Shown: piece after piece, positions 1 through 64,000 of the stretch
How the letters are laid out: the number at the start of each line of letters is the position of its first letter
How positions within the stretch are numbered: the stretch's first letter is position 1
NCBI GenBank assembly: GCA_934479825.1
Contig: CAKSOW010000009.1
Location: forward strand, 18,338-82,337
DNA: 64,000 nt
Direction: 5' to 3'
DNA from: an uncultured Eubacteriales bacterium
GTDB taxonomy: Bacteria > Bacillota > Clostridia > Oscillospirales > CAG-382
The notes under the pieces: model-generated
The model's database searches: none
What the model was told of the DNA's origin: nothing
The model's input: the letters and a program-made list of their open reading frames with translations, nothing else
Made by a program: the position numbers and the translations under genes

Positions 1-1
1 G

Positions 2-1018
2 GGACTTGAAAACTACATGGAGCGCCGCTACGACCGGCGTATCGGAGAAAGCTATGCCGCCGTCGAAAAAACCAATTTTTACGACGCGGTCTATTCGCCG
101 GTGGTACTTATGCTTAATGCGGCGGTAGTGGGGCTTGTGATGCTGCTTTCCGCGTCCGGCAAAGCGGAGGTTTTGACATTGTTCGGCATGTCGGTCGGCT
201 CATCGGTCGCCATTGTCAACTACATTTCCCGTATTTTCTCACCGATCGAAAGTCTGGGTATGGAAATCCAGACGATTCAGTCAGCCATGGCCGGCGTCAA
301 GCGGATCGACGCCTTTCTTGCCCAGCCGGAACGCATTCGACTGCCGGAACGGGGAAGCGCCGCGCGCGGGGAAGTCGCTCTTTCCCATGTGACCTTTGGA
401 TACGGCGAAAAGCCGGTGTTACGCGACTTTTCCATGACGGTAAAAGAGGGCGAACAAGTCACGCTTGTCGGAAGGACCGGAGCCGGGAAAAGCACGGTGT
501 TCCGGCTGCTGCTCGGCTTATACAGACCGGAATCTGGCACAGTCACCATCGGCGGCGTTGACGTTTCGGAGATATCCGACCGCAGGCGGCGTTCCTGTAT
601 CGGCTGTGTGGAACAGCATTTTTCCCGCGTGCCGGGGACGGTGCTCGACCAAATTACGCTTTCCGACCCGGACATTACCGAAGAAATGGCGCATAACGCG
701 GCAAAACTGGCCGGTATCGACGAAACCATCCTTTCCCTCCCCGACGGCTATTCCACTTTATGTACGGACGGAATGTTTTCGCAGGGCGAATGGCAGCTTT
801 TATCCATTGCGCGCGCCGCAGCGGCAAACCCAGCTGTACTTCTGCTGGATGAGATTACAGCCAACCTTGACGCCGAAACCGAAGCACGCGTATTGGCGGC
901 GCTCCGCCGCGCCTCTGAGGGGCGCACCGTTCTTTCCATTTCCCACCGTGTTTATGAAAGCATGGGCGGCAGAACCGTGGAGATCCGGTCCGGCAAAGAC
1001 GATTTAACTTCCGTTTAA
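2..1018 (+). CDS. ABC exporter permease/ATP-binding protein, C-terminal part (5' end lies outside the window)
   Basis: The frame is open from the window edge. Walker A GRTGAGKST, ABC signature LSQGEWQLLSIARA, Walker B LLLDE. Confidence 0.9.
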   Translation, partial: GLENYMERRYDRRIGESYAAVEKTNFYDAVYSPVVLMLNAAVVGLVMLLSASGKAEVLTLFGMSVGSSVAIVNYISRIFSPIESLGMEIQTIQSAMAGVKRIDAFLAQPERIRLPERGSAARGEVALSHVTFGYGEKPVLRDFSMTVKEGEQVTLVGRTGAGKSTVFRLLLGLYRPESGTVTIGGVDVSEISDRRRRSCIGCVEQHFSRVPGTVLDQITLSDPDITEEMAHNAAKLAGIDETILSLPDGYSTLCTDGMFSQGEWQLLSIARAAAANPAVLLLDEITANLDAETEARVLAALRRASEGRTVLSISHRVYESMGGRTVEIRSGKDDLTSV

Positions 1019-1073
1019 CTCTGCGGCCGCAAAAGGTGCTATACTGTATGTATTCCAACCGGAGGTGTCAATC

Positions 1074-2240
1074 ATGAAAACAGCTGAAAATTTCAAGGCG
1101 CGGTTATCCCGGCTGTCCCTACGGGAACGTCTTGTCTGTTCCAACATTTTAATGCTTCTTTTCCCTGTGATTGCCGCCGTGACCGCTTTGATTGCTCTCG
1201 GCATTGCCTTTTACGGTTTTCAGCGTTTTTATTTACCCCGTATGGGATTAACTGTCAAAGGGCTTCACGAAATAGGTGAGCAATATGAAACAGACTTAAA
1301 ATCGTTTTTGGTTTTCGTTGCCGTTCTGCTTTTGTTCATGCTTATCATACTGATTTTGTCTTTGATCCTCACCAACCGTTTCCTGACGCGGTTTATGTTC
1401 CGCCGCGTTGAAGAGCCGTTAAAGCTCCTGACGGAGGGGGTCGCCAAGGTAAGCGAGGGAGAATTGGACTATGTCATCCGGTACACGGCCGAAGATGAAT
1501 TCAAACCGGTCTGCGAGGCGTTCAACGATATGACAGCGCGGTTAAAAACCTCCGCCGAACGGTCGCTGGCGGAAGAACAGAGCCGCAGAGAGCTCTTTGC
1601 CGGAATTTCGCATGATCTGCGCAGTCCGTTGACCTCCGTTCGCGCGTATACCGAAGCATTATTGGACGGGGTCGCGAAAACGCCGGAGGACACACGTCGC
1701 TATCTGTCCAAGATCCGGCTCCACGAAGCTGAAATTGAACATCTGGTGGACGCTCTGTTTCTTTACACGAAAATGGAGTTAAAAGATTATCCCGTTCAGT
1801 GGCAGACGCTCGATCTTCGGGCAGATTTGCAGAGGATCTGCGAAGAAAACCCGTCCGACGCACATCTTGAAGTCAATCTGACGGGGGTGCCCCCTCTTTT
1901 GGTTGCCGCTGATCCGTTTCTTTTGGAGCGCATCGTTTTAAACCTGTTGGACAACAGCCGCAAATACCGCCGTGCAGAGGTAGCGCATGTACGCCTTTCG
2001 GCGGCACGGACAGCAGACGGAATTCTTCTGTCGATCGCTGACGACGGTATGGGAGTGCCGGAAGAAACACTCTCACGTCTGTTTGAGCCCTTTTACCGCG
2101 CCGACCCGGCACGCGGCGCTCCGACCGGGGGGAAGCGGGTTAGGTCTTGCCGTCGTCCGCGAATGCGGAGCTTCGGCACACAGGCCGTATTTTCAGAAAA
2201 CTCGAAAACAAACCCTTTTTCGCCGGGTTCAGGCTTGTAA
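1074..2240 (+). CDS. Sensor histidine kinase (TM, HAMP, HisKA, HATPase) with a frame-disrupted C-terminus; possible pseudogene
   Basis: GGAGG sits 8 nt before the ATG at 1074. H-box FAGISHDLRSPLTS, N-box LLDNSRKY, G1 box DDGMGV. The G2 box GGSGLGLAVVRE is only readable in the +1 frame after the G6 run at 2127-2132. Confidence 0.75.
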   Translation: MKTAENFKARLSRLSLRERLVCSNILMLLFPVIAAVTALIALGIAFYGFQRFYLPRMGLTVKGLHEIGEQYETDLKSFLVFVAVLLLFMLIILILSLILTNRFLTRFMFRRVEEPLKLLTEGVAKVSEGELDYVIRYTAEDEFKPVCEAFNDMTARLKTSAERSLAEEQSRRELFAGISHDLRSPLTSVRAYTEALLDGVAKTPEDTRRYLSKIRLHEAEIEHLVDALFLYTKMELKDYPVQWQTLDLRADLQRICEENPSDAHLEVNLTGVPPLLVAADPFLLERIVLNLLDNSRKYRRAEVAHVRLSAARTADGILLSIADDGMGVPEETLSRLFEPFYRADPARGAPTGGKRVRSCRRPRMRSFGTQAVFSENSKTNPFSPGSGL

Positions 2241-2950
2241 AACGCCGTTTGCGAATGCTTTTTCGCGTCCGGGCACTTTTTTCCCGGACGTTCGGGGGCT
2301 TTGTGATAACCTTCGTATATTTTGATCGGTTTCAGTTCTTTGGTAATGACGACAGGCTCGGTATCGTTTGCAACCGCTTTGCCGCGCGGCGGCTCACAGA
2401 TATAGGCGTTTTGCCACGTGCTGTCGTCAAAATCAGGCATATTCCAACCGGCAATTTCCGCATTCGCGTCATAGAATTCGCCGCTGCGGAGATCGTCGAA
2501 AAAGATCGGTGAAGAAGCGCATTTGAAACTCTCATCCGCCTCAAAGCTCATGCGCTGTTCACCGCAGTCGGCTTCAAAAGAAAGCGCCAGTTTCGGAGAA
2601 GAACGGAAGACCGCTTTGTCAAATTCCCAGATAAAACCACCGATTGCATTGGAAAAACCGTTGCCAAGTAAAAACGCCAGACAGTTTTGTCCCGGTCTTA
2701 AATAAGGCGTCACATCGTAGATATCATAGAACAGAATATCGTCGGGATTGGTCATGCACGGTGCAAGACGCGAAGCGGTGATTTCTTTCCCGTTGACCCA
2801 CAGCCGATAGAACCCGGTAGAAGTGAGAATAAGAGAAGCTTTTCCGAAAGTGTTTTCCAATGTGAAAGTCTTTCGCAGGCAGGGCGCACAGACCGGCTTT
2901 TCGTAGGTTGCAAAATCACGCGTCGCTTGAATAAATCGGAAGGAAAACAT
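2093..2950 (-). CDS. Alpha-L-rhamnosidase (GH78) N-terminal fragment, 3'-truncated
   Basis: AAAGGA RBS before the ATG at 2950. The protein looks like a Bac_rhamnosid_N domain (FYRLWVNGKEI, YDVTPYLRPGQN, FVFEFSENTA). Full GH78 enzymes are about 900 aa, and homology here stops near 2156. Confidence 0.6.
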   Translation of the reverse strand: MFSFRFIQATRDFATYEKPVCAPCLRKTFTLENTFGKASLILTSTGFYRLWVNGKEITASRLAPCMTNPDDILFYDIYDVTPYLRPGQNCLAFLLGNGFSNAIGGFIWEFDKAVFRSSPKLALSFEADCGEQRMSFEADESFKCASSPIFFDDLRSGEFYDANAEIAGWNMPDFDDSTWQNAYICEPPRGKAVANDTEPVVITKELKPIKIYEGYHKAPERPGKKCPDAKKHSQTAFYKPEPGEKGFVFEFSENTACVPKLRIRGRRQDLTRFPPVGAPRAGSAR

Positions 2951-3032
2951 AGTTTTTGTCCTTTCGGTGCGGTTTTCTATTACAGCAGTATTGTAGCGTA
3001 TGGACAAAAGAAAGTTAATACGCAAAGCTCAC

Positions 3033-3944
3033 TTATATTTGCTCATTGCTCACATCCGGCATTTTTTCGGCACGGTTCTTTTTCCGGTATTCGCCCGGCG
3101 TCATGCCCGCATTTTTCCCGAACACCTTGATGAAATCCGAACAGCTGCCGAAGCCTGCACCATAGCAAGCCTCCGTGACTGTTGACCCGGTATTCAGCAG
3201 ATGCTTTGCCGCCGCAATACGGCGCTCCGTCAAGTATTTATGCACTGTCTTTCCGGTGTGCTTGCGAAAGCATTTGGCAAGATATGTCACACTGCATCCA
3301 AAGCGTTTCGAAAGCGCTTCAAGCCGGATGTTTTCGGAATAATTCTCGTTGATGAACCGTAGCGTTTTCGAAACAACCGACGGAACGGGTGAAGAAAACG
3401 GATATGCGCTTTGTTTTCGGTATGCGGCTGCACAGTGTTCAAAAAGCTCAAGCATAAGGGCAAAAATGCGCAGATCTGCCGTGTGATCTTCTTCATCGGG
3501 ATGTTTTACGGCAATTCCGGCCAGTGTTTCCGTAATGCGAAGAATATCCGCACGTGTGTTTTCCTCCGGATGAACCAGATTTACCGCTGTTCCGTCCGAC
3601 TGCCGGAATAATCCGGCAAGATACGTACGATTCAGACAGTCGGAGTAAAAACCGTGCGAAAAATAGTCGGTCGGCAGATAAAAATCGAGATAGCGGTGCG
3701 TTCCGGCACGCAGGAAACGTCCGAAATGTATTTCATTCGGGCTGAAAACGAAAAAATCACCGCGCACAGTGTTGTAAATTTGGTCGCCGACCACACCGGC
3801 AAGGTCATCGGTCAACAAAAACGAAAATTTTTGTACGGTGTAGAGGAGAACGCTGTTGTCGGATTTTGTGTGCTCCACCGCCGAATAATTCATGGTTGCT
3901 TCACAAAGACCGGCAATGGGAGCAATTTTTTTGACTATCTGCAT
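3033..3944 (-). CDS. AraC family transcriptional regulator
   Basis: GAGGGA RBS before the ATG at 3944. Cupin-like N-terminal domain plus a C-terminal AraC helix-turn-helix (LEALSKRFGCSVTYLAKCFRK, GFGSCSDFIKVFGK). Confidence 0.85.
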   Translation of the reverse strand: MQIVKKIAPIAGLCEATMNYSAVEHTKSDNSVLLYTVQKFSFLLTDDLAGVVGDQIYNTVRGDFFVFSPNEIHFGRFLRAGTHRYLDFYLPTDYFSHGFYSDCLNRTYLAGLFRQSDGTAVNLVHPEENTRADILRITETLAGIAVKHPDEEDHTADLRIFALMLELFEHCAAAYRKQSAYPFSSPVPSVVSKTLRFINENYSENIRLEALSKRFGCSVTYLAKCFRKHTGKTVHKYLTERRIAAAKHLLNTGSTVTEACYGAGFGSCSDFIKVFGKNAGMTPGEYRKKNRAEKMPDVSNEQI

Positions 3945-4070
3945 CTTAAATCCCTCAGTTTCATTTTTGACAACTTTTTGTGCAGAAAAACTATATCTAA
4001 GTTTTTGAATATATGGTATAAGAAGTATAGCACAAGGATTCACAAATGTCAAACATAAAATTAAACGAAT

Positions 4071-6221
4071 ATGAGGTGTTGCTTTTTGAAACCGGAACTT
4101 GCAAAAATAACCGCTCCGTCCGAGCGTGTACAAAAGCTCCGCAAATACTATTCCGAAAACTCGGCGATGGTTTTGGACCGCACACTTGCACCATGGAAAT
4201 GCTCGCATTCCCGCCTGCTTTACGCAGAGGGGTGGGCAAAGAACGCGGACGCTCCGACGGTTGTTTTTCGCCGCTCTATGGCAGAAAAATATATGCTTGA
4301 AAATACAAAGCCTGTCATCTGCGCCGGAGAGCTCATTGTCGGGCAGCCGAATTTTGCAGCATTCAATAAGGATGAAACCGAAAAGGATCGCTATTACACC
4401 GATTTGCTTCGCGACGGCATTCCGCAATCACGCGGCAGAGCCGACCATATGGCGCTCGACTACCCAAAGCTGCTTTCTCTTGGCGTCGAGGGCTTGATTG
4501 CAGAAATGAAAAATGCCGGTGAGAAGCTGGATTTACGCGACGGCAGAAACGTCGGAAAATACGAATTCTACGAATGCTGTATTCTTGAACTGCAAGGCGT
4601 ATTAACGCTTGCGGCCAACTATGCGGCCGAAGCCCACCGTATGGCGGAAGCTGCTTCTGACGGAGAAAAGGCAGAACTTCTCGCATTGGCAGATACCATG
4701 GAACGTGTTCCGGCAAAGCCGGCGCGAACCTTTCGGGAAGCCTTGCAAAGCATTCATCTGTTTTTATACAGCCTGTACGGTATTTATTCGGCCGGCCGTC
4801 CCGATCAATATCTCTTGCCGTACTATCGTAACGACATCGAAAACGGGATTCTTGACGAAGTCACGGCACAAGAGCTGATTGATTGCTTCTGCTTACAGTA
4901 TATGAACAACATGAGTGCTTGGGCGGCAGCCGGCTTTATGCTCGGCGGAAGAGATCCCGAGGGAAAAGCCGTTGAAAATGCGTTGACCTGGCATTTTCTC
5001 ATGGCCATTTCCCATACGCACACGCCCGATCCGAATGTCGGGTTTTGCGTAACGAGCGAAACAAGCGGCGATATTCTCGATTTCGTATCGCACCTTTTGC
5101 AAGCCGGACACGGCAATCCGCAGATCTGGAACAATGATAAGATAACGGAATCCATGTTAAAATACGGCTACACGCCGCACGACGCCAACAATTTTACCCA
5201 TTCGGTCTGTGTGGAGATCACCCCCATCGGCTGTTCGGGCGTATCCATCACCAGTCCCTATATCAATATGTTAAAAATCTTCATGGACACGTTTTTGAAT
5301 GTCCCGGAGGATATCGGCTTTGAGGAGTTGCTTGCGCGTTTTGAGAAAGCGTTCGGTGATTATTGCGATAAGGCGATGCTGACTGAAAATCTTTGGCAGC
5401 TTGAACGCGCACGCAACGGCACTGACCCGATCCGCATATCCGCTCTCATCGGGGATTGTACAGAGCGCGGCCTTTCCGGTGATGCCGGCGGTGCAAGATA
5501 TAATTTTATTGAGCCGAATATGCTCGGTATGACCAATGTCATCGAAAGCCTCAATGTTCTCGAAAAACTCGTTTATACCGACAAAATGCTGACAATTGCT
5601 GAATTCAAGCAAGCAATCAACGACAATTATAAAGGCCATGAGGAGCTGTTGAATACGATTATAAACCGTGTCGACCATTTCGGGAACTGCACCGAAAGCA
5701 CGAATCGCCTTGCGGCGCGTATTTCGGACATGGTATTAAAGACGTTTGACCTCTACACCACCTGCCGCGGCGCAAAAGTCATTCCCGGCGCGTTTTCCTA
5801 TCGTGACCACGAAATCAACGGCAGACATACCGGTGCTTCGCCCGACGGCAGACTTGCCGGTGCGCCGCTTTCCGCCGGTTCCGATCCGGTTCAGGGCTAT
5901 GACCGTTCCGGCCCGACGATGAGTCTTTGCTCGTCGGCGGCTTGGAAACCGGTGCGCTTTTTGGGCGGAACGGCATTAAATATCAAATTAAACAAGAACA
6001 CGCCGCCTGCCGCCATCCGCTCGCTCATTGAGGGCTTCTTAAAGACGGAGGATGCGCAAATGCAGTTCAATATCGTAAGTCCCGACGAGCTTCTCGACGC
6101 TCAGATTCATCCGGAAAAACACGGCGATCTTATTGTGCGTATCGGCGGATACAGCGATTATTTCACGCGTATTCCGAAAGGCTTGCAGGACGATGTGATT
6201 TCGCGCAGTATGGGAGATTAA
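4071..6221 (+). CDS. Glycyl radical enzyme (PFL-like fold), dehydratase/lyase-type active site
   Basis: C-terminal glycyl radical motif VRIGGYSDYF (Gly codon 6147-6149). Cys loop VCVEITP (Cys 5208-5210, Glu 5214-5216). The more likely start is the TTG at 4086, 7 nt after GAGGTG. Confidence 0.88.
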   Translation: MRCCFLKPELAKITAPSERVQKLRKYYSENSAMVLDRTLAPWKCSHSRLLYAEGWAKNADAPTVVFRRSMAEKYMLENTKPVICAGELIVGQPNFAAFNKDETEKDRYYTDLLRDGIPQSRGRADHMALDYPKLLSLGVEGLIAEMKNAGEKLDLRDGRNVGKYEFYECCILELQGVLTLAANYAAEAHRMAEAASDGEKAELLALADTMERVPAKPARTFREALQSIHLFLYSLYGIYSAGRPDQYLLPYYRNDIENGILDEVTAQELIDCFCLQYMNNMSAWAAAGFMLGGRDPEGKAVENALTWHFLMAISHTHTPDPNVGFCVTSETSGDILDFVSHLLQAGHGNPQIWNNDKITESMLKYGYTPHDANNFTHSVCVEITPIGCSGVSITSPYINMLKIFMDTFLNVPEDIGFEELLARFEKAFGDYCDKAMLTENLWQLERARNGTDPIRISALIGDCTERGLSGDAGGARYNFIEPNMLGMTNVIESLNVLEKLVYTDKMLTIAEFKQAINDNYKGHEELLNTIINRVDHFGNCTESTNRLAARISDMVLKTFDLYTTCRGAKVIPGAFSYRDHEINGRHTGASPDGRLAGAPLSAGSDPVQGYDRSGPTMSLCSSAAWKPVRFLGGTALNIKLNKNTPPAAIRSLIEGFLKTEDAQMQFNIVSPDELLDAQIHPEKHGDLIVRIGGYSDYFTRIPKGLQDDVISRSMGD

Positions 6222-6223
6222 AC

Positions 6224-7114
6224 ATGCTTGTGTTCAACATTCAGCACTTTTCCACGCACGATGGTCCCGGTTTGCGCACAGTGATTTTCTTCAAAGGCTG
6301 CCCGTTAAACTGTGCCTGGTGCCATAATCCCGAAGGAAAAGGCTTCCTGCCGGAATTGAGCTTTGATGCCGCACGCTGTATCGGGTGCAGAAAATGTGCC
6401 GTATGCCCGGAACAGGCACACGAATTTGCTCCGACACATATATTCAAACGCGAAAAGTGCAGCCTGTGCGGCAAATGCGTTTCCGTTTGTCCGGCCGGCG
6501 CGTTGGAGATTATCGGGAAAGACTATACGGTCGACGCACTCCTGCAGGAGGTCAAAAAGGACGCGGTGTTTTATGGCGCGGAGGGCGGCGTAACGCTGTC
6601 CGGCGGCGAGCCGTTTGCACAGCCTGAAGGACTGATGGAATTGCTTCCGGCACTTAAAAGGGCAGGAATTCATACAGCGATTGAAACCTCCGGCTGTGTG
6701 TCTCCTGAACAATTGGAGCAAGCTGCCAAACACACCGATCTGTTTTTGTACGACTTCAAGCTTGCAGACGGGCTTTGTAAGACGTATATCGGCGTCGCGC
6801 CGGAAAAACTTCTCGCCGGACTTGCGGTTCTTGACCGATCGGATGCCTCCGTCCTCTTGCGCTGTCCGATTGTTCCGGATATCAATGACAACGACCGCCA
6901 TTTGGCGGCTATTGCACTTACGGCAAACGAACACAGTTGTGTCAAAGCGGTGGAGCTTGAGCCGTATCATCCGCTCGGACTTCGAAAATATGCTTGTGTG
7001 GGCAGTCGGGCGGCATACACAAGAAACAAAAAAATGAACTGCGAAGTGCTTGCGGCAATGACAAAAAAACTGCGGACAATGACGGTCAAAAAGGTTTTGG
7101 AGAGCGTGCAGTAG
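6224..7114 (+). CDS. Glycyl-radical enzyme activating protein (radical SAM)
   Basis: CPLNCAWCHNPE radical-SAM cluster motif. Two ferredoxin-type motifs, CIGCRKCAVCP and CSLCGKCVSVCP. It lies directly after the glycyl radical enzyme gene. Confidence 0.9.
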   Translation: MLVFNIQHFSTHDGPGLRTVIFFKGCPLNCAWCHNPEGKGFLPELSFDAARCIGCRKCAVCPEQAHEFAPTHIFKREKCSLCGKCVSVCPAGALEIIGKDYTVDALLQEVKKDAVFYGAEGGVTLSGGEPFAQPEGLMELLPALKRAGIHTAIETSGCVSPEQLEQAAKHTDLFLYDFKLADGLCKTYIGVAPEKLLAGLAVLDRSDASVLLRCPIVPDINDNDRHLAAIALTANEHSCVKAVELEPYHPLGLRKYACVGSRAAYTRNKKMNCEVLAAMTKKLRTMTVKKVLESVQ

Positions 7115-7133
7115 AAAAACGGGAGAAGCTTAT

Positions 7134-7304
7134 ATGAAGGTTTTCGAAAAAGCTTCCCGCGTTGTCTTTATCGGCGATAGTATCACGTATTCCAACAACT
7201 ATGTTTCGCGCATTTTTGCGTATTACGCCAAATACCCGCCGAAACGGCGCGTTCGGTTTTACAATGCCGGCGTTTTGGGCGGCACAGAATTATCTGCAAA
7301 ATAA
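7134..7304 (+). pseudogene. SGNH/GDSL hydrolase N-terminal remnant (56 codons, then stop)
   Basis: MKVFEKASRVVFIGDSITYSNN carries the GDS(L) block I, and YNAGVLGGT resembles block II. A block-III-like KPTVFIPFGMHG follows in another frame (about 7340-7380) and is cut off by the SDR gene. Confidence 0.45.
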
Positions 7305-7401
7305 CCGCACGAACCGGAATTACTGTGCCGGATTTGTCAAGAAACCGACCGTGTTTATACCGTTCGGAATGCACGGTAAGACAAGATCAGGAGGGAAATC
7401 G

Positions 7402-8124
7402 ATGTTTGAAAATAAATGTGTGGTCATTACCGGCGGAAGCGAGGGAATCGGCTTCGCCTGCGCCGCCTGTTTTCTCGAACGGGGCGCACGGGTCTTAATC
7501 ACCGGCAGAAGCAAGGAAAAACTGCATCATGCGGAAACTCTTTTGCATTCCGACCGTGTGCATACACTGGTGTGGGATGTTACCAATTTTGCAAATTTGG
7601 ATGCGCGTGTTGACGATTGTGTGCGGATACTCGGCAAAATCGATATTTTTATCAACAACGCAGGGCTTGCGGCAAAAGCGGATTTCATGGGCGATGTTTT
7701 TGGCGTTACTTACGACGATTGGGACACGGTCATGAACACAAATTTGAAAAGCATGTATTTTATTTGCCGTCGGGTGATTCTTGTCATGAAAAGCACCGGA
7801 AGCGGTGGCTGTATTATCAATATCGGTTCGGAGCAGGGCTTCCGACCGGGCGGCTTTACGCCGTATCCGATCTCCAAATGTGCGGTGGATTACTTAACCA
7901 AAGGCTTTGGCAGACGCTTTATCAAGGACGGTATCCGCGTAAATTCCGTAGCACCCGGTGCGGTCAACACCTCGCTTCAGCAAAACGACGGGATCCTTCC
8001 GGCGAAAGCCATTGCCGCTGCGGTCTGCTTTCTTGCTTCGGAGGAGGCGTATGCCGTCTCGGGTGAAACACTGATTGCAGATCGTTGTGAACATCTCGGC
8101 GTTTCGTGGTTTTCGGACCGTTAA
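7402..8124 (+). CDS. SDR family oxidoreductase
   Basis: AGGAGGGA RBS. TGGSEGIG cofactor motif, NNAG, and the catalytic Y-x3-K (YPISK). Confidence 0.88.
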   Translation: MFENKCVVITGGSEGIGFACAACFLERGARVLITGRSKEKLHHAETLLHSDRVHTLVWDVTNFANLDARVDDCVRILGKIDIFINNAGLAAKADFMGDVFGVTYDDWDTVMNTNLKSMYFICRRVILVMKSTGSGGCIINIGSEQGFRPGGFTPYPISKCAVDYLTKGFGRRFIKDGIRVNSVAPGAVNTSLQQNDGILPAKAIAAAVCFLASEEAYAVSGETLIADRCEHLGVSWFSDR

Positions 8125-8196
8125 AAGCGGCGATGCCCCAAAAGGTCTTTTCAGGCAATCCGTGAAATGATTTTGCGCTTTGCGGTTCAAAAACAG

Positions 8197-8236
8197 AAAA
8201 ATCTCCGGGACGGCTGTTGTCCGCCCGGAGATTTTT
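8197..8236 (+). terminator. Rho-independent terminator after the SDR gene
   Basis: Stem aaaaatctccggg / cccggagattttt followed by a T-run. Confidence 0.65.
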
Positions 8237-8308
8237 CTTGGCATCACTGCGTACTTTTTCCTGCCGCTTTCATCTTTCCGAAAAGACAGGAAGTTTTACG
8301 GATATTGC

Positions 8309-8338
8309 TTGACAGAAAAGCGCAAAAAACGCTATAAT
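8309..8338 (+). promoter_or_regulatory. Sigma-70-type promoter
   Basis: TTGACA (8309-8314), 18-nt spacer, TATAAT (8333-8338). Confidence 0.55.
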
Positions 8339-8385
8339 AAAGTGTCAATACAGTGCGTTTCCGGAACGCCGAACGGAGGAAAAAC

Positions 8386-9108
8386 GTGATTTATACCACC
8401 GAGCTTTACAGAAAAAGAATCGACAACATCGAGTATGCGAGCCGAGCCGTCAAGAGCTGCTTCCGGAAACTGCATATCCGCGACTATATTCCGGGCCAGG
8501 CCATCTACAACCTCGGCGAATATCTGAATAAGATGACCATCCGGCCAACGGAATACGATTATAATCGGATAAAGCAGCTTGCGGAAAACGGCGTCGGGTT
8601 GATTCAGATCCATGAGGAATGGAACGATGCCCTGCGCGTGATGGGCGTCGATAAATACTCGTCGCATGACAAAGAGGGCTTGAAAGAATTCATCAAGCTG
8701 TGCCATTCGTTCGGCATCAAAATTTTGCCGTATCTGTCCAGCGGCTTTTTCGACGAGCGCGACCCGGATTATAACCCGAAATTCGTCGCGCACCCGGACG
8801 CCAAGCTGTATCAGAATTACTATCGCTATCGGCTCGGCAATGCCGGTTCGCCGGAATGGAACAAATTCCTGTTTGACAACGTGCGGCGCGTGCTCGACGA
8901 ATACGAATTTGACGGCATTTTCAACGATATGGGCTATGACGGCTTCGACAACAAGGGAAATCCGTATGCTTATCTGTGCTTGTCCAATCTCGGCAAAACC
9001 GGTGTCAACGCGGTGTTCAAGGAGCTTTGGAAAGACCGCGTGAGCGGCGAACGCGTGAAAGAAAAGGAAATTCCTGCCGGCGGAATGCTGTTTTTACAGC
9101 AGCTGTAA
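8386..9108 (+). CDS. Hypothetical protein, weakly glycosidase/TIM-barrel-like
   Basis: GGAGGA RBS before the GTG at 8386; the ORF track begins at 8353. No diagnostic motif recognised. Confidence 0.5.
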   Translation: MIYTTELYRKRIDNIEYASRAVKSCFRKLHIRDYIPGQAIYNLGEYLNKMTIRPTEYDYNRIKQLAENGVGLIQIHEEWNDALRVMGVDKYSSHDKEGLKEFIKLCHSFGIKILPYLSSGFFDERDPDYNPKFVAHPDAKLYQNYYRYRLGNAGSPEWNKFLFDNVRRVLDEYEFDGIFNDMGYDGFDNKGNPYAYLCLSNLGKTGVNAVFKELWKDRVSGERVKEKEIPAGGMLFLQQL

Positions 9109-9230
9109 ATTCAGCCGGTGTTTATTGCTGAAATTGCGGCAGCTTCCGTCTTTCCTGTGTAAGGGAAGGTGGCGCACGAAGTGCGTCGGAAGGGTTGTGC
9201 CGTAAAAATACAAATTTTGCAGAAAACCGA

Positions 9231-9268
9231 AACGACCGCTATAGCCGAAAGAGACTATAGCGGTCGTT
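9231..9268. terminator. Bidirectional hairpin terminator
   Basis: Perfect 14-bp stem aacgaccgctatag / ctatagcggtcgtt, with an A-run before and a T-run after. Confidence 0.65.
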
Positions 9269-9306
9269 TTGCTGTTATTCGATTGTTTTCGTGTTTCCGG
9301 CAAAAA

Positions 9307-9843
9307 TCACAGGCGGAACGCCAACAATTTGATGGCGAGTCCGAAATAGACGAGCATGGCGCACACGTCTACAAGCGTGGTGATCATGGGAGCTGCCATG
9401 ACAGCCGGGTCAAAATGCAGCTTTTTGGCGAGGATCGGCAGCACCGAGCCGATGCTTTTGGCGATGACAATGGTAAAAAGCATGGCAAGCGAAACCACAA
9501 GCGCGATAAGAACCCGGTCGGGATCTCTTGTCAAAAGCACCACGCGGATAAAGTAGATGGCGGCAAACAGAACGCCGACCACAATCGAAACGCGTAATTC
9601 TTTCCAAAGAATTTTCGGCGCATCGCTGCATTCGAGTTCACCCGTCGTAAGACCGCGGATGACCGTTGTGCTTGCCTGGGAGCCGGAGTTTCCGCCGGTA
9701 TCGAAAATCATGGGCATGAAGGTGACAAGTAGCGGAATCGCCGAGATGGCTTCCTCGAATTTTCCCAGAATCGAGCCGGTGATCGTGCCGGCAACCATGA
9801 GAATGAGCAGCCACAGAATGCGCTTTTTGACAATGGTGAACAC
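9307..9843 (-). CDS. mgtE: MgtE-type Mg2+ transporter, transmembrane domain only (likely 5'-truncated)
   Basis: FDTGGNSGSQASTTVIRGL and PMITTLVDV are typical of the MgtE membrane domain. The N-terminal and CBS domains are absent. The ORF opens with GTG exactly at the junction with the PAP2 remnant. Confidence 0.6.
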   Translation of the reverse strand: MFTIVKKRILWLLILMVAGTITGSILGKFEEAISAIPLLVTFMPMIFDTGGNSGSQASTTVIRGLTTGELECSDAPKILWKELRVSIVVGVLFAAIYFIRVVLLTRDPDRVLIALVVSLAMLFTIVIAKSIGSVLPILAKKLHFDPAVMAAPMITTLVDVCAMLVYFGLAIKLLAFRL

Positions 9844-10040
9844 GCCGGTTTTTATGTTATTGCGGCAACCGTTTTAACCGCCGCCGACCGGCGTTTTGCT
9901 TTTGTGGGCATTCCGCTTGCGGTATTGATCTCGTTTTCCCGGCTTTATCTGTTCGTTCACTTCCGTCCGACATACTCGCCTCGCTCTTTCTCGGCCTTGC
10001 TATCGGAATAAGCGTTTGGAGACTTGGCGGAGCTTTCCTG
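9841..10040 (+). pseudogene. PAP2-family phosphatase C-terminal remnant with a frameshift
   Basis: HAGF...GIPLAVLISFSRLYLFVHF, then PSDILASLFLGLAIGISVW only after a 1-nt shift near 9963. Together these give the SR-x5-H-x3-D PAP2 motif. Confidence 0.45.
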
Positions 10041-10089
10041 AATAAGGAGACTTATTTTTTGAAAAAGCAAAACTCAAGTGAAAAAGTTG

Positions 10090-10118
10090 TTGATTTTTCG
10101 ATCCGTATCCGCTATAAT
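10090..10118 (+). promoter_or_regulatory. Sigma-70-type promoter
   Basis: TTGATT (10090-10095), 17-nt spacer, TATAAT (10113-10118). Confidence 0.5.
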
Positions 10119-10154
10119 GGGCATAGATATTCAAGAGGAAAGGATTACTTCTAT

Positions 10155-11765
10155 ATGGAAAAGCTCTATCGGTATGTAAACGGCGAAACCGACTTATCTT
10201 ACTATGTCGCTACACCGGAAAACTATGACCCCAAGAAAAAATATCCGCTCATTGTGGCGCTTCACGGAGCAGGCACTTTCGGAGACAACCCGAAAGCCAT
10301 TCTTTCAAATCCGGAATATGTCGGCTATAAAAAATTCGCGCCCGACGCCATTTTGCTTTGTCCGCATACGCGCTTTGAGGTATGGAGTTCACAGGTGCGC
10401 CGTCTGAAAGAGGTCATTGACCTTGTATGCGACGCCTATCCGGTGGATATGTTGCGCGTTTCGATCTGCGGCGGCAGTATGGGCGGCTTCGGCGTATGGG
10501 AAATGCTGTGTTCCTATCCCAACTTTTTTGCGGCGGCCTGTGCCATTTGCGGCGGCGGTATGGCGTGGAGAAGCGGTTGTATTGCAGCACTGCCGATCCG
10601 TGTTTATCATGGAGATAAGGATGAAACCGTGCTCCCCGAACGCAGCGCCGAAATGGTAAATGCCATGAAAGCGGCTGTGCCGGACAACAAAGAACTGGAA
10701 TTCATTTTGTGCGAAAACACCGGGCACGACAGCTGGAACCGCCCCTATCTCGAAGACAATATCTTCGCTTGGCTGATTTCCCATAAACGCCGCCGTTTTA
10801 CGGTCTATGCCGGCGGCCCCGAAAAAGGAAGCGGTCTTTATCGGTACACACTTTCGGACGGCAAGATGTACTTTGAGGAAAAATATCCCGATGAAGGAAT
10901 TATGTACTTGAAGATCAAGCGCGGCAAACTGTATGCCCTACTCAATGAACCGTTCGGCAACCGGGAGGGCGGTCTTGTGCGATACGATATCCATGAGGAC
11001 CGATTGACGGCGCGCACGCCCGTTTTCCCGACTTATGGCAAGGCCTCCTGTCATGTGGAAGTTGACGATGAGGGCAACGCGTATATAGCCAACTACTTAA
11101 CCGGCAGTGTGACCAAAATAAATCTTTCGACCGGTACCGCACAATGTGTTTACCATGACGGCGACGGTGTTTCCAAACCGCGTCAGGACAAGGAACACAC
11201 ACATCAGATAGCCTTTACGCCGGACGGAAAGTATTTAACGGTTTGCGATCTCGGAACAGATACGATTCATGTATATGACAAGAATCTGTGTGAAATTTCA
11301 AACGTTTCCGCCGTACCCGGTTCCGGACCGCGGCATCTCGTTTTTTCATCGGACGGTGCCTATGCTTATTGTGTGAACGAGCTCGACAATACCGTGACGG
11401 TATATGCATATGCGGACGGAGTTCTCTCGCGTCTTGATTCTTACGATATGCTCCCGTTCGGTTATGAGGGACTGACAACGGCAGCCGCTATTCGTTTGTG
11501 CGGCAATTATCTGTATGTATCGACGCGCGGGCACGATTCAATCACACGTTTTGCAGTGGATGGCGCCAAGTTGACCTATGTTGACAACACAAAAGTTCAG
11601 GGGACACGTCCGAGGGACATTCACATCTCCCCGGACGGAAAATCTTTGATTTGTGCCAACGAGGGCGGAACTTTAACGCTGTTTGATATCGGTAAAGACG
11701 GTTCGCTCACCTTTACCGGAACGGAATTTGAAGTCCCGTCGGCTCTGTGTGTGGTTTTTAATTAG
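10155..11765 (+). CDS. Fusion protein: alpha/beta-hydrolase (esterase) N-domain plus lactonase-type 7-bladed beta-propeller C-domain
   Basis: GAGGAAAGGA RBS before the ATG at 10155; the ORF track starts at 10059. The N-domain has HGAG, GGSMGG (nucleophile elbow) and HGDKD. The C-domain resembles YbhE/Pgl-type lactonases (YVSTRGHDSITRF, ISPDGK). Confidence 0.75.
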   Translation: MEKLYRYVNGETDLSYYVATPENYDPKKKYPLIVALHGAGTFGDNPKAILSNPEYVGYKKFAPDAILLCPHTRFEVWSSQVRRLKEVIDLVCDAYPVDMLRVSICGGSMGGFGVWEMLCSYPNFFAAACAICGGGMAWRSGCIAALPIRVYHGDKDETVLPERSAEMVNAMKAAVPDNKELEFILCENTGHDSWNRPYLEDNIFAWLISHKRRRFTVYAGGPEKGSGLYRYTLSDGKMYFEEKYPDEGIMYLKIKRGKLYALLNEPFGNREGGLVRYDIHEDRLTARTPVFPTYGKASCHVEVDDEGNAYIANYLTGSVTKINLSTGTAQCVYHDGDGVSKPRQDKEHTHQIAFTPDGKYLTVCDLGTDTIHVYDKNLCEISNVSAVPGSGPRHLVFSSDGAYAYCVNELDNTVTVYAYADGVLSRLDSYDMLPFGYEGLTTAAAIRLCGNYLYVSTRGHDSITRFAVDGAKLTYVDNTKVQGTRPRDIHISPDGKSLICANEGGTLTLFDIGKDGSLTFTGTEFEVPSALCVVFN

Positions 11766-12017
11766 GCCGCTGAATGCATGGCATGTGCAGCCTCGGATGT
11801 TCCCTAAAAAAGCTTTTCTTAAAAGAAACATCCGGCATAAACATTGAAAATTTGACGCGCGGCCGCCCAAATATCCGGGATGCCGCACGTTTGAGCATGT
11901 CTCAAAACTACGTCTTACGGCACACCCCGATTCGTAGTGCATGTCTGCAATTTTTTCGTATTTTCATGGAAATCGCGTTTCGCTCAAAATATCCAAAAAA
12001 ACTATTGCAACAATCTG

Positions 12018-12043
12018 AACCGCCCGAAAAAATCCGGGCGGTT
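12018..12043 (+). terminator. Hairpin terminator
   Basis: Stem aaccgcccg / cgggcggtt followed by ttgctgctttttt. Confidence 0.5.
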
Positions 12044-12067
12044 TTGCTGCTTTTTTCAAAAAATCTA

Positions 12068-12096
12068 TTGGCAACCGAACGTTCGGTAGGTATAAT
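12068..12096 (+). promoter_or_regulatory. Promoter with an embedded 14-bp perfect palindrome (putative TetR operator)
   Basis: TTGGCA, 17-nt spacer, TATAAT. The spacer contains ACCGAACGTTCGGT (12074-12087). Confidence 0.55.
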
Positions 12097-12126
12097 AGAA
12101 ACAGAACTTAGCGGAGGGAATAAACG

Positions 12127-12423
12127 ATGGACAATAAAAATACCAAACAAAGGATCTTGGATGCGGCGTTAGAACTGTTTGCCGAGCAGGGGTTTGAAGC
12201 TACTTCGGTTTTGCAGATTGCTGATGCGGTCGGTATCCGCAAGGCCTCCTTATACAGTCATTATGCAAGCAAACAGGAAATTTTAGAGGCGTTGTTGAAA
12301 GAAACTTTGACGCAATACGACCAACACTCTATCTTTGCAAAGGCAAACTGGGACGATCCTGCCGTTTTCTACGATCAGCGTTCTGGCATAGTCGCCCCAA
12401 ATGCAGTTGCTTTGCGGGCTTAA
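12127..12423 (+). CDS. TetR/AcrR family regulator, N-terminal HTH part only (98 aa; likely 3'-truncated)
   Basis: RILDAALELFAEQGFEATSVLQIADAVGIRKASLYSHY is a TetR helix-turn-helix. Family members are usually about 190 aa. The tail overlaps the convergent M24 ORF. Confidence 0.65.
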   Translation: MDNKNTKQRILDAALELFAEQGFEATSVLQIADAVGIRKASLYSHYASKQEILEALLKETLTQYDQHSIFAKANWDDPAVFYDQRSGIVAPNAVALRA

Positions 12424-12681
12424 ATCTATTGTGATAATATCGTTTGGCTCAATTATGTGGTCATCTGTTTTATACTCACGACCGGATACCGATACAGCGG
12501 TCTTATCACCGGCGAAAACAAAAGCGCCCACATCCCAATACCAAAAGGAATCCGCACCATGGGAGAACATATATGCCTCACACAGTTTGCGAAGCTCAAC
12601 AAGCGTCATGCCGGACACAATAACTGTTGAAGCATATTCAATGGTGGCTCGGTTCAAATTTTGCATTTCGTGAATAGTCAT
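12283..12681 (-). CDS. M24 (pita-bread fold) metallopeptidase-like fragment, likely 3'-truncated
   Basis: NDIITIDLSPQ...IWGDYARTLIVENG matches the first metal-ligand region of M24 peptidases. The later His/Glu ligands are missing. The last ~25 aa run antisense through the TetR gene. Confidence 0.5.
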   Translation of the reverse strand: MTIHEMQNLNRATIEYASTVIVSGMTLVELRKLCEAYMFSHGADSFWYWDVGAFVFAGDKTAVSVSGREYKTDDHIIEPNDIITIDLSPQSNCIWGDYARTLIVENGRIVPVCLCKDRVLVVLRQSFFQQRL

Positions 12682-14376
12682 TTATTTTTCTACGGCAAGC
12701 GTAGCCTCCCATTCTGCTGTGAATTGTCTGATTGTTTGCTGACGGTTGGCACGATCATCACTTACTGCTCTCGTTGCGATCTCAAAGAACTTGTCGCTGA
12801 GCTGCCACTTTTCCCGTGTACGGTTATACTCACCAAAGAGAGCAAAAGCGGTGGCACCAAGAGTATAGACGTTCGTAACTTCGTCAATAGCGGCTCCAAG
12901 CTGATATTCTTCCGGGGATTGGAATCGAGAGCTGCCCCACATACGTCCCATGTCGTTGACGCACGGTTGTTTGCGGAAAAGGTCAATATCGCAGATCGTA
13001 GTCTTTCCGTTCGCAAAGTCATACATAATGCTGCCGTCATAAAAATCTATGGCTACATATTTGCGTGAAGCAACACATTCCAAGAAGCTCAGTATGTCGC
13101 TGAACACGGCGAGCCTGTCATTGATGGGAAGCTGCATAAAGCGACGGTGTGCCGCAGGGTACATTCTGCCCATACAATCGCTATCAGCCCATTTGAATAC
13201 CATAGCGAACCCGTCGCCAATTTCCTTGGCTTCAATAAGTTCGATCAGATTCTCGTGCTTCAGATCGCTGTAAATAGGGAGAGTAGCTTTCAATCTGGAG
13301 ATAGCATCTGCCGGATCGCCGCCAAACTGCTCGGTAGGAGCACCAGCGAACTTAACGAAATAACGCTGACCGTCTTTTTCAGTACCAAAGCAGATGTTTC
13401 CGGAATCCTGGTCATCGTAAACCTTGAACACCGTTCCATACTCTTTCATAAAGCTGAAATCAAAAGCGCTTTTCAGCTTGAAAGGAATCCCGTCGATGTA
13501 CTGCAGATAATATCCTTTGAAATACCATGTCGGCACAGGATTACGCATATTATCGTACCAAGACAGAACCTCCTTGGCTTGGTTCAGCATGGTGTTTACT
13601 TCGTCCTGCCCAAACGGAATTGCCCAATATACAGACGAGAGAGTATTGCTTGAAATGTAAAGTGCAAGCAATTTCCAAAACTCCATAGGTACGTTATCAT
13701 CAAAGTATCCGTTCACCATACCGGATGCAAAGAGGGGAGCTTTCTGAGCGCACCATACAATGCGGTTAAATTCTTCCCACGGATCACCGTAATCGTTACG
13801 GTTAAAGTCAATAATATGGAGCTGCCCGTTACGGTCGATCATCATGTTGCCGATGTGATAATCGCCATGCTGATACACCTGCGGTCTGTCTTTCAGCAAA
13901 TGACGGTTCTCATTTATGTAGTCGATAAATGCCTGTCCGTTTTCATACTTGATGGGGCACTCACCGTACTTTTTGATCTTATAATCCATTTTACGGTTAA
14001 AACGGATTTCCCAATCCTCCTGCGTTGCAGGAGCAGGAATGGAGTGGATCTTGCGAAGAATACGTCCCGCTTCCAAGCCATATACATATTGCTCGGTATC
14101 AGAATAGCTCGACATGACCTGTTCTGCATCCTCGCCGTCAATCCAACTTTGGATGGAATAAACACCATCCTCACAAGTGCCAAACTCGATAGGTTGGCAC
14201 ATAGGCACTCCAAAAGAAGCTACCCGTTTCATCATGTTAAACTCAGACTGCTTTGTGTCGTGCTGTGCAATATCGGAAACACGCAAAAGATACCGTGTGC
14301 CGTTTTCATCGGTAACACAGTATTTTTTATCACTTGACCAGCCTTTATTTATTGGTTCTTTCGTTACAATATTCAT
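12682..14376 (-). CDS. Two-domain kinase: APH-family phosphotransferase (N) fused to a protein-kinase-like domain (C)
   Basis: N-domain: HGDYHIGNMMIDRNGQLHIIDFNRNDYGDPWEEF. C-domain: VAIDFYDGSIMYDF, ICDIDLF, SPEE, DEVTNVYTLGATAF. Confidence 0.75.
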   Translation of the reverse strand: MNIVTKEPINKGWSSDKKYCVTDENGTRYLLRVSDIAQHDTKQSEFNMMKRVASFGVPMCQPIEFGTCEDGVYSIQSWIDGEDAEQVMSSYSDTEQYVYGLEAGRILRKIHSIPAPATQEDWEIRFNRKMDYKIKKYGECPIKYENGQAFIDYINENRHLLKDRPQVYQHGDYHIGNMMIDRNGQLHIIDFNRNDYGDPWEEFNRIVWCAQKAPLFASGMVNGYFDDNVPMEFWKLLALYISSNTLSSVYWAIPFGQDEVNTMLNQAKEVLSWYDNMRNPVPTWYFKGYYLQYIDGIPFKLKSAFDFSFMKEYGTVFKVYDDQDSGNICFGTEKDGQRYFVKFAGAPTEQFGGDPADAISRLKATLPIYSDLKHENLIELIEAKEIGDGFAMVFKWADSDCMGRMYPAAHRRFMQLPINDRLAVFSDILSFLECVASRKYVAIDFYDGSIMYDFANGKTTICDIDLFRKQPCVNDMGRMWGSSRFQSPEEYQLGAAIDEVTNVYTLGATAFALFGEYNRTREKWQLSDKFFEIATRAVSDDRANRQQTIRQFTAEWEATLAVEK

Positions 14377-14393
14377 ATCTTTTCTCCGTAGCT

Positions 14394-15062
14394 CTATCTG
14401 CCAAACACCTTGACATCACCGAGCAGCTTAAGGTTTCCATTATCCACGAGAATTGCGCCAGCTCGCACAGCGGTTGCGTACACGGTTTTACCACGTTCAG
14501 CAAGTACCCGCTGTATCGACTCATTCTGTACTGCCGTTCCCTCATAGTGGACTTCCATGTAAAAATCATTCAGATAAGGAAGCCCCTCATAATACTTAAA
14601 TTCGGGGTAATCATCATCGGGAGACAAATGGTACTCCGCTAACTGAATGACAGCACCGGCGCTATAGCCCATCAGAATCCCATCGTGTTGCATCAAAACA
14701 TCGTACAGATCAAATTCTTTAATCCGATCCATCATTCGGTCAGGCAATCCACCGAGGAAATAAATAATGTCAGCGGTTATGATTTTTTTAGTTGCAGATT
14801 CTTTGGTGTCAGTAAAATAATTGATAAAGTTAATGTTTTCTTCCGGGATACCATACGCAGTGAAGCCTCCAACGATCCCGTCGTGATATTTGCCACATTC
14901 TTTGCTATACAAAGCATTCCAATCAGACAAGGACTTCACACGGTTGTCTCTAAAAGAGAATGCCACGACAGCAACAGAATGATTTGGCTGTATATAGTTC
15001 TTTAATTCGTCATAGAGCCAAGACGCATCTATGTCAAATCCCTCAAGTAAAATGTTAATCAT
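14394..15062 (-). CDS. Peptidase S51 / type-1 glutamine-amidotransferase-like protein
   Basis: IIYFLGGLPDRMM and GILMGYSAGA (nucleophile elbow) are typical of the dipeptidase E family. Confidence 0.6.
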   Translation of the reverse strand: MINILLEGFDIDASWLYDELKNYIQPNHSVAVVAFSFRDNRVKSLSDWNALYSKECGKYHDGIVGGFTAYGIPEENINFINYFTDTKESATKKIITADIIYFLGGLPDRMMDRIKEFDLYDVLMQHDGILMGYSAGAVIQLAEYHLSPDDDYPEFKYYEGLPYLNDFYMEVHYEGTAVQNESIQRVLAERGKTVYATAVRAGAILVDNGNLKLLGDVKVFGR

Positions 15063-15106
15063 GGATTATCTGCCTCTTGCCAGAAAATATAGTTAGTAAT
15101 ACGCCG

Positions 15107-16768
15107 TTAAATCATGCCGAAGTGCGTTAATGCCTCCTTGATCGCTTTTTCTTTGTCCGGGGGGCATTGGGGCTGTTTAGCGTCCTCAGACTTCGGCTTA
15201 TTGTAATTCTCACGCTCGATGATACCGCACTGCTGTTTTACCTGTGCGATATACAAACTGCTGACTTTCAAGCCGCTATGCTCCAGCACATAATCCTTGA
15301 TTTCTTGGTAGGTGGCTTTTTTCTCCGCATCGGTCAGATCAAGCTCGTCCATATCCAAGTTTATCTCGATATGTTGCTTCGCATTAAGTTTGGACAATAA
15401 ACATACCGTCTCCACATGTCCGGTTCTCGGGAACATATCGACGCCCTCGGCACTCACCGTCTGATAGCCGCACGTTTCAAACTCGGCAAGATCCCGTGCC
15501 AAAGTTGCCGGGTCACAGGAAATGTATACGATTCGCTCTGCGCCGAGCGACGCGATCTTGCGGACCGCTTCAATTCCACAGCCTTTGCGCGGCGGATCGA
15601 CGGTAATAACCTGCGGCTTGATATTCTTTAACCGCTCGTCGTCAAGCGCTCCGGATGCGTCAAGACAGAGAAATTCCGCGTCAATTCCACCAGCTTGCGC
15701 GTTAAACGCCGCGTCTTTCACGGCATCCGCCACAATTTCCACGCCGAACAGTCTGGTGTCCGGCCTTGCCATACTTATGCCGACCGAGCCTGTACCGCAA
15801 TACAGATCCAACAGTCTCTCCCCCGGCGCAAGCGCCGCAAAACGTGCGGCAATGCTGTATAAAAGCTCTGCGCCGTCATGATTGACCTGCCAGAACGAGG
15901 CCGGCGACACACGAAACTTTTTGCCGCACAATTCGTCATGCAGGTAGCCGTCGCCGGAAAGCGTGCGCCAGGCACTGCCAAGCACCGCATTGGAATGTTT
16001 GGTGTTCGTATTGATGAGAACCGATGTTATCTGTGGGAATTTTTCCGTAATATACGAAACAAACGCCGTTTCACACGCCGGATTTCCAAGCCGGGCATCC
16101 GCTAAGACCAACGTCAGCACGATCTCCCCCGAGGCGGCCGAGCGCATGTAAATGCTGCGCAAAACGCCGGTACGCGCCGTTTCGTCGTAGGCGGGGATAT
16201 GCTCTTTTTCCGCAAAGGCCAAGACCGCGTCACGTATCTCCGGAAACAGAGGGTGGGCAATCTCGCAGGTCTTATGCGGTATAATCCGGTGCGACACAGC
16301 CGCATAAAAACCGGAAACCGGTTTTCCGTCTGCGTTTGCCACCGGATAAATGGCTTTGTTGCGGTATTTTTCGACTTTCGGCGAGGGATGAAAGGCGTCA
16401 AGCTTCAAGGACAGTCCTCCGATACGGGAAAACGCGTCGTTAATGCTCTGCGCCTTATACCGGCATTCCGCTTCATAGGTTATATGGCCGAACACACAGC
16501 CGCCGCATTTGCCCGATACGGCACAGCCGCCGACGGAGCGATCCGCCGACGGCTGTAAAATGACTTCGGGTATGGCGACGGCATAGTGCTTCAAAACCTT
16601 GATAATTTTGGCGTTTACCACATCGCCCGAACAGGTATTGCGGACAAAGACCGTCTGTCCGTTCGGGGCATGTGCAACGCCGTTTCCGTTCCGGTCCGTT
16701 CCGGTTACAGCCAGTTCGAGCCGATCGTTTTTCTTTAAGGAAAACGACGGGTTTGCACAATTCGTCAT
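15107..16768 (-). CDS. rlmD: 23S rRNA (uracil-C5)-methyltransferase RlmD/RumA family with a ~93-aa C-terminal extension
   Basis: TRAM domain, a Cys cluster (CGGCVFGH...EC), the SAM motif LDLYCGTGS, and the catalytic ISCDPATL. The family usually ends shortly after HVETVCLLSK. Confidence 0.88.
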   Translation of the reverse strand: MTNCANPSFSLKKNDRLELAVTGTDRNGNGVAHAPNGQTVFVRNTCSGDVVNAKIIKVLKHYAVAIPEVILQPSADRSVGGCAVSGKCGGCVFGHITYEAECRYKAQSINDAFSRIGGLSLKLDAFHPSPKVEKYRNKAIYPVANADGKPVSGFYAAVSHRIIPHKTCEIAHPLFPEIRDAVLAFAEKEHIPAYDETARTGVLRSIYMRSAASGEIVLTLVLADARLGNPACETAFVSYITEKFPQITSVLINTNTKHSNAVLGSAWRTLSGDGYLHDELCGKKFRVSPASFWQVNHDGAELLYSIAARFAALAPGERLLDLYCGTGSVGISMARPDTRLFGVEIVADAVKDAAFNAQAGGIDAEFLCLDASGALDDERLKNIKPQVITVDPPRKGCGIEAVRKIASLGAERIVYISCDPATLARDLAEFETCGYQTVSAEGVDMFPRTGHVETVCLLSKLNAKQHIEINLDMDELDLTDAEKKATYQEIKDYVLEHSGLKVSSLYIAQVKQQCGIIERENYNKPKSEDAKQPQCPPDKEKAIKEALTHFGMI

Positions 16769-16806
16769 ATCAATATTTCTTTTCTGTCTGTTTAATGGAC
16801 TAGCGC

Positions 16807-18003
16807 TTATTCAGCGTCAGTTTCGCTTTCAGTATCGGAGTTTGCCGCCTGCTGTTGGGTCACAAGGTCGCTCAGATACTGTTCGCCTTCTTCGATAATC
16901 GGTTTTACCAGTTCATCAAAGTTATCTTTCTTGACGAAATCCGTGCTTGCGATCTTGTCGGTAAAGAATTCGTCGAGATCCGCATAGGCAAGTTCGGAGA
17001 ACTTATCGGAGCTTATGATATTTTCATCGTCAAGCGGCAAACGCTTGATGATATGATAACCGTAATTGGATTCCACGATCTCGCTGATACCGTTTTCTTC
17101 AAGAGCTGTGGTAGCGTTTTCAAATTCCTCCACCATTTCGCCTTTGCCGAAATAGTAGCCGGCGGTATAGGTGCTCATGCCAGGGTCTTCGTTGTATTCC
17201 TCAATGAGCTTGTCAAAATCTTCGCCGTTCTTGGCTTTTTCAAGAACCTCTTCGGCCTTTTTGCGGGTTTCGGCTTTCTGTTCTTCGGTCACTTCCGAGC
17301 CGTCGTCATTGGAGGGGAACTGAATGAGGATATGCTTTGCACGCATATAGCCATTATCATTATAATATTCAAGCGTTTGCTTTTTGATTTCTTCATACTT
17401 TTCGCCGCCGACGCCGTAGAAAGATTCATAAATCTTATTGTAGAGATTGTAGATGGACTCGTTCATCATCATGTAGTACGGGGTAATGGCGTAGGTCTCG
17501 TCAAGAGTGGTTTTCGCGTCATCGCCAAACTGCTGCATGATGGTGTCATAGGTGGCGGAAACGTTGTTGTCAAATTCCTCCTGCGTGAGGGCGAGACCCT
17601 TGGCGGCGGCGGTATTGGCAACAAGGCCGTTCATCTTGACGGCTTCGCTTACATACTTGTCAAAATCGTCTTTATATTCGTCGTTGGTATTCCAATCCGG
17701 ACCGTAGTAGTTGGCGAACTGTTTGACATAGTTGATATAGTAGTAGCGGTATTCGGAATAGGTGATATCGTAGCCGTCGAGCGTCATAACGACCTCGGAG
17801 TCCACGTTTTCCATGCCGACCTTGGCTTCGATCTGCTTGGAAATTTCTTCTAATGAAAGTCCGCCCTCGTTAGACGGCTTGTTGGTGCCGGACGGATCAT
17901 TGGTGTTTTCACCGCCGGGAGTCTTGGTATTGCCGCAGGCCGTAAGGGAAGCAGCCGCCATAACAGCCGCGAGAATCATAGCAACGGTTCTTTTTGTGTT
18001 CAT
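16807..18003 (-). CDS. PrsA/SurA-like peptidylprolyl isomerase lipoprotein
   Basis: GAAAGGA RBS before the ATG at 18003. Lipobox LTACGN. Parvulin motifs MRAKHILIQF and GYHIIKR. Confidence 0.85.
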   Translation of the reverse strand: MNTKRTVAMILAAVMAAASLTACGNTKTPGGENTNDPSGTNKPSNEGGLSLEEISKQIEAKVGMENVDSEVVMTLDGYDITYSEYRYYYINYVKQFANYYGPDWNTNDEYKDDFDKYVSEAVKMNGLVANTAAAKGLALTQEEFDNNVSATYDTIMQQFGDDAKTTLDETYAITPYYMMMNESIYNLYNKIYESFYGVGGEKYEEIKKQTLEYYNDNGYMRAKHILIQFPSNDDGSEVTEEQKAETRKKAEEVLEKAKNGEDFDKLIEEYNEDPGMSTYTAGYYFGKGEMVEEFENATTALEENGISEIVESNYGYHIIKRLPLDDENIISSDKFSELAYADLDEFFTDKIASTDFVKKDNFDELVKPIIEEGEQYLSDLVTQQQAANSDTESETDAE

Positions 18004-18205
18004 ACTAAAAAATCCTTTCATAATCATCCATTTTATAGAATTTAACGGATAGCATTTTAATCATACCTTTTTTATATGAAAACTGTGTGAACTTGACTCA
18101 CAATTTACAATTTGTACAAATTTATGCTGTGAATGTGAGTATAATATATAGTACAAGTGTTCTACTTGGAGACTGCACTATCAATTTCAAGAAAGGAGAA
18201 CGTCC

Positions 18206-20305
18206 ATGGCTGCCGATCTGCGTCAGATACCCGTGACCGTCTTTAAGGGCGTCAGCACTGCACGGGAAAGGCTGTTTGCCGAAGCGGGAATCCATTCCGT
18301 GCAGGATCTTTTGCACTACTATCCGCGCGCCTATGAAAACCGCGGCAATGTCAAGGATGTTTTTGCGGCGGCCGACGGCGAAACCGCCTCCTTTCTGTTG
18401 ACTGTGACAACGCCGCTTACCAATGTGCGCTTAAAATCCGGAAAGACCGGAAAGCCCCTCTCGGTTCAGCATTTTGCGGCCTCCGACGACACTGGCACGG
18501 TACGCGTCTCATTTTTCAACCGCCCGTTCTTGAAGGATACGTTCAAGGTCGGCGCAAAATTTCGCTTTTACGGCACATTGGAACGCACGCCGCGCGGGAT
18601 TTCTCTATCTTCGCCGGAGTTTGAGTCTTTTGCGCCGGAGGTCCCTCTGCCGCCGTTCGTGCCGGTTTATCCGCTTGTGGCAGGGCTGACGCAGAAAATC
18701 CTTTCGGGCTGTATGAAACAGGCTCTTGAAACGTATAAAGAGGATATTACCGAAACGCTGGACAAGGAGCTTTTGGAACGTCTCGGATTTCCGGAGCGGT
18801 ATGCGGCGTTATGCGAACTGCATTTTCCGAGTGATACGGATTCCCTGCAAAAGGCAAGGCGGCGTTTCGCCTTTGAAGAACTGTACGACTTCAAGGTTCG
18901 CACAGCCGAACTCGGTAAAAAGGCACGCGCCGGAAAAGCGCTTCGCCTGCATTATCCGGACATGCGTGCGTTTACCGCACGTCTTCCGTTCACGCTTACC
19001 CATGCGCAAAAGCTTGCCATACAGGATATTTTAAAGGATATGACCGCCGTCGCCTCGCCGGACGAGGAAAAGAAAGTACAGAACCGCTCAGGTGCCGCCT
19101 ATACGCGGCCGGCAAGACGGTTGGTTCAGGGAGATGTCGGCTGCGGCAAGACCGTCGTCGCCGCGGCGGCGGTATATGCTGCCGTGCAAAGCGGCGCCCA
19201 GGCGGCTCTCATGGCGCCGACCGGGATTTTGGCACGACAGCACTACGAAGAACTAAGCGGACTTTTAGGCGTATTCGGCATTAAGACGGTCTTATTGGTC
19301 GGCGGCATGAAAGCCGTGGAAAAACGTGCGGCGCTCGAAAGTCTTGCCGACGGATCGGCCGGTTTTGCAGTCGGCACGCATGCGTTGATTGAAGAAAACG
19401 TTGTTTTCCGGAATTTAGCGTTGACTGTGACCGACGAACAGCATCGGTTCGGCGTTTTACAGCGTTCCACGTTGGAACACAAGAGCGCGCAGGGCTTGAA
19501 GCCGCACACGATCGTTATGTCCGCCACCCCCATTCCGCGCACGCTTGCCATGATCCTGTACTGCGATCTGGATATCAGCGTCATTGACGAACTGCCCAAA
19601 GGGCGTCAACCGGTAGAGACCTATGCAGTGGGGACAGGCATGCGCACGCGCGTATATAAATTTATTGCCGGAGAGATAAGCGCCGGACACCAGGCGTACA
19701 TCGTCTGTCCGTTAGCCGAGAATGACGACGGGAAGCCCCAGCCGGACGAGCTTATGTCGGTGCGCGAATATGCGGATTCTCTGAAAAACACACCGCTTTC
19801 GGAAACGCGGATTGCCTACATTCACGGAAAAATGAAACCGTCCGAAAAAGACCGTATCATGACCGATTTCGCCTTGCATCAGATTGATGTGTTGGTTTCA
19901 ACCACCGTTATTGAGGTTGGCGTGAATGTGCCGAACGCGACGGTCATGTTCATTGAAAACGCTGAGCGGTTCGGTCTTTCGCAGTTGCATCAATTACGCG
20001 GACGCGTCGGACGCGGCAAAGACAAGGCCTACTGCATTCTGCTTTCGCCGCTCATGAAAAAGGCGAAAAGTTCCGGAAAGCCGGACAGTCCCTTTGCCAA
20101 GCGCATGGAGGTGCTGTGTCAGACGACCAACGGTTTTGTCATTGCCGAAAAGGATTTGGAGCTTCGCGGACCGGGCGAATTTTTCGGAACCCGTCAGAGC
20201 GGCGAGCTTGCTTTCCGCTTTGCCGATATCACCGACAGCGCCCTGTTGCAGACCGCTGATGAAGAAGCGGAAAGAACATTAAACAGAAAACAAAAGAAAG
20301 GATGA
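18206..20305 (+). CDS. recG: ATP-dependent DNA helicase RecG
   Basis: Wedge domain, Walker [28 protein letters not shown]. Confidence 0.95.
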
Positions 20306-23280
20306 TTCCTTTGGTAAATAAATACATTCGCGTCTATGGTGCGCGGGAAAACAATTTGAAAAACATCGACGTCACCATTCCGCGCGACAAGATGGTTGTA
20401 TTCACAGGCCTTTCCGGTTCCGGAAAATCGTCGCTTGCATTTGACACCATCTACGCCGAGGGGCACAGACGGTTTGTCGAGTCGCTCTCCTCTTATGCGC
20501 GCATGTTTCTCGGACAATTGGACAAGCCGGATGTTGACCGGATCGAGGGGCTTTCGCCTGCCATTTCCATCGACCAGAAAACTACCTCCAAAAATCCGCG
20601 TTCCACGGTCGGAACGGTAACGGAGATCTATGACTATCTGCGTCTGTTGTATGCCCGGTGCGGCACACCGCACTGTCCGATCTGCGGCAAAGAGATCGTC
20701 AAGCGAACCATTGACAGCATTCTCGACGAAATCATGGAGCTGCCCGAGGGAACGAAATTCTATGTTCTTGCGCCGCTTGTCAAGCAGAAAAAAGGAACCC
20801 ATGCCAAACTGCTTGCCGACCTGTTGAAGAGCGGCTATGTACGCGTGCGCGTAGACGGCGGTATTTATAACTTGACCGACAATTTTGACTTGGACAAAAA
20901 TCTGCGTCATGATATCGATGTCGTGGTTGACCGTCTTGTCATGAAAAGCGATATTCGCACCCGTCTTTCCGATTCGGTGGAAAACGCGTGCAAAGCGGCC
21001 GGCGGTCTTGTCATCATCGCCCTGCACGACGGAGAGATCGACGGCAAAAAAGAGCGTCTGTTTTCACAGAATTTTGCCTGCACCGAGCACGGCGTCAGCT
21101 TAGGAGAATTAGAGCCGCGCATGTTTTCGTTCAACAGCCCGTTCGGCGCCTGTGCCGAATGCGGCGGGCTTGGCGAAAAATTTGAGTTTTCCCCGGACAA
21201 ACTGTTTCCGGACAAAAATCTGTCGCTTGCCATGGGGGCTTGCGTCTGCAATGGGTTTAAATCGATCACGTCCGAATCGTGGAGCGGCAGCGGAATCAAC
21301 GAGGCTCTTGCTCCGTTCGGCTATGATATCCACACGCCGTTAAACAAGATGAGCGACAAAGCCTTGCACATGCTGTACTACGGAAACGGCGAGAAGATAA
21401 AGTATTCTTACCGAGGCTACGCCCTGAATTTTGCCGGTATCATTTCGGATATCAAGCGGCGTTACGAAATGTGCGAGAATTCGCCGGATCAGCGCGAATA
21501 CTACGAACAGTTCATGGAAACCGTCGAATGCCCCTCCTGTCACGGAAAACGATTGAAAAAAGAAACGCTTGCGGTCACGGTGGGCGGACTCAACATTGCC
21601 GATGTCTGCGAACTTGCCGTAAAAAACTCGCTTGATTTCTTCAACAATCTGACGCTCGACCACCAAAACGCCGTCATTGCCAAAGACATTTTAAAGGAGA
21701 TCCGCGAACGGTTGGGCTTTCTTTGCAGTGTGGGGTTGGAATATCTGACGCTTGCCAGACGCGCCGGAACGCTTTCGGGCGGTGAAAGCCAGCGCATCCG
21801 GCTTGCCACGCAGATCGGTTCTTCACTCATGGGCGTGCTGTATATTTTGGATGAACCGAGTATCGGGCTGCATCAGCGCGACAACACGAAGTTGATCGAG
21901 ACGTTAAAAAAGCTGCGTGACTTGGGAAACACCTTAATTGTGGTTGAGCACGACGAAGAGACCATGCTTTCTTCGGATTATATTGTCGATATCGGTCCGG
22001 GCGCCGGCATTCACGGCGGAAACGTGATTGCCTGCGGCACGCCGGAGGAGATCATGAAGAAAAAAGGAACGGCGACCGGAGACTTTCTTTCGGGTCGGCG
22101 GCGTATCGCCGTTCCCGAAACCCGACGCGACTGCGGCGGCCGGTATTTGGAGATCTACGGTGCGGCAGAGCATAACTTGAAACACATTGACGTCAAGATT
22201 CCGCTCGGCGTTTTCACCTGCATTACCGGCGTGTCCGGTTCGGGAAAGAGTTCGCTGATAAACGGCATCGTTCTTCCGGCATTAGCGCATGAATTAAACG
22301 GTTCATACGCGTTACCGGGAAAATATGACCGTTTGGAGGGGATCCGTTGGCTTGACAAGGTCATAAGCATCGACCAATCGCCTATCGGGCGCACGCCGCG
22401 TTCTAATCCAGCCACCTATACCGGTTTGTTTACCGATATCCGTGCGCTGTTTGCCTCCACTCAGGACGCGCAGATCCGCGGATTCAAACAGGATCGTTTT
22501 TCGTTCAACCTCAAAGGCGGCCGCTGTGAAGCCTGCCAGGGAGACGGAACGTTGAAGATCGAAATGCATTTTTTACCGGACGTATATGTTACCTGCGATA
22601 CCTGTCACGGCAAGCGGTATAACCGGGAAACGCTGGAGGTCAAATACAAGGGCAAAAACATTTCGGATGTATTGGAAATGACGGTAGACGAGGGATGCGA
22701 ATTCTTTGCCAATCTGCCCAAGCTGTACCGCCGTTTGAAAACATTGCAGGATGTGGGACTCGGCTATATCAAGATCGGTCAGTCCTCCACTACCCTTTCG
22801 GGCGGTGAAGCACAGCGTGTGAAACTTGCCGCCGAGCTTTCCAAAATCGGCACGGGCAAGACCATGTATATTCTCGACGAGCCGACTACGGGACTTCACA
22901 CGGCCGACGTGGAAAAGCTTATTGAAGTGCTGATGCGTCTTGTGGATGCCGGGAACAGTGTGGTCGTCATTGAACACAACCTCGATATGATAAAGACAGC
23001 CGATTATATCATTGACCTCGGTCCGGAGGGCGGCGACGGCGGCGGAACGGTGGTCGCGACCGGAACGCCGGAGGAAGTGGCTGAATGTGAAACATCGTAC
23101 ACCGGGCAGTATTTGAAGAAAATGCTGTCAGGCGAATTCTATACCGAAGCACTTGAAAAGAATAACAAGGACGCACAGCCGAAAAAATCGGAAGAACCGA
23201 AGAAAACGGTCAAAAAGGAATCGGCTAAAGCAAAAAAAAGTGCCAAAGAAAAAAAGAAAGCTGATAAAGCAGAGAAATGA
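20302..23280 (+). CDS. uvrA: Excinuclease ABC subunit A
   Basis: [14 protein letters not shown], two ABC modules and zinc-finger Cys pairs. The start overlaps recG in an ATGA. The C-terminal tail is Lys-rich. Confidence 0.97.
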
Positions 23281-23288
23281 AAAAAGGA

Positions 23289-23323
23289 ACCGGCGGTGCA
23301 AGATAATTTCTTGCACCGCCGGT
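23289..23323. terminator. Bidirectional terminator between uvrA and the convergent AraC-type gene
   Basis: Perfect 14-bp stem accggcggtgcaag / cttgcaccgccggt, flanked by A- and T-runs. Confidence 0.75.
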
Positions 23324-23336
23324 CTTTTTGCCGATA

Positions 23337-24218
23337 TTACTTTGTCTTTTCGTTTACCGCAATCCATATCTCGCACTGATAATCCGGATCCTTGGTATCT
23401 GCCGACGCATAGACCTCAAATTCGACCTTTTCGGCATATTCGTATTGGGAGCTTTGCGGAAAGAATTCCGTAACGATCCTGTGATAAGTCTCGATAAACG
23501 CGTCCGGCATTTTGCCTTTACTGGTAAAGACCGCATAGGTGCTTGCCGGAATGGTGATAACCTCAAAGCCGTCGTCAAGCTTTCTTCCGTCGTACTCCAC
23601 GCCGATGCCGTAAGGAAATTGCTTTGCATCCAGTTCAGCTGAAAAACAGATTCCGAGCAAACCTTTCATGACCGGCTTTTCCGGCATATAAGAAATCAGC
23701 TTTTCCATCGTTCCGTCTGCCCCGAATTCCTGCCACATAGCGGTAATATCCGGCGTGGCGCTTGCCGACATCGGCTTGCCGACCTGTTTGCGCTTGCAGA
23801 CAACCTGAAACGCATCTCTCTTTTCAATTCTGTAATCCATTTTAACTCCTCCTGTTAAGGTTAATTTTACAGACAGGGGCGTAAATGTCTTGACAGGACC
23901 GCCATGTTTGGCTTCACTGGGTGAAAGGCCGTGAAAGCGCGTAAAGGCACGGGAAAAGCTTTCGGGCGTATCGTATCCGTACTTTAAAGCAACGTCAATA
24001 ATCTTTGCATTTTTCCCGGACAGTTCTTCCCCTGCAAGAGAAAGCCGCCGCATACGAATATAGTCGCCGAGCGAAAAGCCGCACAGAATACCGAATATTC
24101 TCTGAAAATGAAACGAAGAGGAATAGGCTCTTTTCGCCACTTCTTCATAGTCGATCTCTTCGGTGAGATTGGTTTCCACATAGTCGATTGCTCTTTGTAT
24201 TCCCTGTATCCAATCCAT
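23337..24218 (-). CDS. AraC-family (MarA/Rob-like HTH) regulator with a GyrI-like effector-binding domain
   Basis: N-terminal double helix-turn-helix (YSSSFHFQRIFG, YGYDTPESFSRAFTRFHG). The C-terminal half is GyrI-like/SRPBCC-like. Confidence 0.85.
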   Translation of the reverse strand: MDWIQGIQRAIDYVETNLTEEIDYEEVAKRAYSSSFHFQRIFGILCGFSLGDYIRMRRLSLAGEELSGKNAKIIDVALKYGYDTPESFSRAFTRFHGLSPSEAKHGGPVKTFTPLSVKLTLTGGVKMDYRIEKRDAFQVVCKRKQVGKPMSASATPDITAMWQEFGADGTMEKLISYMPEKPVMKGLLGICFSAELDAKQFPYGIGVEYDGRKLDDGFEVITIPASTYAVFTSKGKMPDAFIETYHRIVTEFFPQSSQYEYAEKVEFEVYASADTKDPDYQCEIWIAVNEKTK

Positions 24219-24338
24219 ATGTCCGTTCCCTTTCTGTGCTTACAGTATAGCATAAAGTAAAAGCCGTTTCTTGATTTTCCATGCGCTCGGGTGTCAGGAA
24301 ACCTTGTTTGCGCGGTATGTAAAATGTGCCAAAAAAAG

Positions 24339-24371
24339 ACCGGGACAGGCCGTTGTTCGGCGCATCCCGGT
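24339..24371 (-). terminator. Putative terminator of the 24409-25341 gene
   Basis: Stem accggga / tcccggt, with a T-run on the minus strand (A-run at 24331-24337 on plus). Confidence 0.45.
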
Positions 24372-24408
24372 GTGTAGCTGTATTTACAGCTGTTTTTCGC
24401 TTTTGGCG

Positions 24409-25341
24409 TTATGCAGCAGCATCTTCGCCGTCGGTGTTGTCCGCTTCAACCGTTTCATCTGCGTTATCTGCATTGTCTGCGGCGTCATCAGCCGTATTGG
24501 TATCGGCGTCGGCATTGTCAGTGTTTTCATCCGCATTGTCAGCCGTGCCATCGGTCGTATCCGTGTTCGATTCTTCCTCCTTGGCGGCCTGTTCTTCATA
24601 GTATTCGGTCAATGTGGTTTCTTTGAGCGTCCAGCTGGATGCGTCGTTGAAATCAACCGTACCGTCCTCTTTCGGAACAACGGTGTATGCCATTGAAACG
24701 ATAACCTTGTCCGCAACTGCGTCAAGCGGCGACCAATCTTCGATGCTGTTGCCGGTAAGGGTAAGTCTTACAAGCTTGTCGGCGTCAAGGCCGGAAAAAC
24801 CGGCGACTTCCGTCAGGCCGCAGCTCGAAAACGAACCGTTTTCGATACCGGTCATGCCGGAAAAAACAGCAGAATCAGTCACGGTAATACCGCTGACTTC
24901 GATGTTGCGCACACCGGTGAAGTATTTCAATTCATCCAGTTTGGGAGCCGTTTCGCCCTTATAGGTGTAAGCCGCAGCTTTGATCAGCTTGGAAAAATCG
25001 TAGGAGGAGACATCCTCGCCTGCATCCTGTTTTTCCTTGTATTCTGCATAAGTATCGACAAATTCATCGCCGCCGGTGATGACCTGTACCGTTTCGCTTC
25101 CGTCATAGGAAACGCCGAGATATTTAACGGCCGCAAGATCGCTTTCTTTTAAGAAAGCAGGCGCTTTGCCGAGATCCTTCGCAATGGCTGCGGCAAATTT
25201 CTGATCTTCAAACAGCGAAGAACGGGAGGTCAGTTCGCCGTAAACGATATACACGATCGCGGCAAGAACGACCAGAATTGCAACAAGCAGAACAATAAAC
25301 GTGTTCTTCTGCTTTTTTTGTGAAGTGGATAACTGTGCCAT
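24409..25341 (-). CDS. Membrane-anchored hypothetical protein with an acidic D/N/A/T-rich repeat tail
   Basis: GGAGGA RBS before the ATG at 25341. One N-terminal TM helix. C-terminal low-complexity tail TADNADENTDNADADTNTADDAADNADNAD. Confidence 0.7.
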   Translation of the reverse strand: MAQLSTSQKKQKNTFIVLLVAILVVLAAIVYIVYGELTSRSSLFEDQKFAAAIAKDLGKAPAFLKESDLAAVKYLGVSYDGSETVQVITGGDEFVDTYAEYKEKQDAGEDVSSYDFSKLIKAAAYTYKGETAPKLDELKYFTGVRNIEVSGITVTDSAVFSGMTGIENGSFSSCGLTEVAGFSGLDADKLVRLTLTGNSIEDWSPLDAVADKVIVSMAYTVVPKEDGTVDFNDASSWTLKETTLTEYYEEQAAKEEESNTDTTDGTADNADENTDNADADTNTADDAADNADNADETVEADNTDGEDAAA

Positions 25342-25403
25342 AATGTCCTCCAAAATATGAAAATAATCGATGTTTGCGGTGATTCCGCAAAACTACATGT
25401 TGT

Positions 25404-25432
25404 ATTATAGCACTCTTTTTACAAAAAAGCAA
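25404..25432 (-). promoter_or_regulatory. Sigma-70-type promoter (minus strand)
   Basis: On the minus strand: TTGCTT, 17-nt spacer, TATAAT with an upstream TGC. Confidence 0.5.
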
Positions 25433-25560
25433 CAGTTTTTTGCAGGATTTTGTGCGTTTTCATCGTTATTTTTGAGATTTCCGGAAAAATCCGTTTCCGA
25501 AAGCAGAAAAAGTGCCGCAACTGCCCCTGTCACAGAGATACGGAAACCGTTTATAACCGT

Positions 25561-26736
25561 TTATAACCGTTTCAACAGTTCCTCGCACGCACGCTCACAA
25601 TAGCTTTCGTACAGGCCGCAGTCGCGCAGATAAAACAAAACCGTGTAGCGGTCGCGTAACGTCAGCGCACGTTTCATGCCGGAAAGCATCGTTTCGCGGT
25701 CGGTGACGGTCGGCGGCACATGCATGTCCTTGCAGAATTTTTCCACTTTTTCAAAATACGGCATATACCGGCCGGCAAGCTCTTTCAGATGTTCGTCGTT
25801 GCTTTCCTCTGACAGCATTTCATAGAGAATCGCCACAAGCCGCGTCGCTTCACAGACTTCTAATCCATGCAGATGGGGCTTGTTTCCTTTTTCCACATCG
25901 TCAAGCTCCCATGCGTGCGCGATGATATGTTCCGAACCGGAGGCCGGACGGGAATTTCCGGTATAGGCCATGCCTAATCCCGTGACTAAAAAGCCTCTCA
26001 TGATCTTTTCGATGCTGTCGGGGTTCCGGTTTTCCAAGTCATATCCGTTTTTAAGGCAAGCGTCGGTGGCGGCAAGCACCTCCGAAGCAATCTTATCGCA
26101 GAAGTATTCGCCGGTGTAATCACGCGCTAACTCCCAGTCGAGAAGTCCCGTATATTTGCCGAACATATCACCAATGCCGGCAAACAGCATGTCGCGCGGC
26201 GCGTCTTTTATAATATCAAGGTCGGCAATCAGGTATTTGGGCGTGGTCGCCTGGACGGTAGACTTTGTTCCGTCATGTAAGATCGGCGAACCGGCTGAAA
26301 CATACCCATCCATGGAAGGCGCTGTCGCACACACGGCATACGGCAATCCCAAACGATATGAAACGAGCCGGCAACTGTCGTTGATCGTTCCCGATCCGAC
26401 CGCTAAAACAAGGTCGGGAAGCGGTGAATAGGTGAAAATATCGCTTTTGGCATTTGGGTCGTGCGCATAAAGAAGTATTTTGCCCAAAGTTTCCGCATTG
26501 GGCAAAACGGGATCGCCGTCAATGACATAAAAATGCGAAAGCTTTCCGGCTTGCCGCAAAATCTCACACACACGTTTACCGCACACCGCATAGGTGTTTG
26601 TATCGGCCACTACATAGATACGGCGGTAATCCTGCAAAACCTCTGGCAGTTTTTCCAAAGCCCTGCGGGAAATCTCCGCTTTTTCAAACGGCGCTCTGTG
26701 AACGCCGCGTTCACAGGTACAGGCAAATTCGATCAT
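25561..26736 (-). CDS. sn-Glycerol-1-phosphate dehydrogenase (AraM/EgsA-like, iron-ADH superfamily)
   Basis: GSGTINDSCR, APSMDGYVSAGSPI, AGIGDMFGKYT, GSEHIIAH. Confidence 0.8.
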   Translation of the reverse strand: MIEFACTCERGVHRAPFEKAEISRRALEKLPEVLQDYRRIYVVADTNTYAVCGKRVCEILRQAGKLSHFYVIDGDPVLPNAETLGKILLYAHDPNAKSDIFTYSPLPDLVLAVGSGTINDSCRLVSYRLGLPYAVCATAPSMDGYVSAGSPILHDGTKSTVQATTPKYLIADLDIIKDAPRDMLFAGIGDMFGKYTGLLDWELARDYTGEYFCDKIASEVLAATDACLKNGYDLENRNPDSIEKIMRGFLVTGLGMAYTGNSRPASGSEHIIAHAWELDDVEKGNKPHLHGLEVCEATRLVAILYEMLSEESNDEHLKELAGRYMPYFEKVEKFCKDMHVPPTVTDRETMLSGMKRALTLRDRYTVLFYLRDCGLYESYCERACEELLKRL

Positions 26737-26840
26737 GCTGTTCTCTCCCCTTTGTTTTTTCTGTCAACAGTATAACACCGCCTAACGCCGATTTCAAGCA
26801 TTTTCACACTTTTTTACAAAAAAGCGTGCTTTTTCGAGTA

Positions 26841-28962
<2,122 letters not shown>

Positions 28963-29158
28963 GCCGAAATAGAGACGAAAACAAACATTTTCTTTTGGGT
29001 GTTTACAAAAAAAGAGATAGTTTGAAATTGATTTGTAACCCAAAAATTTTACGGTTCTATTATAATATATTTTGATTGCGAGAGTATAACTTACGCGGTT
29101 TGTGAATGATTTAACAAAAATGACATTCCGACGGCGTTTCAGAAAGGATAAGAGTATT

Positions 29159-30226
29159 ATGAACAAGACATTTAAAAGAATCGGTGTACTGACTTCGGGC
29201 GGCGACGCGCCCGGCATGAATGCCGCCATCCGTGCGGTGGTCAGAAGCGCCTCCTATAAAGGCATTGAAGTCATGGGTATTTATTGCGGTTACAAGGGAC
29301 TTCTTGAAAACGACATGAAGCTTTTAACGCCGCGCGATGTTTCCAATATCATCAACCACGGCGGCACAATGTTATATTCGGATCGCTGCGACAAATTCAA
29401 GACTCCCGAAGGAATTGCCCTTGCTGTTGAAAACTGCCGCAAGAACGGCATTGACGGTATTGTCACCATCGGCGGCGACGGCACGTTCCGCGGCGCGACC
29501 GATCTGTCCCGTGCGGGTATTCCGTGTATCGGCATTCCCGGCACGATTGATGACGATATTTCAGCAACGGAATACACCATCGGTTATGATACGGCCAAGA
29601 ACACGGTTATCGAAATGGTAGACCGTCTGCGTGACACTTGCGAAAGCCATGCAAGATGCAATGTTGTTGAGGTTATGGGACGCAACGCCGGTTATATCGC
29701 GCTTGACTGCGGTATTGCAGTCGGTGCGGTCGGTATTGCTATCCGTGAAATTCCGTTTGACAGAGCTGATTTGATTAACCGTATAAGCACGCTTTCCAAA
29801 GAAGGCAAGAGAAACTTTATCGTCATCGCGTCCGAAGGGCTTGGTGCGACACACACGGAGGAGCTTGCCACGGAAATTCAAGCGTCTACCGGTATTGAAA
29901 CGCGTTTTGCCCGCCTTGCGCATGTACAGCGCGGCGGTTCGCCGACCTGCATAGATCGCGTTGTTGCGACCATGATGGGCGACAGAGCGGTAGATTTACT
30001 GCTTGACGGCAAATACAATCTTGTTGTCTGCTACAATCAGGCAAAGATCTGTGAAGTGGAAATGGAATATGCTTTTGAGCTTGACCGCATTGTCAAGGGC
30101 AAGGCAACCGAAGAAGAAATTGCGGCGTTAGAACCGTCGGTACGTGAAAAGATGCTTGCCGAAGCCAAAGAGCTTCATGACGGCATGCAGAAGATGTACG
30201 ATGTTGCCAAGATCATGGCGCGCTAA
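29159..30226 (+). CDS. pfkA: ATP-dependent 6-phosphofructokinase
   Basis: AAAGGA RBS before the ATG at 29159. GVLTSGGDAPGMNAAIR, IGGDGTF, PGTIDDDI. Confidence 0.95.
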   Translation: MNKTFKRIGVLTSGGDAPGMNAAIRAVVRSASYKGIEVMGIYCGYKGLLENDMKLLTPRDVSNIINHGGTMLYSDRCDKFKTPEGIALAVENCRKNGIDGIVTIGGDGTFRGATDLSRAGIPCIGIPGTIDDDISATEYTIGYDTAKNTVIEMVDRLRDTCESHARCNVVEVMGRNAGYIALDCGIAVGAVGIAIREIPFDRADLINRISTLSKEGKRNFIVIASEGLGATHTEELATEIQASTGIETRFARLAHVQRGGSPTCIDRVVATMMGDRAVDLLLDGKYNLVVCYNQAKICEVEMEYAFELDRIVKGKATEEEIAALEPSVREKMLAEAKELHDGMQKMYDVAKIMAR

Positions 30227-31322
30227 GCTGCAAGGGCTATTCGCCCTTAGACCTTGTTCGTTTTTCTTAAAAGAAAAGTGAACAAAAGAATTTACATTTT
30301 TGCCGCCCGACGGTTTGCCGTCGGACGGCTTTTGCTTTTCACGAAAAGCAAGGAAAGAGAACGTTTTTACGTTCTTTTTCCTTTTAGCAAAAAGAACCAA
30401 AAGGGCGTTTTTTCTGTTACTTTTCGCCTCTGCGAAAAGTAACCAAAAGCAGACCAAGGGCCTCGGCCCTCTGGACTCCCAGAGTACGGTTCAAAATTCC
30501 GAGCGGTGGATTTTTGATTAAATTACAAGCTTTGTACCTATCAAGAAATTTTAGCAAAAATCGTAGTCTTGTGCCATACAGCTCGGAGTATTTTGAACCG
30601 GTGCGAAACGCATGCTTTACTGCGTAAGGATTTGTCGGTGTTTTTGAAAAGGCATGCTCCGATTTGGGCGGACAGCAGGTTATGTGTGTCATGAAATGGG
30701 AGAGTTTGGCGGGAGGTTGTTTTTGAGAGAACAGAAAATTGTTGTTTGGGAAAGCGGAAAGTTTGGGATGAAAATGCAAAAATTCCGGTTTTCTGCATAT
30801 ATGTAAACCACAGATTTACATCAAACTTTCCAATCACGTACATCAATTTCCCTTTTCCAACGCAACAAAGATAACGTGCACTTTCCCTTTTAATCGTTCG
30901 CTTGCGGCGGCAAGCACGCACTGCAACTTCGATTTTCCACAAAACCCGATTCTGCGTTTTATCAAAAGTTGCCCTTTTGCACCGGTTCAAAGCCTAAAAA
31001 ACGTTTTAGACACGCACTGTTTCAAGTTCTATAAAAGGCACGCCTGTGCAGAGCTTTGAACCGCTCCCCGGGAGTCCAGAGGGTCGAGGCCCTCGGTCTG
31101 CTTTTGGTTACTTTTCGCAGAGGCGGAAAGTAACAGAAAAACGTCCTTGGGGTTCTTTTTACAAAAGTAAAAAGAACCCCAAAAACTCTCTTTTCATTGC
31201 TTTTCTTGAAAAGCACAGTACGCCCGATGGTAAAACCATCGGGCGTACAAATTTAAATTCTTTTCCCCCGCTTTTCTTAAAAGAAAAGCGGGCAAGGTTT
31301 TGGAGCAAGTCCCCCTTGCTAT
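30227..31322. repeat. ORF-less hairpin-rich element, copy A (~1.1 kb; arms about 30227-30495 and 31055-31322)
   Basis: It fills the whole pfkA-isomerase intergenic region. The two arms are inverted repeats of each other. It carries four GGTTCAAA boxes. It matches copy B as a reverse complement. Confidence 0.85.
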
Positions 31323-32213
31323 TTATTCCAGATTTTGCTCACAGCACTGTATGAGATACTTCCCGACCTCAGCCATAAAGCGAGACGCTGTCCCATATAA
31401 CTCCTTCGGCAACGGCGCAAGGAAATTCCCTGCCTCATAGGTAAAATCGCCTACATAGTCAATATCACGCAACGCATCGGTGATTCTGTCCCAATAGCCC
31501 ATGCCGCCGTAGTACGGAAGCGTGTGCAGGTCGCTCTTTCCGTCCGTGTCGTGGACATGTAACGCGCCTAATCTGTCATGCCCCAAGGCACGGATAAATT
31601 CTTCCGGTTTCTCATGAACAAGCATGGTGTGTCCCAAGTCAAGGCAAGCGGTAAAACAGCGATTGTCGCCAAGCGCGTCCATATACCGGATAAACTCCTC
31701 CGGCGTTGAACAGGTCGAATGCCCGATACAGCTATCGCACCGGCCGATCAGCCTCTTGTCCTGCCACATATTTTCCACAGCCACACGAATACCGTATTCT
31801 TCGCAATACGGCTTCAACCGGTTGTAGAATTCAATATTCATTTCAAACAGCTTTTCCGGCACTCCGTCATTCGCATATGCAAGATGCTGCACCGGGTGTA
31901 CCACAATATTCTTCACTCCGAGCAGCGATGCGTTTTTCATCGACCGGACAATATCCCCGAAAATCTCTTCGTCTCTCTCCGGTTTTCCGACACTCGACGG
32001 AAACGGCGCATGCGCCTGATTGAACACAAGCCCCTTATCTTCGGCTTTTTTCCGGAGTTCAGTAAAAAAGTGTCCGTCTAAATCTTTCGCATAATAGCGG
32101 ACATTGAAAAAACCGAAATCCAATGCCGTAAAACCTGCTTCCGCCAACATATCCACGGTTTCTTCCGGCGAAAACTGGTGTAAATAGATAGCAATTGAAG
32201 TTGAAAGCAACAT
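31323..32213 (-). CDS. Sugar phosphate isomerase/epimerase (xylose-isomerase-like TIM barrel)
   Basis: Motifs HAPF, VVHP, VENM, LDLGH and HVHD are typical of the AP_endonuc_2 / xylose-isomerase-like family. Confidence 0.8.
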   Translation of the reverse strand: MLLSTSIAIYLHQFSPEETVDMLAEAGFTALDFGFFNVRYYAKDLDGHFFTELRKKAEDKGLVFNQAHAPFPSSVGKPERDEEIFGDIVRSMKNASLLGVKNIVVHPVQHLAYANDGVPEKLFEMNIEFYNRLKPYCEEYGIRVAVENMWQDKRLIGRCDSCIGHSTCSTPEEFIRYMDALGDNRCFTACLDLGHTMLVHEKPEEFIRALGHDRLGALHVHDTDGKSDLHTLPYYGGMGYWDRITDALRDIDYVGDFTYEAGNFLAPLPKELYGTASRFMAEVGKYLIQCCEQNLE

Positions 32214-32299
32214 TTATTCTCAACCCTTTCTTTTTTCTTTTATTATAACGGCTCTCATAGCGTTTGTCAATACGCGAAAATTTTTCGTTCGCACACTAC

Positions 32300-32328
32300 T
32301 TGACTTTCGCTTGCGGCATTGTTACAAT
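32300..32328 (+). promoter_or_regulatory. Sigma-70-type promoter of the beta-helix gene pair
   Basis: TTGACT, 17-nt spacer, TACAAT. Confidence 0.5.
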
Positions 32329-32376
32329 AAACAAAAAGAATTCATACCCAAAATCCGAAAAAAGGAAGTGTTCTCT

Positions 32377-33576
32377 GTGTATACCTACATTCAAGCCGGG
32401 ACAATGAAAGGCGCAACCGACGCCGAACAGATCCAAAACGCCATAACCGAAGCGAAAAATAACGGCACAAACCGTATCGTTATTTCCCGTCATAACGACC
32501 GCACCGGCGCGGATATCTGGAACATCGACCGCACGGTTTTTCTGCCGGACGATATTGAACTTCTTATCGACAACGCGCATCTGCGCCTTGCCGACGGCGT
32601 CTTTTGCAACATGTTTGCCAACGAAAACCTTACAAAGGAAATTTCGCGCACATCAGCAGGCGAACAGAAAAATATCACGATCCGCGGAATCGGAAACGCT
32701 CTATTGGACGGCGGCGTCTACAACGGACTTTCCGAACGGAACAGCGAAAAGGACGGCAGACCGCACATTTCGGTCAATACCATGCTCCTTTTTTTCAACG
32801 TGTCGGGACTTCGCATCGAAAACCTTGCCGTAATCAATCAGCGTTGGTGGGGTATGACCAACATTTTCGTCCATGACGCGGTTTTCCGCAATATTCGCTT
32901 TGAAGCGGATATCTCGCGCATAGACTCTGACGGGATTCATCATCCGGATGAGATCCCGAAAACCTATGACGAAATCTACGTTAAAAACGCGGACGGTCTG
33001 GATCTTCGCATCGGCTGTCATGATATCCTTGTCGAAAACATCACCGGTTTTACCGAGGACGATACCGTTGCCCTCACTGCGCTCGGCGGCTTTGAACGCA
33101 AGCTTGGTTATATTATTGAGGGAGAAAGCACAGACATTCACGATGTGAAGATCCGAAATATTGCGTCAGACAGCTATTTCTGTGCCGTCGTGCGGCTTCT
33201 CAACGACGAGGGCAACAAATTATACAACATTGATATTGACGGCGTTACACACGTGTATTCCGGCAAACACCCGGCAAGACCGGATTTTGTCGTGCGTATC
33301 GGGGATATGAACTACGCCAAGAAGCACAGCACGCTTGGTGATACGCACCATATTTCCGTGAAAAATGTCTATTCGCACGGAAAATTTGCCGTCGGTCTGT
33401 TCAAAGGATTGGTCGATTCAGAGCTTGACAATATCGTTGTGGCCGACGGCGGCTTGTACGGTTTCGGCAGTCACGAGGGCGGAAACGCGGTAATCAAAAA
33501 TGTACGCTTTGGAAAATTTGTCACGCTGTCAGAGGGCGCAAAAGCCATTCATGAAGGCAGCTTTGCCCAAGAGTGA
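32377..33576 (+). CDS. Right-handed parallel beta-helix protein (GH28-related / pectin-lyase fold)
   Basis: AAAGGAAG RBS before the GTG at 32377; the ORF track begins at 32311. Repetitive beta-helix turns (NITIRGIGNALLDGG, LRIENLAVIN, VFRNIRFEA, ILVENITG). Confidence 0.7.
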   Translation: MYTYIQAGTMKGATDAEQIQNAITEAKNNGTNRIVISRHNDRTGADIWNIDRTVFLPDDIELLIDNAHLRLADGVFCNMFANENLTKEISRTSAGEQKNITIRGIGNALLDGGVYNGLSERNSEKDGRPHISVNTMLLFFNVSGLRIENLAVINQRWWGMTNIFVHDAVFRNIRFEADISRIDSDGIHHPDEIPKTYDEIYVKNADGLDLRIGCHDILVENITGFTEDDTVALTALGGFERKLGYIIEGESTDIHDVKIRNIASDSYFCAVVRLLNDEGNKLYNIDIDGVTHVYSGKHPARPDFVVRIGDMNYAKKHSTLGDTHHISVKNVYSHGKFAVGLFKGLVDSELDNIVVADGGLYGFGSHEGGNAVIKNVRFGKFVTLSEGAKAIHEGSFAQE

Positions 33577-33618
33577 TTCTTCAATCCTGTAAAATCCTAT
33601 AATACAAGGAGAATTCTT

Positions 33619-34923
33619 ATGCAGAACGTACTTGATTTCGGTGCCAAGGGCGACGGAAAAACGCTTGACACAGCAGCCATCCAAGCCGCTATCGACGCCG
33701 GCGGCGAGGTCTACTTCCCGAAAGGCATTTACATCTCCGGCACACTGTACTTAAAAAGCGGCGGCGGACTGAATCTTGCCGCCGGTGCGGTTCTTCGCGC
33801 ATCGCATGACCGTGCCGACTACAACGCCGACGATTTCTGCGAACAGAATGTGGCGTTTTCGCAAGAGACCGTCACCGGCGCACACTTGATTGTAGCAGTG
33901 GAACAAGAAAGCATCTTCATCAAGGGAGAGGGCGTTATCGACGGCGATTCGCATTATTGGATGAACGAAAGCCGCATGGTGCCGGGCGAAGACGCCTTTG
34001 CACCGCACCCGGACCGCATCGCGCAGATGATTTTCCTCTGCGAATGCAAAAACGTGAAGATCACCGATATTTCGCTCCGCTATGCGCCGTATTGGCATTT
34101 ATTCTTACACGGCTGCGAAGATGTGCAGATTCGCGGCGTCAACATCAAGGGCGAGCCGCGGCAATTCACCAACGACGGCATTGATATCGACTGCTGCAAG
34201 CGTGTGACGGTAAGCGGCTGTATCATCGATGTGGGTGACGACGCGCTGACGCTCCGAGCTAATGAAAAACGGTTAAAGGAAAAGCGTCCGTGCGAGGATG
34301 TGACGGTCACCGGCTGTGTGCTTTGCTCACGCCTTGATTATGCTATCCGCATAGGCGTCGGAGCAGGAAAGATACGCAACTGCCTGTTTTCCGACATTCG
34401 TATTCACGATTCCCACTGCGGCGTCGGTTTCACCGCCTACTTTGCTCTTTTCCGCTCGGGTATGGCGGCCACCATTGAAAACATTCGCTTTTCAAATATG
34501 CTTATCGACGCCGGTCGTCCGCTCGATATCCGCAACGCTTCGTCGGATGACGCGCCGCCGGCCTCAAACTATGCCTACATCAAAAATATCGCCTTTAACA
34601 GTATCCGGACTTTTGGCAAGCGCAGCAACACCATTTCGGGTTTTGTGAACAGCGAGCTTTCACACCTCACCTTTACCGACTGCGATTTTGTCTGCAGCGG
34701 CAAAGGTAAGGTCACCGAAGACCGGGACGAGAACGGACATTGGGACAACCGAACCTCTGACAGTCTGTTTGTCATCCGCAAAGCCAAAGACGTTCGTTTC
34801 CGTAACTGTGATTTTTCTTTCACGCCGGAAAGCGAAAGCTATGATTATGATGCCTCGACGGATGACTGCGAAAACATTCAGTTTTATAACTGTCTGCATT
34901 CCAAGGGAGTCAAAGATATCTGA
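33619..34923 (+). CDS. Glycoside hydrolase family 28 (polygalacturonase/rhamnogalacturonase-like)
   Basis: AAGGAG RBS. N-terminal VLDFGAKGDGKTLDTAAIQAAID. Catalytic region NDGIDIDCC...DVGDDALTL. Confidence 0.85.
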   Translation: MQNVLDFGAKGDGKTLDTAAIQAAIDAGGEVYFPKGIYISGTLYLKSGGGLNLAAGAVLRASHDRADYNADDFCEQNVAFSQETVTGAHLIVAVEQESIFIKGEGVIDGDSHYWMNESRMVPGEDAFAPHPDRIAQMIFLCECKNVKITDISLRYAPYWHLFLHGCEDVQIRGVNIKGEPRQFTNDGIDIDCCKRVTVSGCIIDVGDDALTLRANEKRLKEKRPCEDVTVTGCVLCSRLDYAIRIGVGAGKIRNCLFSDIRIHDSHCGVGFTAYFALFRSGMAATIENIRFSNMLIDAGRPLDIRNASSDDAPPASNYAYIKNIAFNSIRTFGKRSNTISGFVNSELSHLTFTDCDFVCSGKGKVTEDRDENGHWDNRTSDSLFVIRKAKDVRFRNCDFSFTPESESYDYDASTDDCENIQFYNCLHSKGVKDI

Positions 34924-36030
34924 ATTTAAATTGGTACGCCCGATGGTTTTACACCATCGGGCGCACTTTGCTTTTCCCGAAAAGCCCGGAAAGAGTGCTT
35001 TTCGTTTCGTGAAAAACCAGAAAAGAGGCTCTTCGGGAAATTTTTCTTTTTCAGAAAATTTCCCTAAGGGACAATATACGTTCTTTTTGCGTTTAGCAAA
35101 AAGAACCAAAAAGGCGTTTTTCTGTTACTTTTCGCCTCTGCGAAAAGTAACCAAAAGCAGACCGAGGGTTGCGACCCTCTGGACTCCCGGAGAGCGGTTC
35201 AAAGCTCTACACAGGCATACTTTTTATAGAAATTGTAGCTTTTCCGTGACTGAACCAGCTTTCAGGCTTTGAACCGGTGCGAAGGGGCAATTTCGGATTA
35301 AACGCAGAATCGGGTTTTGCGAAAAATCGAAGTTGTAGTGCAGGCTTGCCGCCGCAAGTGGTCGATGAAAAGGAAGATTGCACGTTATCTTTGTTGCGGT
35401 GGAAATGGAAATTGGTGTGAGTAAATACATAGCTTAGAGTAAACCTGTGGTTTACATATGTGCAGAAAATCGGAGTTTTTGCTTTCTCACCAAGCTTTCC
35501 CTTTTCAAAAAAGCTGTTATCTGTTGCCTGCAAAATCAAATTTCCACCAATCTCCCCCATTCCCTAAAACACATAACCTACTGTCCGCCCAAATCAAAGT
35601 CAAGCCTTTTTAAAAATACCCACAAATCCTTGCGCAGTAAAGCACGCGTCTCGCACCGGTTCAAAATATTCCGAGCTGTATGGCACAAGACAGCGATTTC
35701 TCTCAAAGATTTTTTGATAGGCTCATAGCTTGCAATTTAATAAATAACTCCTACGCTCGGAATTTTGAACCGAGGTCGCAGGGCGGAGCCCCGTCTGCTT
35801 TTTGGTTCTTTTTGCAGAAGCAAAAAGAACGTAAAAACGTGCTCTTTTAATTACTTTTTTCGTACAAGCGAAAAAGTAACGTTAGAACGTCCCGGGGACT
35901 TTTTGGGGGCTTGCGGCACGCCGCAAAAAGTAACAGAAAAGCGCCTCTTTTCAGACTTTTCCCAAAACGAAAAATATAAAAAGGGCAGTTTTCCGCAATT
36001 TTTCGCATGAAAACGCTTGTAAATTCAAAA
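34924..36030. repeat. ORF-less hairpin-rich element, copy B (inverted relative to copy A; right boundary approximate)
   Basis: 34922-35203 is the reverse complement of 31055-31260. 35622-35771 is the reverse complement of 30488-30635. It has the same four GGTTCAAA boxes (35196, 35268, 35658, 35764). The outer arm (35772-36030) has diverged more. Confidence 0.85.
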
Positions 36031-36128
36031 TATATATGATATACTATACTGTAAATATGTGCAGACTGTATGTACATTTTCCAAAATCGAAAATCCGCCA
36101 TTCAAAAATTCGGAAAGGAAGTGCCACC

Positions 36129-36386
36129 ATGGCAAAATTAACGTATAAACCAAGCGGCGTCTGTTCACGCGCCATCCATATTGAAACCGAAAACGGAATC
36201 ATCACACATATTGATTTTGAGGGCGGCTGTGCCGGAAATACCCAAGGCGTCGCCGCACTTGCCACAGGCATGAGCGTGAAAGACGCAATTGCCAAGCTCT
36301 CCGGCATCCAATGTGGTTTCAAAGGAACTTCCTGCCCGGATCAGCTTGCAAAAGCACTGCGTCAATTGGAAGAACAAAACGCATAA
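36129..36386 (+). CDS. TSCPD domain protein (TIGR03905-like)
   Basis: GVCSRAI...FEGGCAGNTQG...CGFKGTSCPDQLAKAL. Confidence 0.8.
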   Translation: MAKLTYKPSGVCSRAIHIETENGIITHIDFEGGCAGNTQGVAALATGMSVKDAIAKLSGIQCGFKGTSCPDQLAKALRQLEEQNA

Positions 36387-36423
36387 CTTAGTGTAAACGC
36401 CAAAAGACAAAAGGAGAATAAGT

Positions 36424-38145
36424 ATGTCCGATTACATGAGCGAATATAAGAAATGGCTATCCAATAAAGACCTTGACGCCGAGCTCCATAGCGAGCTTGC
36501 CGCTATCGAAAACGACCCGAAAGAAATCGAAGAACGCTTTGCCTTTCCCCTTGCTTTCGGTACAGGAGGGTTACGCGGCATTATCCGTGCCGGTCTCAAC
36601 GGCATGAACATCTATACCGTTGCGCAAGCCACCCAAGGCCTTGCCGAACTTGTCAAACAAGACGGCGGCGCAGACATGGGCGTTGTCATCGCGTCGGATA
36701 CACGGATAAAATCCGACATCTTTTCGGAAATTTCCGCACGTGTGCTTGCCGCCAACGGCATTCGCGCCTATTTGTTTGACGCGCCGCGTCCGACGCCGGA
36801 GCTTTCGTTTGCTCTCCGGCACCTGCATGCCAAGGCCGGTATCAATGTAACCGCATCGCACAATCCCAATATTTACAACGGCTACAAGGCTTATTGGGAA
36901 GACGGCGCCCAGATTTCACCTGAACAGGCAGATGTTGTTTCAGCCGCTATCGAAAAAGTCGATATCTTCACCGGCGTAAAGCTTGTCAGCCTTGAAGAAG
37001 GCAAAAAATCCGGTCTGATCCGGATCATCGGTGAAGAAGTCGATGAGGCCTATTTGAAAGTTGTACTGGCCGAACGCATCCGTCCGAACGCCATTCCCGA
37101 CGTTGCCGACGATTTCAAGGTCGTTTATACCCCGTTTCACGGAACCGGCCGCATTCTTGTCCCGGAAGTTCTGAAACGTGCCGGATTGAAGCATTTGTAC
37201 TGCGTCCCGGAACAGATGATTCCCGACGGACGTTTCCCGACCGTCAAAAGCCCGAACCCCGAGGATAAAGCCGGATTTGCGTTAGCTATGAAAATCGCCG
37301 AGGACAAAGGCTGCGACCTTCTCATCGGAACAGACCCGGACGCCGACCGTGCCGGCGTTATTGTGCGCGCCGCAAACGGCGAATTCGTACCGCTGACCGG
37401 AAATCAGATCGGCGTTATGCTTCTTTCCTATATTATTGAAGCAAGAAAACTTGAAAACAAACTGCCTGCCAATGCCGCGGCAGTCAAATCCATTGTCAGC
37501 ACCAAGCTTGCCGACAAAATCTGTGAAGCAAACGGCGTGACCATGATAAATGTTCTCACCGGCTTCAAGTTCATCGGCGAAAAAATCAAAGAATTTGAAG
37601 AAACCGGCTCGCACACCTATATTTTCGGCTTTGAAGAAAGCTACGGCTATTTGTCCGGAACCTATGCACGCGATAAAGACGCCGTTTGTGCGGCCATGCT
37701 CATCACCGAAATGGCGGCCTTTTACCGGGCACGCGGCAAGAGCCTTTACGATGTGCTTTGCGGCATTTTTGAAAAATACGGCTACTACTCCGAGGGAATC
37801 GGCACTATCGTGCTGCCCGGTCTCGACGGACTCGCCAAAATGAGTTCCCTTATGGACGGCTTGCGCAAGGAACCGCCGAAAGAAATTGCCGGCGTCAAGG
37901 TCGCGTCAGTTGCTGACTACAAAACCGGTCTTGTCACCGACTCCGACGGCAAGACCGCGCCGACCGGACTTCCCAAATCCAACGTGTTATTCTACACGCT
38001 TGAGAACGGCGACTCGGTCGTTATCCGTCCCTCCGGCACAGAGCCGAAGATCAAACTGTATTATCTGGTCTCCGACAAGACCAAAGAAGCCGCCGACAAC
38101 AAGAGAAACGCCTATAAAGATGCGTTTGAAAAGTTACTCGGCTAA
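36424..38145 (+). CDS. Phospho-sugar mutase (phosphoglucomutase/phosphomannomutase family)
   Basis: Active-site TASHNP, metal loop GTDPDADR, AAGGAG RBS. Confidence 0.92.
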   Translation: MSDYMSEYKKWLSNKDLDAELHSELAAIENDPKEIEERFAFPLAFGTGGLRGIIRAGLNGMNIYTVAQATQGLAELVKQDGGADMGVVIASDTRIKSDIFSEISARVLAANGIRAYLFDAPRPTPELSFALRHLHAKAGINVTASHNPNIYNGYKAYWEDGAQISPEQADVVSAAIEKVDIFTGVKLVSLEEGKKSGLIRIIGEEVDEAYLKVVLAERIRPNAIPDVADDFKVVYTPFHGTGRILVPEVLKRAGLKHLYCVPEQMIPDGRFPTVKSPNPEDKAGFALAMKIAEDKGCDLLIGTDPDADRAGVIVRAANGEFVPLTGNQIGVMLLSYIIEARKLENKLPANAAAVKSIVSTKLADKICEANGVTMINVLTGFKFIGEKIKEFEETGSHTYIFGFEESYGYLSGTYARDKDAVCAAMLITEMAAFYRARGKSLYDVLCGIFEKYGYYSEGIGTIVLPGLDGLAKMSSLMDGLRKEPPKEIAGVKVASVADYKTGLVTDSDGKTAPTGLPKSNVLFYTLENGDSVVIRPSGTEPKIKLYYLVSDKTKEAADNKRNAYKDAFEKLLG

Positions 38146-38178
38146 ACATCGAATCAAATCGAAAGGATATAAAAAGTC

Positions 38179-39636
38179 ATGGCAAACGACAACAAAAAAA
38201 TGGTGGAAAAAATCACCTCACGCGATGTGGACTTTGCCCAATGGTACACCGACATCGTCAAAAATGCCGACCTTGCGGATTATTCCGGCGTCAAGGGCTG
38301 CATGATCATCCGTCCCTACGGCTATGCTATCTGGGAAAACATTCAGCGCATCATGGACGGCAAATTCAAGGAAACCGGGCATGAGAACGTCTACATGCCG
38401 ATGTTCATTCCGGAAAGCCTGCTCAACAAGGAAAAAGACCACGTGGAGGGCTTTGCTCCGGAAGTTGCATGGGTCACACACGGCGGAAACGAAGAGCTGA
38501 CCGAACGCCTTTGCGTGCGTCCGACCTCGGAAACGCTGTTCTGCGAACATTATGCAAATATTATCCACTCCTATCGCGACCTGCCGAAACTGTACAATCA
38601 ATGGTGCAGTGTCGTGCGTTGGGAAAAGACGACGCGTCCGTTCCTTCGCACGCGTGAATTTCTCTGGCAGGAGGGACACACCATGCACGCGACGGCCGAA
38701 GAAGCCATTGAAGAAACGCTTCGCATGTTGAACGTCTATGCAGACGTTTGCGAAAACTCGCTTGCCATGCCGGTTGTCAAAGGCCCGAAAACGCCGTCCG
38801 ACAAATTTGCCGGTGCCGAAGATACCTATGCTATTGAAGCGCTCATGCACGACGGCAAGGCTCTTCAAGCCGGAACCTCGCATTACTTCGGAAACGGTTT
38901 TGCCAAGGCGTTCGGCATTACATACAAGACCAAGGACAACAAGGACGAATATCCGCACCAGACCTCCTGGGGTACAACAACGCGTTTGATCGGCGCCATC
39001 ATTATGACGCACGGCGACGACAACGGGCTGGTTCTGCCGCCCGCAGTCGCACCGATTCAAGTCGTTATCGTTCCGGTCGCCCAACACAAAGAAGGCGTTC
39101 TCGACGAAGCAAGAAAGTTATATGACAAGTTAAAGGCCTGCGGCGTGCGCGTAAAGCTGGACGACAGCGAAAACAGCCCGGGTTGGAAGTTTGCGGAATA
39201 TGAGATGAAGGGTGTGCCGGTTCGCGTGGAAATCGGTCCGAAAGATATCGAAAACGGCGAATGTGTCGTTGTAACGCGCCACAACCGCGAAAAATCGTTC
39301 CTGCCGCTTGGCGGAATGTTGGAAGCGTTTGCCGACGGCATTCAGAAGAAGTTGGTGGAAGTGCGCGACGGTATGTATGCCATTGCACTTGAAAACCGCG
39401 AAAAGCATACATATAACTGCACAAGCATCGATGAGATCAACAAGACGCTCGCCGAAAAGGGCGATGGTTTTGTCCGTGCGATGTGGTGCGGCAGTGAAGA
39501 ATGCGAAGATAAGGTCAAGGAACTCACCGGCGTCGGTTCGCGCTGCATTCCGTTTGAGCAAGAACAGTTAAGCGATGTCTGTGTTTGCTGTGGGCGTCCT
39601 GCCAAGAAACTCGTGTACTGGGGCAAAGCTTATTAA
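38179..39636 (+). CDS. proS: Proline--tRNA ligase (archaeal/eukaryote-like type)
   Basis: About 485 aa. Class II motifs, a C-terminal Zn-binding Cys cluster (CGSEECE...CVCCG) and the terminal Y. Confidence 0.95.
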
Positions 39637-39650
39637 AGTTTAGTTTCTTT

Positions 39651-39673
39651 CGCTCTTTTCTAAAAAAAGAGCG
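39651..39673 (+). terminator. Hairpin after proS
   Basis: Stem cgctctttt / aaaagagcg. Confidence 0.45.
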
Positions 39674-39693
39674 GCAAAAGAATTTAGTTTTTT

Positions 39694-39726
39694 CACACCC
39701 TGTTTTGTAAAGCAAAACAGGGTGTG
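39694..39726. terminator. Strong bidirectional terminator
   Basis: Perfect 13-bp stem cacaccctgtttt / aaaacagggtgtg with flanking T/A runs. Confidence 0.75.
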
Positions 39727-39745
39727 TTTGATTCCATAACACAAA

Positions 39746-39785
39746 ACTCCCCTGACGGTCAGAAAACACCGACAGTCAGGGGAGT
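39746..39785. terminator. Second bidirectional hairpin (serves the convergent J-domain gene)
   Basis: Stem actcccctgac / gtcaggggagt with flanking A/T runs. Confidence 0.6.
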
Positions 39786-39874
39786 TTTTAAGTGAATTTA
39801 TATGGTTTTCTTGAAAAAACGGGCAGTTGTGCCAAGCGGCCTCCGCTTTGCATATACCAAAGCGCACCTTTTGT

Positions 39875-40507
39875 TTACCGGCATCCGCTGCACAAGCAGT
39901 TCAAGCAAAGCATCGTCGTACATAAATCACCGCAGGAACAGCCGACGCAATCGGTTTCCGTTCCGGGCGAGGAACTCCATGAGCCGTACGAGACGCCTGC
40001 GGCTTTGTCGCGTGCCGCCCGGTATTCTAAATTATTCGGCTCCATGGCACAAGCACGCTCCAAGTAGGCGCGCCCGTCAAAGGCACGGCCGGTTGCGATT
40101 AACACGATCCCATACAAAAAGTTCCATTCCGCACCGCGATCGGCGGCCGGAATCGAATTTAAACGCGCACTTGCCTCCGGATAGTTTCCGGCGTTGATAC
40201 AACTGCGGATCATCGCGTAATCGGCCGCATGCGTTCCGTTATAGGATGTGCCGCCATATGAGCCGTAAGGGGACGAGCCATAGGAGTTTCCCGACTGCTT
40301 TCCGCCCGACGCGCGCATTTTCTGAATCTCGTCATAGGCTGCATTGATCTCCTGCATCTTTTCATTGGCAAGATCGGCAAGATCACTCCCGGCATACTTG
40401 TCCGGATGATATTTTTTGGCAAGCTCTCTGTATGCTTTTTTGATTTCTTCATCCGTGGCATTTTCCGAAACACCCAAAACGCTGTACGGATTTCTGTTTG
40501 AGTTCAA
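39875..40507 (-). CDS. J-domain protein with a Gly/Ser-rich linker, a TPR-like segment and a Cys-rich C-terminus
   Basis: NPYSVLGV...[14 protein letters not shown] (HPD motif). C-terminal [26 protein letters not shown] start with an AAGGAG RBS. Confidence 0.85.
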
Positions 40508-40543
40508 TTCGTTTCTCCTTTTTTTTCGGATTCCCTGATTTTT

Positions 40544-41419
40544 TCATGAATGTCCTGTTTTTCCGGCTTTGCCGCTTGTTTTTCCGCATGCCAATTGCTC
40601 GGTCTTGCGGCGCATTCCCTCAAAAACGATGTGATAAACCAACGTTTTCACGTCCTCGTCGGCAAAATCGATAAGATCCAAAGCCTTTCCGATCGATACC
40701 AATTCTTCTTTCATCGCGCCGACAAAAGCGCGTCTGTCCTCGTTCGACAGGTTCTCACCATAAAGCCGCAAAATCGGATTATAGGATCCGGTCTTTTTGT
40801 CTTTTTCAAAATCGTCCAGCGCGTCCGCCGCATAGATCCAACGTCCGACATGGCGGCCAATCGAACCTGCAAGCGTTTTTCTTTCCGCGTCCAAGCCGAA
40901 CGAAAAACATTCGGCGCACAAAGCCCCGAAACAGTCAGCCGGCAGGTCAATGGAAGCGCATTCTTGCGTTTCATACGTCGAAAGCGAAGCAAGCTGTTTT
41001 TGCACACACTCAGTTAATACGTCAAGCCCGGCTCTTTTTTGAATATGCGCTGCAAAAGGCCGCGCCATACGGATAAATAGCTTTTTTGCACCGTGCGTGT
41101 CCGTTAAATCATCCGCCGTTTTGCCATAAAACAACAGCGCCGACACGCGCGCACTGTAATCAAGAGCCGCGTTCCGGTTCATTACCGGATGTTTGCCGAA
41201 CGGGTGCAGAATGCATCTCTGCGGTTCTACTTCATACGGCGCTTTTTCAAGTGCCATACGTACAAGCGCCAGAAACACCATGTCATATGACAGTGTCACA
41301 CGGGAACAAAATCCGGTACAGTGTCCCATGCTTTTGCATACGCCGCAGTAGACCGCGCGGTAAAACACATGGTGCTTCAACTTCAATTCCGGCGGGTATT
41401 CTCTCACATATCCGAACAT
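40544..41419 (-). CDS. Conserved hypothetical Cys-rich protein (probably DUF5685-type)
   Basis: AAAGGAA RBS before the ATG at 41419. MFGYVREYPPEL...YCGVCKSMGHCTGFCSR. The family name is from memory and unverified. Confidence 0.7.
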   Translation of the reverse strand: MFGYVREYPPELKLKHHVFYRAVYCGVCKSMGHCTGFCSRVTLSYDMVFLALVRMALEKAPYEVEPQRCILHPFGKHPVMNRNAALDYSARVSALLFYGKTADDLTDTHGAKKLFIRMARPFAAHIQKRAGLDVLTECVQKQLASLSTYETQECASIDLPADCFGALCAECFSFGLDAERKTLAGSIGRHVGRWIYAADALDDFEKDKKTGSYNPILRLYGENLSNEDRRAFVGAMKEELVSIGKALDLIDFADEDVKTLVYHIVFEGMRRKTEQLACGKTSGKAGKTGHS

Positions 41420-41441
41420 GCCCGGTTCCTTTCTTAAAAGG

Positions 41442-42260
41442 TCAGATTTCTTCGTCAGCCGCACGTTCGGCAAGTCTCGCGGCAAACATAGCGCAAACCG
41501 TCGCCGTCGGCAAAGAATACCGGACAGCGCTCCGCACATACGGAATATGCACGATCTTGTCCGCCGCCTCCATAAAACAAGGAGAAATACCGCGCTTTTC
41601 GCCGCCGATAAACAAAACAAACGGTTTTTTCGGCGAAAACGTATTCAACGGTTCGGAGTTTCCAGCCAGTGCGGAGCAAACAATCTCCACACCGTTTTCG
41701 CGAAAAATCCGCACCGCTTGCTCATCCTCCGGCAAATACGCCATTTCGCAAAGTTCGGTCGCGCCTGCCGATGCGCGCGCCGTGATTCCGGCCGCGCCCG
41801 ACCAATTCCGTTTCGGGAGCAAAAATCCCTTGCAGCCCATGGCATACAGCACGCGCACGGCATAGCCGAAATTGAACGGATCTTCAATGCCGTCCAAGCA
41901 CACAAAATAGTCGCCGTGCCGGGCATTGGCAAGCAATTCCTGCAAATCGCCGTATGAACGCTCCGACGTGAAAGCAATCACACCGCCGTGCGTGTGGCCG
42001 GCATCCGCCCCCGAACGGTTACGCACAAGCGCGTCGATTTCATCACGCGGCGCCAGCGTAAACGGCACACCGCTTTTTTTTAAATAGGCCAAAAGCGCGA
42101 TGATCTTCCGGTCGCGCTTTTCTTTTTTATTCCGGTCAATATAAACCGTCCCAATCTTGCGCTTTTGCCCTTCAATTGCGGCACGTACCGAGATTTCTCC
42201 CTCCAACAGGCAAGGATACGCGTTTTCAGGCCCCAAAACGACCTCCGTTTTTTCCGTCAT
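41442..42260 (-). CDS. TrmH/SpoU family RNA 2'-O-methyltransferase (RlmB-like)
   Basis: SpoU motifs LDGIEDPFNFG, FIGGEKRGIS and IPY...SLP. The start overlaps the upstream stop in an ATGA. Confidence 0.85.
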   Translation of the reverse strand: MTEKTEVVLGPENAYPCLLEGEISVRAAIEGQKRKIGTVYIDRNKKEKRDRKIIALLAYLKKSGVPFTLAPRDEIDALVRNRSGADAGHTHGGVIAFTSERSYGDLQELLANARHGDYFVCLDGIEDPFNFGYAVRVLYAMGCKGFLLPKRNWSGAAGITARASAGATELCEMAYLPEDEQAVRIFRENGVEIVCSALAGNSEPLNTFSPKKPFVLFIGGEKRGISPCFMEAADKIVHIPYVRSAVRYSLPTATVCAMFAARLAERAADEEI

Positions 42261-43180
42261 GCGGCGTCACTCGTGCCTGCCGCACCGGTATCAGACGTTT
42301 CGGGAGAAGCGGTTTGCGTATCGCCGGTTTCGGCAATCTGACCGCCGGCAAACGTTCCGGTATACGGCGCTTTGCCGTTGCCGAAATCGTAGGTTCCCTC
42401 ACCCTCCATCACGTCGCTTACCCATGCGCCGTCGTAGCTTTGGCCGGACGCCCAGGTATATTTTCCGTTTCCGTTGCGTTTCCCGTTCAAATAATCGCCG
42501 ACATAGCTATCGCCGTTGGAAAATGAAAACTTATTCTTGCCGGTATACACCATACCGTTTTCCAGCGTCACGGTAATTTCCGACGAGCCGGTACGTTTAT
42601 CATCAACAAAAGCGCCATAGTAATACGAACCGTCGGGATAATGCTCTTCGCCGACGCCGTTACGCTTGCCGTCCGCCCAATCGCCGTAGTAATACGACCC
42701 GTCCGCAAAGACATACTTGCCTTTTCCGTTGGGCTTGCCGTCCGAGACCGCACCGGTATAGACTGCACCGGAGGTACTGGTAAAGACAGCCTCACCCGTC
42801 AGTTTATCCGCCGCAAAATCACCCTCGTACTTGTCGCCGTTCTTGTAGGTAATCACACCTTTTCCCTCTCGTGCAACGCCGTTTAAACTGCCCTCGAACA
42901 CGTCTCCGGTGCTGTAAACGATTTTACCGAGCGCGGAGTTCTCGTCCTTGGTCAGCTTTCCGCTTATGCCGTCAGAATAATGAACCGTGCCGTCGGTCGG
43001 CTGTCCGTTCTTGACATGCCCCGAAAATTTGACACCATCCTTGGTGATATAGCGATAACCGCTTGCAAGCAGAATAATCCCGGCAAGCGCGATAAGGGCA
43101 AGCGCTGTCATAAGCGTCAGTGCAAGCGGGCTTACCCGTCTTTTTCTTCTGCGCACGACGCGCGTGTTCTGGCTTTGCAT
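42257..43180 (-). CDS. Membrane-anchored MORN-repeat protein
   Basis: N-terminal TM helix followed by repeated Y-x-G-x-W/F-x-x-G-K-x-x-G units. AAGGAG lies 8 nt before the ATG at 43180. Confidence 0.8.
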   Translation of the reverse strand: MQSQNTRVVRRRKRRVSPLALTLMTALALIALAGIILLASGYRYITKDGVKFSGHVKNGQPTDGTVHYSDGISGKLTKDENSALGKIVYSTGDVFEGSLNGVAREGKGVITYKNGDKYEGDFAADKLTGEAVFTSTSGAVYTGAVSDGKPNGKGKYVFADGSYYYGDWADGKRNGVGEEHYPDGSYYYGAFVDDKRTGSSEITVTLENGMVYTGKNKFSFSNGDSYVGDYLNGKRNGNGKYTWASGQSYDGAWVSDVMEGEGTYDFGNGKAPYTGTFAGGQIAETGDTQTASPETSDTGAAGTSDAA

Positions 43181-43223
43181 ATCCATAACTCCTTCTTATG
43201 TAGATTTACCTGATTTTTCTGTA

Positions 43224-43976
43224 TTATGTGTTGGAATCAGAGCCGTTTTCCGGCGTTTCGGATTTTCCGTTTTCCGGGTTCTCGGAATCAGTTGCGTCAG
43301 CCATATCCTTGCTTTCCGCCGAGCCGGAACCGTCTTGTCCGTTTCCTGCGTTCTCCGGATTTTCTGCATTCTCCGCGTTTTTTTCTTCCTGTGCCAGACG
43401 TTCTTGTTCTTCACGGTTCAATTGCTCTTGTTCATTCAAAAGCGAATCGTCCCGTTCCGTGGTGCCGTAAGGCTCTTTTTTAGAATCGGAGCTTATCAGA
43501 TCCCCTGCCCAGTTCCCCAAGAAACGGACAACCCCCGACGCCGCAAAAGCCGCGGCTGTCAGAAGAACAATAAGTCCCGCCATTTTCACAAGCGGCACGC
43601 GTTCCGCATAATGCTTTTCAAAGCTTTTGGTGCGGTTCTCAGCCGGAAGAAAATAAGAAACCTCCGGTTTTTCCGCAAACAACAGCTCTTTGTCCGCCGG
43701 ATCCGTTTTTTCCTGCGGCGCATATTTGACAAGAGCACGAGCAAGCGGCGAACCGCCGTTTGCCAAGACTCGTACCAAGGCCATAAGAGCCGCATTCCGA
43801 TAACCGAGCTGCTTTAAGGTCTTGGCAGTCTCCGGCGTGTCCGCACCGGCATTCGACAAGCGCTTGACCAGGCGCGAAAGCACGGTCTGCACCAAAAAAG
43901 TATAAACAATTGCCGCAAGAATGGCAAAAAAGACTGCCCACACAAAGGCTTCTATGGTTTGTTCCGTCACAGGCAT
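43224..43976 (-). CDS. Hypothetical membrane protein with an acidic, low-complexity C-terminus
   Basis: Two hydrophobic helices. Tail EEQERLAQEEKNAENAENPENAGNG. No recognisable domain. Confidence 0.65.
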   Translation of the reverse strand: MPVTEQTIEAFVWAVFFAILAAIVYTFLVQTVLSRLVKRLSNAGADTPETAKTLKQLGYRNAALMALVRVLANGGSPLARALVKYAPQEKTDPADKELLFAEKPEVSYFLPAENRTKSFEKHYAERVPLVKMAGLIVLLTAAAFAASGVVRFLGNWAGDLISSDSKKEPYGTTERDDSLLNEQEQLNREEQERLAQEEKNAENAENPENAGNGQDGSGSAESKDMADATDSENPENGKSETPENGSDSNT

Positions 43977-44009
43977 TTTCCTTTCTTAATAATACGCCGG
44001 GAAAGCCGG

Positions 44010-44969
44010 TCAGTCCTTGAACTCATCGAAAATATCGTTTCCGGCCAACTGTTTCAAAAGCGTTTCTAAATCCTCGTTGTTATAGTATTCGATTTCTATA
44101 CGGCCTGCACCCTTTTTGCGGCCGTTTGCGGAAATCACGGTTTTGCGACCGAGTTTTCCGGTCAGTTTTTCCTGCAATTTTTCCATGTAGATCTTCAATT
44201 CCGCCCGTTGAGCACGCTTTTCATCCTGCAACGCACCCTTTTCCCTGCGAATTAACAGATTTTTGACGTATTTTTCGGTATCGCGCACCGATAGCTGTTT
44301 GGCAAGCACCACATCCAGCGCGTCGTTGATGGCCTCTTCACTGCCAAGCGGCAGCAAAGTGCGCGCATGTCCCGGCGTGATATCGCCGGTCGCCAAAAAA
44401 TCAAGGACATTGGACGGCAATGTGAGAAGCCGCAAGGAGTTTGTGAGATTCGGACGGGAAATACCGACGATCCGCGCCGTTTCCTCTTGCGTCAGTCCGA
44501 ATTCGTCGATCAGGCGCTTTAAGCCGCGCGCTACTTCCACCGGGTTCAGATCCTCACGCTGTAAGTTCTCAACGAGCATGACCGCGCTCGCTTCGGTGTC
44601 GCTTAACTCTTTCACCACGACCGGCACTTCGGTAAGACCGGCCATTTTGGAGGCGCGCCAGCGGCGTTCACCCGAAATGATGCGATATTTTCCCCTTAGC
44701 AGCTCTTTTGTGCTCTCGCTGTCGTCGGGACGGGCGGCACTGCGCACCACCAGCGGCTGCAATACGCCATGCGCCGCAATGGAATCGGCAAGCGCCTGCA
44801 AAGCCTCTTGATCAAAGGTCTTGCGCGGTTGGTCGCGATCCGGCTCTATATCCGAAAGACGCACCGTCGAAACGGTTGTCGGGTCAGCCGGCGCCGACCA
44901 TTCGCCGATACCGGTCTCCGTAAAGATTTTATCCAGTCCCTTTCCGAGACCACCGAACTTTTTCGCCAT
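44010..44969 (-). CDS. parB: ParB/Spo0J family partition protein
   Basis: ParB box IISGERRWRASKMAGL, LVENLQREDLNPVE, and a helix-turn-helix (QEETARIVGISRPNLTN). Confidence 0.9.
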   Translation of the reverse strand: MAKKFGGLGKGLDKIFTETGIGEWSAPADPTTVSTVRLSDIEPDRDQPRKTFDQEALQALADSIAAHGVLQPLVVRSAARPDDSESTKELLRGKYRIISGERRWRASKMAGLTEVPVVVKELSDTEASAVMLVENLQREDLNPVEVARGLKRLIDEFGLTQEETARIVGISRPNLTNSLRLLTLPSNVLDFLATGDITPGHARTLLPLGSEEAINDALDVVLAKQLSVRDTEKYVKNLLIRREKGALQDEKRAQRAELKIYMEKLQEKLTGKLGRKTVISANGRKKGAGRIEIEYYNNEDLETLLKQLAGNDIFDEFKD

Positions 44970-45033
44970 GAAAATGTCCTTTCTTTGGCTTTTGGCCTTT
45001 ATTGTGTCGCATATACTTTATGCGTTTTCTATC

Positions 45034-46440
45034 TTAAAATTGGAAATACAAAAACGGACTGTAACTGTTTCCGGCAAGCATGGCCGTGCAGACCGCAAGA
45101 ATCGCCAAAAGGCAGCATCCGCGGATGACACTTACCGTGAAAGTCATAAAGGCAGAACGTCTTTCAAGGCGTTCCGCAAGTCTTTTCAACCCTTGCGAAA
45201 CCGGCGCGCACAGCAAGACGGCAAGAACAATAAAGAAAATATGATTCATGAACGTCACCGAAAAATCGGTATCCATCAGTATTTTACCGTCAAACATCGC
45301 GCCTAAATACGAAAACGCGCGCCGGATATCTTTAAAGTAGAAGAATACAAACCCGATATCCGCCACAAGAATCAGGTAGATGTGCCGGATAAAGGCCGGA
45401 ATTTTCTCAAACGGCGTTTTAAACAGACGCTCCAACGCAATGAAAAAGCCGTTGTACAAGCCCCAGAGAATGAAATTCCAGCTGGCGCCGTGCCAGAAAC
45501 CGGTCAAGAACCACACGACAAACAGATTGAAAAAAACATGTTTCCGGTTGCCGCCAAGCGGAATATACACATAATCGCGGAAAAAGCCGCCGAGCGTCAT
45601 ATGCCATCTGCGCCAGAATTCCGATACCGATTTTGAAATATAAGGATAGTTGAAGTTCTCCGGGAATCGGAATCCAAACATTTTTCCAAGCCCGATTGCC
45701 ATGTCGCTGTAACCCGAAAAATCAAAATACAGCTGTATGATATACATAAAACTGCCAAGCCATGCGGCAAGTATCGGCAGAGACGCCGGATCTGCCTCCA
45801 TGTATTTTTTGACAAGCACGCTCGCCGTATCCGCCAAAACCACTTTTTTAGCAAGTCCGCAGATAAAGCGCTGCATGCCGGCATAGGCCGCCGAAACCGA
45901 ATGACTGCGCACCCCGATCTCTTTTTGTACATCGGAATAACGCACGATCGGTCCGGCCACTAACTGGAAATACATGGATAAATACAGAAGATAGGAAGAA
46001 AACCGCGGCTGTGCCTTACAGTCGCCACGGTACACATCAATGACATAGGTAAGCGTCTGGAACGTGTAGAAAGAGATCCCGATGGGAAGTTCAAAATCCG
46101 GAACCGGCAACGCCGATTTGAAAAGGAAATTGATATTTTCCGCAAAAAAGCCGGTATATTTGAACAGCACAAACACGCCGATATCAAAAACTAACGACGC
46201 GGCAAAAGCCGCTTTGGCTTTCCATGTTCCGCGGTACTTTTCAACGCGGCGCGCATTGCGCCAATCGCACCAAGCCGTAAACACGAGCAACAGCATCCAT
46301 GCCGGACGTCCCCATGCGTAAAAAACGAGGGAAAAGACAAGGAGCGCGGTATTTTTTGCGCCGGTCGATCTGGAAAAAAAGTATATTATTAAATTGAGCG
46401 GTAAAAATAGGTAAAGGAAAATGAGACTGGCAAAAATCAT
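45034..46440 (-). CDS. MBOAT family O-acyltransferase (AlgI/DltB-like)
   Basis: Polytopic membrane protein. FWRRWHMTL and the conserved His region FLTGFWHGASWNF. Confidence 0.9.
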   Translation of the reverse strand: MIFASLIFLYLFLPLNLIIYFFSRSTGAKNTALLVFSLVFYAWGRPAWMLLLVFTAWCDWRNARRVEKYRGTWKAKAAFAASLVFDIGVFVLFKYTGFFAENINFLFKSALPVPDFELPIGISFYTFQTLTYVIDVYRGDCKAQPRFSSYLLYLSMYFQLVAGPIVRYSDVQKEIGVRSHSVSAAYAGMQRFICGLAKKVVLADTASVLVKKYMEADPASLPILAAWLGSFMYIIQLYFDFSGYSDMAIGLGKMFGFRFPENFNYPYISKSVSEFWRRWHMTLGGFFRDYVYIPLGGNRKHVFFNLFVVWFLTGFWHGASWNFILWGLYNGFFIALERLFKTPFEKIPAFIRHIYLILVADIGFVFFYFKDIRRAFSYLGAMFDGKILMDTDFSVTFMNHIFFIVLAVLLCAPVSQGLKRLAERLERRSAFMTFTVSVIRGCCLLAILAVCTAMLAGNSYSPFLYFQF

Positions 46441-46493
46441 GTCGAAACCTCAAATTTCAGGATAAAACCAGGTGAAAACGAAAGGAAATGAAA

Positions 46494-46952
46494 ATGGATA
46501 AACGAAAATTCAACGAAGCCGATAAAAAAGAATACCGTGCCTATGCCGAAAGTCATGCGCCGTCCTCCGCGCTCGGAAAAGATATGTTCTTCGCCTTTGT
46601 TTCGGGCGGTCTTATCTGCATGCTTGGACAGGCGGCCGGAGACCTTGCCAAGGGGCTTGGCGTAAACGAAGAAAACGTAAAGAGCGTCATTCCCGTAACT
46701 CTTATTTTCTTATCCTGCCTGTTCACGGCAATCGGTGTCTATGACAAGATCGCCGCCGTCTGCAAGGCCGGTACGCTTGTCCCGATCACCGGGTTTGCCA
46801 ATGCCGTCTGTTCGCCTGCCATCGATGCCAAAAGCGAGGGCTTCGTTCTCGGCGTGGGAGCAAAAATGTTCACCATTGCCGGTCCGGTTATAGTATACGG
46901 AAGTGTTGTTTCCGTGCTTTGGGGAATTATTTATTTTTTCATGAACAGGTAA
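46494..46952 (+). CDS. spoVAC: Stage V sporulation protein AC
   Basis: FVSGGLICMLGQ, VPITGFANAV, GAKMFTIAGPVIVYG. AAAGGAA lies 7 nt before the ATG at 46494. Confidence 0.88.
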   Translation: MDKRKFNEADKKEYRAYAESHAPSSALGKDMFFAFVSGGLICMLGQAAGDLAKGLGVNEENVKSVIPVTLIFLSCLFTAIGVYDKIAAVCKAGTLVPITGFANAVCSPAIDAKSEGFVLGVGAKMFTIAGPVIVYGSVVSVLWGIIYFFMNR

Positions 46953-47022
46953 ATAATTTTCGTGGGCACGCCGCTTATCGTAACTTTGCAGCGCCTTAAA
47001 ACGCGGCGAAACAGCGCGGCGT

Positions 47023-47649
47023 TTACAGAATCAGCTCGTCAAGGTCAATGGCGGCACTGGAATCAAACTTGTTTCTTGCATTTAAAACTTTTTCTTTGCC
47101 GCAGACCTTGCAGACAACGTGTACCGAATCATAATCGATAAGCACCTTGACCGCATGGCTTCCGCACTCGCCGCAGGTGATCTTTTTCTGCTGTGCCAAC
47201 CCTTCAAGAGCAAACAGAACCTCTCTTATCACGTTGGTATCCGCCGTAAGCATATCCGACTGTACTTCGGCGGTTTCATCGTCCTTCGCGTCCGCTAACA
47301 GATCCATGATGATCGATTCCGTGCGGTCAAGCTCTTCTTCCACCTTGTCATCGTCGCCGATAAAACAGATGTCCAATCCCGAATACGAGCAGGAAAGCAA
47401 GAAAATGTCCTTTTCAAAGAACATTTCCGCCGACACGGTATACGGATGCGGATGCGGACAGACAAGGCACGGAACAAGCAGCCGCACTTTCCGGTCGCGG
47501 CTCATGGACATTTCAAGGGCGGATTTATGACATTCAATGCATTCTAACTTAAAGCCGCCTGCCAACATAAAAAGATTGACATTTGCGGAAATGATACTTC
47601 CGCAATAAGGGCAGCGGTAAGCAATTTTGGTAGACTGTTCTGTTTTCAT
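47023..47649 (-). CDS. Hypothetical double zinc-ribbon protein
   Basis: CPYCGS...CIECH and CGECGS...CKVCG pairs. No known family recognised. Confidence 0.6.
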   Translation of the reverse strand: MKTEQSTKIAYRCPYCGSIISANVNLFMLAGGFKLECIECHKSALEMSMSRDRKVRLLVPCLVCPHPHPYTVSAEMFFEKDIFLLSCSYSGLDICFIGDDDKVEEELDRTESIIMDLLADAKDDETAEVQSDMLTADTNVIREVLFALEGLAQQKKITCGECGSHAVKVLIDYDSVHVVCKVCGKEKVLNARNKFDSSAAIDLDELIL

Positions 47650-47678
47650 ATGTTTTCTCTCTTTACTGTTTTAGTTTT

Positions 47679-48530
47679 TTATTCTGTATAGCGCCGCCGG
47701 TAAAACAGGATCTGTTGTGCAATTCCGGCATACGGCCCGGAAAGCGGCGGTGTAAGACCGTCCGGATAGTATTCCTCCAACGCGCGTTTCACCCAGACAT
47801 CTACCGGAAAAGCGTCATGCCGCGCAAAGCCGAATAACAGCGTACAGGCCGCCACCTTGTTGCCGACGCCCTTGATCTGTTTGAGTTTTTCCGCAGCCTC
47901 CGGCGTGGTAAGTCCTGCCGTTTCGGTTAAAAAAAACGGGTTTTCACTGACCGTCCGCGCCGCGTCATACAGATATCCGGCGCGAAAACCGGTCTTTAGG
48001 GCATACAAAGCGTCCGTTCCTGCTTTTTTCAGGGCTTGTGCTGTCGGAAACGTATAAAACGGTTGTCCGTTTTCGGATGTATAGACTTTTTCCCCATAGG
48101 TTTCACTCAAAGTCCGGATAATCTTCCCGATACGCGGAATGTTGTTATTCTGACTGATGATAAAAGAACACAGCGCCTCCCATGGCTCTTGCCGCAGGAT
48201 CCGTATGCCGTGCGAAAGTTTTGCCGCACGCATAAGAACAGGATCGCCGCAAAAGGTCTGCAAAACTGCGTCATAGTCGGTCTGAATATCGAAATAGCGC
48301 AAAACAAAAGCGTCATCGCGCGTTCCGGTATACCGAGCTGTCACGGTGTCAGCCTGTTGGCTCACACACAGGTAGCGGCCATAGGCCACGCCCTCAAAGG
48401 CGCATCCGACAGAAACCGTATCGGAAAACGTACACGGTGCAAAGCGGAAGCTCTGACCGCAATCAAAAATTTTAGCAAGATCAAATTGCGCCGGCCGCGC
48501 AAAAATAAACTCATTCATAACAGAATACAC
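47679..48530 (-). CDS. ogg: 8-Oxoguanine DNA glycosylase / DNA lyase (HhH-GPD, Ogg type)
   Basis: HhH-GPD motif IKGVGNKVAACTLLFGF...FPVDVWV with the catalytic Lys and Asp. An alternative ATG start lies at 48518. Confidence 0.85.
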   Translation of the reverse strand: MYSVMNEFIFARPAQFDLAKIFDCGQSFRFAPCTFSDTVSVGCAFEGVAYGRYLCVSQQADTVTARYTGTRDDAFVLRYFDIQTDYDAVLQTFCGDPVLMRAAKLSHGIRILRQEPWEALCSFIISQNNNIPRIGKIIRTLSETYGEKVYTSENGQPFYTFPTAQALKKAGTDALYALKTGFRAGYLYDAARTVSENPFFLTETAGLTTPEAAEKLKQIKGVGNKVAACTLLFGFARHDAFPVDVWVKRALEEYYPDGLTPPLSGPYAGIAQQILFYRRRYTE

Positions 48531-48604
48531 CCGTTTGTCTCAGAAAGCGGCTTGATTTTTCTTCCGGAATATGGTATGATACCCATAGAAAACCGAAAGG
48601 ACTG

Positions 48605-49303
48605 TTGATAACTGTGGAAGAAAAAATATATACCATACCGGTCACCGAAGCGTTTGAGAAAAAGGACGGCTGTCCGTTCTGCCGTCTGCGAAATGATTTG
48701 GAGAACACCGAACGCGACCTCATTATGGGCGCGTCCATGATGGAACCGGATATCCGCATAAAAACCAACGCACTCGGCTTTTGCCGCAGGCACTACAAGA
48801 AAATGTTCGACTTGAACAACCGGCTAAGCCTTGCTCTCATGCTCGAAAGTCATTTGAAAGAGCAATCCGACAAGGTTTCGGTCTGCAAAAAAACGCTGTT
48901 CGGAAAAGATGTAAACGCCAAAAGCATCGATAACATGAAGGCGCTTTCCGGAAGCTGCTACATCTGCGAGCGCGTAAAAGAAAAATACGCCAAAATGGTC
49001 TATACCGCCGTTCTTTTATGGCAAAAACAGCCGGAATTCCGCGCGTTTACCGCCGAACAACCCTATTTCTGTCTGCCGCACGCCTCCGAATTTCTCGAAA
49101 CAGCCAAATTGAAACTCGACAAAAAGAGCTTTGCCGCGTTCGGCGCCTCGCTCGACGCCGTGCAGAGCGCCTACATGAGTTCACTCACCGAGGACGTTTC
49201 CTGGTTCTGCAAAAAATTCGACTATCGCTATGAAAATGAACCGTGGGGCAATGCCAAGGATTCGGTGGAACGCGCCATTAAATTTCTTGCCGGAGAGGAA
49301 TGA
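48605..49303 (+). CDS. Conserved hypothetical Cys-motif protein (probably DUF6062-type)
   Basis: IYTIPVTEAFEKKDGCPFCRL...GFCRRHY...CYICE. TTG start. The family name is from memory and unverified. Confidence 0.65.
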   Translation: MITVEEKIYTIPVTEAFEKKDGCPFCRLRNDLENTERDLIMGASMMEPDIRIKTNALGFCRRHYKKMFDLNNRLSLALMLESHLKEQSDKVSVCKKTLFGKDVNAKSIDNMKALSGSCYICERVKEKYAKMVYTAVLLWQKQPEFRAFTAEQPYFCLPHASEFLETAKLKLDKKSFAAFGASLDAVQSAYMSSLTEDVSWFCKKFDYRYENEPWGNAKDSVERAIKFLAGEE

Positions 49304-49391
49304 GCTCCGACTGTTTCAGTTCACACCACGATAACCGCAAAACCGTTTCTTTTCGCCGAAACCGACGTTTTTCCGTCTGTTTCGGCGTATT

Positions 49392-50093
49392 TTATTCCGT
49401 ATCTTTTCCGTTTTCGGGGTCAGTGTCCCCGTTTGTTTCTCCGTCTGCGGCGTTTACCAAGGCAAGACTGTAACACAACGCCATTAACGAATCGCCAAGG
49501 TGAACGTTTTCGATGATGACATCCGGGTATTTATCAAGGCGCAATTCAGCATTGGAGAAATTCCAGAAACCGTGTACCCCCGATTCGGCAAGGCTCTCCG
49601 CCATGCGGTAGACCTCGGTCTTGGGCAATGTCAATATGGCAATATCCACGCGGGTCTTCTTGCAGAAATTATGAATTTCATCGATGTGCTGAACCGTGAA
49701 TTTCCCGTAAGCACTGCCAACAACATTCGGCGAAACATCAAAAAGGCCTTTGACGGTCACGCCGCGTTTTTCAAACATAGGCGTGTTAATCAATGCGCGT
49801 CCCAAGTTTCCGACGCCGACGATAATGGCTGTAAACCCACGGTCAACACCGAGGATCTTGGAGATCTCGCCATATAAATATTTGACGTTGTAGCCATATC
49901 CCTGCTGTCCGAAACCGCCGAAGCAGTTGAGATCCTGTCGGATCTGCGACGCCGTGACATGCATGCGCTCCGCAAGCTCCCCGGAAGATATCCGCATAAT
50001 CCCGCCGGCAAGCAGTTCGCGCAGATAGCGGAAATACCGCGGCAGACGGCGGATAACCGCCTTGGATATATAGCGATCCTGATGTTCTTTCAA
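49392..50093 (-). CDS. rex: Redox-sensing transcriptional repressor Rex
   Basis: RRLPRYFRYL, VTASQIRQDLNCFGGFGQQGYGYNV, Rossmann motif IVGVGNLG. GGAGGAGG lies 7 nt before the TTG at 50093. Confidence 0.92.
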   Translation of the reverse strand: MKEHQDRYISKAVIRRLPRYFRYLRELLAGGIMRISSGELAERMHVTASQIRQDLNCFGGFGQQGYGYNVKYLYGEISKILGVDRGFTAIIVGVGNLGRALINTPMFEKRGVTVKGLFDVSPNVVGSAYGKFTVQHIDEIHNFCKKTRVDIAILTLPKTEVYRMAESLAESGVHGFWNFSNAELRLDKYPDVIIENVHLGDSLMALCYSLALVNAADGETNGDTDPENGKDTE

Positions 50094-50515
50094 ATGAAAA
50101 CCTCCTCCGGGCAAAAATCATTCCATAGGTACGGCTATGCATTTCAAAACGCTTAACCGCGCCCTTTCGTAAAATCAAGTCTTTTTTGTGAATAATACGT
50201 CTGCGTATCCGCACGATAATTTTTGACGTTTACATAATTATCAACATTTTCAACAGGTTTTTCAACTGTTTGACGGCGTTGTTTCCACCGGAAACACGCC
50301 GTTTGCAAGGAAAAAACGGCAGGTTTTCCACTGTTTGTTGATAACTAAGTTCTCCGTCAGCTCTGAAATTATGTCAACAGAACCGCGAAAAAATTTTGGT
50401 TCTTTGCACAAAAACGACCGTCAAACTTTGTGAAACATGCAGATTTTGTAAAAAGTCCTCTGCACTTCACCCGGTGCAAAACAGGATTTTTAAGTTTACG
50501 CAAACAGGGCTTATT

Positions 50516-51565
50516 TTAAAATTCATCTGCACCGCGCTCAACATCGGCGGTTGCATAGGCGTTCAAGGCGAGATTGTGAAAATCGGCGGTCTTTCCGACA
50601 AATTCGTAGTACCCCTGCGCCGCAATCATCACGCCATTATCGCCGCAGAGCGGAAGCGGCGGTTCATACAGCATAACGCCATGCTTTTCGCACAAAGCGC
50701 CAAGCGCTTTGCGAATATGGCTGTTCGCCGAAACACCGCCGGCCAAAACCAGCTTTTTTGACGTGAATTCCGGCGATTCAAACAGTTTTTCCACGCGGGA
50801 TTCCAATGCGCGGCACACAGCCGCCGTAAAGGACGCCGCCACATCCTCTTTCGAGAATGCAAGCCCTTTCTGCGAAAGTGTGTGCAAATGGTTGATCGCG
50901 GCGGTTTTTAAGCCGGAGAACGAAAAATCATACGGCGAATCCTTGACGTGCGCTTCGGGAAAGAATACTGCGTCCGGGTTGCCAAGCGCAGCGAGCTTGT
51001 CCATTTTGGCGCCGCCCGGATAAGTAAGTCCCATCAATCTTGCTACCTTGTCAAAAGCTTCACCAGCCGCGTCGTCGCGCGTTGCACCGATACACCGATA
51101 GTCCGTATAGCTTTTCACATGAAGCAGCGACGTGTGTCCGCCGCTCATGACAAGCGCGGCAAACGGGGGCTCCAAAAGCGGCGCGTCAACGCCGTTGTAA
51201 TAGGTGTAATTAGCGGCAACATGGCCGCGGATATGATGCACCGGCACAAGCGGCAATCCGTTGGCGTAGGCAAGCCCTTTGGCAAAGCTCACCCCGACAA
51301 GCAGTGCGCCGATAAGACCGGGACGGTTGGTCACGGCCACCGCGTCGATGTCCGTTATGTTCTTTCCGGCTTTTTCGAGAGCCTCACGCACGATATGCGT
51401 AATAGCCTCCGTGTGCGCACGCGAGGCTATTTCCGGTACAACGCCGCCATACAGCGCGTGCGTTTCGATCTGCGACGCTACTGCATTGGAAAGCGTAAAC
51501 CTGCCGTCACGTACAACAGCAGCCGCAGTTTCGTCACAGGAAGATTCGATTGCAAGTATATCCAT
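50516..51565 (-). CDS. tsaD: tRNA N6-adenosine threonylcarbamoyltransferase
   Basis: ILAIESSCDET, HHIRGH, SGGHT, GGVSAN. Confidence 0.96.
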   Translation of the reverse strand: MDILAIESSCDETAAAVVRDGRFTLSNAVASQIETHALYGGVVPEIASRAHTEAITHIVREALEKAGKNITDIDAVAVTNRPGLIGALLVGVSFAKGLAYANGLPLVPVHHIRGHVAANYTYYNGVDAPLLEPPFAALVMSGGHTSLLHVKSYTDYRCIGATRDDAAGEAFDKVARLMGLTYPGGAKMDKLAALGNPDAVFFPEAHVKDSPYDFSFSGLKTAAINHLHTLSQKGLAFSKEDVAASFTAAVCRALESRVEKLFESPEFTSKKLVLAGGVSANSHIRKALGALCEKHGVMLYEPPLPLCGDNGVMIAAQGYYEFVGKTADFHNLALNAYATADVERGADEF

Positions 51566-51627
51566 AATATAAACTGTATCCTTTTGGCGGAACGCCTTTG
51601 ACGGATTTCCGCATCATTTTCTCTGCT

Positions 51628-52098
51628 TTATTGAAAGTATCTGTCGTAAAGGACAGCGTCCTCGGTTGGATTTTTATAGAAATTCCGACGTGTTCCCACC
51701 ACGACAAAGCCATTTTTTTCGTACAGCGCGCGAGCCGGTACATTGGAGGCGCGTACTTCAAGTCCGGCCCGTTCCGCCTCGTGCTTTTCCACCCATGTAA
51801 AAAGAGCGTCAAGCAAGCCGTCTGCGATTCCTTTGCGCCGGAATTCGGGCAGTACCGCAACGTTTGCTATCTGGATCTCGCCTGCCAAAAACGTATAGGT
51901 AATATACCCTGAAAAAACGCTGTCTGTAAGAGAAACCACCGCATGGTTATAGGGGTACGACAAAAAATCCTTTACCGCACCCAGGCTCCACGGTTCGGAA
52001 AAACAGCGTTTTTCCGCCTCGGCAATCGCTTCGGCAAATTGCCCGGTATCTTCTGTCCGGTATTCCGTCCGGAAGTCCGCTCTCCCCTGTCGGTTCAA
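51628..52098 (-). CDS. rimI: Ribosomal-protein-alanine N-acetyltransferase (GNAT)
   Basis: GNAT motif A NVAVLPEFRRKGIADGLL. It sits directly upstream of tsaD. The TTG start overlaps the upstream stop. Confidence 0.8.
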   Translation of the reverse strand: MNRQGRADFRTEYRTEDTGQFAEAIAEAEKRCFSEPWSLGAVKDFLSYPYNHAVVSLTDSVFSGYITYTFLAGEIQIANVAVLPEFRRKGIADGLLDALFTWVEKHEAERAGLEVRASNVPARALYEKNGFVVVGTRRNFYKNPTEDAVLYDRYFQ

Positions 52099-52529
52099 AG
52101 CTTGCCGACCTCAATGGCTCGCAGAATTTTTTCCACCCCGTCGGTGATTTTGATAAGACTGCGGCGGTACAGCATGATATCGCCGCCAAACGGGTCGGGC
52201 ACTTCAAGCGGAAAACGGTAGATTTTATCCTGATATTCCGGAAATGCCGCCACAAGGGCCGTGTTAATTGAATAGGTCAGGCCGAAAACAATGTCGCATT
52301 CGGTGAGCATCGTGTCGGTGATCTGTTTTGACGTGCCGGAGAGCGAGATACCGTTGTCGCGAAGCACTTCAACGGTATTGGCGGCATACGGCAGACCGTC
52401 TTGGGTATAGAGACCGGCCGAAAAGGCTACCGCGTCAAGACCGCGTTTTTCGGCAACAGCATTGAACACAGCCTGAGCCATCGGACTGCGGCAGGTATTT
52501 CCGGAACAGACAAACAAAACTTTTTTCAT
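52095..52529 (-). CDS. Low-molecular-weight protein tyrosine/arginine phosphatase
   Basis: P-loop VCSGNTCRSPMA (C-x5-R-S). AAAGGAG RBS before the ATG at 52529. Confidence 0.88.
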   Translation of the reverse strand: MKKVLFVCSGNTCRSPMAQAVFNAVAEKRGLDAVAFSAGLYTQDGLPYAANTVEVLRDNGISLSGTSKQITDTMLTECDIVFGLTYSINTALVAAFPEYQDKIYRFPLEVPDPFGGDIMLYRRSLIKITDGVEKILRAIEVGKL

Positions 52530-52584
52530 AAAAAGGGACTCCTTTGGATTCGGCATATACGCTGAATCAAATAAAAAATACGCG

Positions 52585-53073
52585 TTAGTATCCGAATTTT
52601 CCGCTTAAACTGTCATCGTTTTCGATCCAGTCAGAGGTGTTGTAGACCGTGTATTCCTCCGGTGTTTCACGGACAAAGACACGTGCGATTCCGGCATTTA
52701 TCACAACGCGTTTGCACATCATGCAACAGCTTGTACCGGCGACAAGCTCCCCGGTTTTGGCATCAATACAGGCAAGATACAAGTCTGCGCCCAACATCTG
52801 GTCGCGCGAAGCGTTGATGACCGCGTTCATTTCCGCATGAACCGAACGGCACATTTCATACCGTTCGCCGCGCGGAATGTTCATTTCATCGCGTGTACAG
52901 CGGCAGATATCCGAGCAGTTCTTGCGCCCGCGCGGCGCACCGACATAACCGGTCGATACGATCGCGTCATTCCGGACAATAATCGCTCCATATTTTTTTC
53001 GCAAGCAGGTAGAGCGTTCCGCAACGGTTTGTGCAATATCAAGATAATAATTGGTTTTACTGATACGTTCCAT
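52585..53073 (-). CDS. dCMP deaminase (ComEB family)
   Basis: HAEMNA and the CCMMC zinc motifs. GGAGG RBS before the ATG at 53073. Confidence 0.88.
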   Translation of the reverse strand: MERISKTNYYLDIAQTVAERSTCLRKKYGAIIVRNDAIVSTGYVGAPRGRKNCSDICRCTRDEMNIPRGERYEMCRSVHAEMNAVINASRDQMLGADLYLACIDAKTGELVAGTSCCMMCKRVVINAGIARVFVRETPEEYTVYNTSDWIENDDSLSGKFGY

Positions 53074-53273
53074 ATGAGCCTCCGAACCTTGCTTTTTTTG
53101 CATTACCCATAAAATGAGCATTATATGAGTATTTTGTATTATACACCCAAACCGGGCAAAAAATCAAGTGCTTTTTTTGAACATAATACACTTGCGTCTG
53201 GTATTTTTTCACATTTATCTCTGCCGCCTCATCTGCATCATCCCACAAGACATGGTTTTATAAAATACAAAAA

Positions 53274-53303
53274 AGCGGTAACATGTAAAAACATGTTTCC
53301 GCT
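53274..53303. terminator. Terminator downstream of rplQ
   Basis: Stem agcggtaacatg / catgtttccgct (one mismatch), flanked by A- and T-runs. Confidence 0.65.
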
Positions 53304-53326
53304 TTTTGCTTTGCTTTAAAAGCTTC

Positions 53327-53671
53327 TTACTTTACAAGCTCAATAATCGCCATTTCGGCGCCGTCGCCGCGTCTGGGACCGATTTTGAGAACTCTTGTGT
53401 AACCGCCGTTGCGGTCAGCATAAGAGGGAGCGATTTCGTTAAAGAGTTTAACGACAACCTCTTCCTTAGTAATAAAAGCAAGTGCCTGTCTCTTTGCGGC
53501 AAGCGTATTCTTCTTGCCCAAAGTGATCATTTTATCGGTAAGAGCGCGAACTTCTTTCGCTCTGTATACGGTCGTTTCCAATCTGCCGTTTTCAAGCAGA
53601 TAAGTAACAAGACCTTTTAACATGGACATTCTGATGTCGGTCGGACGTCCAAGTTTTCTTGTTCCTGGCAT
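53327..53671 (-). CDS. rplQ: 50S ribosomal protein L17
   Basis: Sequence and position after rpoA. Confidence 0.97.
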
Positions 53672-53820
53672 GGATTTAACCTCCTTCGTGAATTGATACT
53701 ATCCCTGCAAAAATCGTTTTGCAAGTGGTTTTCCCGTCATGACATGCAAAACCTCGCATATCATGAGCTTCCGGTATCAACCGGAATTGGTTTTCAAGGT
53801 GACTGTGGCAGCCGTTCGGT

Positions 53821-54774
53821 TCAGTCTTCATCCTTCTTTAAGGAAAGTCCGAGAGAATGCAGTTTCTGAATAACTTCTTCAAGAGACTTCTTTCCGAGGT
53901 TACGAACCTTGATCATCTCGTCCTCTGTCTTATTGACGAGGTCTTCGACTGTATCAATGCCGGCGCGCTTCAAACAGTTGAACGAGCGCACTGACATGTC
54001 AAGCTCCTCAATGGTCATCTCCAACACTTTTTCTTTAATGGTTTCCTGTCTGTCAACCATTATTTCCGCTTTTTTCGCGTCATCTGACAAGTCTATAAAC
54101 AGACTGAGATGCTCATTGAGAATCTTGGCAGCAAGCGATATGGCTTCCTTTGCGGAGATGGTTCCGTCCGTCAGTACCTCAAGCGTGAGCTTATCGTAGT
54201 CGGTCACGTTGCCTACACGGGTGTTTTCAACCGTGTAATTCACTTTGTAAACCGGGGTATAGATGGAATCAACGCAAATAAGACCGATGGGAGGATTTTG
54301 CAGTGCAGCCTTGTTCTTCTCACCCGAAACATAGCCGCGGCCATGTCCGAAGGTAAGCTCCATTTTCAAAGCACCGCCAGCCTCCACATATGCCAAATGA
54401 TGATCCTTATTGAGAATTTCGATATCCGCATCACACTTGATATCGCCGGCTTTGACCTCGCCCTCTTCCGTTGCTTCGAGAGTAACGGTCTTGGGAGAAT
54501 CGGTATGAAGCTTAGCGGTGATGCCCTTGATATTGAGAATGATCTCCGGAACATCTTCTTTAACGTTGGGGATTACCGAGATTTCATGAAGCACGCCGTC
54601 AATCTTGACGCTGGTTGCCGCAACGCCCGGAAGCGAGCTTAACAGCACACGGCGAAGCGAGTTGCCGAGCGTAGTTCCATATCCTCTTTCCAATGGCTCA
54701 ATCACGAATTTGCCGTAGGAGCCGTCGGATTTCAATTCGACTGTTGTAATATTCGGTCTTTCTATTTCTATCAT
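53821..54774 (-). CDS. rpoA: DNA-directed RNA polymerase subunit alpha
   Basis: Both the N-terminal and C-terminal domains are recognisable ([33 protein letters not shown]). Confidence 0.98.
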
Positions 54775-54834
54775 TGCCTGAAACCTCCCCTTCTCGTAAT
54801 AACGTTTCTGTAACTTTCGTTCAAGTTCAAAAGG

Positions 54835-55467
54835 TTATGCTTTCTTTGAGTACCACTCAACGATGAAGTGTTCCTCAAACGGGAAGTCGATGTCTTCTCT
54901 CTTGGGAAGCGTCGTGATCGTAGCGGTCACATTCTGCTTGTCAACATCGAGCCAAGCCGGGAACGTACGGTTATCGAGGTTCTCAATGAGGGATTTGATC
55001 TTATCGGATTTACGGCTGGTATCCTTTACGGTGATCACATCGCCTGCGCGAAGAATCATGGAAGCAATGTCTGCTTTCTTGCCGTTTACAAGGAAATGAC
55101 CGTGGGTAACGAGCTGTCTTGCATCTCTGCGGCTTTCGCCCATACCCATACGGAATACGACGTTGTCAAGACGGCGTTCGATAAGGGTAAGCAGGTTTTC
55201 ACCGGTCATGCCCTCTTTTGCATCAGCAGCCTTGAAATAATTTCTGAACTGTCTTTCCGGGATACCGTAGTATCTCTTGGCTTTCTGCACCTCACGGAGC
55301 TGCAAGCCGTATTCGCTTACCTTCTTGCGAGCCGCGCCATGCTGACCCGGCACACCGGTGCGTCTGTTCATAGCGCACTTTTCGGTAAAGCAACGTTCAC
55401 CCTTGGCAAACAGCTTAACGCCTTCTCTGCGGCACTGTCTGCAAGCGGGACCTGTGTATTTTGCCAT
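54835..55467 (-). CDS. rpsD: 30S ribosomal protein S4
   Basis: [16 protein letters not shown] and an S4 domain. Confidence 0.98.
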
Positions 55468-55517
55468 GAGTTTAATTCCTCCTTAAATAACTTTTGGGAA
55501 CAGGTAAAGGTTCCGGA

Positions 55518-55919
55518 TTATACGCGTCTTCTCTTAGGAGGACGGCAGCCGTTGTGCGGAATCGGCGTTACATCCTTGATGGATACGATTTCAAGACCTG
55601 CGGTCTGAAGCGCACGGATGGCGGATTCTCTGCCCTGGCCGGGGCCCTTAACGAAAACTTCAACCGTCTTTAAACCGTGTTCCATAGCAGCCTTTGCAGC
55701 CGTTTCAGCGGCGGTCTGAGCAGCATACGGAGTGGATTTTCTCGATCCGCGGAAGCCCATTTCACCGGCGGAAGCCCAAGAGAGTGCGTTTCCGTTGGTA
55801 TCGGTGATGGTGACGATCGTGTTGTTAAAGGACGAACGGATATGTGCGGAGCCTTTTTCGATATTTTTGCGTTCGCGGCGTTTTCTGGTTACCGCTTTTT
55901 TCGTTGTAACTTTTGCCAT
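55518..55919 (-). CDS. rpsK: 30S ribosomal protein S11
   Basis: [32 protein letters not shown]. The ATG at 55919 is preferred over the GTG at 55934. Confidence 0.96.
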
Positions 55920-55970
55920 ACTTTCGTTAGTCACTCCTTCTTACATGACTTCGGTCATGTTGAATATTGG

Positions 55971-56339
55971 TTACTTCTTCTTATTGGCGATGGTCTTTGC
56001 CGGACCTTTACGGGTTCTTGCGTTGGTTTTGGAACGCTGACCTCTTACCGGGAGACCCTTGCGATGTCTGGAACCTCTGTAAGAATCGATTTCGATAAGG
56101 CGCTTGATATTCATTGCAATATCTCTGCGCAGATCGCCTTCGACGGCATATTCGTGTTCGATAGCTTCACGTAACTTTGCTACGTCATCTTCGGACAGAT
56201 CCTTGACTCTGGTGTCAGGGTTGATGCCGGTCTTTGCAAGTATCTCATTGGAGCGGGTACGTCCGATACCGAAAATATAGGTAAGTCCGATTTCGACTCG
56301 TTTTTCTCTCGGAAGGTCTACACCTGCTATACGTGCCAT
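55971..56339 (-). CDS. rpsM: 30S ribosomal protein S13
   Basis: [14 protein letters not shown]. Confidence 0.98.
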
Positions 56340-56383
56340 TATATTACACCTCGTTTTCTCGTCTTGCGACGCAAATGGGTTAC

Positions 56384-56497
56384 TTAACCCTGTCTCTGCT
56401 TATGCTTCGGATTTTCGCAGATCACCATTACGACGCCGCGGCGCTTGATGATCTTGCACTTTTCGCATATCTTTTTTACCGAAGGTTTAACTTTCAT
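56384..56497 (-). CDS. rpmJ: 50S ribosomal protein L36
   Basis: Hand translation gives [46 protein letters not shown]. Too short to appear in the ORF track. Confidence 0.95.
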
Positions 56498-56536
56498 TTT
56501 AAAATCCTCCTGTTTGCGCGCTTGTCAAGCGTCGGC

Positions 56537-56755
56537 TTATTTTGCGCGCCATGTGATTCTGCCCTTGGTCAGGTCGTAGCTCGAAACCTCGACCGTCACC
56601 TTATCGCCCGGAAGAATCTTGATGAAATTCATTCTTAACTTTCCGGAGATGTGTGCCGTCACGACATGATCATTGGGAAGCTTAACAAGGAACGTGGCGT
56701 TGGGAAGCGCCTCTGTTACCACGCCCTCAAATTCAATAACGTCGTCTTTGGACAA
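56537..56755 (-). CDS. infA: Translation initiation factor IF-1
   Basis: 72 aa, S1-like ([16 protein letters not shown]). Confidence 0.98.
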
Positions 56756-56774
56756 TTCAATTCCTCCAAACTAC

Positions 56775-57083
56775 TTAGTCTCTGTCAAACACGGCAAGAG
56801 CCTTGCAAATCTCTTCATCCGCAGAAAAAGGCATTCGGCCGTTTCCCGGAACAAGCGTTTCAAGATGTGCCGCGCTTTTTCGTTTCGGATGGGTAAGAGG
56901 TCTCGTACAGCCGTCCGAAACGAACGCGTACAAGTTGCCTTTTGGATCCGCATCTGTGGCGACGACAGCAAAAACTCTGCCGCGCGTCCGCCCGGAGCGG
57001 GATCGGACAATACTGCCGACACCGTGGCTTTCACAGAATGTGTTTTTACAGATTTTCAGTTTTCTCTTTCGATCAAAGCTCAT
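56775..57083 (-). CDS. KOW-domain RNA-binding protein
   Basis: VGSIVRSRSGRTRGRVFAVV is a KOW motif. The position between map and infA is conserved in Clostridia. Confidence 0.7.
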   Translation of the reverse strand: MSFDRKRKLKICKNTFCESHGVGSIVRSRSGRTRGRVFAVVATDADPKGNLYAFVSDGCTRPLTHPKRKSAAHLETLVPGNGRMPFSADEEICKALAVFDRD

Positions 57084-57826
57084 ATTTTCGTGAGAATCTC
57101 AGGTCCGTTTTCGGTAATCAGAATGGAATTTTCGTAATGAGCGGAAAGAGCTCCGTCATCCGTTACAACCGTCCAGTCATTATCGAGAACCGAAACCTCC
57201 GCCGTACCGAAGTTGACCATCGGTTCAACGGCAATCGTCATTCCCTCATACAGGCGCGTGCCTCTGCCGGCGCGGCCGTAATTGGGAACTTCGGGATCTT
57301 CATGCAGATGAGCGCCCACACCGTGACCGACAAATTCCTTAACCACCGAAAAGCCTGCGTTTTCAACGTGCTCTTGGATAGCATGGGAAATATCGCCTAA
57401 GCGATGCGAGGGATCCGCATACTTGATTCCCTCAAAGAAACTCTCACGTGTGATTCGTTCCAAACGTTTTGCGTCCTCGGAAACTTCGCCGCAGAACAGT
57501 GTGCGTGCTGCGTCTCCGTGGTATCCCTTGTAGCAAGCTCCGACATCCACCTTGACGATATCGCCCTCCGTGAGAAGCCGTTTGCCGGGGATTCCATGAA
57601 TCACTTCATCGTTTACGCTGATACAAGCGCTGGCAGGAAAACCGTTGTAATGCAGAAACGAGGGAGTTGCACCGTGCGACGTGATAAAGCGGTGAATCTC
57701 GGAATCAATATGAATCAGAGAAACACCCGGCTTTACCAGAGTTGCCGCAAGCTCTAACGCGCCTGCCGTGATCTTGCCAGCCTCGCGCATCAGCGCGATT
57801 TCTTCATTGTTTTTGATCTTAATCAT
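57080..57826 (-). CDS. map: Type I methionine aminopeptidase
   Basis: Metal ligand motifs DVGACYKGYHGD, GHGVG and TIAVEP. Confidence 0.96.
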   Translation of the reverse strand: MIKIKNNEEIALMREAGKITAGALELAATLVKPGVSLIHIDSEIHRFITSHGATPSFLHYNGFPASACISVNDEVIHGIPGKRLLTEGDIVKVDVGACYKGYHGDAARTLFCGEVSEDAKRLERITRESFFEGIKYADPSHRLGDISHAIQEHVENAGFSVVKEFVGHGVGAHLHEDPEVPNYGRAGRGTRLYEGMTIAVEPMVNFGTAEVSVLDNDWTVVTDDGALSAHYENSILITENGPEILTKI

Positions 57827-57857
57827 TCAAAACCAGTCCTTAATGCAAGTCTTGCAA

Positions 57858-58496
57858 CTATTCCTCGATACCGAGCGCTTTTGCGGTGAGCGCGGTGGTA
57901 TCGGCGAGTTCTTTCTGACCAACCACGGTACGGAGGATGCCTTTTGCTTCATAGAAAGCTTTCAAAGGCTCTGTCTCGGTGTGGTAGACATCAAGTCTGC
58001 TTTTGACAACATCGGGATGATCGTCCTTACGCACGGTAAGTTCCGCACCGCAATTATCGCATATGCCCTCTGTTTTGGTGGGATTGAATTCGACGTGATA
58101 CGTTCCGCCGCATTTCGGACAGGTTCTTCTGCCGCTCATGCGGTTGATGATATCTTCGTCGGACACTTCGATATTGAGAACGACATCGATCTTCACGCCC
58201 ATTTCGTCAAGCGCCTTGGCCTGCGGAATGGTACGGGGAAAACCGTCAAGGATAAAACCTTTTTTGCAGTCGTCCTTATCGAGTCTGTCTTTGATAATAC
58301 CGATAACAACCTCATCGGGAACAAGCTTTCCGGCATCGATATAACTCTTTGCCGAAAGCCCCATTTCCGTTCCGTTTTTGATTGCTTCACGGATGATATT
58401 GCCCGTAGAAATCGTGGGAATATCTAACTTTTTGCTGACGATTTCAGCCTGTGTGCCTTTACCGGCACCCGGAGCACCGAAAAATATTATATTCAT
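57858..58496 (-). CDS. adk: Adenylate kinase (Zn-lid type)
   Basis: GAPGAGKGTQ and the lid CPKCGGTYH...CDNCG. Confidence 0.97.
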   Translation of the reverse strand: MNIIFFGAPGAGKGTQAEIVSKKLDIPTISTGNIIREAIKNGTEMGLSAKSYIDAGKLVPDEVVIGIIKDRLDKDDCKKGFILDGFPRTIPQAKALDEMGVKIDVVLNIEVSDEDIINRMSGRRTCPKCGGTYHVEFNPTKTEGICDNCGAELTVRKDDHPDVVKSRLDVYHTETEPLKAFYEAKGILRTVVGQKELADTTALTAKALGIEE

Positions 58497-58544
58497 AATA
58501 TCTCCTTACCTGTGTGTCAGTGGAATTCTTGCAATCCTTACGGA

Positions 58545-59816
58545 TTATTCAAGAAAGCCTTTATAGTGACGCATGGTCATCTGTGCTTCGATCTCACGGG
58601 TCGTTTCAATGACAACGCTGACTAAGATAAGGAGTGACGAACCGCCGAAAGCAAGGTTTATCATCTTATCGCTGAACATGCCGAGAAGCATCGGCAAGCA
58701 GGCAACTAAGCCAAGGAAGATAGCGCCGATAAGCGTGACTCTGCCGAGAATCTTGGTGATATAATCGGTAGTCGGCTTGCCGGGACGGATACCCGTGATA
58801 AAACCGCCGTTTTTCTTCAAGTTGTTGGATACTTCAACCGGATTGAAAGAAATCGCAAGATAGAAGTAAGCGAACGCGATGATAAGGACGAAGTAAATGA
58901 TCATATACACCGGTTTTCTGTAAGAGAAGAAATCAACGATGTGATACCATACAGAACCGTCCTTAGGCGGAATGATAGCGGCGATTGTCGTAGGAATCGC
59001 TGCGATGGAGCTTGCGAAGATGATCGGCATAACGCCGGACATGTTGAGCTTGATCGGGAGGAATGTGCTCTGGCCGCCGTACATCTTTCTGCCAACCTGA
59101 CGCTTCGCGTACTGAACCGGAAGTCTGCGTTCTGCGTTGGTAACATGAACAACAAACACGATCATAGCAAGCGTGATGATAATGAACAGAATGAATACGA
59201 TAAGACCGTTGTTCCAGGCAGTCGAGACCATGGTCGGGAAAGAAGCAGCGATATTGACAAAAAGGATAATGGAAATACCGTTGCCGATTCCGTGATCATT
59301 AATCTTTTCAGCGAGCCACATGATGATAGCCGCACCGGCGCAATAGCATGCGATGATGACGAGCTTATCGAACAGGCGGTCGTGACCGGGAATGATCCAG
59401 CCCAATGCGTTGATATAAGCGCAATAACCGATACTGGTTAAAAGTGCAAGAACAACCGTGGTGTAACGGGTGATCTGCGTCAGCTTTTTGCGGCCTTCTT
59501 CGCCTTCCTTAGCCATTCTTTCGAGCGGCGGGATAGCGATGGTCAAAAGCTGAATAACGATGGAAGCCGTGATATACGGCGAGATGGAGAGTGCGAATAA
59601 AGTAGCCTTAGAAAACGTTTCGCCGGAAATAATGTCAAAATATTGGAACAGACCCTGTAAACCGCCGTTCGTGACGCCGCTCTGAGCGAGACCTGCGTAA
59701 ACAAACGGAACCGGAATAACAGAACCGATACGGAACAGAACAAGAATGAACAAAGTGAAGAGCATCTTATTCCGAAGTTCGGGAATTTTCCAAGCGTTTT
59801 TGAATGTCTGCAGCAC
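58545..59816 (-). CDS. secY: Preprotein translocase subunit SecY
   Basis: Ten-TM protein, and its position in the spc operon. Confidence 0.97.
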   Translation of the reverse strand: MLQTFKNAWKIPELRNKMLFTLFILVLFRIGSVIPVPFVYAGLAQSGVTNGGLQGLFQYFDIISGETFSKATLFALSISPYITASIVIQLLTIAIPPLERMAKEGEEGRKKLTQITRYTTVVLALLTSIGYCAYINALGWIIPGHDRLFDKLVIIACYCAGAAIIMWLAEKINDHGIGNGISIILFVNIAASFPTMVSTAWNNGLIVFILFIIITLAMIVFVVHVTNAERRLPVQYAKRQVGRKMYGGQSTFLPIKLNMSGVMPIIFASSIAAIPTTIAAIIPPKDGSVWYHIVDFFSYRKPVYMIIYFVLIIAFAYFYLAISFNPVEVSNNLKKNGGFITGIRPGKPTTDYITKILGRVTLIGAIFLGLVACLPMLLGMFSDKMINLAFGGSSLLILVSVVIETTREIEAQMTMRHYKGFLE

Positions 59817-59817
59817 T

Positions 59818-60264
59818 TTAAATCACCTCGGCCTTTCCGCCTGCGGCTTCGATCTTCTCCTTTGCAGATGCCGAGAAGATGGCAGCTTTAACGGTCAGCT
59901 TTTTGGTAATTTCGCCTCTTCCGAGGACTTTCAAACCGTTTAACTCCTTGCGGATAACGCCTTTTTCAAGAAGCGTTTCCATGGAAACGGCGTCGCCGTC
60001 GTTAAAGAGCTTATCTAAGGTTTCAAGGTTGATAATTGCGTATTCCTTCTTGAAAAGGCTGTTGGTGAAGCCTCTCTTCGGAAGTCTTCTGTAAAGCGGA
60101 ATCTGACCGCCTTCAAAGCCCGGTCTTACGCCGCCGCCTGTTCTGGCGTTCTGGCCTTTATGACCGCGTCCGGCCGTCTTTCCGTTACCGGAACCGACGC
60201 CGCGACCTTTTCTCCAAGCGGATTTTGTCGAGCCGGGAGCGGGTGAAAGTTCATGAAGCTTCAT
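59818..60264 (-). CDS. rplO: 50S ribosomal protein L15
   Basis: [12 protein letters not shown]...GRGHKGQ. Confidence 0.97.
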
Positions 60265-60266
60265 GA

Positions 60267-60446
60267 TTAGCCCTCCTTAACTGTGACAAGGTGACAAATG
60301 AGGTCGATTTTTCCTTTGGTAGCCTCATTGTTTTCCTGAACCGATACATCGCCGATTTTGCGTAACCCCATGGAGTTTGCAGTGGCGATCTGGTTCTTTT
60401 TACGACCGATCAAGCTTTTGGTCAGTGTTACTGTAATCTTAGCCAT
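60267..60446 (-). CDS. rpmD: 50S ribosomal protein L30
   Basis: [21 protein letters not shown] lies 8 nt before the ATG at 60446. Confidence 0.95.
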
Positions 60447-60459
60447 CACTGTTTCCTCC

Positions 60460-60963
60460 TTAGCCTACGATTTCTTCGACGGTCTTGCCTCTCATTTTTG
60501 CAACAGCCTCAGCCGTTCTGAGATTGCGCAAGCCTTCAAAGGTTGCCTTAACGACATTGATCTTATTGTTGCTTCTGAGGCACTTAGCACGGATATCCTT
60601 GATACCTGCCATATCCACGACGGCACGAACCGTACCGCCTGCGATGATACCGGTACCTTCGGCAGCCGGTTTGAGAAGAACTCTTGCCGCGCCGAATTCG
60701 CCGATGATATCATGAGGAATGCTGGTGTTCTTGACAGAAACCTCGATCATATTTTTCTTAGCGTCTTCGATTGCTTTTCTGATAGCTTCCGGAACTTCGG
60801 CGGATTTGCCGATACCGTAGCCAACGTGACCGTTGCGGTCGCCTACTACAACTACTGCGGCGAAACGCATGATACGTCCGCCCTTGACTGTCTTGGATAC
60901 GCGTCTTGTTTCGATTACCGTTTCCTGGAGGTCAAGTGTTGCAGGATCCATTTTGAATGCCAT
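60460..60963 (-). CDS. rpsE: 30S ribosomal protein S5
   Basis: [10 protein letters not shown]...VVVGD. Confidence 0.97.
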
Positions 60964-60978
60964 ATTATCCCTCCTATT

Positions 60979-61338
60979 TTAGAACTTCAAGCCGGCTTCT
61001 CTTGCGGCTTCTGCGAGTTCCTTTACGCGTCCGTGGTAGATGTAACCGCCTCTGTCGAATACGACATCGGTGATACCCTTTTCAGCTGCGCGCTTTGCGA
61101 CAAGCTCGCCGACCTTTTTAGCCGCGTCCTTGTTGCCGCCGTAAACGCCGAAATCCTTTTCAACGCTGGAAGCGCTGACCAAAGTGTTTCCGGTGGTGTC
61201 GTCAATCACCTGAGCATAGATGTTGGCGAGCGAACGGTAGACACAAAGACGGGGACGGGAAGCAGTACCGCTAATCTTGGCACGCACTCTGGCATGTCTC
61301 TTTTTACGCTGCAAATTGCTGTCTTTTCTTGATACCAT
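60979..61338 (-). CDS. rplR: 50S ribosomal protein L18
   Basis: [20 protein letters not shown]. Confidence 0.97.
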
Positions 61339-61358
61339 TTAACTGCACTCCCTTCTTA

Positions 61359-61898
61359 TTACTTACCGGCTTTACCGGCCTTGCGGCGGATATGCTCGTC
61401 AGAATACTTGATACCCTTGCCGAGGTAGGGTTCCGGCGGACGTTTGCCGCGGATCTCGGAAGCGATCTGGCCGACTTTCTGCTTATCGGGACCGTTTACG
61501 ATAACGGTGTTGGTATCGGGAACTTCAAACGTGATACCGTCTGTTTCGTCGATCAATACCTGATGGGAATAACCGATGTTGAGAACGAGCTGCTTGCCCT
61601 GCTTTGCGGCACGGTAGCCAACGCCGTTGATTTCGAGCTTCTTGCTGTAACCGTTGGTCACACCTTCGACCATGTTAGCGATGATCGAACGGGTAAGACC
61701 GTGAAGTGCTCTGTTCTGTTTTTCATCGTCGGGACGTTCAACCGTAACAACACCGTTTTCAACCGTAATTTTCATATTGGGATTGAACTTCTGGGTGAGG
61801 GTGCCCTTGGCGCCCTTTACGGTAACGCAGTTTTCCGCGTCAATTTTAACGTCAACACCGGCAGGAACAGTAACAGGCATTCTACCTATTCTAGACAT
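61359..61898 (-). CDS. rplF: 50S ribosomal protein L6
   Basis: MSRIGRMPVTVPAGV. GGAAGGAG RBS before the ATG at 61898. Confidence 0.96.
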   Translation of the reverse strand: MSRIGRMPVTVPAGVDVKIDAENCVTVKGAKGTLTQKFNPNMKITVENGVVTVERPDDEKQNRALHGLTRSIIANMVEGVTNGYSKKLEINGVGYRAAKQGKQLVLNIGYSHQVLIDETDGITFEVPDTNTVIVNGPDKQKVGQIASEIRGKRPPEPYLGKGIKYSDEHIRRKAGKAGK

Positions 61899-61969
61899 GA
61901 TGTTTCTCCTTCCGTAATGCATTCTATCCTGCAAAAGACTTTTACAGGAACCATGCGTTTTTCCGGCAA

Positions 61970-62368
61970 TTACCAAACATAAGCGAGAACTTCGCCGCCG
62001 ACGTTGTTTGCCTTTGCCTTTTTATCCGTCATAATGCCCTTGGACGTGGAAATGATCGCGATACCGAGACCTTTCATAACCGTAGGCATATCTTCACAGC
62101 TGGTGTAGATGCGAAGACCGGGTTTGGAAACTCTGCGAAGACCCTGGATAACCTTGGATTTGTTTGCTCCGTATTTAAGAGTAACACGGATCACGCCCTG
62201 TTTTCCGTCTTCGATGATCTGATAACCGTTTATATAGCCTTCCTCGCGTAAGATTTCAGCGATAGCCTTCTTAACGCCGGAAGCGGGGATGTCAACCGTT
62301 TCGTGCTTGGACGAATTGGCATTGCGAATACGGGTAAGCATATCCGCAATTACATCTGTAATCTGCAT
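61970..62368 (-). CDS. rpsH: 30S ribosomal protein S8
   Basis: [17 protein letters not shown], with the ATG at 62368. Confidence 0.96.
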
Positions 62369-62409
62369 AATTGTGACCTCCTTACTTAATAATAAGCGCC
62401 TTTCAAAAA

Positions 62410-62595
62410 TTACCAGCTTGCTTTTTTCACACCGGGAATCTGACCCTTGTAAGCAAGCTCTCTGAAACAGATACGGCAGATGCCGTATTTGCGAAGATAA
62501 GCATGGGGACGGCCGCAAATTTTACATCTGTTATATTCACGAGTAGAGAACTTCTGGGCTCTCTGCTGCTTTAATATCATAGCCTTCTTTGCCAT
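62410..62595 (-). CDS. rpsN: 30S ribosomal protein S14, type Z (zinc-binding)
   Basis: 61 aa, [20 protein letters not shown]. Confidence 0.96.
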
Positions 62596-62613
62596 TTCTT
62601 TTACCTACCCCTC

Positions 62614-63153
62614 TTACTTTGCGAACGGAGCGCCCATGAGAGTAAGAAGCTCTCTTGCATGCTCATCGTTCGTTGCTGTGGTGACAAATACAATATCCAT
62701 ACCGCGGATCTTTTCGATCTTGTCGTACTCGATTTCCGGGAAGATTAACTGTTCCTTGATACCGAGGGAATAGTTGCCTCTGCCGTCGAAGGCATTGGGG
62801 TTGATACCCTTGAAGTCGCGCACGCGCGGAAGAGCGAGATTAAAGAAGCGATCCATAAACTCGTACATCTTTTCGCCTCTGAGCGTGACCTTTGCACCGA
62901 TCTTCATACCTTCACGGATCTTGAAGTTTGCGACAGACTTTCTTGCGAAAGTAGGAACAGCCTTCTGACCGGTGATGGTTTCGAGATCAGCCATAATGTT
63001 GTCGATAACCTTTGCGTTATCCTTGGCATCTCCTGCGCCGATGTTTAAGATGATCTTATCGATCTTAGGAATCTGCATCGGGCTTTTGTATTCAAACTTC
63101 TTCATGAGAGCAGGAGCTACTTCGTTCTTATAGTAATCACTGAGTCTTGACAT
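62614..63153 (-). CDS. rplE: 50S ribosomal protein L5
   Basis: Sequence and operon position. Confidence 0.97.
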
Positions 63154-63171
63154 CGTTATCTCCTCCCGTCA

Positions 63172-63498
63172 TTAAAGAATTTCGCCGCATTTAGCGCAAA
63201 CTCTTGCCTTTTTGCCGTCTTCCAGGACTTTGTGAGCAACTCTTACGCCTTTGCCGCACTTGTCGCAGTAGAGATTGACCTTGGACGCGTAGAACGCACC
63301 CTCAACCTTGATGATACCGCCTTCTTCTCCCTGCTTTCTGGGACGGACGTGCTTGCTGACAATGTTTACACCCTCGACAATGACCTTGCCTTCTTTCGGG
63401 GAAACTTCAAGCACTTTACCTTTTTTGCCCTTATCGTCGCCGGAAGCTACGATTACCGTATCGCCCTTGCGAACGGCGAGCTTTTTAATTTCTGCCAT
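63172..63498 (-). CDS. rplX: 50S ribosomal protein L24
   Basis: KOW motif VRKGDTVIVASGDDKGKKGKV and a C-terminal Cys4 ribbon. Confidence 0.96.
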   Translation of the reverse strand: MAEIKKLAVRKGDTVIVASGDDKGKKGKVLEVSPKEGKVIVEGVNIVSKHVRPRKQGEEGGIIKVEGAFYASKVNLYCDKCGKGVRVAHKVLEDGKKARVCAKCGEIL

Positions 63499-63513
63499 AG
63501 TTCATATCCTCCC

Positions 63514-63882
63514 TTAAAGTACTTCGGGCGCAAGGGAGAGAATCTTCAAGTATTCTTTTTCACGAAGCTCTCTTGCTACCGGCCCGAAAATACGGGTACC
63601 TTTCGGGTTCTTGTCCGCGTTTATAATAACTGCCGCGTTCTCATCAAAGCGGATATAGCTGCCATCGGCTCTGCGAAGGCTCTTTACGGTGCGTACCACC
63701 ACTGCCTTTACAACATCGCCTTTTTTGACAACGCCGCCGGGTGTTGCCTTTTTAACAGAGCAAACCACAACGTCGCCGATACGGGCGTATCTGCGGCCCG
63801 TTCCACCGAGAACACGGATGCACATAAGTTCCTTGGCGCCGGTATTGTCGGCAACCTTCATGAACGATTGCTGTTGAATCAT
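63514..63882 (-). CDS. rplN: 50S ribosomal protein L14
   Basis: [18 protein letters not shown]. Confidence 0.98.
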
Positions 63883-63921
63883 GCTATGTGACCTCCTTGT
63901 CTGTATCTGCGATACAACACT

Positions 63922-64000
63922 TTATTTTGCCTTTTCGATTATTCTTACAAGACGCCATCTCTTATCGCGGGAAAGCGGTCTTGTCTCCATGATTTCCACC
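63922..64000 (-). CDS. rpsQ: 30S ribosomal protein S17, C-terminal end (5' part lies outside the window)
   Basis: Hand translation gives ...VEIMETRPLSRDKRWRLVRIIEKAK, with the stop at 63922-63924. Confidence 0.85.
   Translation of the reverse strand, partial: VEIMETRPLSRDKRWRLVRIIEKAK

Follow-up and report, generated by a model that had tools for sequence, protein, structure and literature searches.

A dispersed non-coding repeat with mirror-image arms of ordered hairpins around an asymmetric centre in uncultured gut Clostridia

The DNA analyzed here (the window) is a stretch of 64,000 nucleotides from an uncultured Eubacteriales bacterium. A complete copy of a repeat element (copy A; 30227-31322, plus strand) fills the entire gap between two stop codons, i.e., that of pfk (30226) and that of a minus-strand AP_endonuc_2/TIM-barrel gene (31323). 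A second copy (copy B; 34924-35975, minus strand) is inverted relative to copy A and 82% identical to it. It comprises the modules X2 (35195-35276) and X1 (35657-35772) on either side of its centre (35277-35656), and is truncated at the outer end that adjoins a GH28 gene. Between the inverted pair, and outside the element, lies a three-gene segment (31323-34923) encoding the AP_endonuc_2 TIM-barrel protein, a hypothetical protein, and a GH28/pectate-lyase-fold protein. Each copy is built from an ordered hairpin array (260–330 nt), an X hairpin module, and a centre, followed by the mirror image of the first two parts. The array, with its 7–9 near-perfect palindromes, and the X module together form composite terminal inverted repeats of ~350–450 nt.

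The left arm of copy A (30227-30486, plus strand; fold z = −10.1) is a chain of hairpins. From the outside to the inside, it contains the terminal hairpin CAAGGGC..GCCCTT (30229-30251), TTCGTTTTTCT-taaa-AGAAAAGTGAA (30254-30285), a GC-rich terminator-like hairpin (30302-30329, with counterparts at 31218-31248 and 34934-34966), GCTTTTC..GAAAAGC (30334-30349, likewise at 31198-31215 and 34970-34985), GTTCTTTTT..AAAAAGAAC (30371-30397 and 35805-35830), GTTACTTTTCGC-ctct-GCGAAAAGTAAC (30416-30443, 31107-31134 with one G·T pair, and 35124-35151), and GGGCC-tc-GGCCC (30457-30468), which lies inside an imperfect longer AAGGGCC..GGCCCTCT stem (~30455-30472). The palindrome CGCTTTTCTTAAAAGAAAAGCG is found at 31270-31291, with a weaker copy at 30259-30285. 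Furthermore, the word GCAGAC (30449-30454, plus strand) complements the innermost hairpin's loop (cTCTGC), and this type of loop/flank pairing covaries among copies in three variants. The right arm (31064-31322, plus strand; fold z = −10.5) mirrors the left arm in each module, and even the loops are reverse-complemented between arms (e.g., agag versus ctct). A preliminary description made from the letters alone had listed these hairpins and the inverted repeat, and all of its coordinates proved correct to within one base: 30227-30495 matches the inverted 31055-31322 with 80% identity over 269 nt (E = 4e-59), and arm-to-arm complementarity is 92% in the inner 87 nt. Arm folding yielded −143 kcal/mol versus −90 ± 5 kcal/mol in shuffles (z ~ −10).

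The hairpins are almost confined to the element and are not generic palindromes scattered over the genome. Against an expectation of 0.85, the window contains 17 occurrences of the pattern CTTTTY-N(2-12)-RAAAAG, 12 of which fall within the two elements. Among 28 arms, we counted 85 perfect hairpins with a stem of at least 8 bp (median stem 11 bp, median loop 5 nt). Their order from the outside to the inside was constant in all 28 arms; the arms are collinear, true mirror images, and the linkers between hairpins carry GACG with a fixed outside-to-inside polarity. The outermost ends are of two kinds (types) and vary more than the inner junction does.

Pairing in the arms is kept despite sequence change. 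Arm stems comprise 1236 Watson–Crick pairs and 54 isolated mismatches (~96% Watson–Crick). For the GAGGGC..GCCCTC hairpin, homologous in 17 arms, 93% of cells were paired versus 84% after shuffling, and double changes were found in 10 cells versus 2.5 expected; neither value was reached in any of 500 shuffles. The compensatory change noticed in the GC-rich hairpin (CGACGG/CCGTCG versus CGATGG/CCATCG) is real, and further copies add the compensated outer stems GCCG/CGGC, GTACG/CGTAC, and AGAAG/CTTCT. The preliminary description took such changes to argue for a selected structure. Its observation of preserved pairing stands, but compensatory change alone is no proof of selection, because template switching in quasi-palindromes yields the same pattern (PMC8794818, PMC7202029). 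Template switching and gene conversion within quasi-palindromes are established mechanisms (PMC8794818, PMC7202029, PMC8604942), and hairpin perfection might accordingly be purely mutational, with the structure itself unselected. The isolated mismatches (13 G·T and 17 A·C, i.e., no G·U excess), which treat both strands alike, and the reverse-complemented loops agree with this explanation; however, it leaves the persistence of an ordered array, the loop/flank covariation, near-invariant blocks in the centre, and the low polymorphism within the species unaccounted for. We regard it as highly improbable as a full account, and it is compatible with a DNA repeat instead of excluding one. As to polymorphism, the locus is collinear and ~99% identical among strains of the window species, and variation in the arm (4/260) amounts to roughly a third of the value for third codon positions (4.2%), which suggests in-situ constraint and a host-level function.

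The X modules are bounded by CGGTTCAAA...TTTGAACCG. X1 (30487-30600, plus strand) is an imperfect 114-nt hairpin with the borders CGGTTCAAAATTCCGAGC / GCTCGGAGTATTTTGAACCG; its outer stem is without variation and its interior without consistent pairing. A CTTGATA-like word at the X1 apex is neither invariant nor, as a 7-mer, significant. X2 (30983-31063, plus strand) is an imperfect 81-nt hairpin bounded by CGGTTCAAAGCC / GCTTTGAACCG; in some copies, its place is taken by X3, a mirror image of X1 that has diverged. The three modules are combined in a modular fashion, with X2 on either side. A 39-nt block, CTTGTGCCATACAGCTCGGAGTATTTTGAACCGGTGCGA (30568-30606, plus strand), takes in both the right half of X1 and the inner inverted repeat, and shows only 0–2 substitutions per copy among the 19 copies with X1. 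The centre of copy A (30601-30982, plus strand) is asymmetric, unique, and non-coding, with the inverted-repeat borders TTTGAACCGGTGCGA / TCGCACCGGTTCAAA, the right-hand one reading TTGCACCGGTTCAAA in copy A; this inner inverted repeat is strand-balanced. Across copies, the centre measures 370–510 nt and consists of nearly invariant blocks interspersed with variable and indel segments. The idea of one giant imperfect palindrome holds for arms and X modules, but not for the ~380 bp in the middle of copy A, for which a palindrome was rejected (z between −1.1 and 3.0). A coding centre was rejected as well: ORFs are unlike between copies, the 149-aa ORF of copy A is broken in copy B, and relatives of such spurious ORFs are less alike as protein (49–58% identity) than as DNA.

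The nearly invariant blocks between variable spacers would fit a family of paralogues that encode a large structured non-coding RNA, in which the functional RNA would be the centre, alone or together with the X modules, and the arrays would serve as terminators, exonuclease blocks, or parts of a rod-like fold. RNAalifold on the plus strand gives nested long-range helices in which one-sided changes are all G-C to G-U, alignment folding is stronger for the plus strand (−51.6 kcal/mol) than for the minus strand (−41.3 kcal/mol), and the low within-species polymorphism points in the same direction. However, the centre shows no more covariation than expected from shuffling (4 pairs versus 3.5; 258 of 500 shuffles as high), and single-sequence folding of the centre reaches z-values of only −2.3 (plus) and −3.6 (minus). 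A promoter scan revealed no sigma-70-like site common to the copies. Rfam 15, including OLE, GOLLD, ROOL, and HEARO, gave no match in the window at the gathering score; at eight other loci, the sole match was an unrelated glycine riboswitch, and a search for known RNA families with Rfam (gathering and E-value thresholds) and a tRNA/tmRNA scan returned nothing relevant. Mirror-image arms would moreover be purposeless for a single-stranded product. Together with the missing G·U excess in the arm stems, these results speak against the RNA option of the preliminary description, and we consider an RNA gene unlikely.

We recovered ~20 distinct copies, all of them intergenic, whose hosts, uncultured gut Clostridia, form a narrow group. 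They are 1.1–1.35 kb long, share 65–91% pairwise identity, and are dispersed: beside the two copies in the window, others lie at loci L001-L013 and L022-L025 with unrelated flanks. Among 185,579 species-representative genomes, only two contigs matched, both from one MAG, and metagenomes contributed 11 matching stretches; every one of these matches is a non-coding copy. In ~80 kb from one metagenome assembly, seven extra copies accompanied the seed copies. A search of 5.8 billion proteins returned only nine relatives, all of them spurious ORFs. An origin from plasmids, phages, or viruses was rejected, as neither BLAST nor four pattern scans revealed relatives among plasmids, phages, and viral contigs. 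The element is also absent from 84 kb of sister-species DNA (PFK 76–90% identical), where a simple ~30-nt terminator follows pfk instead.

The element could instead be a host feature without mobility, i.e., a bidirectional terminator/insulator or a platform for nucleoid or gyrase-/IHF-like proteins, as proposed for BIMEs, that would be duplicated by recombination and not by transposition. Elements adjoin stop codons and occupy intergenic gaps completely, and the copies are old, fixed, and constrained within species. In addition, a terminator pattern (GC-rich hairpin followed by a T run) facing the flanking genes was found on both strands, at 30317-30329 (+), 31248-31218 (−), and 34937-34963 (+). 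However, only one outer hairpin per arm is terminator-like and the rest of the array is not, T runs are missing in Type II ends, and several copies sit upstream of gene starts and not at 3′ ends. A terminator needs neither 1.2 kb nor a conserved asymmetric centre, a 30-nt terminator suffices at the same gene in the sister species, and spread to dozens of unrelated sites requires some copying mechanism. An immobile host feature is therefore improbable in our view.

Two observations indicate events at the DNA level. First, a core-less derivative exists that is palindromic, with its centre symmetrically deleted; pairing of the two arms into a rod, as envisaged in the preliminary description, is physically possible, and this derivative indirectly hints at it. 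Second, the orthologous loci L012 and L025 are otherwise ~99% identical, but their centre has been exchanged, with the crossover in the near-invariant 39-nt block and the exchange starting just 3′ of the TTTGAACCGG motif. The position of this exchange could point to a site-specific recombination module, in which the CGGTTCAAA motifs would be recombinase core sites, X modules or centres would be inverted or swapped in a shufflon- or inverton-like manner, and the arms would be accessory or architectural DNA. In line with this, CGGTTCAAA is present four times per copy in the alternating order +,−,+,− (11 in the window versus 1.3 expected), one site lies within 39 nearly invariant nt, and the modularity of X1, X2, and X3, with X2 on either side, would suit such a system. 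However, the X interior and centre have a single orientation relative to the junctions in 19 of 19 copies with X1, no inversion was seen among eight strains of the window species, and no recombinase gene lies nearby. The L012/L025 chimera is explained equally well by homologous recombination at the longest identical stretch, and we judge a dedicated recombination module to be quite improbable. The same comparison holds for known invertible DNA switches and shufflons: the inverted repeats are present, but a second orientation and a nearby recombinase were not found.

Among known repeats, REP/BIME/REPIN sequences of Proteobacteria, mobilized by the Y1 HUH transposase RAYT, are similar in being extragenic, non-coding, high-copy palindromes arranged in mosaics, with inverted units around a central motif, long vertical persistence in a lineage, and plausible side functions as terminators or mRNA stabilizers. 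REP/BIME/REPIN sequences leave no target duplication, and none was visible here at the ends of copy A or the L003b copy. Short extragenic imperfect palindromes (20–45 nt), many per genome, are found here too. In contrast to REPINs, with their one or two REP types, the present element is 10–30 times larger, combines 7–9 different hairpins in fixed order with a conserved asymmetric centre (370–510 nt), and resides in Firmicutes. GTAG precedes only 1 of the 85 hairpins and 5′ CGTC none of them, and the annotated part of the window (~38 kb) contains neither a RAYT nor any other transposase. Bacterial MITEs (Correia/NEMIS, ERIC, RUP, pneumococcal BOX, and B. cereus bcr repeats) are likewise non-autonomous and intergenic, with terminal inverted repeats, strong predicted secondary structure, and a tendency to cause assembly breaks; BOX elements are also modular. 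The element shares terminal inverted repeats and the absence of coding capacity with them, but MITEs usually measure 100–400 bp with terminal inverted repeats of 20–40 bp, a target-site duplication, and a recognizable parent IS, whereas here the terminal repeats are ~350–450 nt of hairpins, no duplication was seen, and no parent element is known. In eukaryotic foldback (FB) transposons, the terminal inverted repeats are likewise very long and built from short sub-repeats, the middle is non-coding, and there is a proneness to inversion; their sub-repeats are tandem and direct instead of individual palindromes, so that the likeness is one of analogy only, without homology. IS200/IS605 and related HUH-mobilized elements depend, as this element would, on DNA hairpins beyond sequence and leave no target duplication, and their pairing of a hairpin-adjacent word with a distant word is possibly paralleled by GCAGAC and its loop; however, they have one hairpin per end, asymmetric ends, and an encoded TnpA, none of which was seen here.

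Taken together, we favor, with a probability of roughly 0.55, the reading that copy A belongs to a lineage-restricted, non-coding, non-autonomous DNA repeat family that is closest to REP/BIME/REPIN mosaics and MITEs/foldback elements, and far larger. In such a family, the palindromes would act as DNA, either as hairpins when single-stranded or as cruciforms, and may be kept perfect by selection, intrastrand template-switch correction, or both. Spread could be mediated by a putative enzyme supplied in trans that recognizes structured single-stranded DNA or the 39-nt junction block, followed by reshuffling through ectopic recombination between copies. The GC-rich hairpins and T runs of the outer arms may terminate and insulate flanking genes as in REP/BIME, either incidentally or in a domesticated role. 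Several results count against a DNA repeat. The near-invariant blocks of the centre are not accounted for, the low polymorphism points to a host-level function, and the outer ends are more variable than the inner junction, which is the opposite of classical DDE transposons. No transposase or recombinase was detected within ~20 kb on either side, no shared direct repeat indicative of target-site duplication at the ends of copy A or the L003b copy, no common insertion target among copies, and no autonomous parent IS sharing the element ends among plasmid, phage, viral, genome, and metagenome matches. An empty site could not be recovered via pfk orthologues, since synteny is broken in the sister species. 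Identity between copies at different loci never exceeds 91%, so that there is no sign of recent movement, and the window-species strains are collinear.

A more specific proposal, which we put forward tentatively and hold to be rather unlikely, is a new class of non-autonomous transposon mobilized as single-stranded DNA. Its ends would be the ordered hairpin arrays, X1 and the 39-nt block would form the cleavage or strand-exchange site for a putative dedicated HUH/Y1-type or recombinase enzyme, and loop/flank pairing would be part of substrate recognition. A version with the centre as a new large guide RNA for single-stranded-DNA mobilization is less likely still.

Kilobase-sized non-coding repeats are rarely tolerated in bacterial genomes. 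The present one, a non-coding repeat of 1.1–1.35 kb with mirror-image hairpin arms around a conserved non-palindromic centre, is previously undescribed and, if confirmed, would stand as a structurally distinct persistent intragenomic repeat beside REPINs and MITEs. It offers a natural system to ask how long DNA palindromes remain perfect, by selection or by template switching. The element is also a source of spurious ORF calls that enter protein databases, and a cause of inversions and of fragmented MAGs in uncultured gut Clostridia, with assembly breaks falling inside it. In one related genome, there is apparently about one copy per 10 kb, with a contig break at each.

Copies A (30227–31322) and B (~34924–35975, opposite orientation) are the same element, with 82% identity. 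Copy A starts just after the pfk stop codon (30226) and ends at that of the convergent AP_endonuc_2 gene (31323), and a three-gene segment (31323–34923) separates it from copy B. From the outside, an element comprises a hairpin arm (260–330 nt), a junction formed by a GAGGGC..GCCCTC hairpin and a short CTCC..GGAG hairpin, an X module, i.e., an imperfect hairpin with the borders CGGTTCAAA...TTTGAACCG, and a centre of 370–510 nt bordered by the inverted repeat TTTGAACCGGTGCGA / TCGCACCGGTTCAAA, beyond which X module, junction, and arm follow again as a mirror image. The CGGTTCAAA motif occurs four times per copy in the order +,−,+,−. X1 measures ~105–115 nt, X2 ~80 nt, and X3, a diverged mirror image of X1, ~110 nt. 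The preliminary description is confirmed overall: all hairpins it listed were found in place, and the two arms of copy A are indeed inverted repeats of each other (80% identity across 269 nt, E = 4e-59). Loops in the left arm (ctct, cttgta, and ggcgt) appear in the right arm as their reverse complements (agag, tacaag, and acgcc), so that the arms truly mirror each other and are more than similar palindromes. About two thirds of the element can be called a giant palindrome; this excludes the centre, whose left half, compared with the reverse complement of the right, gave z-scores of −1.1 to 3.0 in 12 copies.

All 28 arms are collinear. The usual order, which applies to most arms but not to every one, is, from outside to inside, GGCGGC..GCCGCC; CTCACGC..GCGTGAG; GCCGCCC..GGGCGGC-TGGGGAGCCG; GTTACTTTT..AAAAGTAAC; GGGCTTTTC..GAAAAGCCC; TGCTTTTCG..CGAAAAGCA; one to three GTTCT/GTTAC hairpins; and GAGGGC..GCCCTC, with modules now and then missing, doubled, or inserted. 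Copy A, the copies at loci L004, L005, and L023, and the end of L012 have an outer end of a second type, composed of CAAGGGC..GCCCTT, CGCTTTTCT-taaa-AGAAAAGCG, and a terminator-like GC-rich hairpin. The CTTTTY..RAAAAG hairpin signature was found 17 times in 64 kb (0.85 expected), 12 of them inside copies A and B. Outside elements, arm modules were absent from the rest of the window and limited to one core-less derivative in ~100 kb of loci. Collinear arms and the near-absence of modules elsewhere argue against independent insertions of a generic REP palindrome without positional conservation, the alternative named in the preliminary description. Regarding other variation, the left arm of L004 contains, as an insertion (390–520), an extra ~130-nt module with CGTCAAAAGTTGCC-ggt-GGCAAGTTTTGGCG, whose mirror image takes the place of the right X module in L007 (440–600) and L002 (2500–2561). 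The centre exists in two forms, with either the small palindrome TGTAAACCACAGATTTACA (window 30800–30830) or an unrelated ~70-nt insert at the same place (L001 2060–2150). The tip of the X1 hairpin (window 30541–30549) reads CTATCAAGA (reverse complement TCTTGATAG), which is similar to CTTGATA, the nick-site core in rolling-circle origins of the pC194/phiX174 type; this 7-mer varies among copies, and a chance match is expected ~0.13 times per element.

Pairing is kept while the sequence changes, as had been proposed. Each arm folds ~10 standard deviations better than dinucleotide shuffles, and 102 arm hairpins (stem ≥ 10 bp) contain 1236 Watson–Crick pairs and only 54 isolated mismatches, despite 20–30% divergence of the copies. 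When 17 arms were compared at the homologous GAGGGC..GCCCTC hairpin, pairing was seen in 93.1% of cells, compared to 84.2% after shuffling, and both sides changed in 10 cells where 2.5 were expected (0/500 shuffles for both); pairing was lost when the partner column was shifted. The GC-rich outer hairpin, which the preliminary description had singled out, varies in its inner (CGATGG/CCATCG and CGACGG/CCGTCG) and outer stem (GCCG/CGGC, GTACG/CGTAC, and AGAAG/CTTCT). Three forms of the innermost hairpin are found: CGC-ctct-GCG, TCG-cttgta-CGA, and TGC-ggcgt-GCA. Furthermore, we newly observed complementarity between the loop of the innermost hairpin and a 5–7 nt word located 5–6 nt past the hairpin, after CAAAA(A), at window 30428–30454 and at the equivalent position in 20 other arms. 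Loop and word covary in three variants (TCTGC/GCAGA, TGTAC/GTACA, and CGGCGTG/CACGCCG), and the word is absent where the same hairpin type is not innermost. The alternative stem reaches into the closing pair and conflicts with the top of the main stem, so that both cannot be complete at once. Template switching in quasi-palindromes is a source of compensatory change (PMC8794818, PMC7202029, PMC8604942) and may be as important as selection for the changes in the stems.

The preliminary description had left open whether the structure is selected as RNA or ssDNA hairpins or as protein-binding sites. This interpretation is partly supported: the structure is maintained, as DNA, and RNA could not be demonstrated. 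The isolated mismatches (13 G.T, 17 A.C, and 24 other) show the same pattern in both arms, and the inner inverted repeat is balanced to the same degree. In an RNA read from one strand, G.U would be tolerated and A.C purged. For the centre, RNAalifold proposed nested helices on the plus strand; covariation was at the level of shuffled alignments (4 pairs vs. 3.5; score 0.171 vs. 0.168), and single-sequence folding z-scores were modest. No copy matched an Rfam family, no promoter-like site common to the copies was found, and ORFs differ inconsistently from copy to copy. The data thus favour DNA-level palindromes around a non-coding DNA centre of which the sequence, not the fold, is conserved; an RNA gene has a low probability. 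Conservation is highest in the 39-nt block CTTGTGCCATACAGCTCGGAGTATTTTGAACCGGTGCGA (30568–30606), with 0–2 substitutions per copy among the 19 copies with X1. The 149-aa ORF reported by gene callers within the centre (30541–30990, minus strand) was rejected as spurious, given the inconsistency of ORFs between copies.

Scanning 185,579 species-representative genomes for the pattern yielded two contigs, both from one Hadza gut MAG (uncultured Clostridia bacterium). The metagenome scan added 11 stretches, eight of which belong to one assembly and have uniform coverage. The spurious ORF had only nine relatives, likewise spurious proteins in the public collection, among 5.8 billion protein clusters, all on short contigs, which provided four further distinct copies. 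In total, ~20 distinct copies with unrelated flanks were analyzed. Their pairwise identities of 65–91% (mostly 73–80%), also within one genome, indicate an old family without a recent burst. In ~80 kb of metagenome assembly ERZ857757, the seed hits are accompanied by seven more elements or arm fragments. This corresponds to about one per 10 kb, a density biased by contig ends; contig starts and ends fall repeatedly inside elements. Neither element nor hairpin module was detected in 84 kb from sister species (PFK 90, 82, and 76% identical), the closest of which has an ordinary terminator after pfk, and plasmids, phages, and viral contigs gave no match to the element. The element is real, unusual in scale and architecture, very narrowly distributed, and apparently not previously described. 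The most fitting description is that of a giant, non-autonomous DNA repeat similar in kind to REP/BIME/REPIN or MITE/foldback elements. It is far larger than these, contains neither the GTAG nor the 5' CGTC tag of REP/BIME/REPIN, and has no visible target duplication or parent IS as expected of MITEs, so we file it as separate from each of these families. Its spread would use a mechanism acting on structured single-stranded DNA, toward which the hairpin-based ends, the strand symmetry, the missing duplications, and the loop/flank pairing point. The outer GC-rich hairpins, with their T runs, could plausibly serve the host as a terminator or insulator acting in both directions, a role that cannot account for the whole structure.

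Comparison of copies revealed individual events. The core-less derivative (L011 5550–5760) consists of the terminal type I hairpin CAAGGGTACGCCCTTG, a perfect 20-bp palindrome CGTTTTTACGTTCTTTTTGC-ctct-GCAAAAAGAACGTAAAAACG, and right-arm modules; it looks as if the entire interior had been deleted symmetrically, as typically happens to long palindromes that fold on themselves. L012 (10040–11260, minus strand) and L025 are orthologous loci with a shared flank. Up to ...GTATTTTGAACCGG, identity is ~99% for the left arm with X1 (100% for X1 and the inner arm). Divergence sets in immediately after ...TTTTGAACCGG, with identity falling to only ~70% and large indels in the centre, and to ~88% in X3. 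One lineage must have swapped the remaining part of its element with another copy, and the crossover lies within the near-invariant 39-nt block. Homologous recombination (e.g., inversion between inverted copies) explains this, as would a site-specific enzyme. Both neighbouring pairs seen (A/B and L003a/b, two copies in one locus) are inverted, as expected if deletion removes direct pairs, and enclose 2–3 genes in a composite-transposon-like arrangement. That the element serves as a recombination module has a low probability. No inversion polymorphism of the A/B segment was seen among eight strains of the window species, in which the element region is collinear and ~99% identical. Polymorphic sites amount to 4.2% at third codon positions, 1.5% in the left arm (4/260), and 2.1% in the core (lower depth), a modest signal of constraint in place.

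The enclosed genes look accessory, both between copies A and B (31323–34923: TIM barrel, GH28) and in L003 (10359–12455). Window positions 40000–61000 are core chromosome (ribosomal protein operon, secY, adk, rpoA, tsaD, a Rex-like gene, spoVAC, and a ParB-like gene), which identifies the host as a spore-forming Firmicute and places the elements in housekeeping territory. L008 carries a glycine riboswitch aptamer (2689–2778, minus strand; Rfam RF00504, 62.7 bits) with no relation to the element. In L002 (1700–1760), only ~12 nt lie between the end of an element's outermost hairpin and the downstream ribosome-binding site of the gene next to it, so that transcription of this gene must start inside the element or pass through it.
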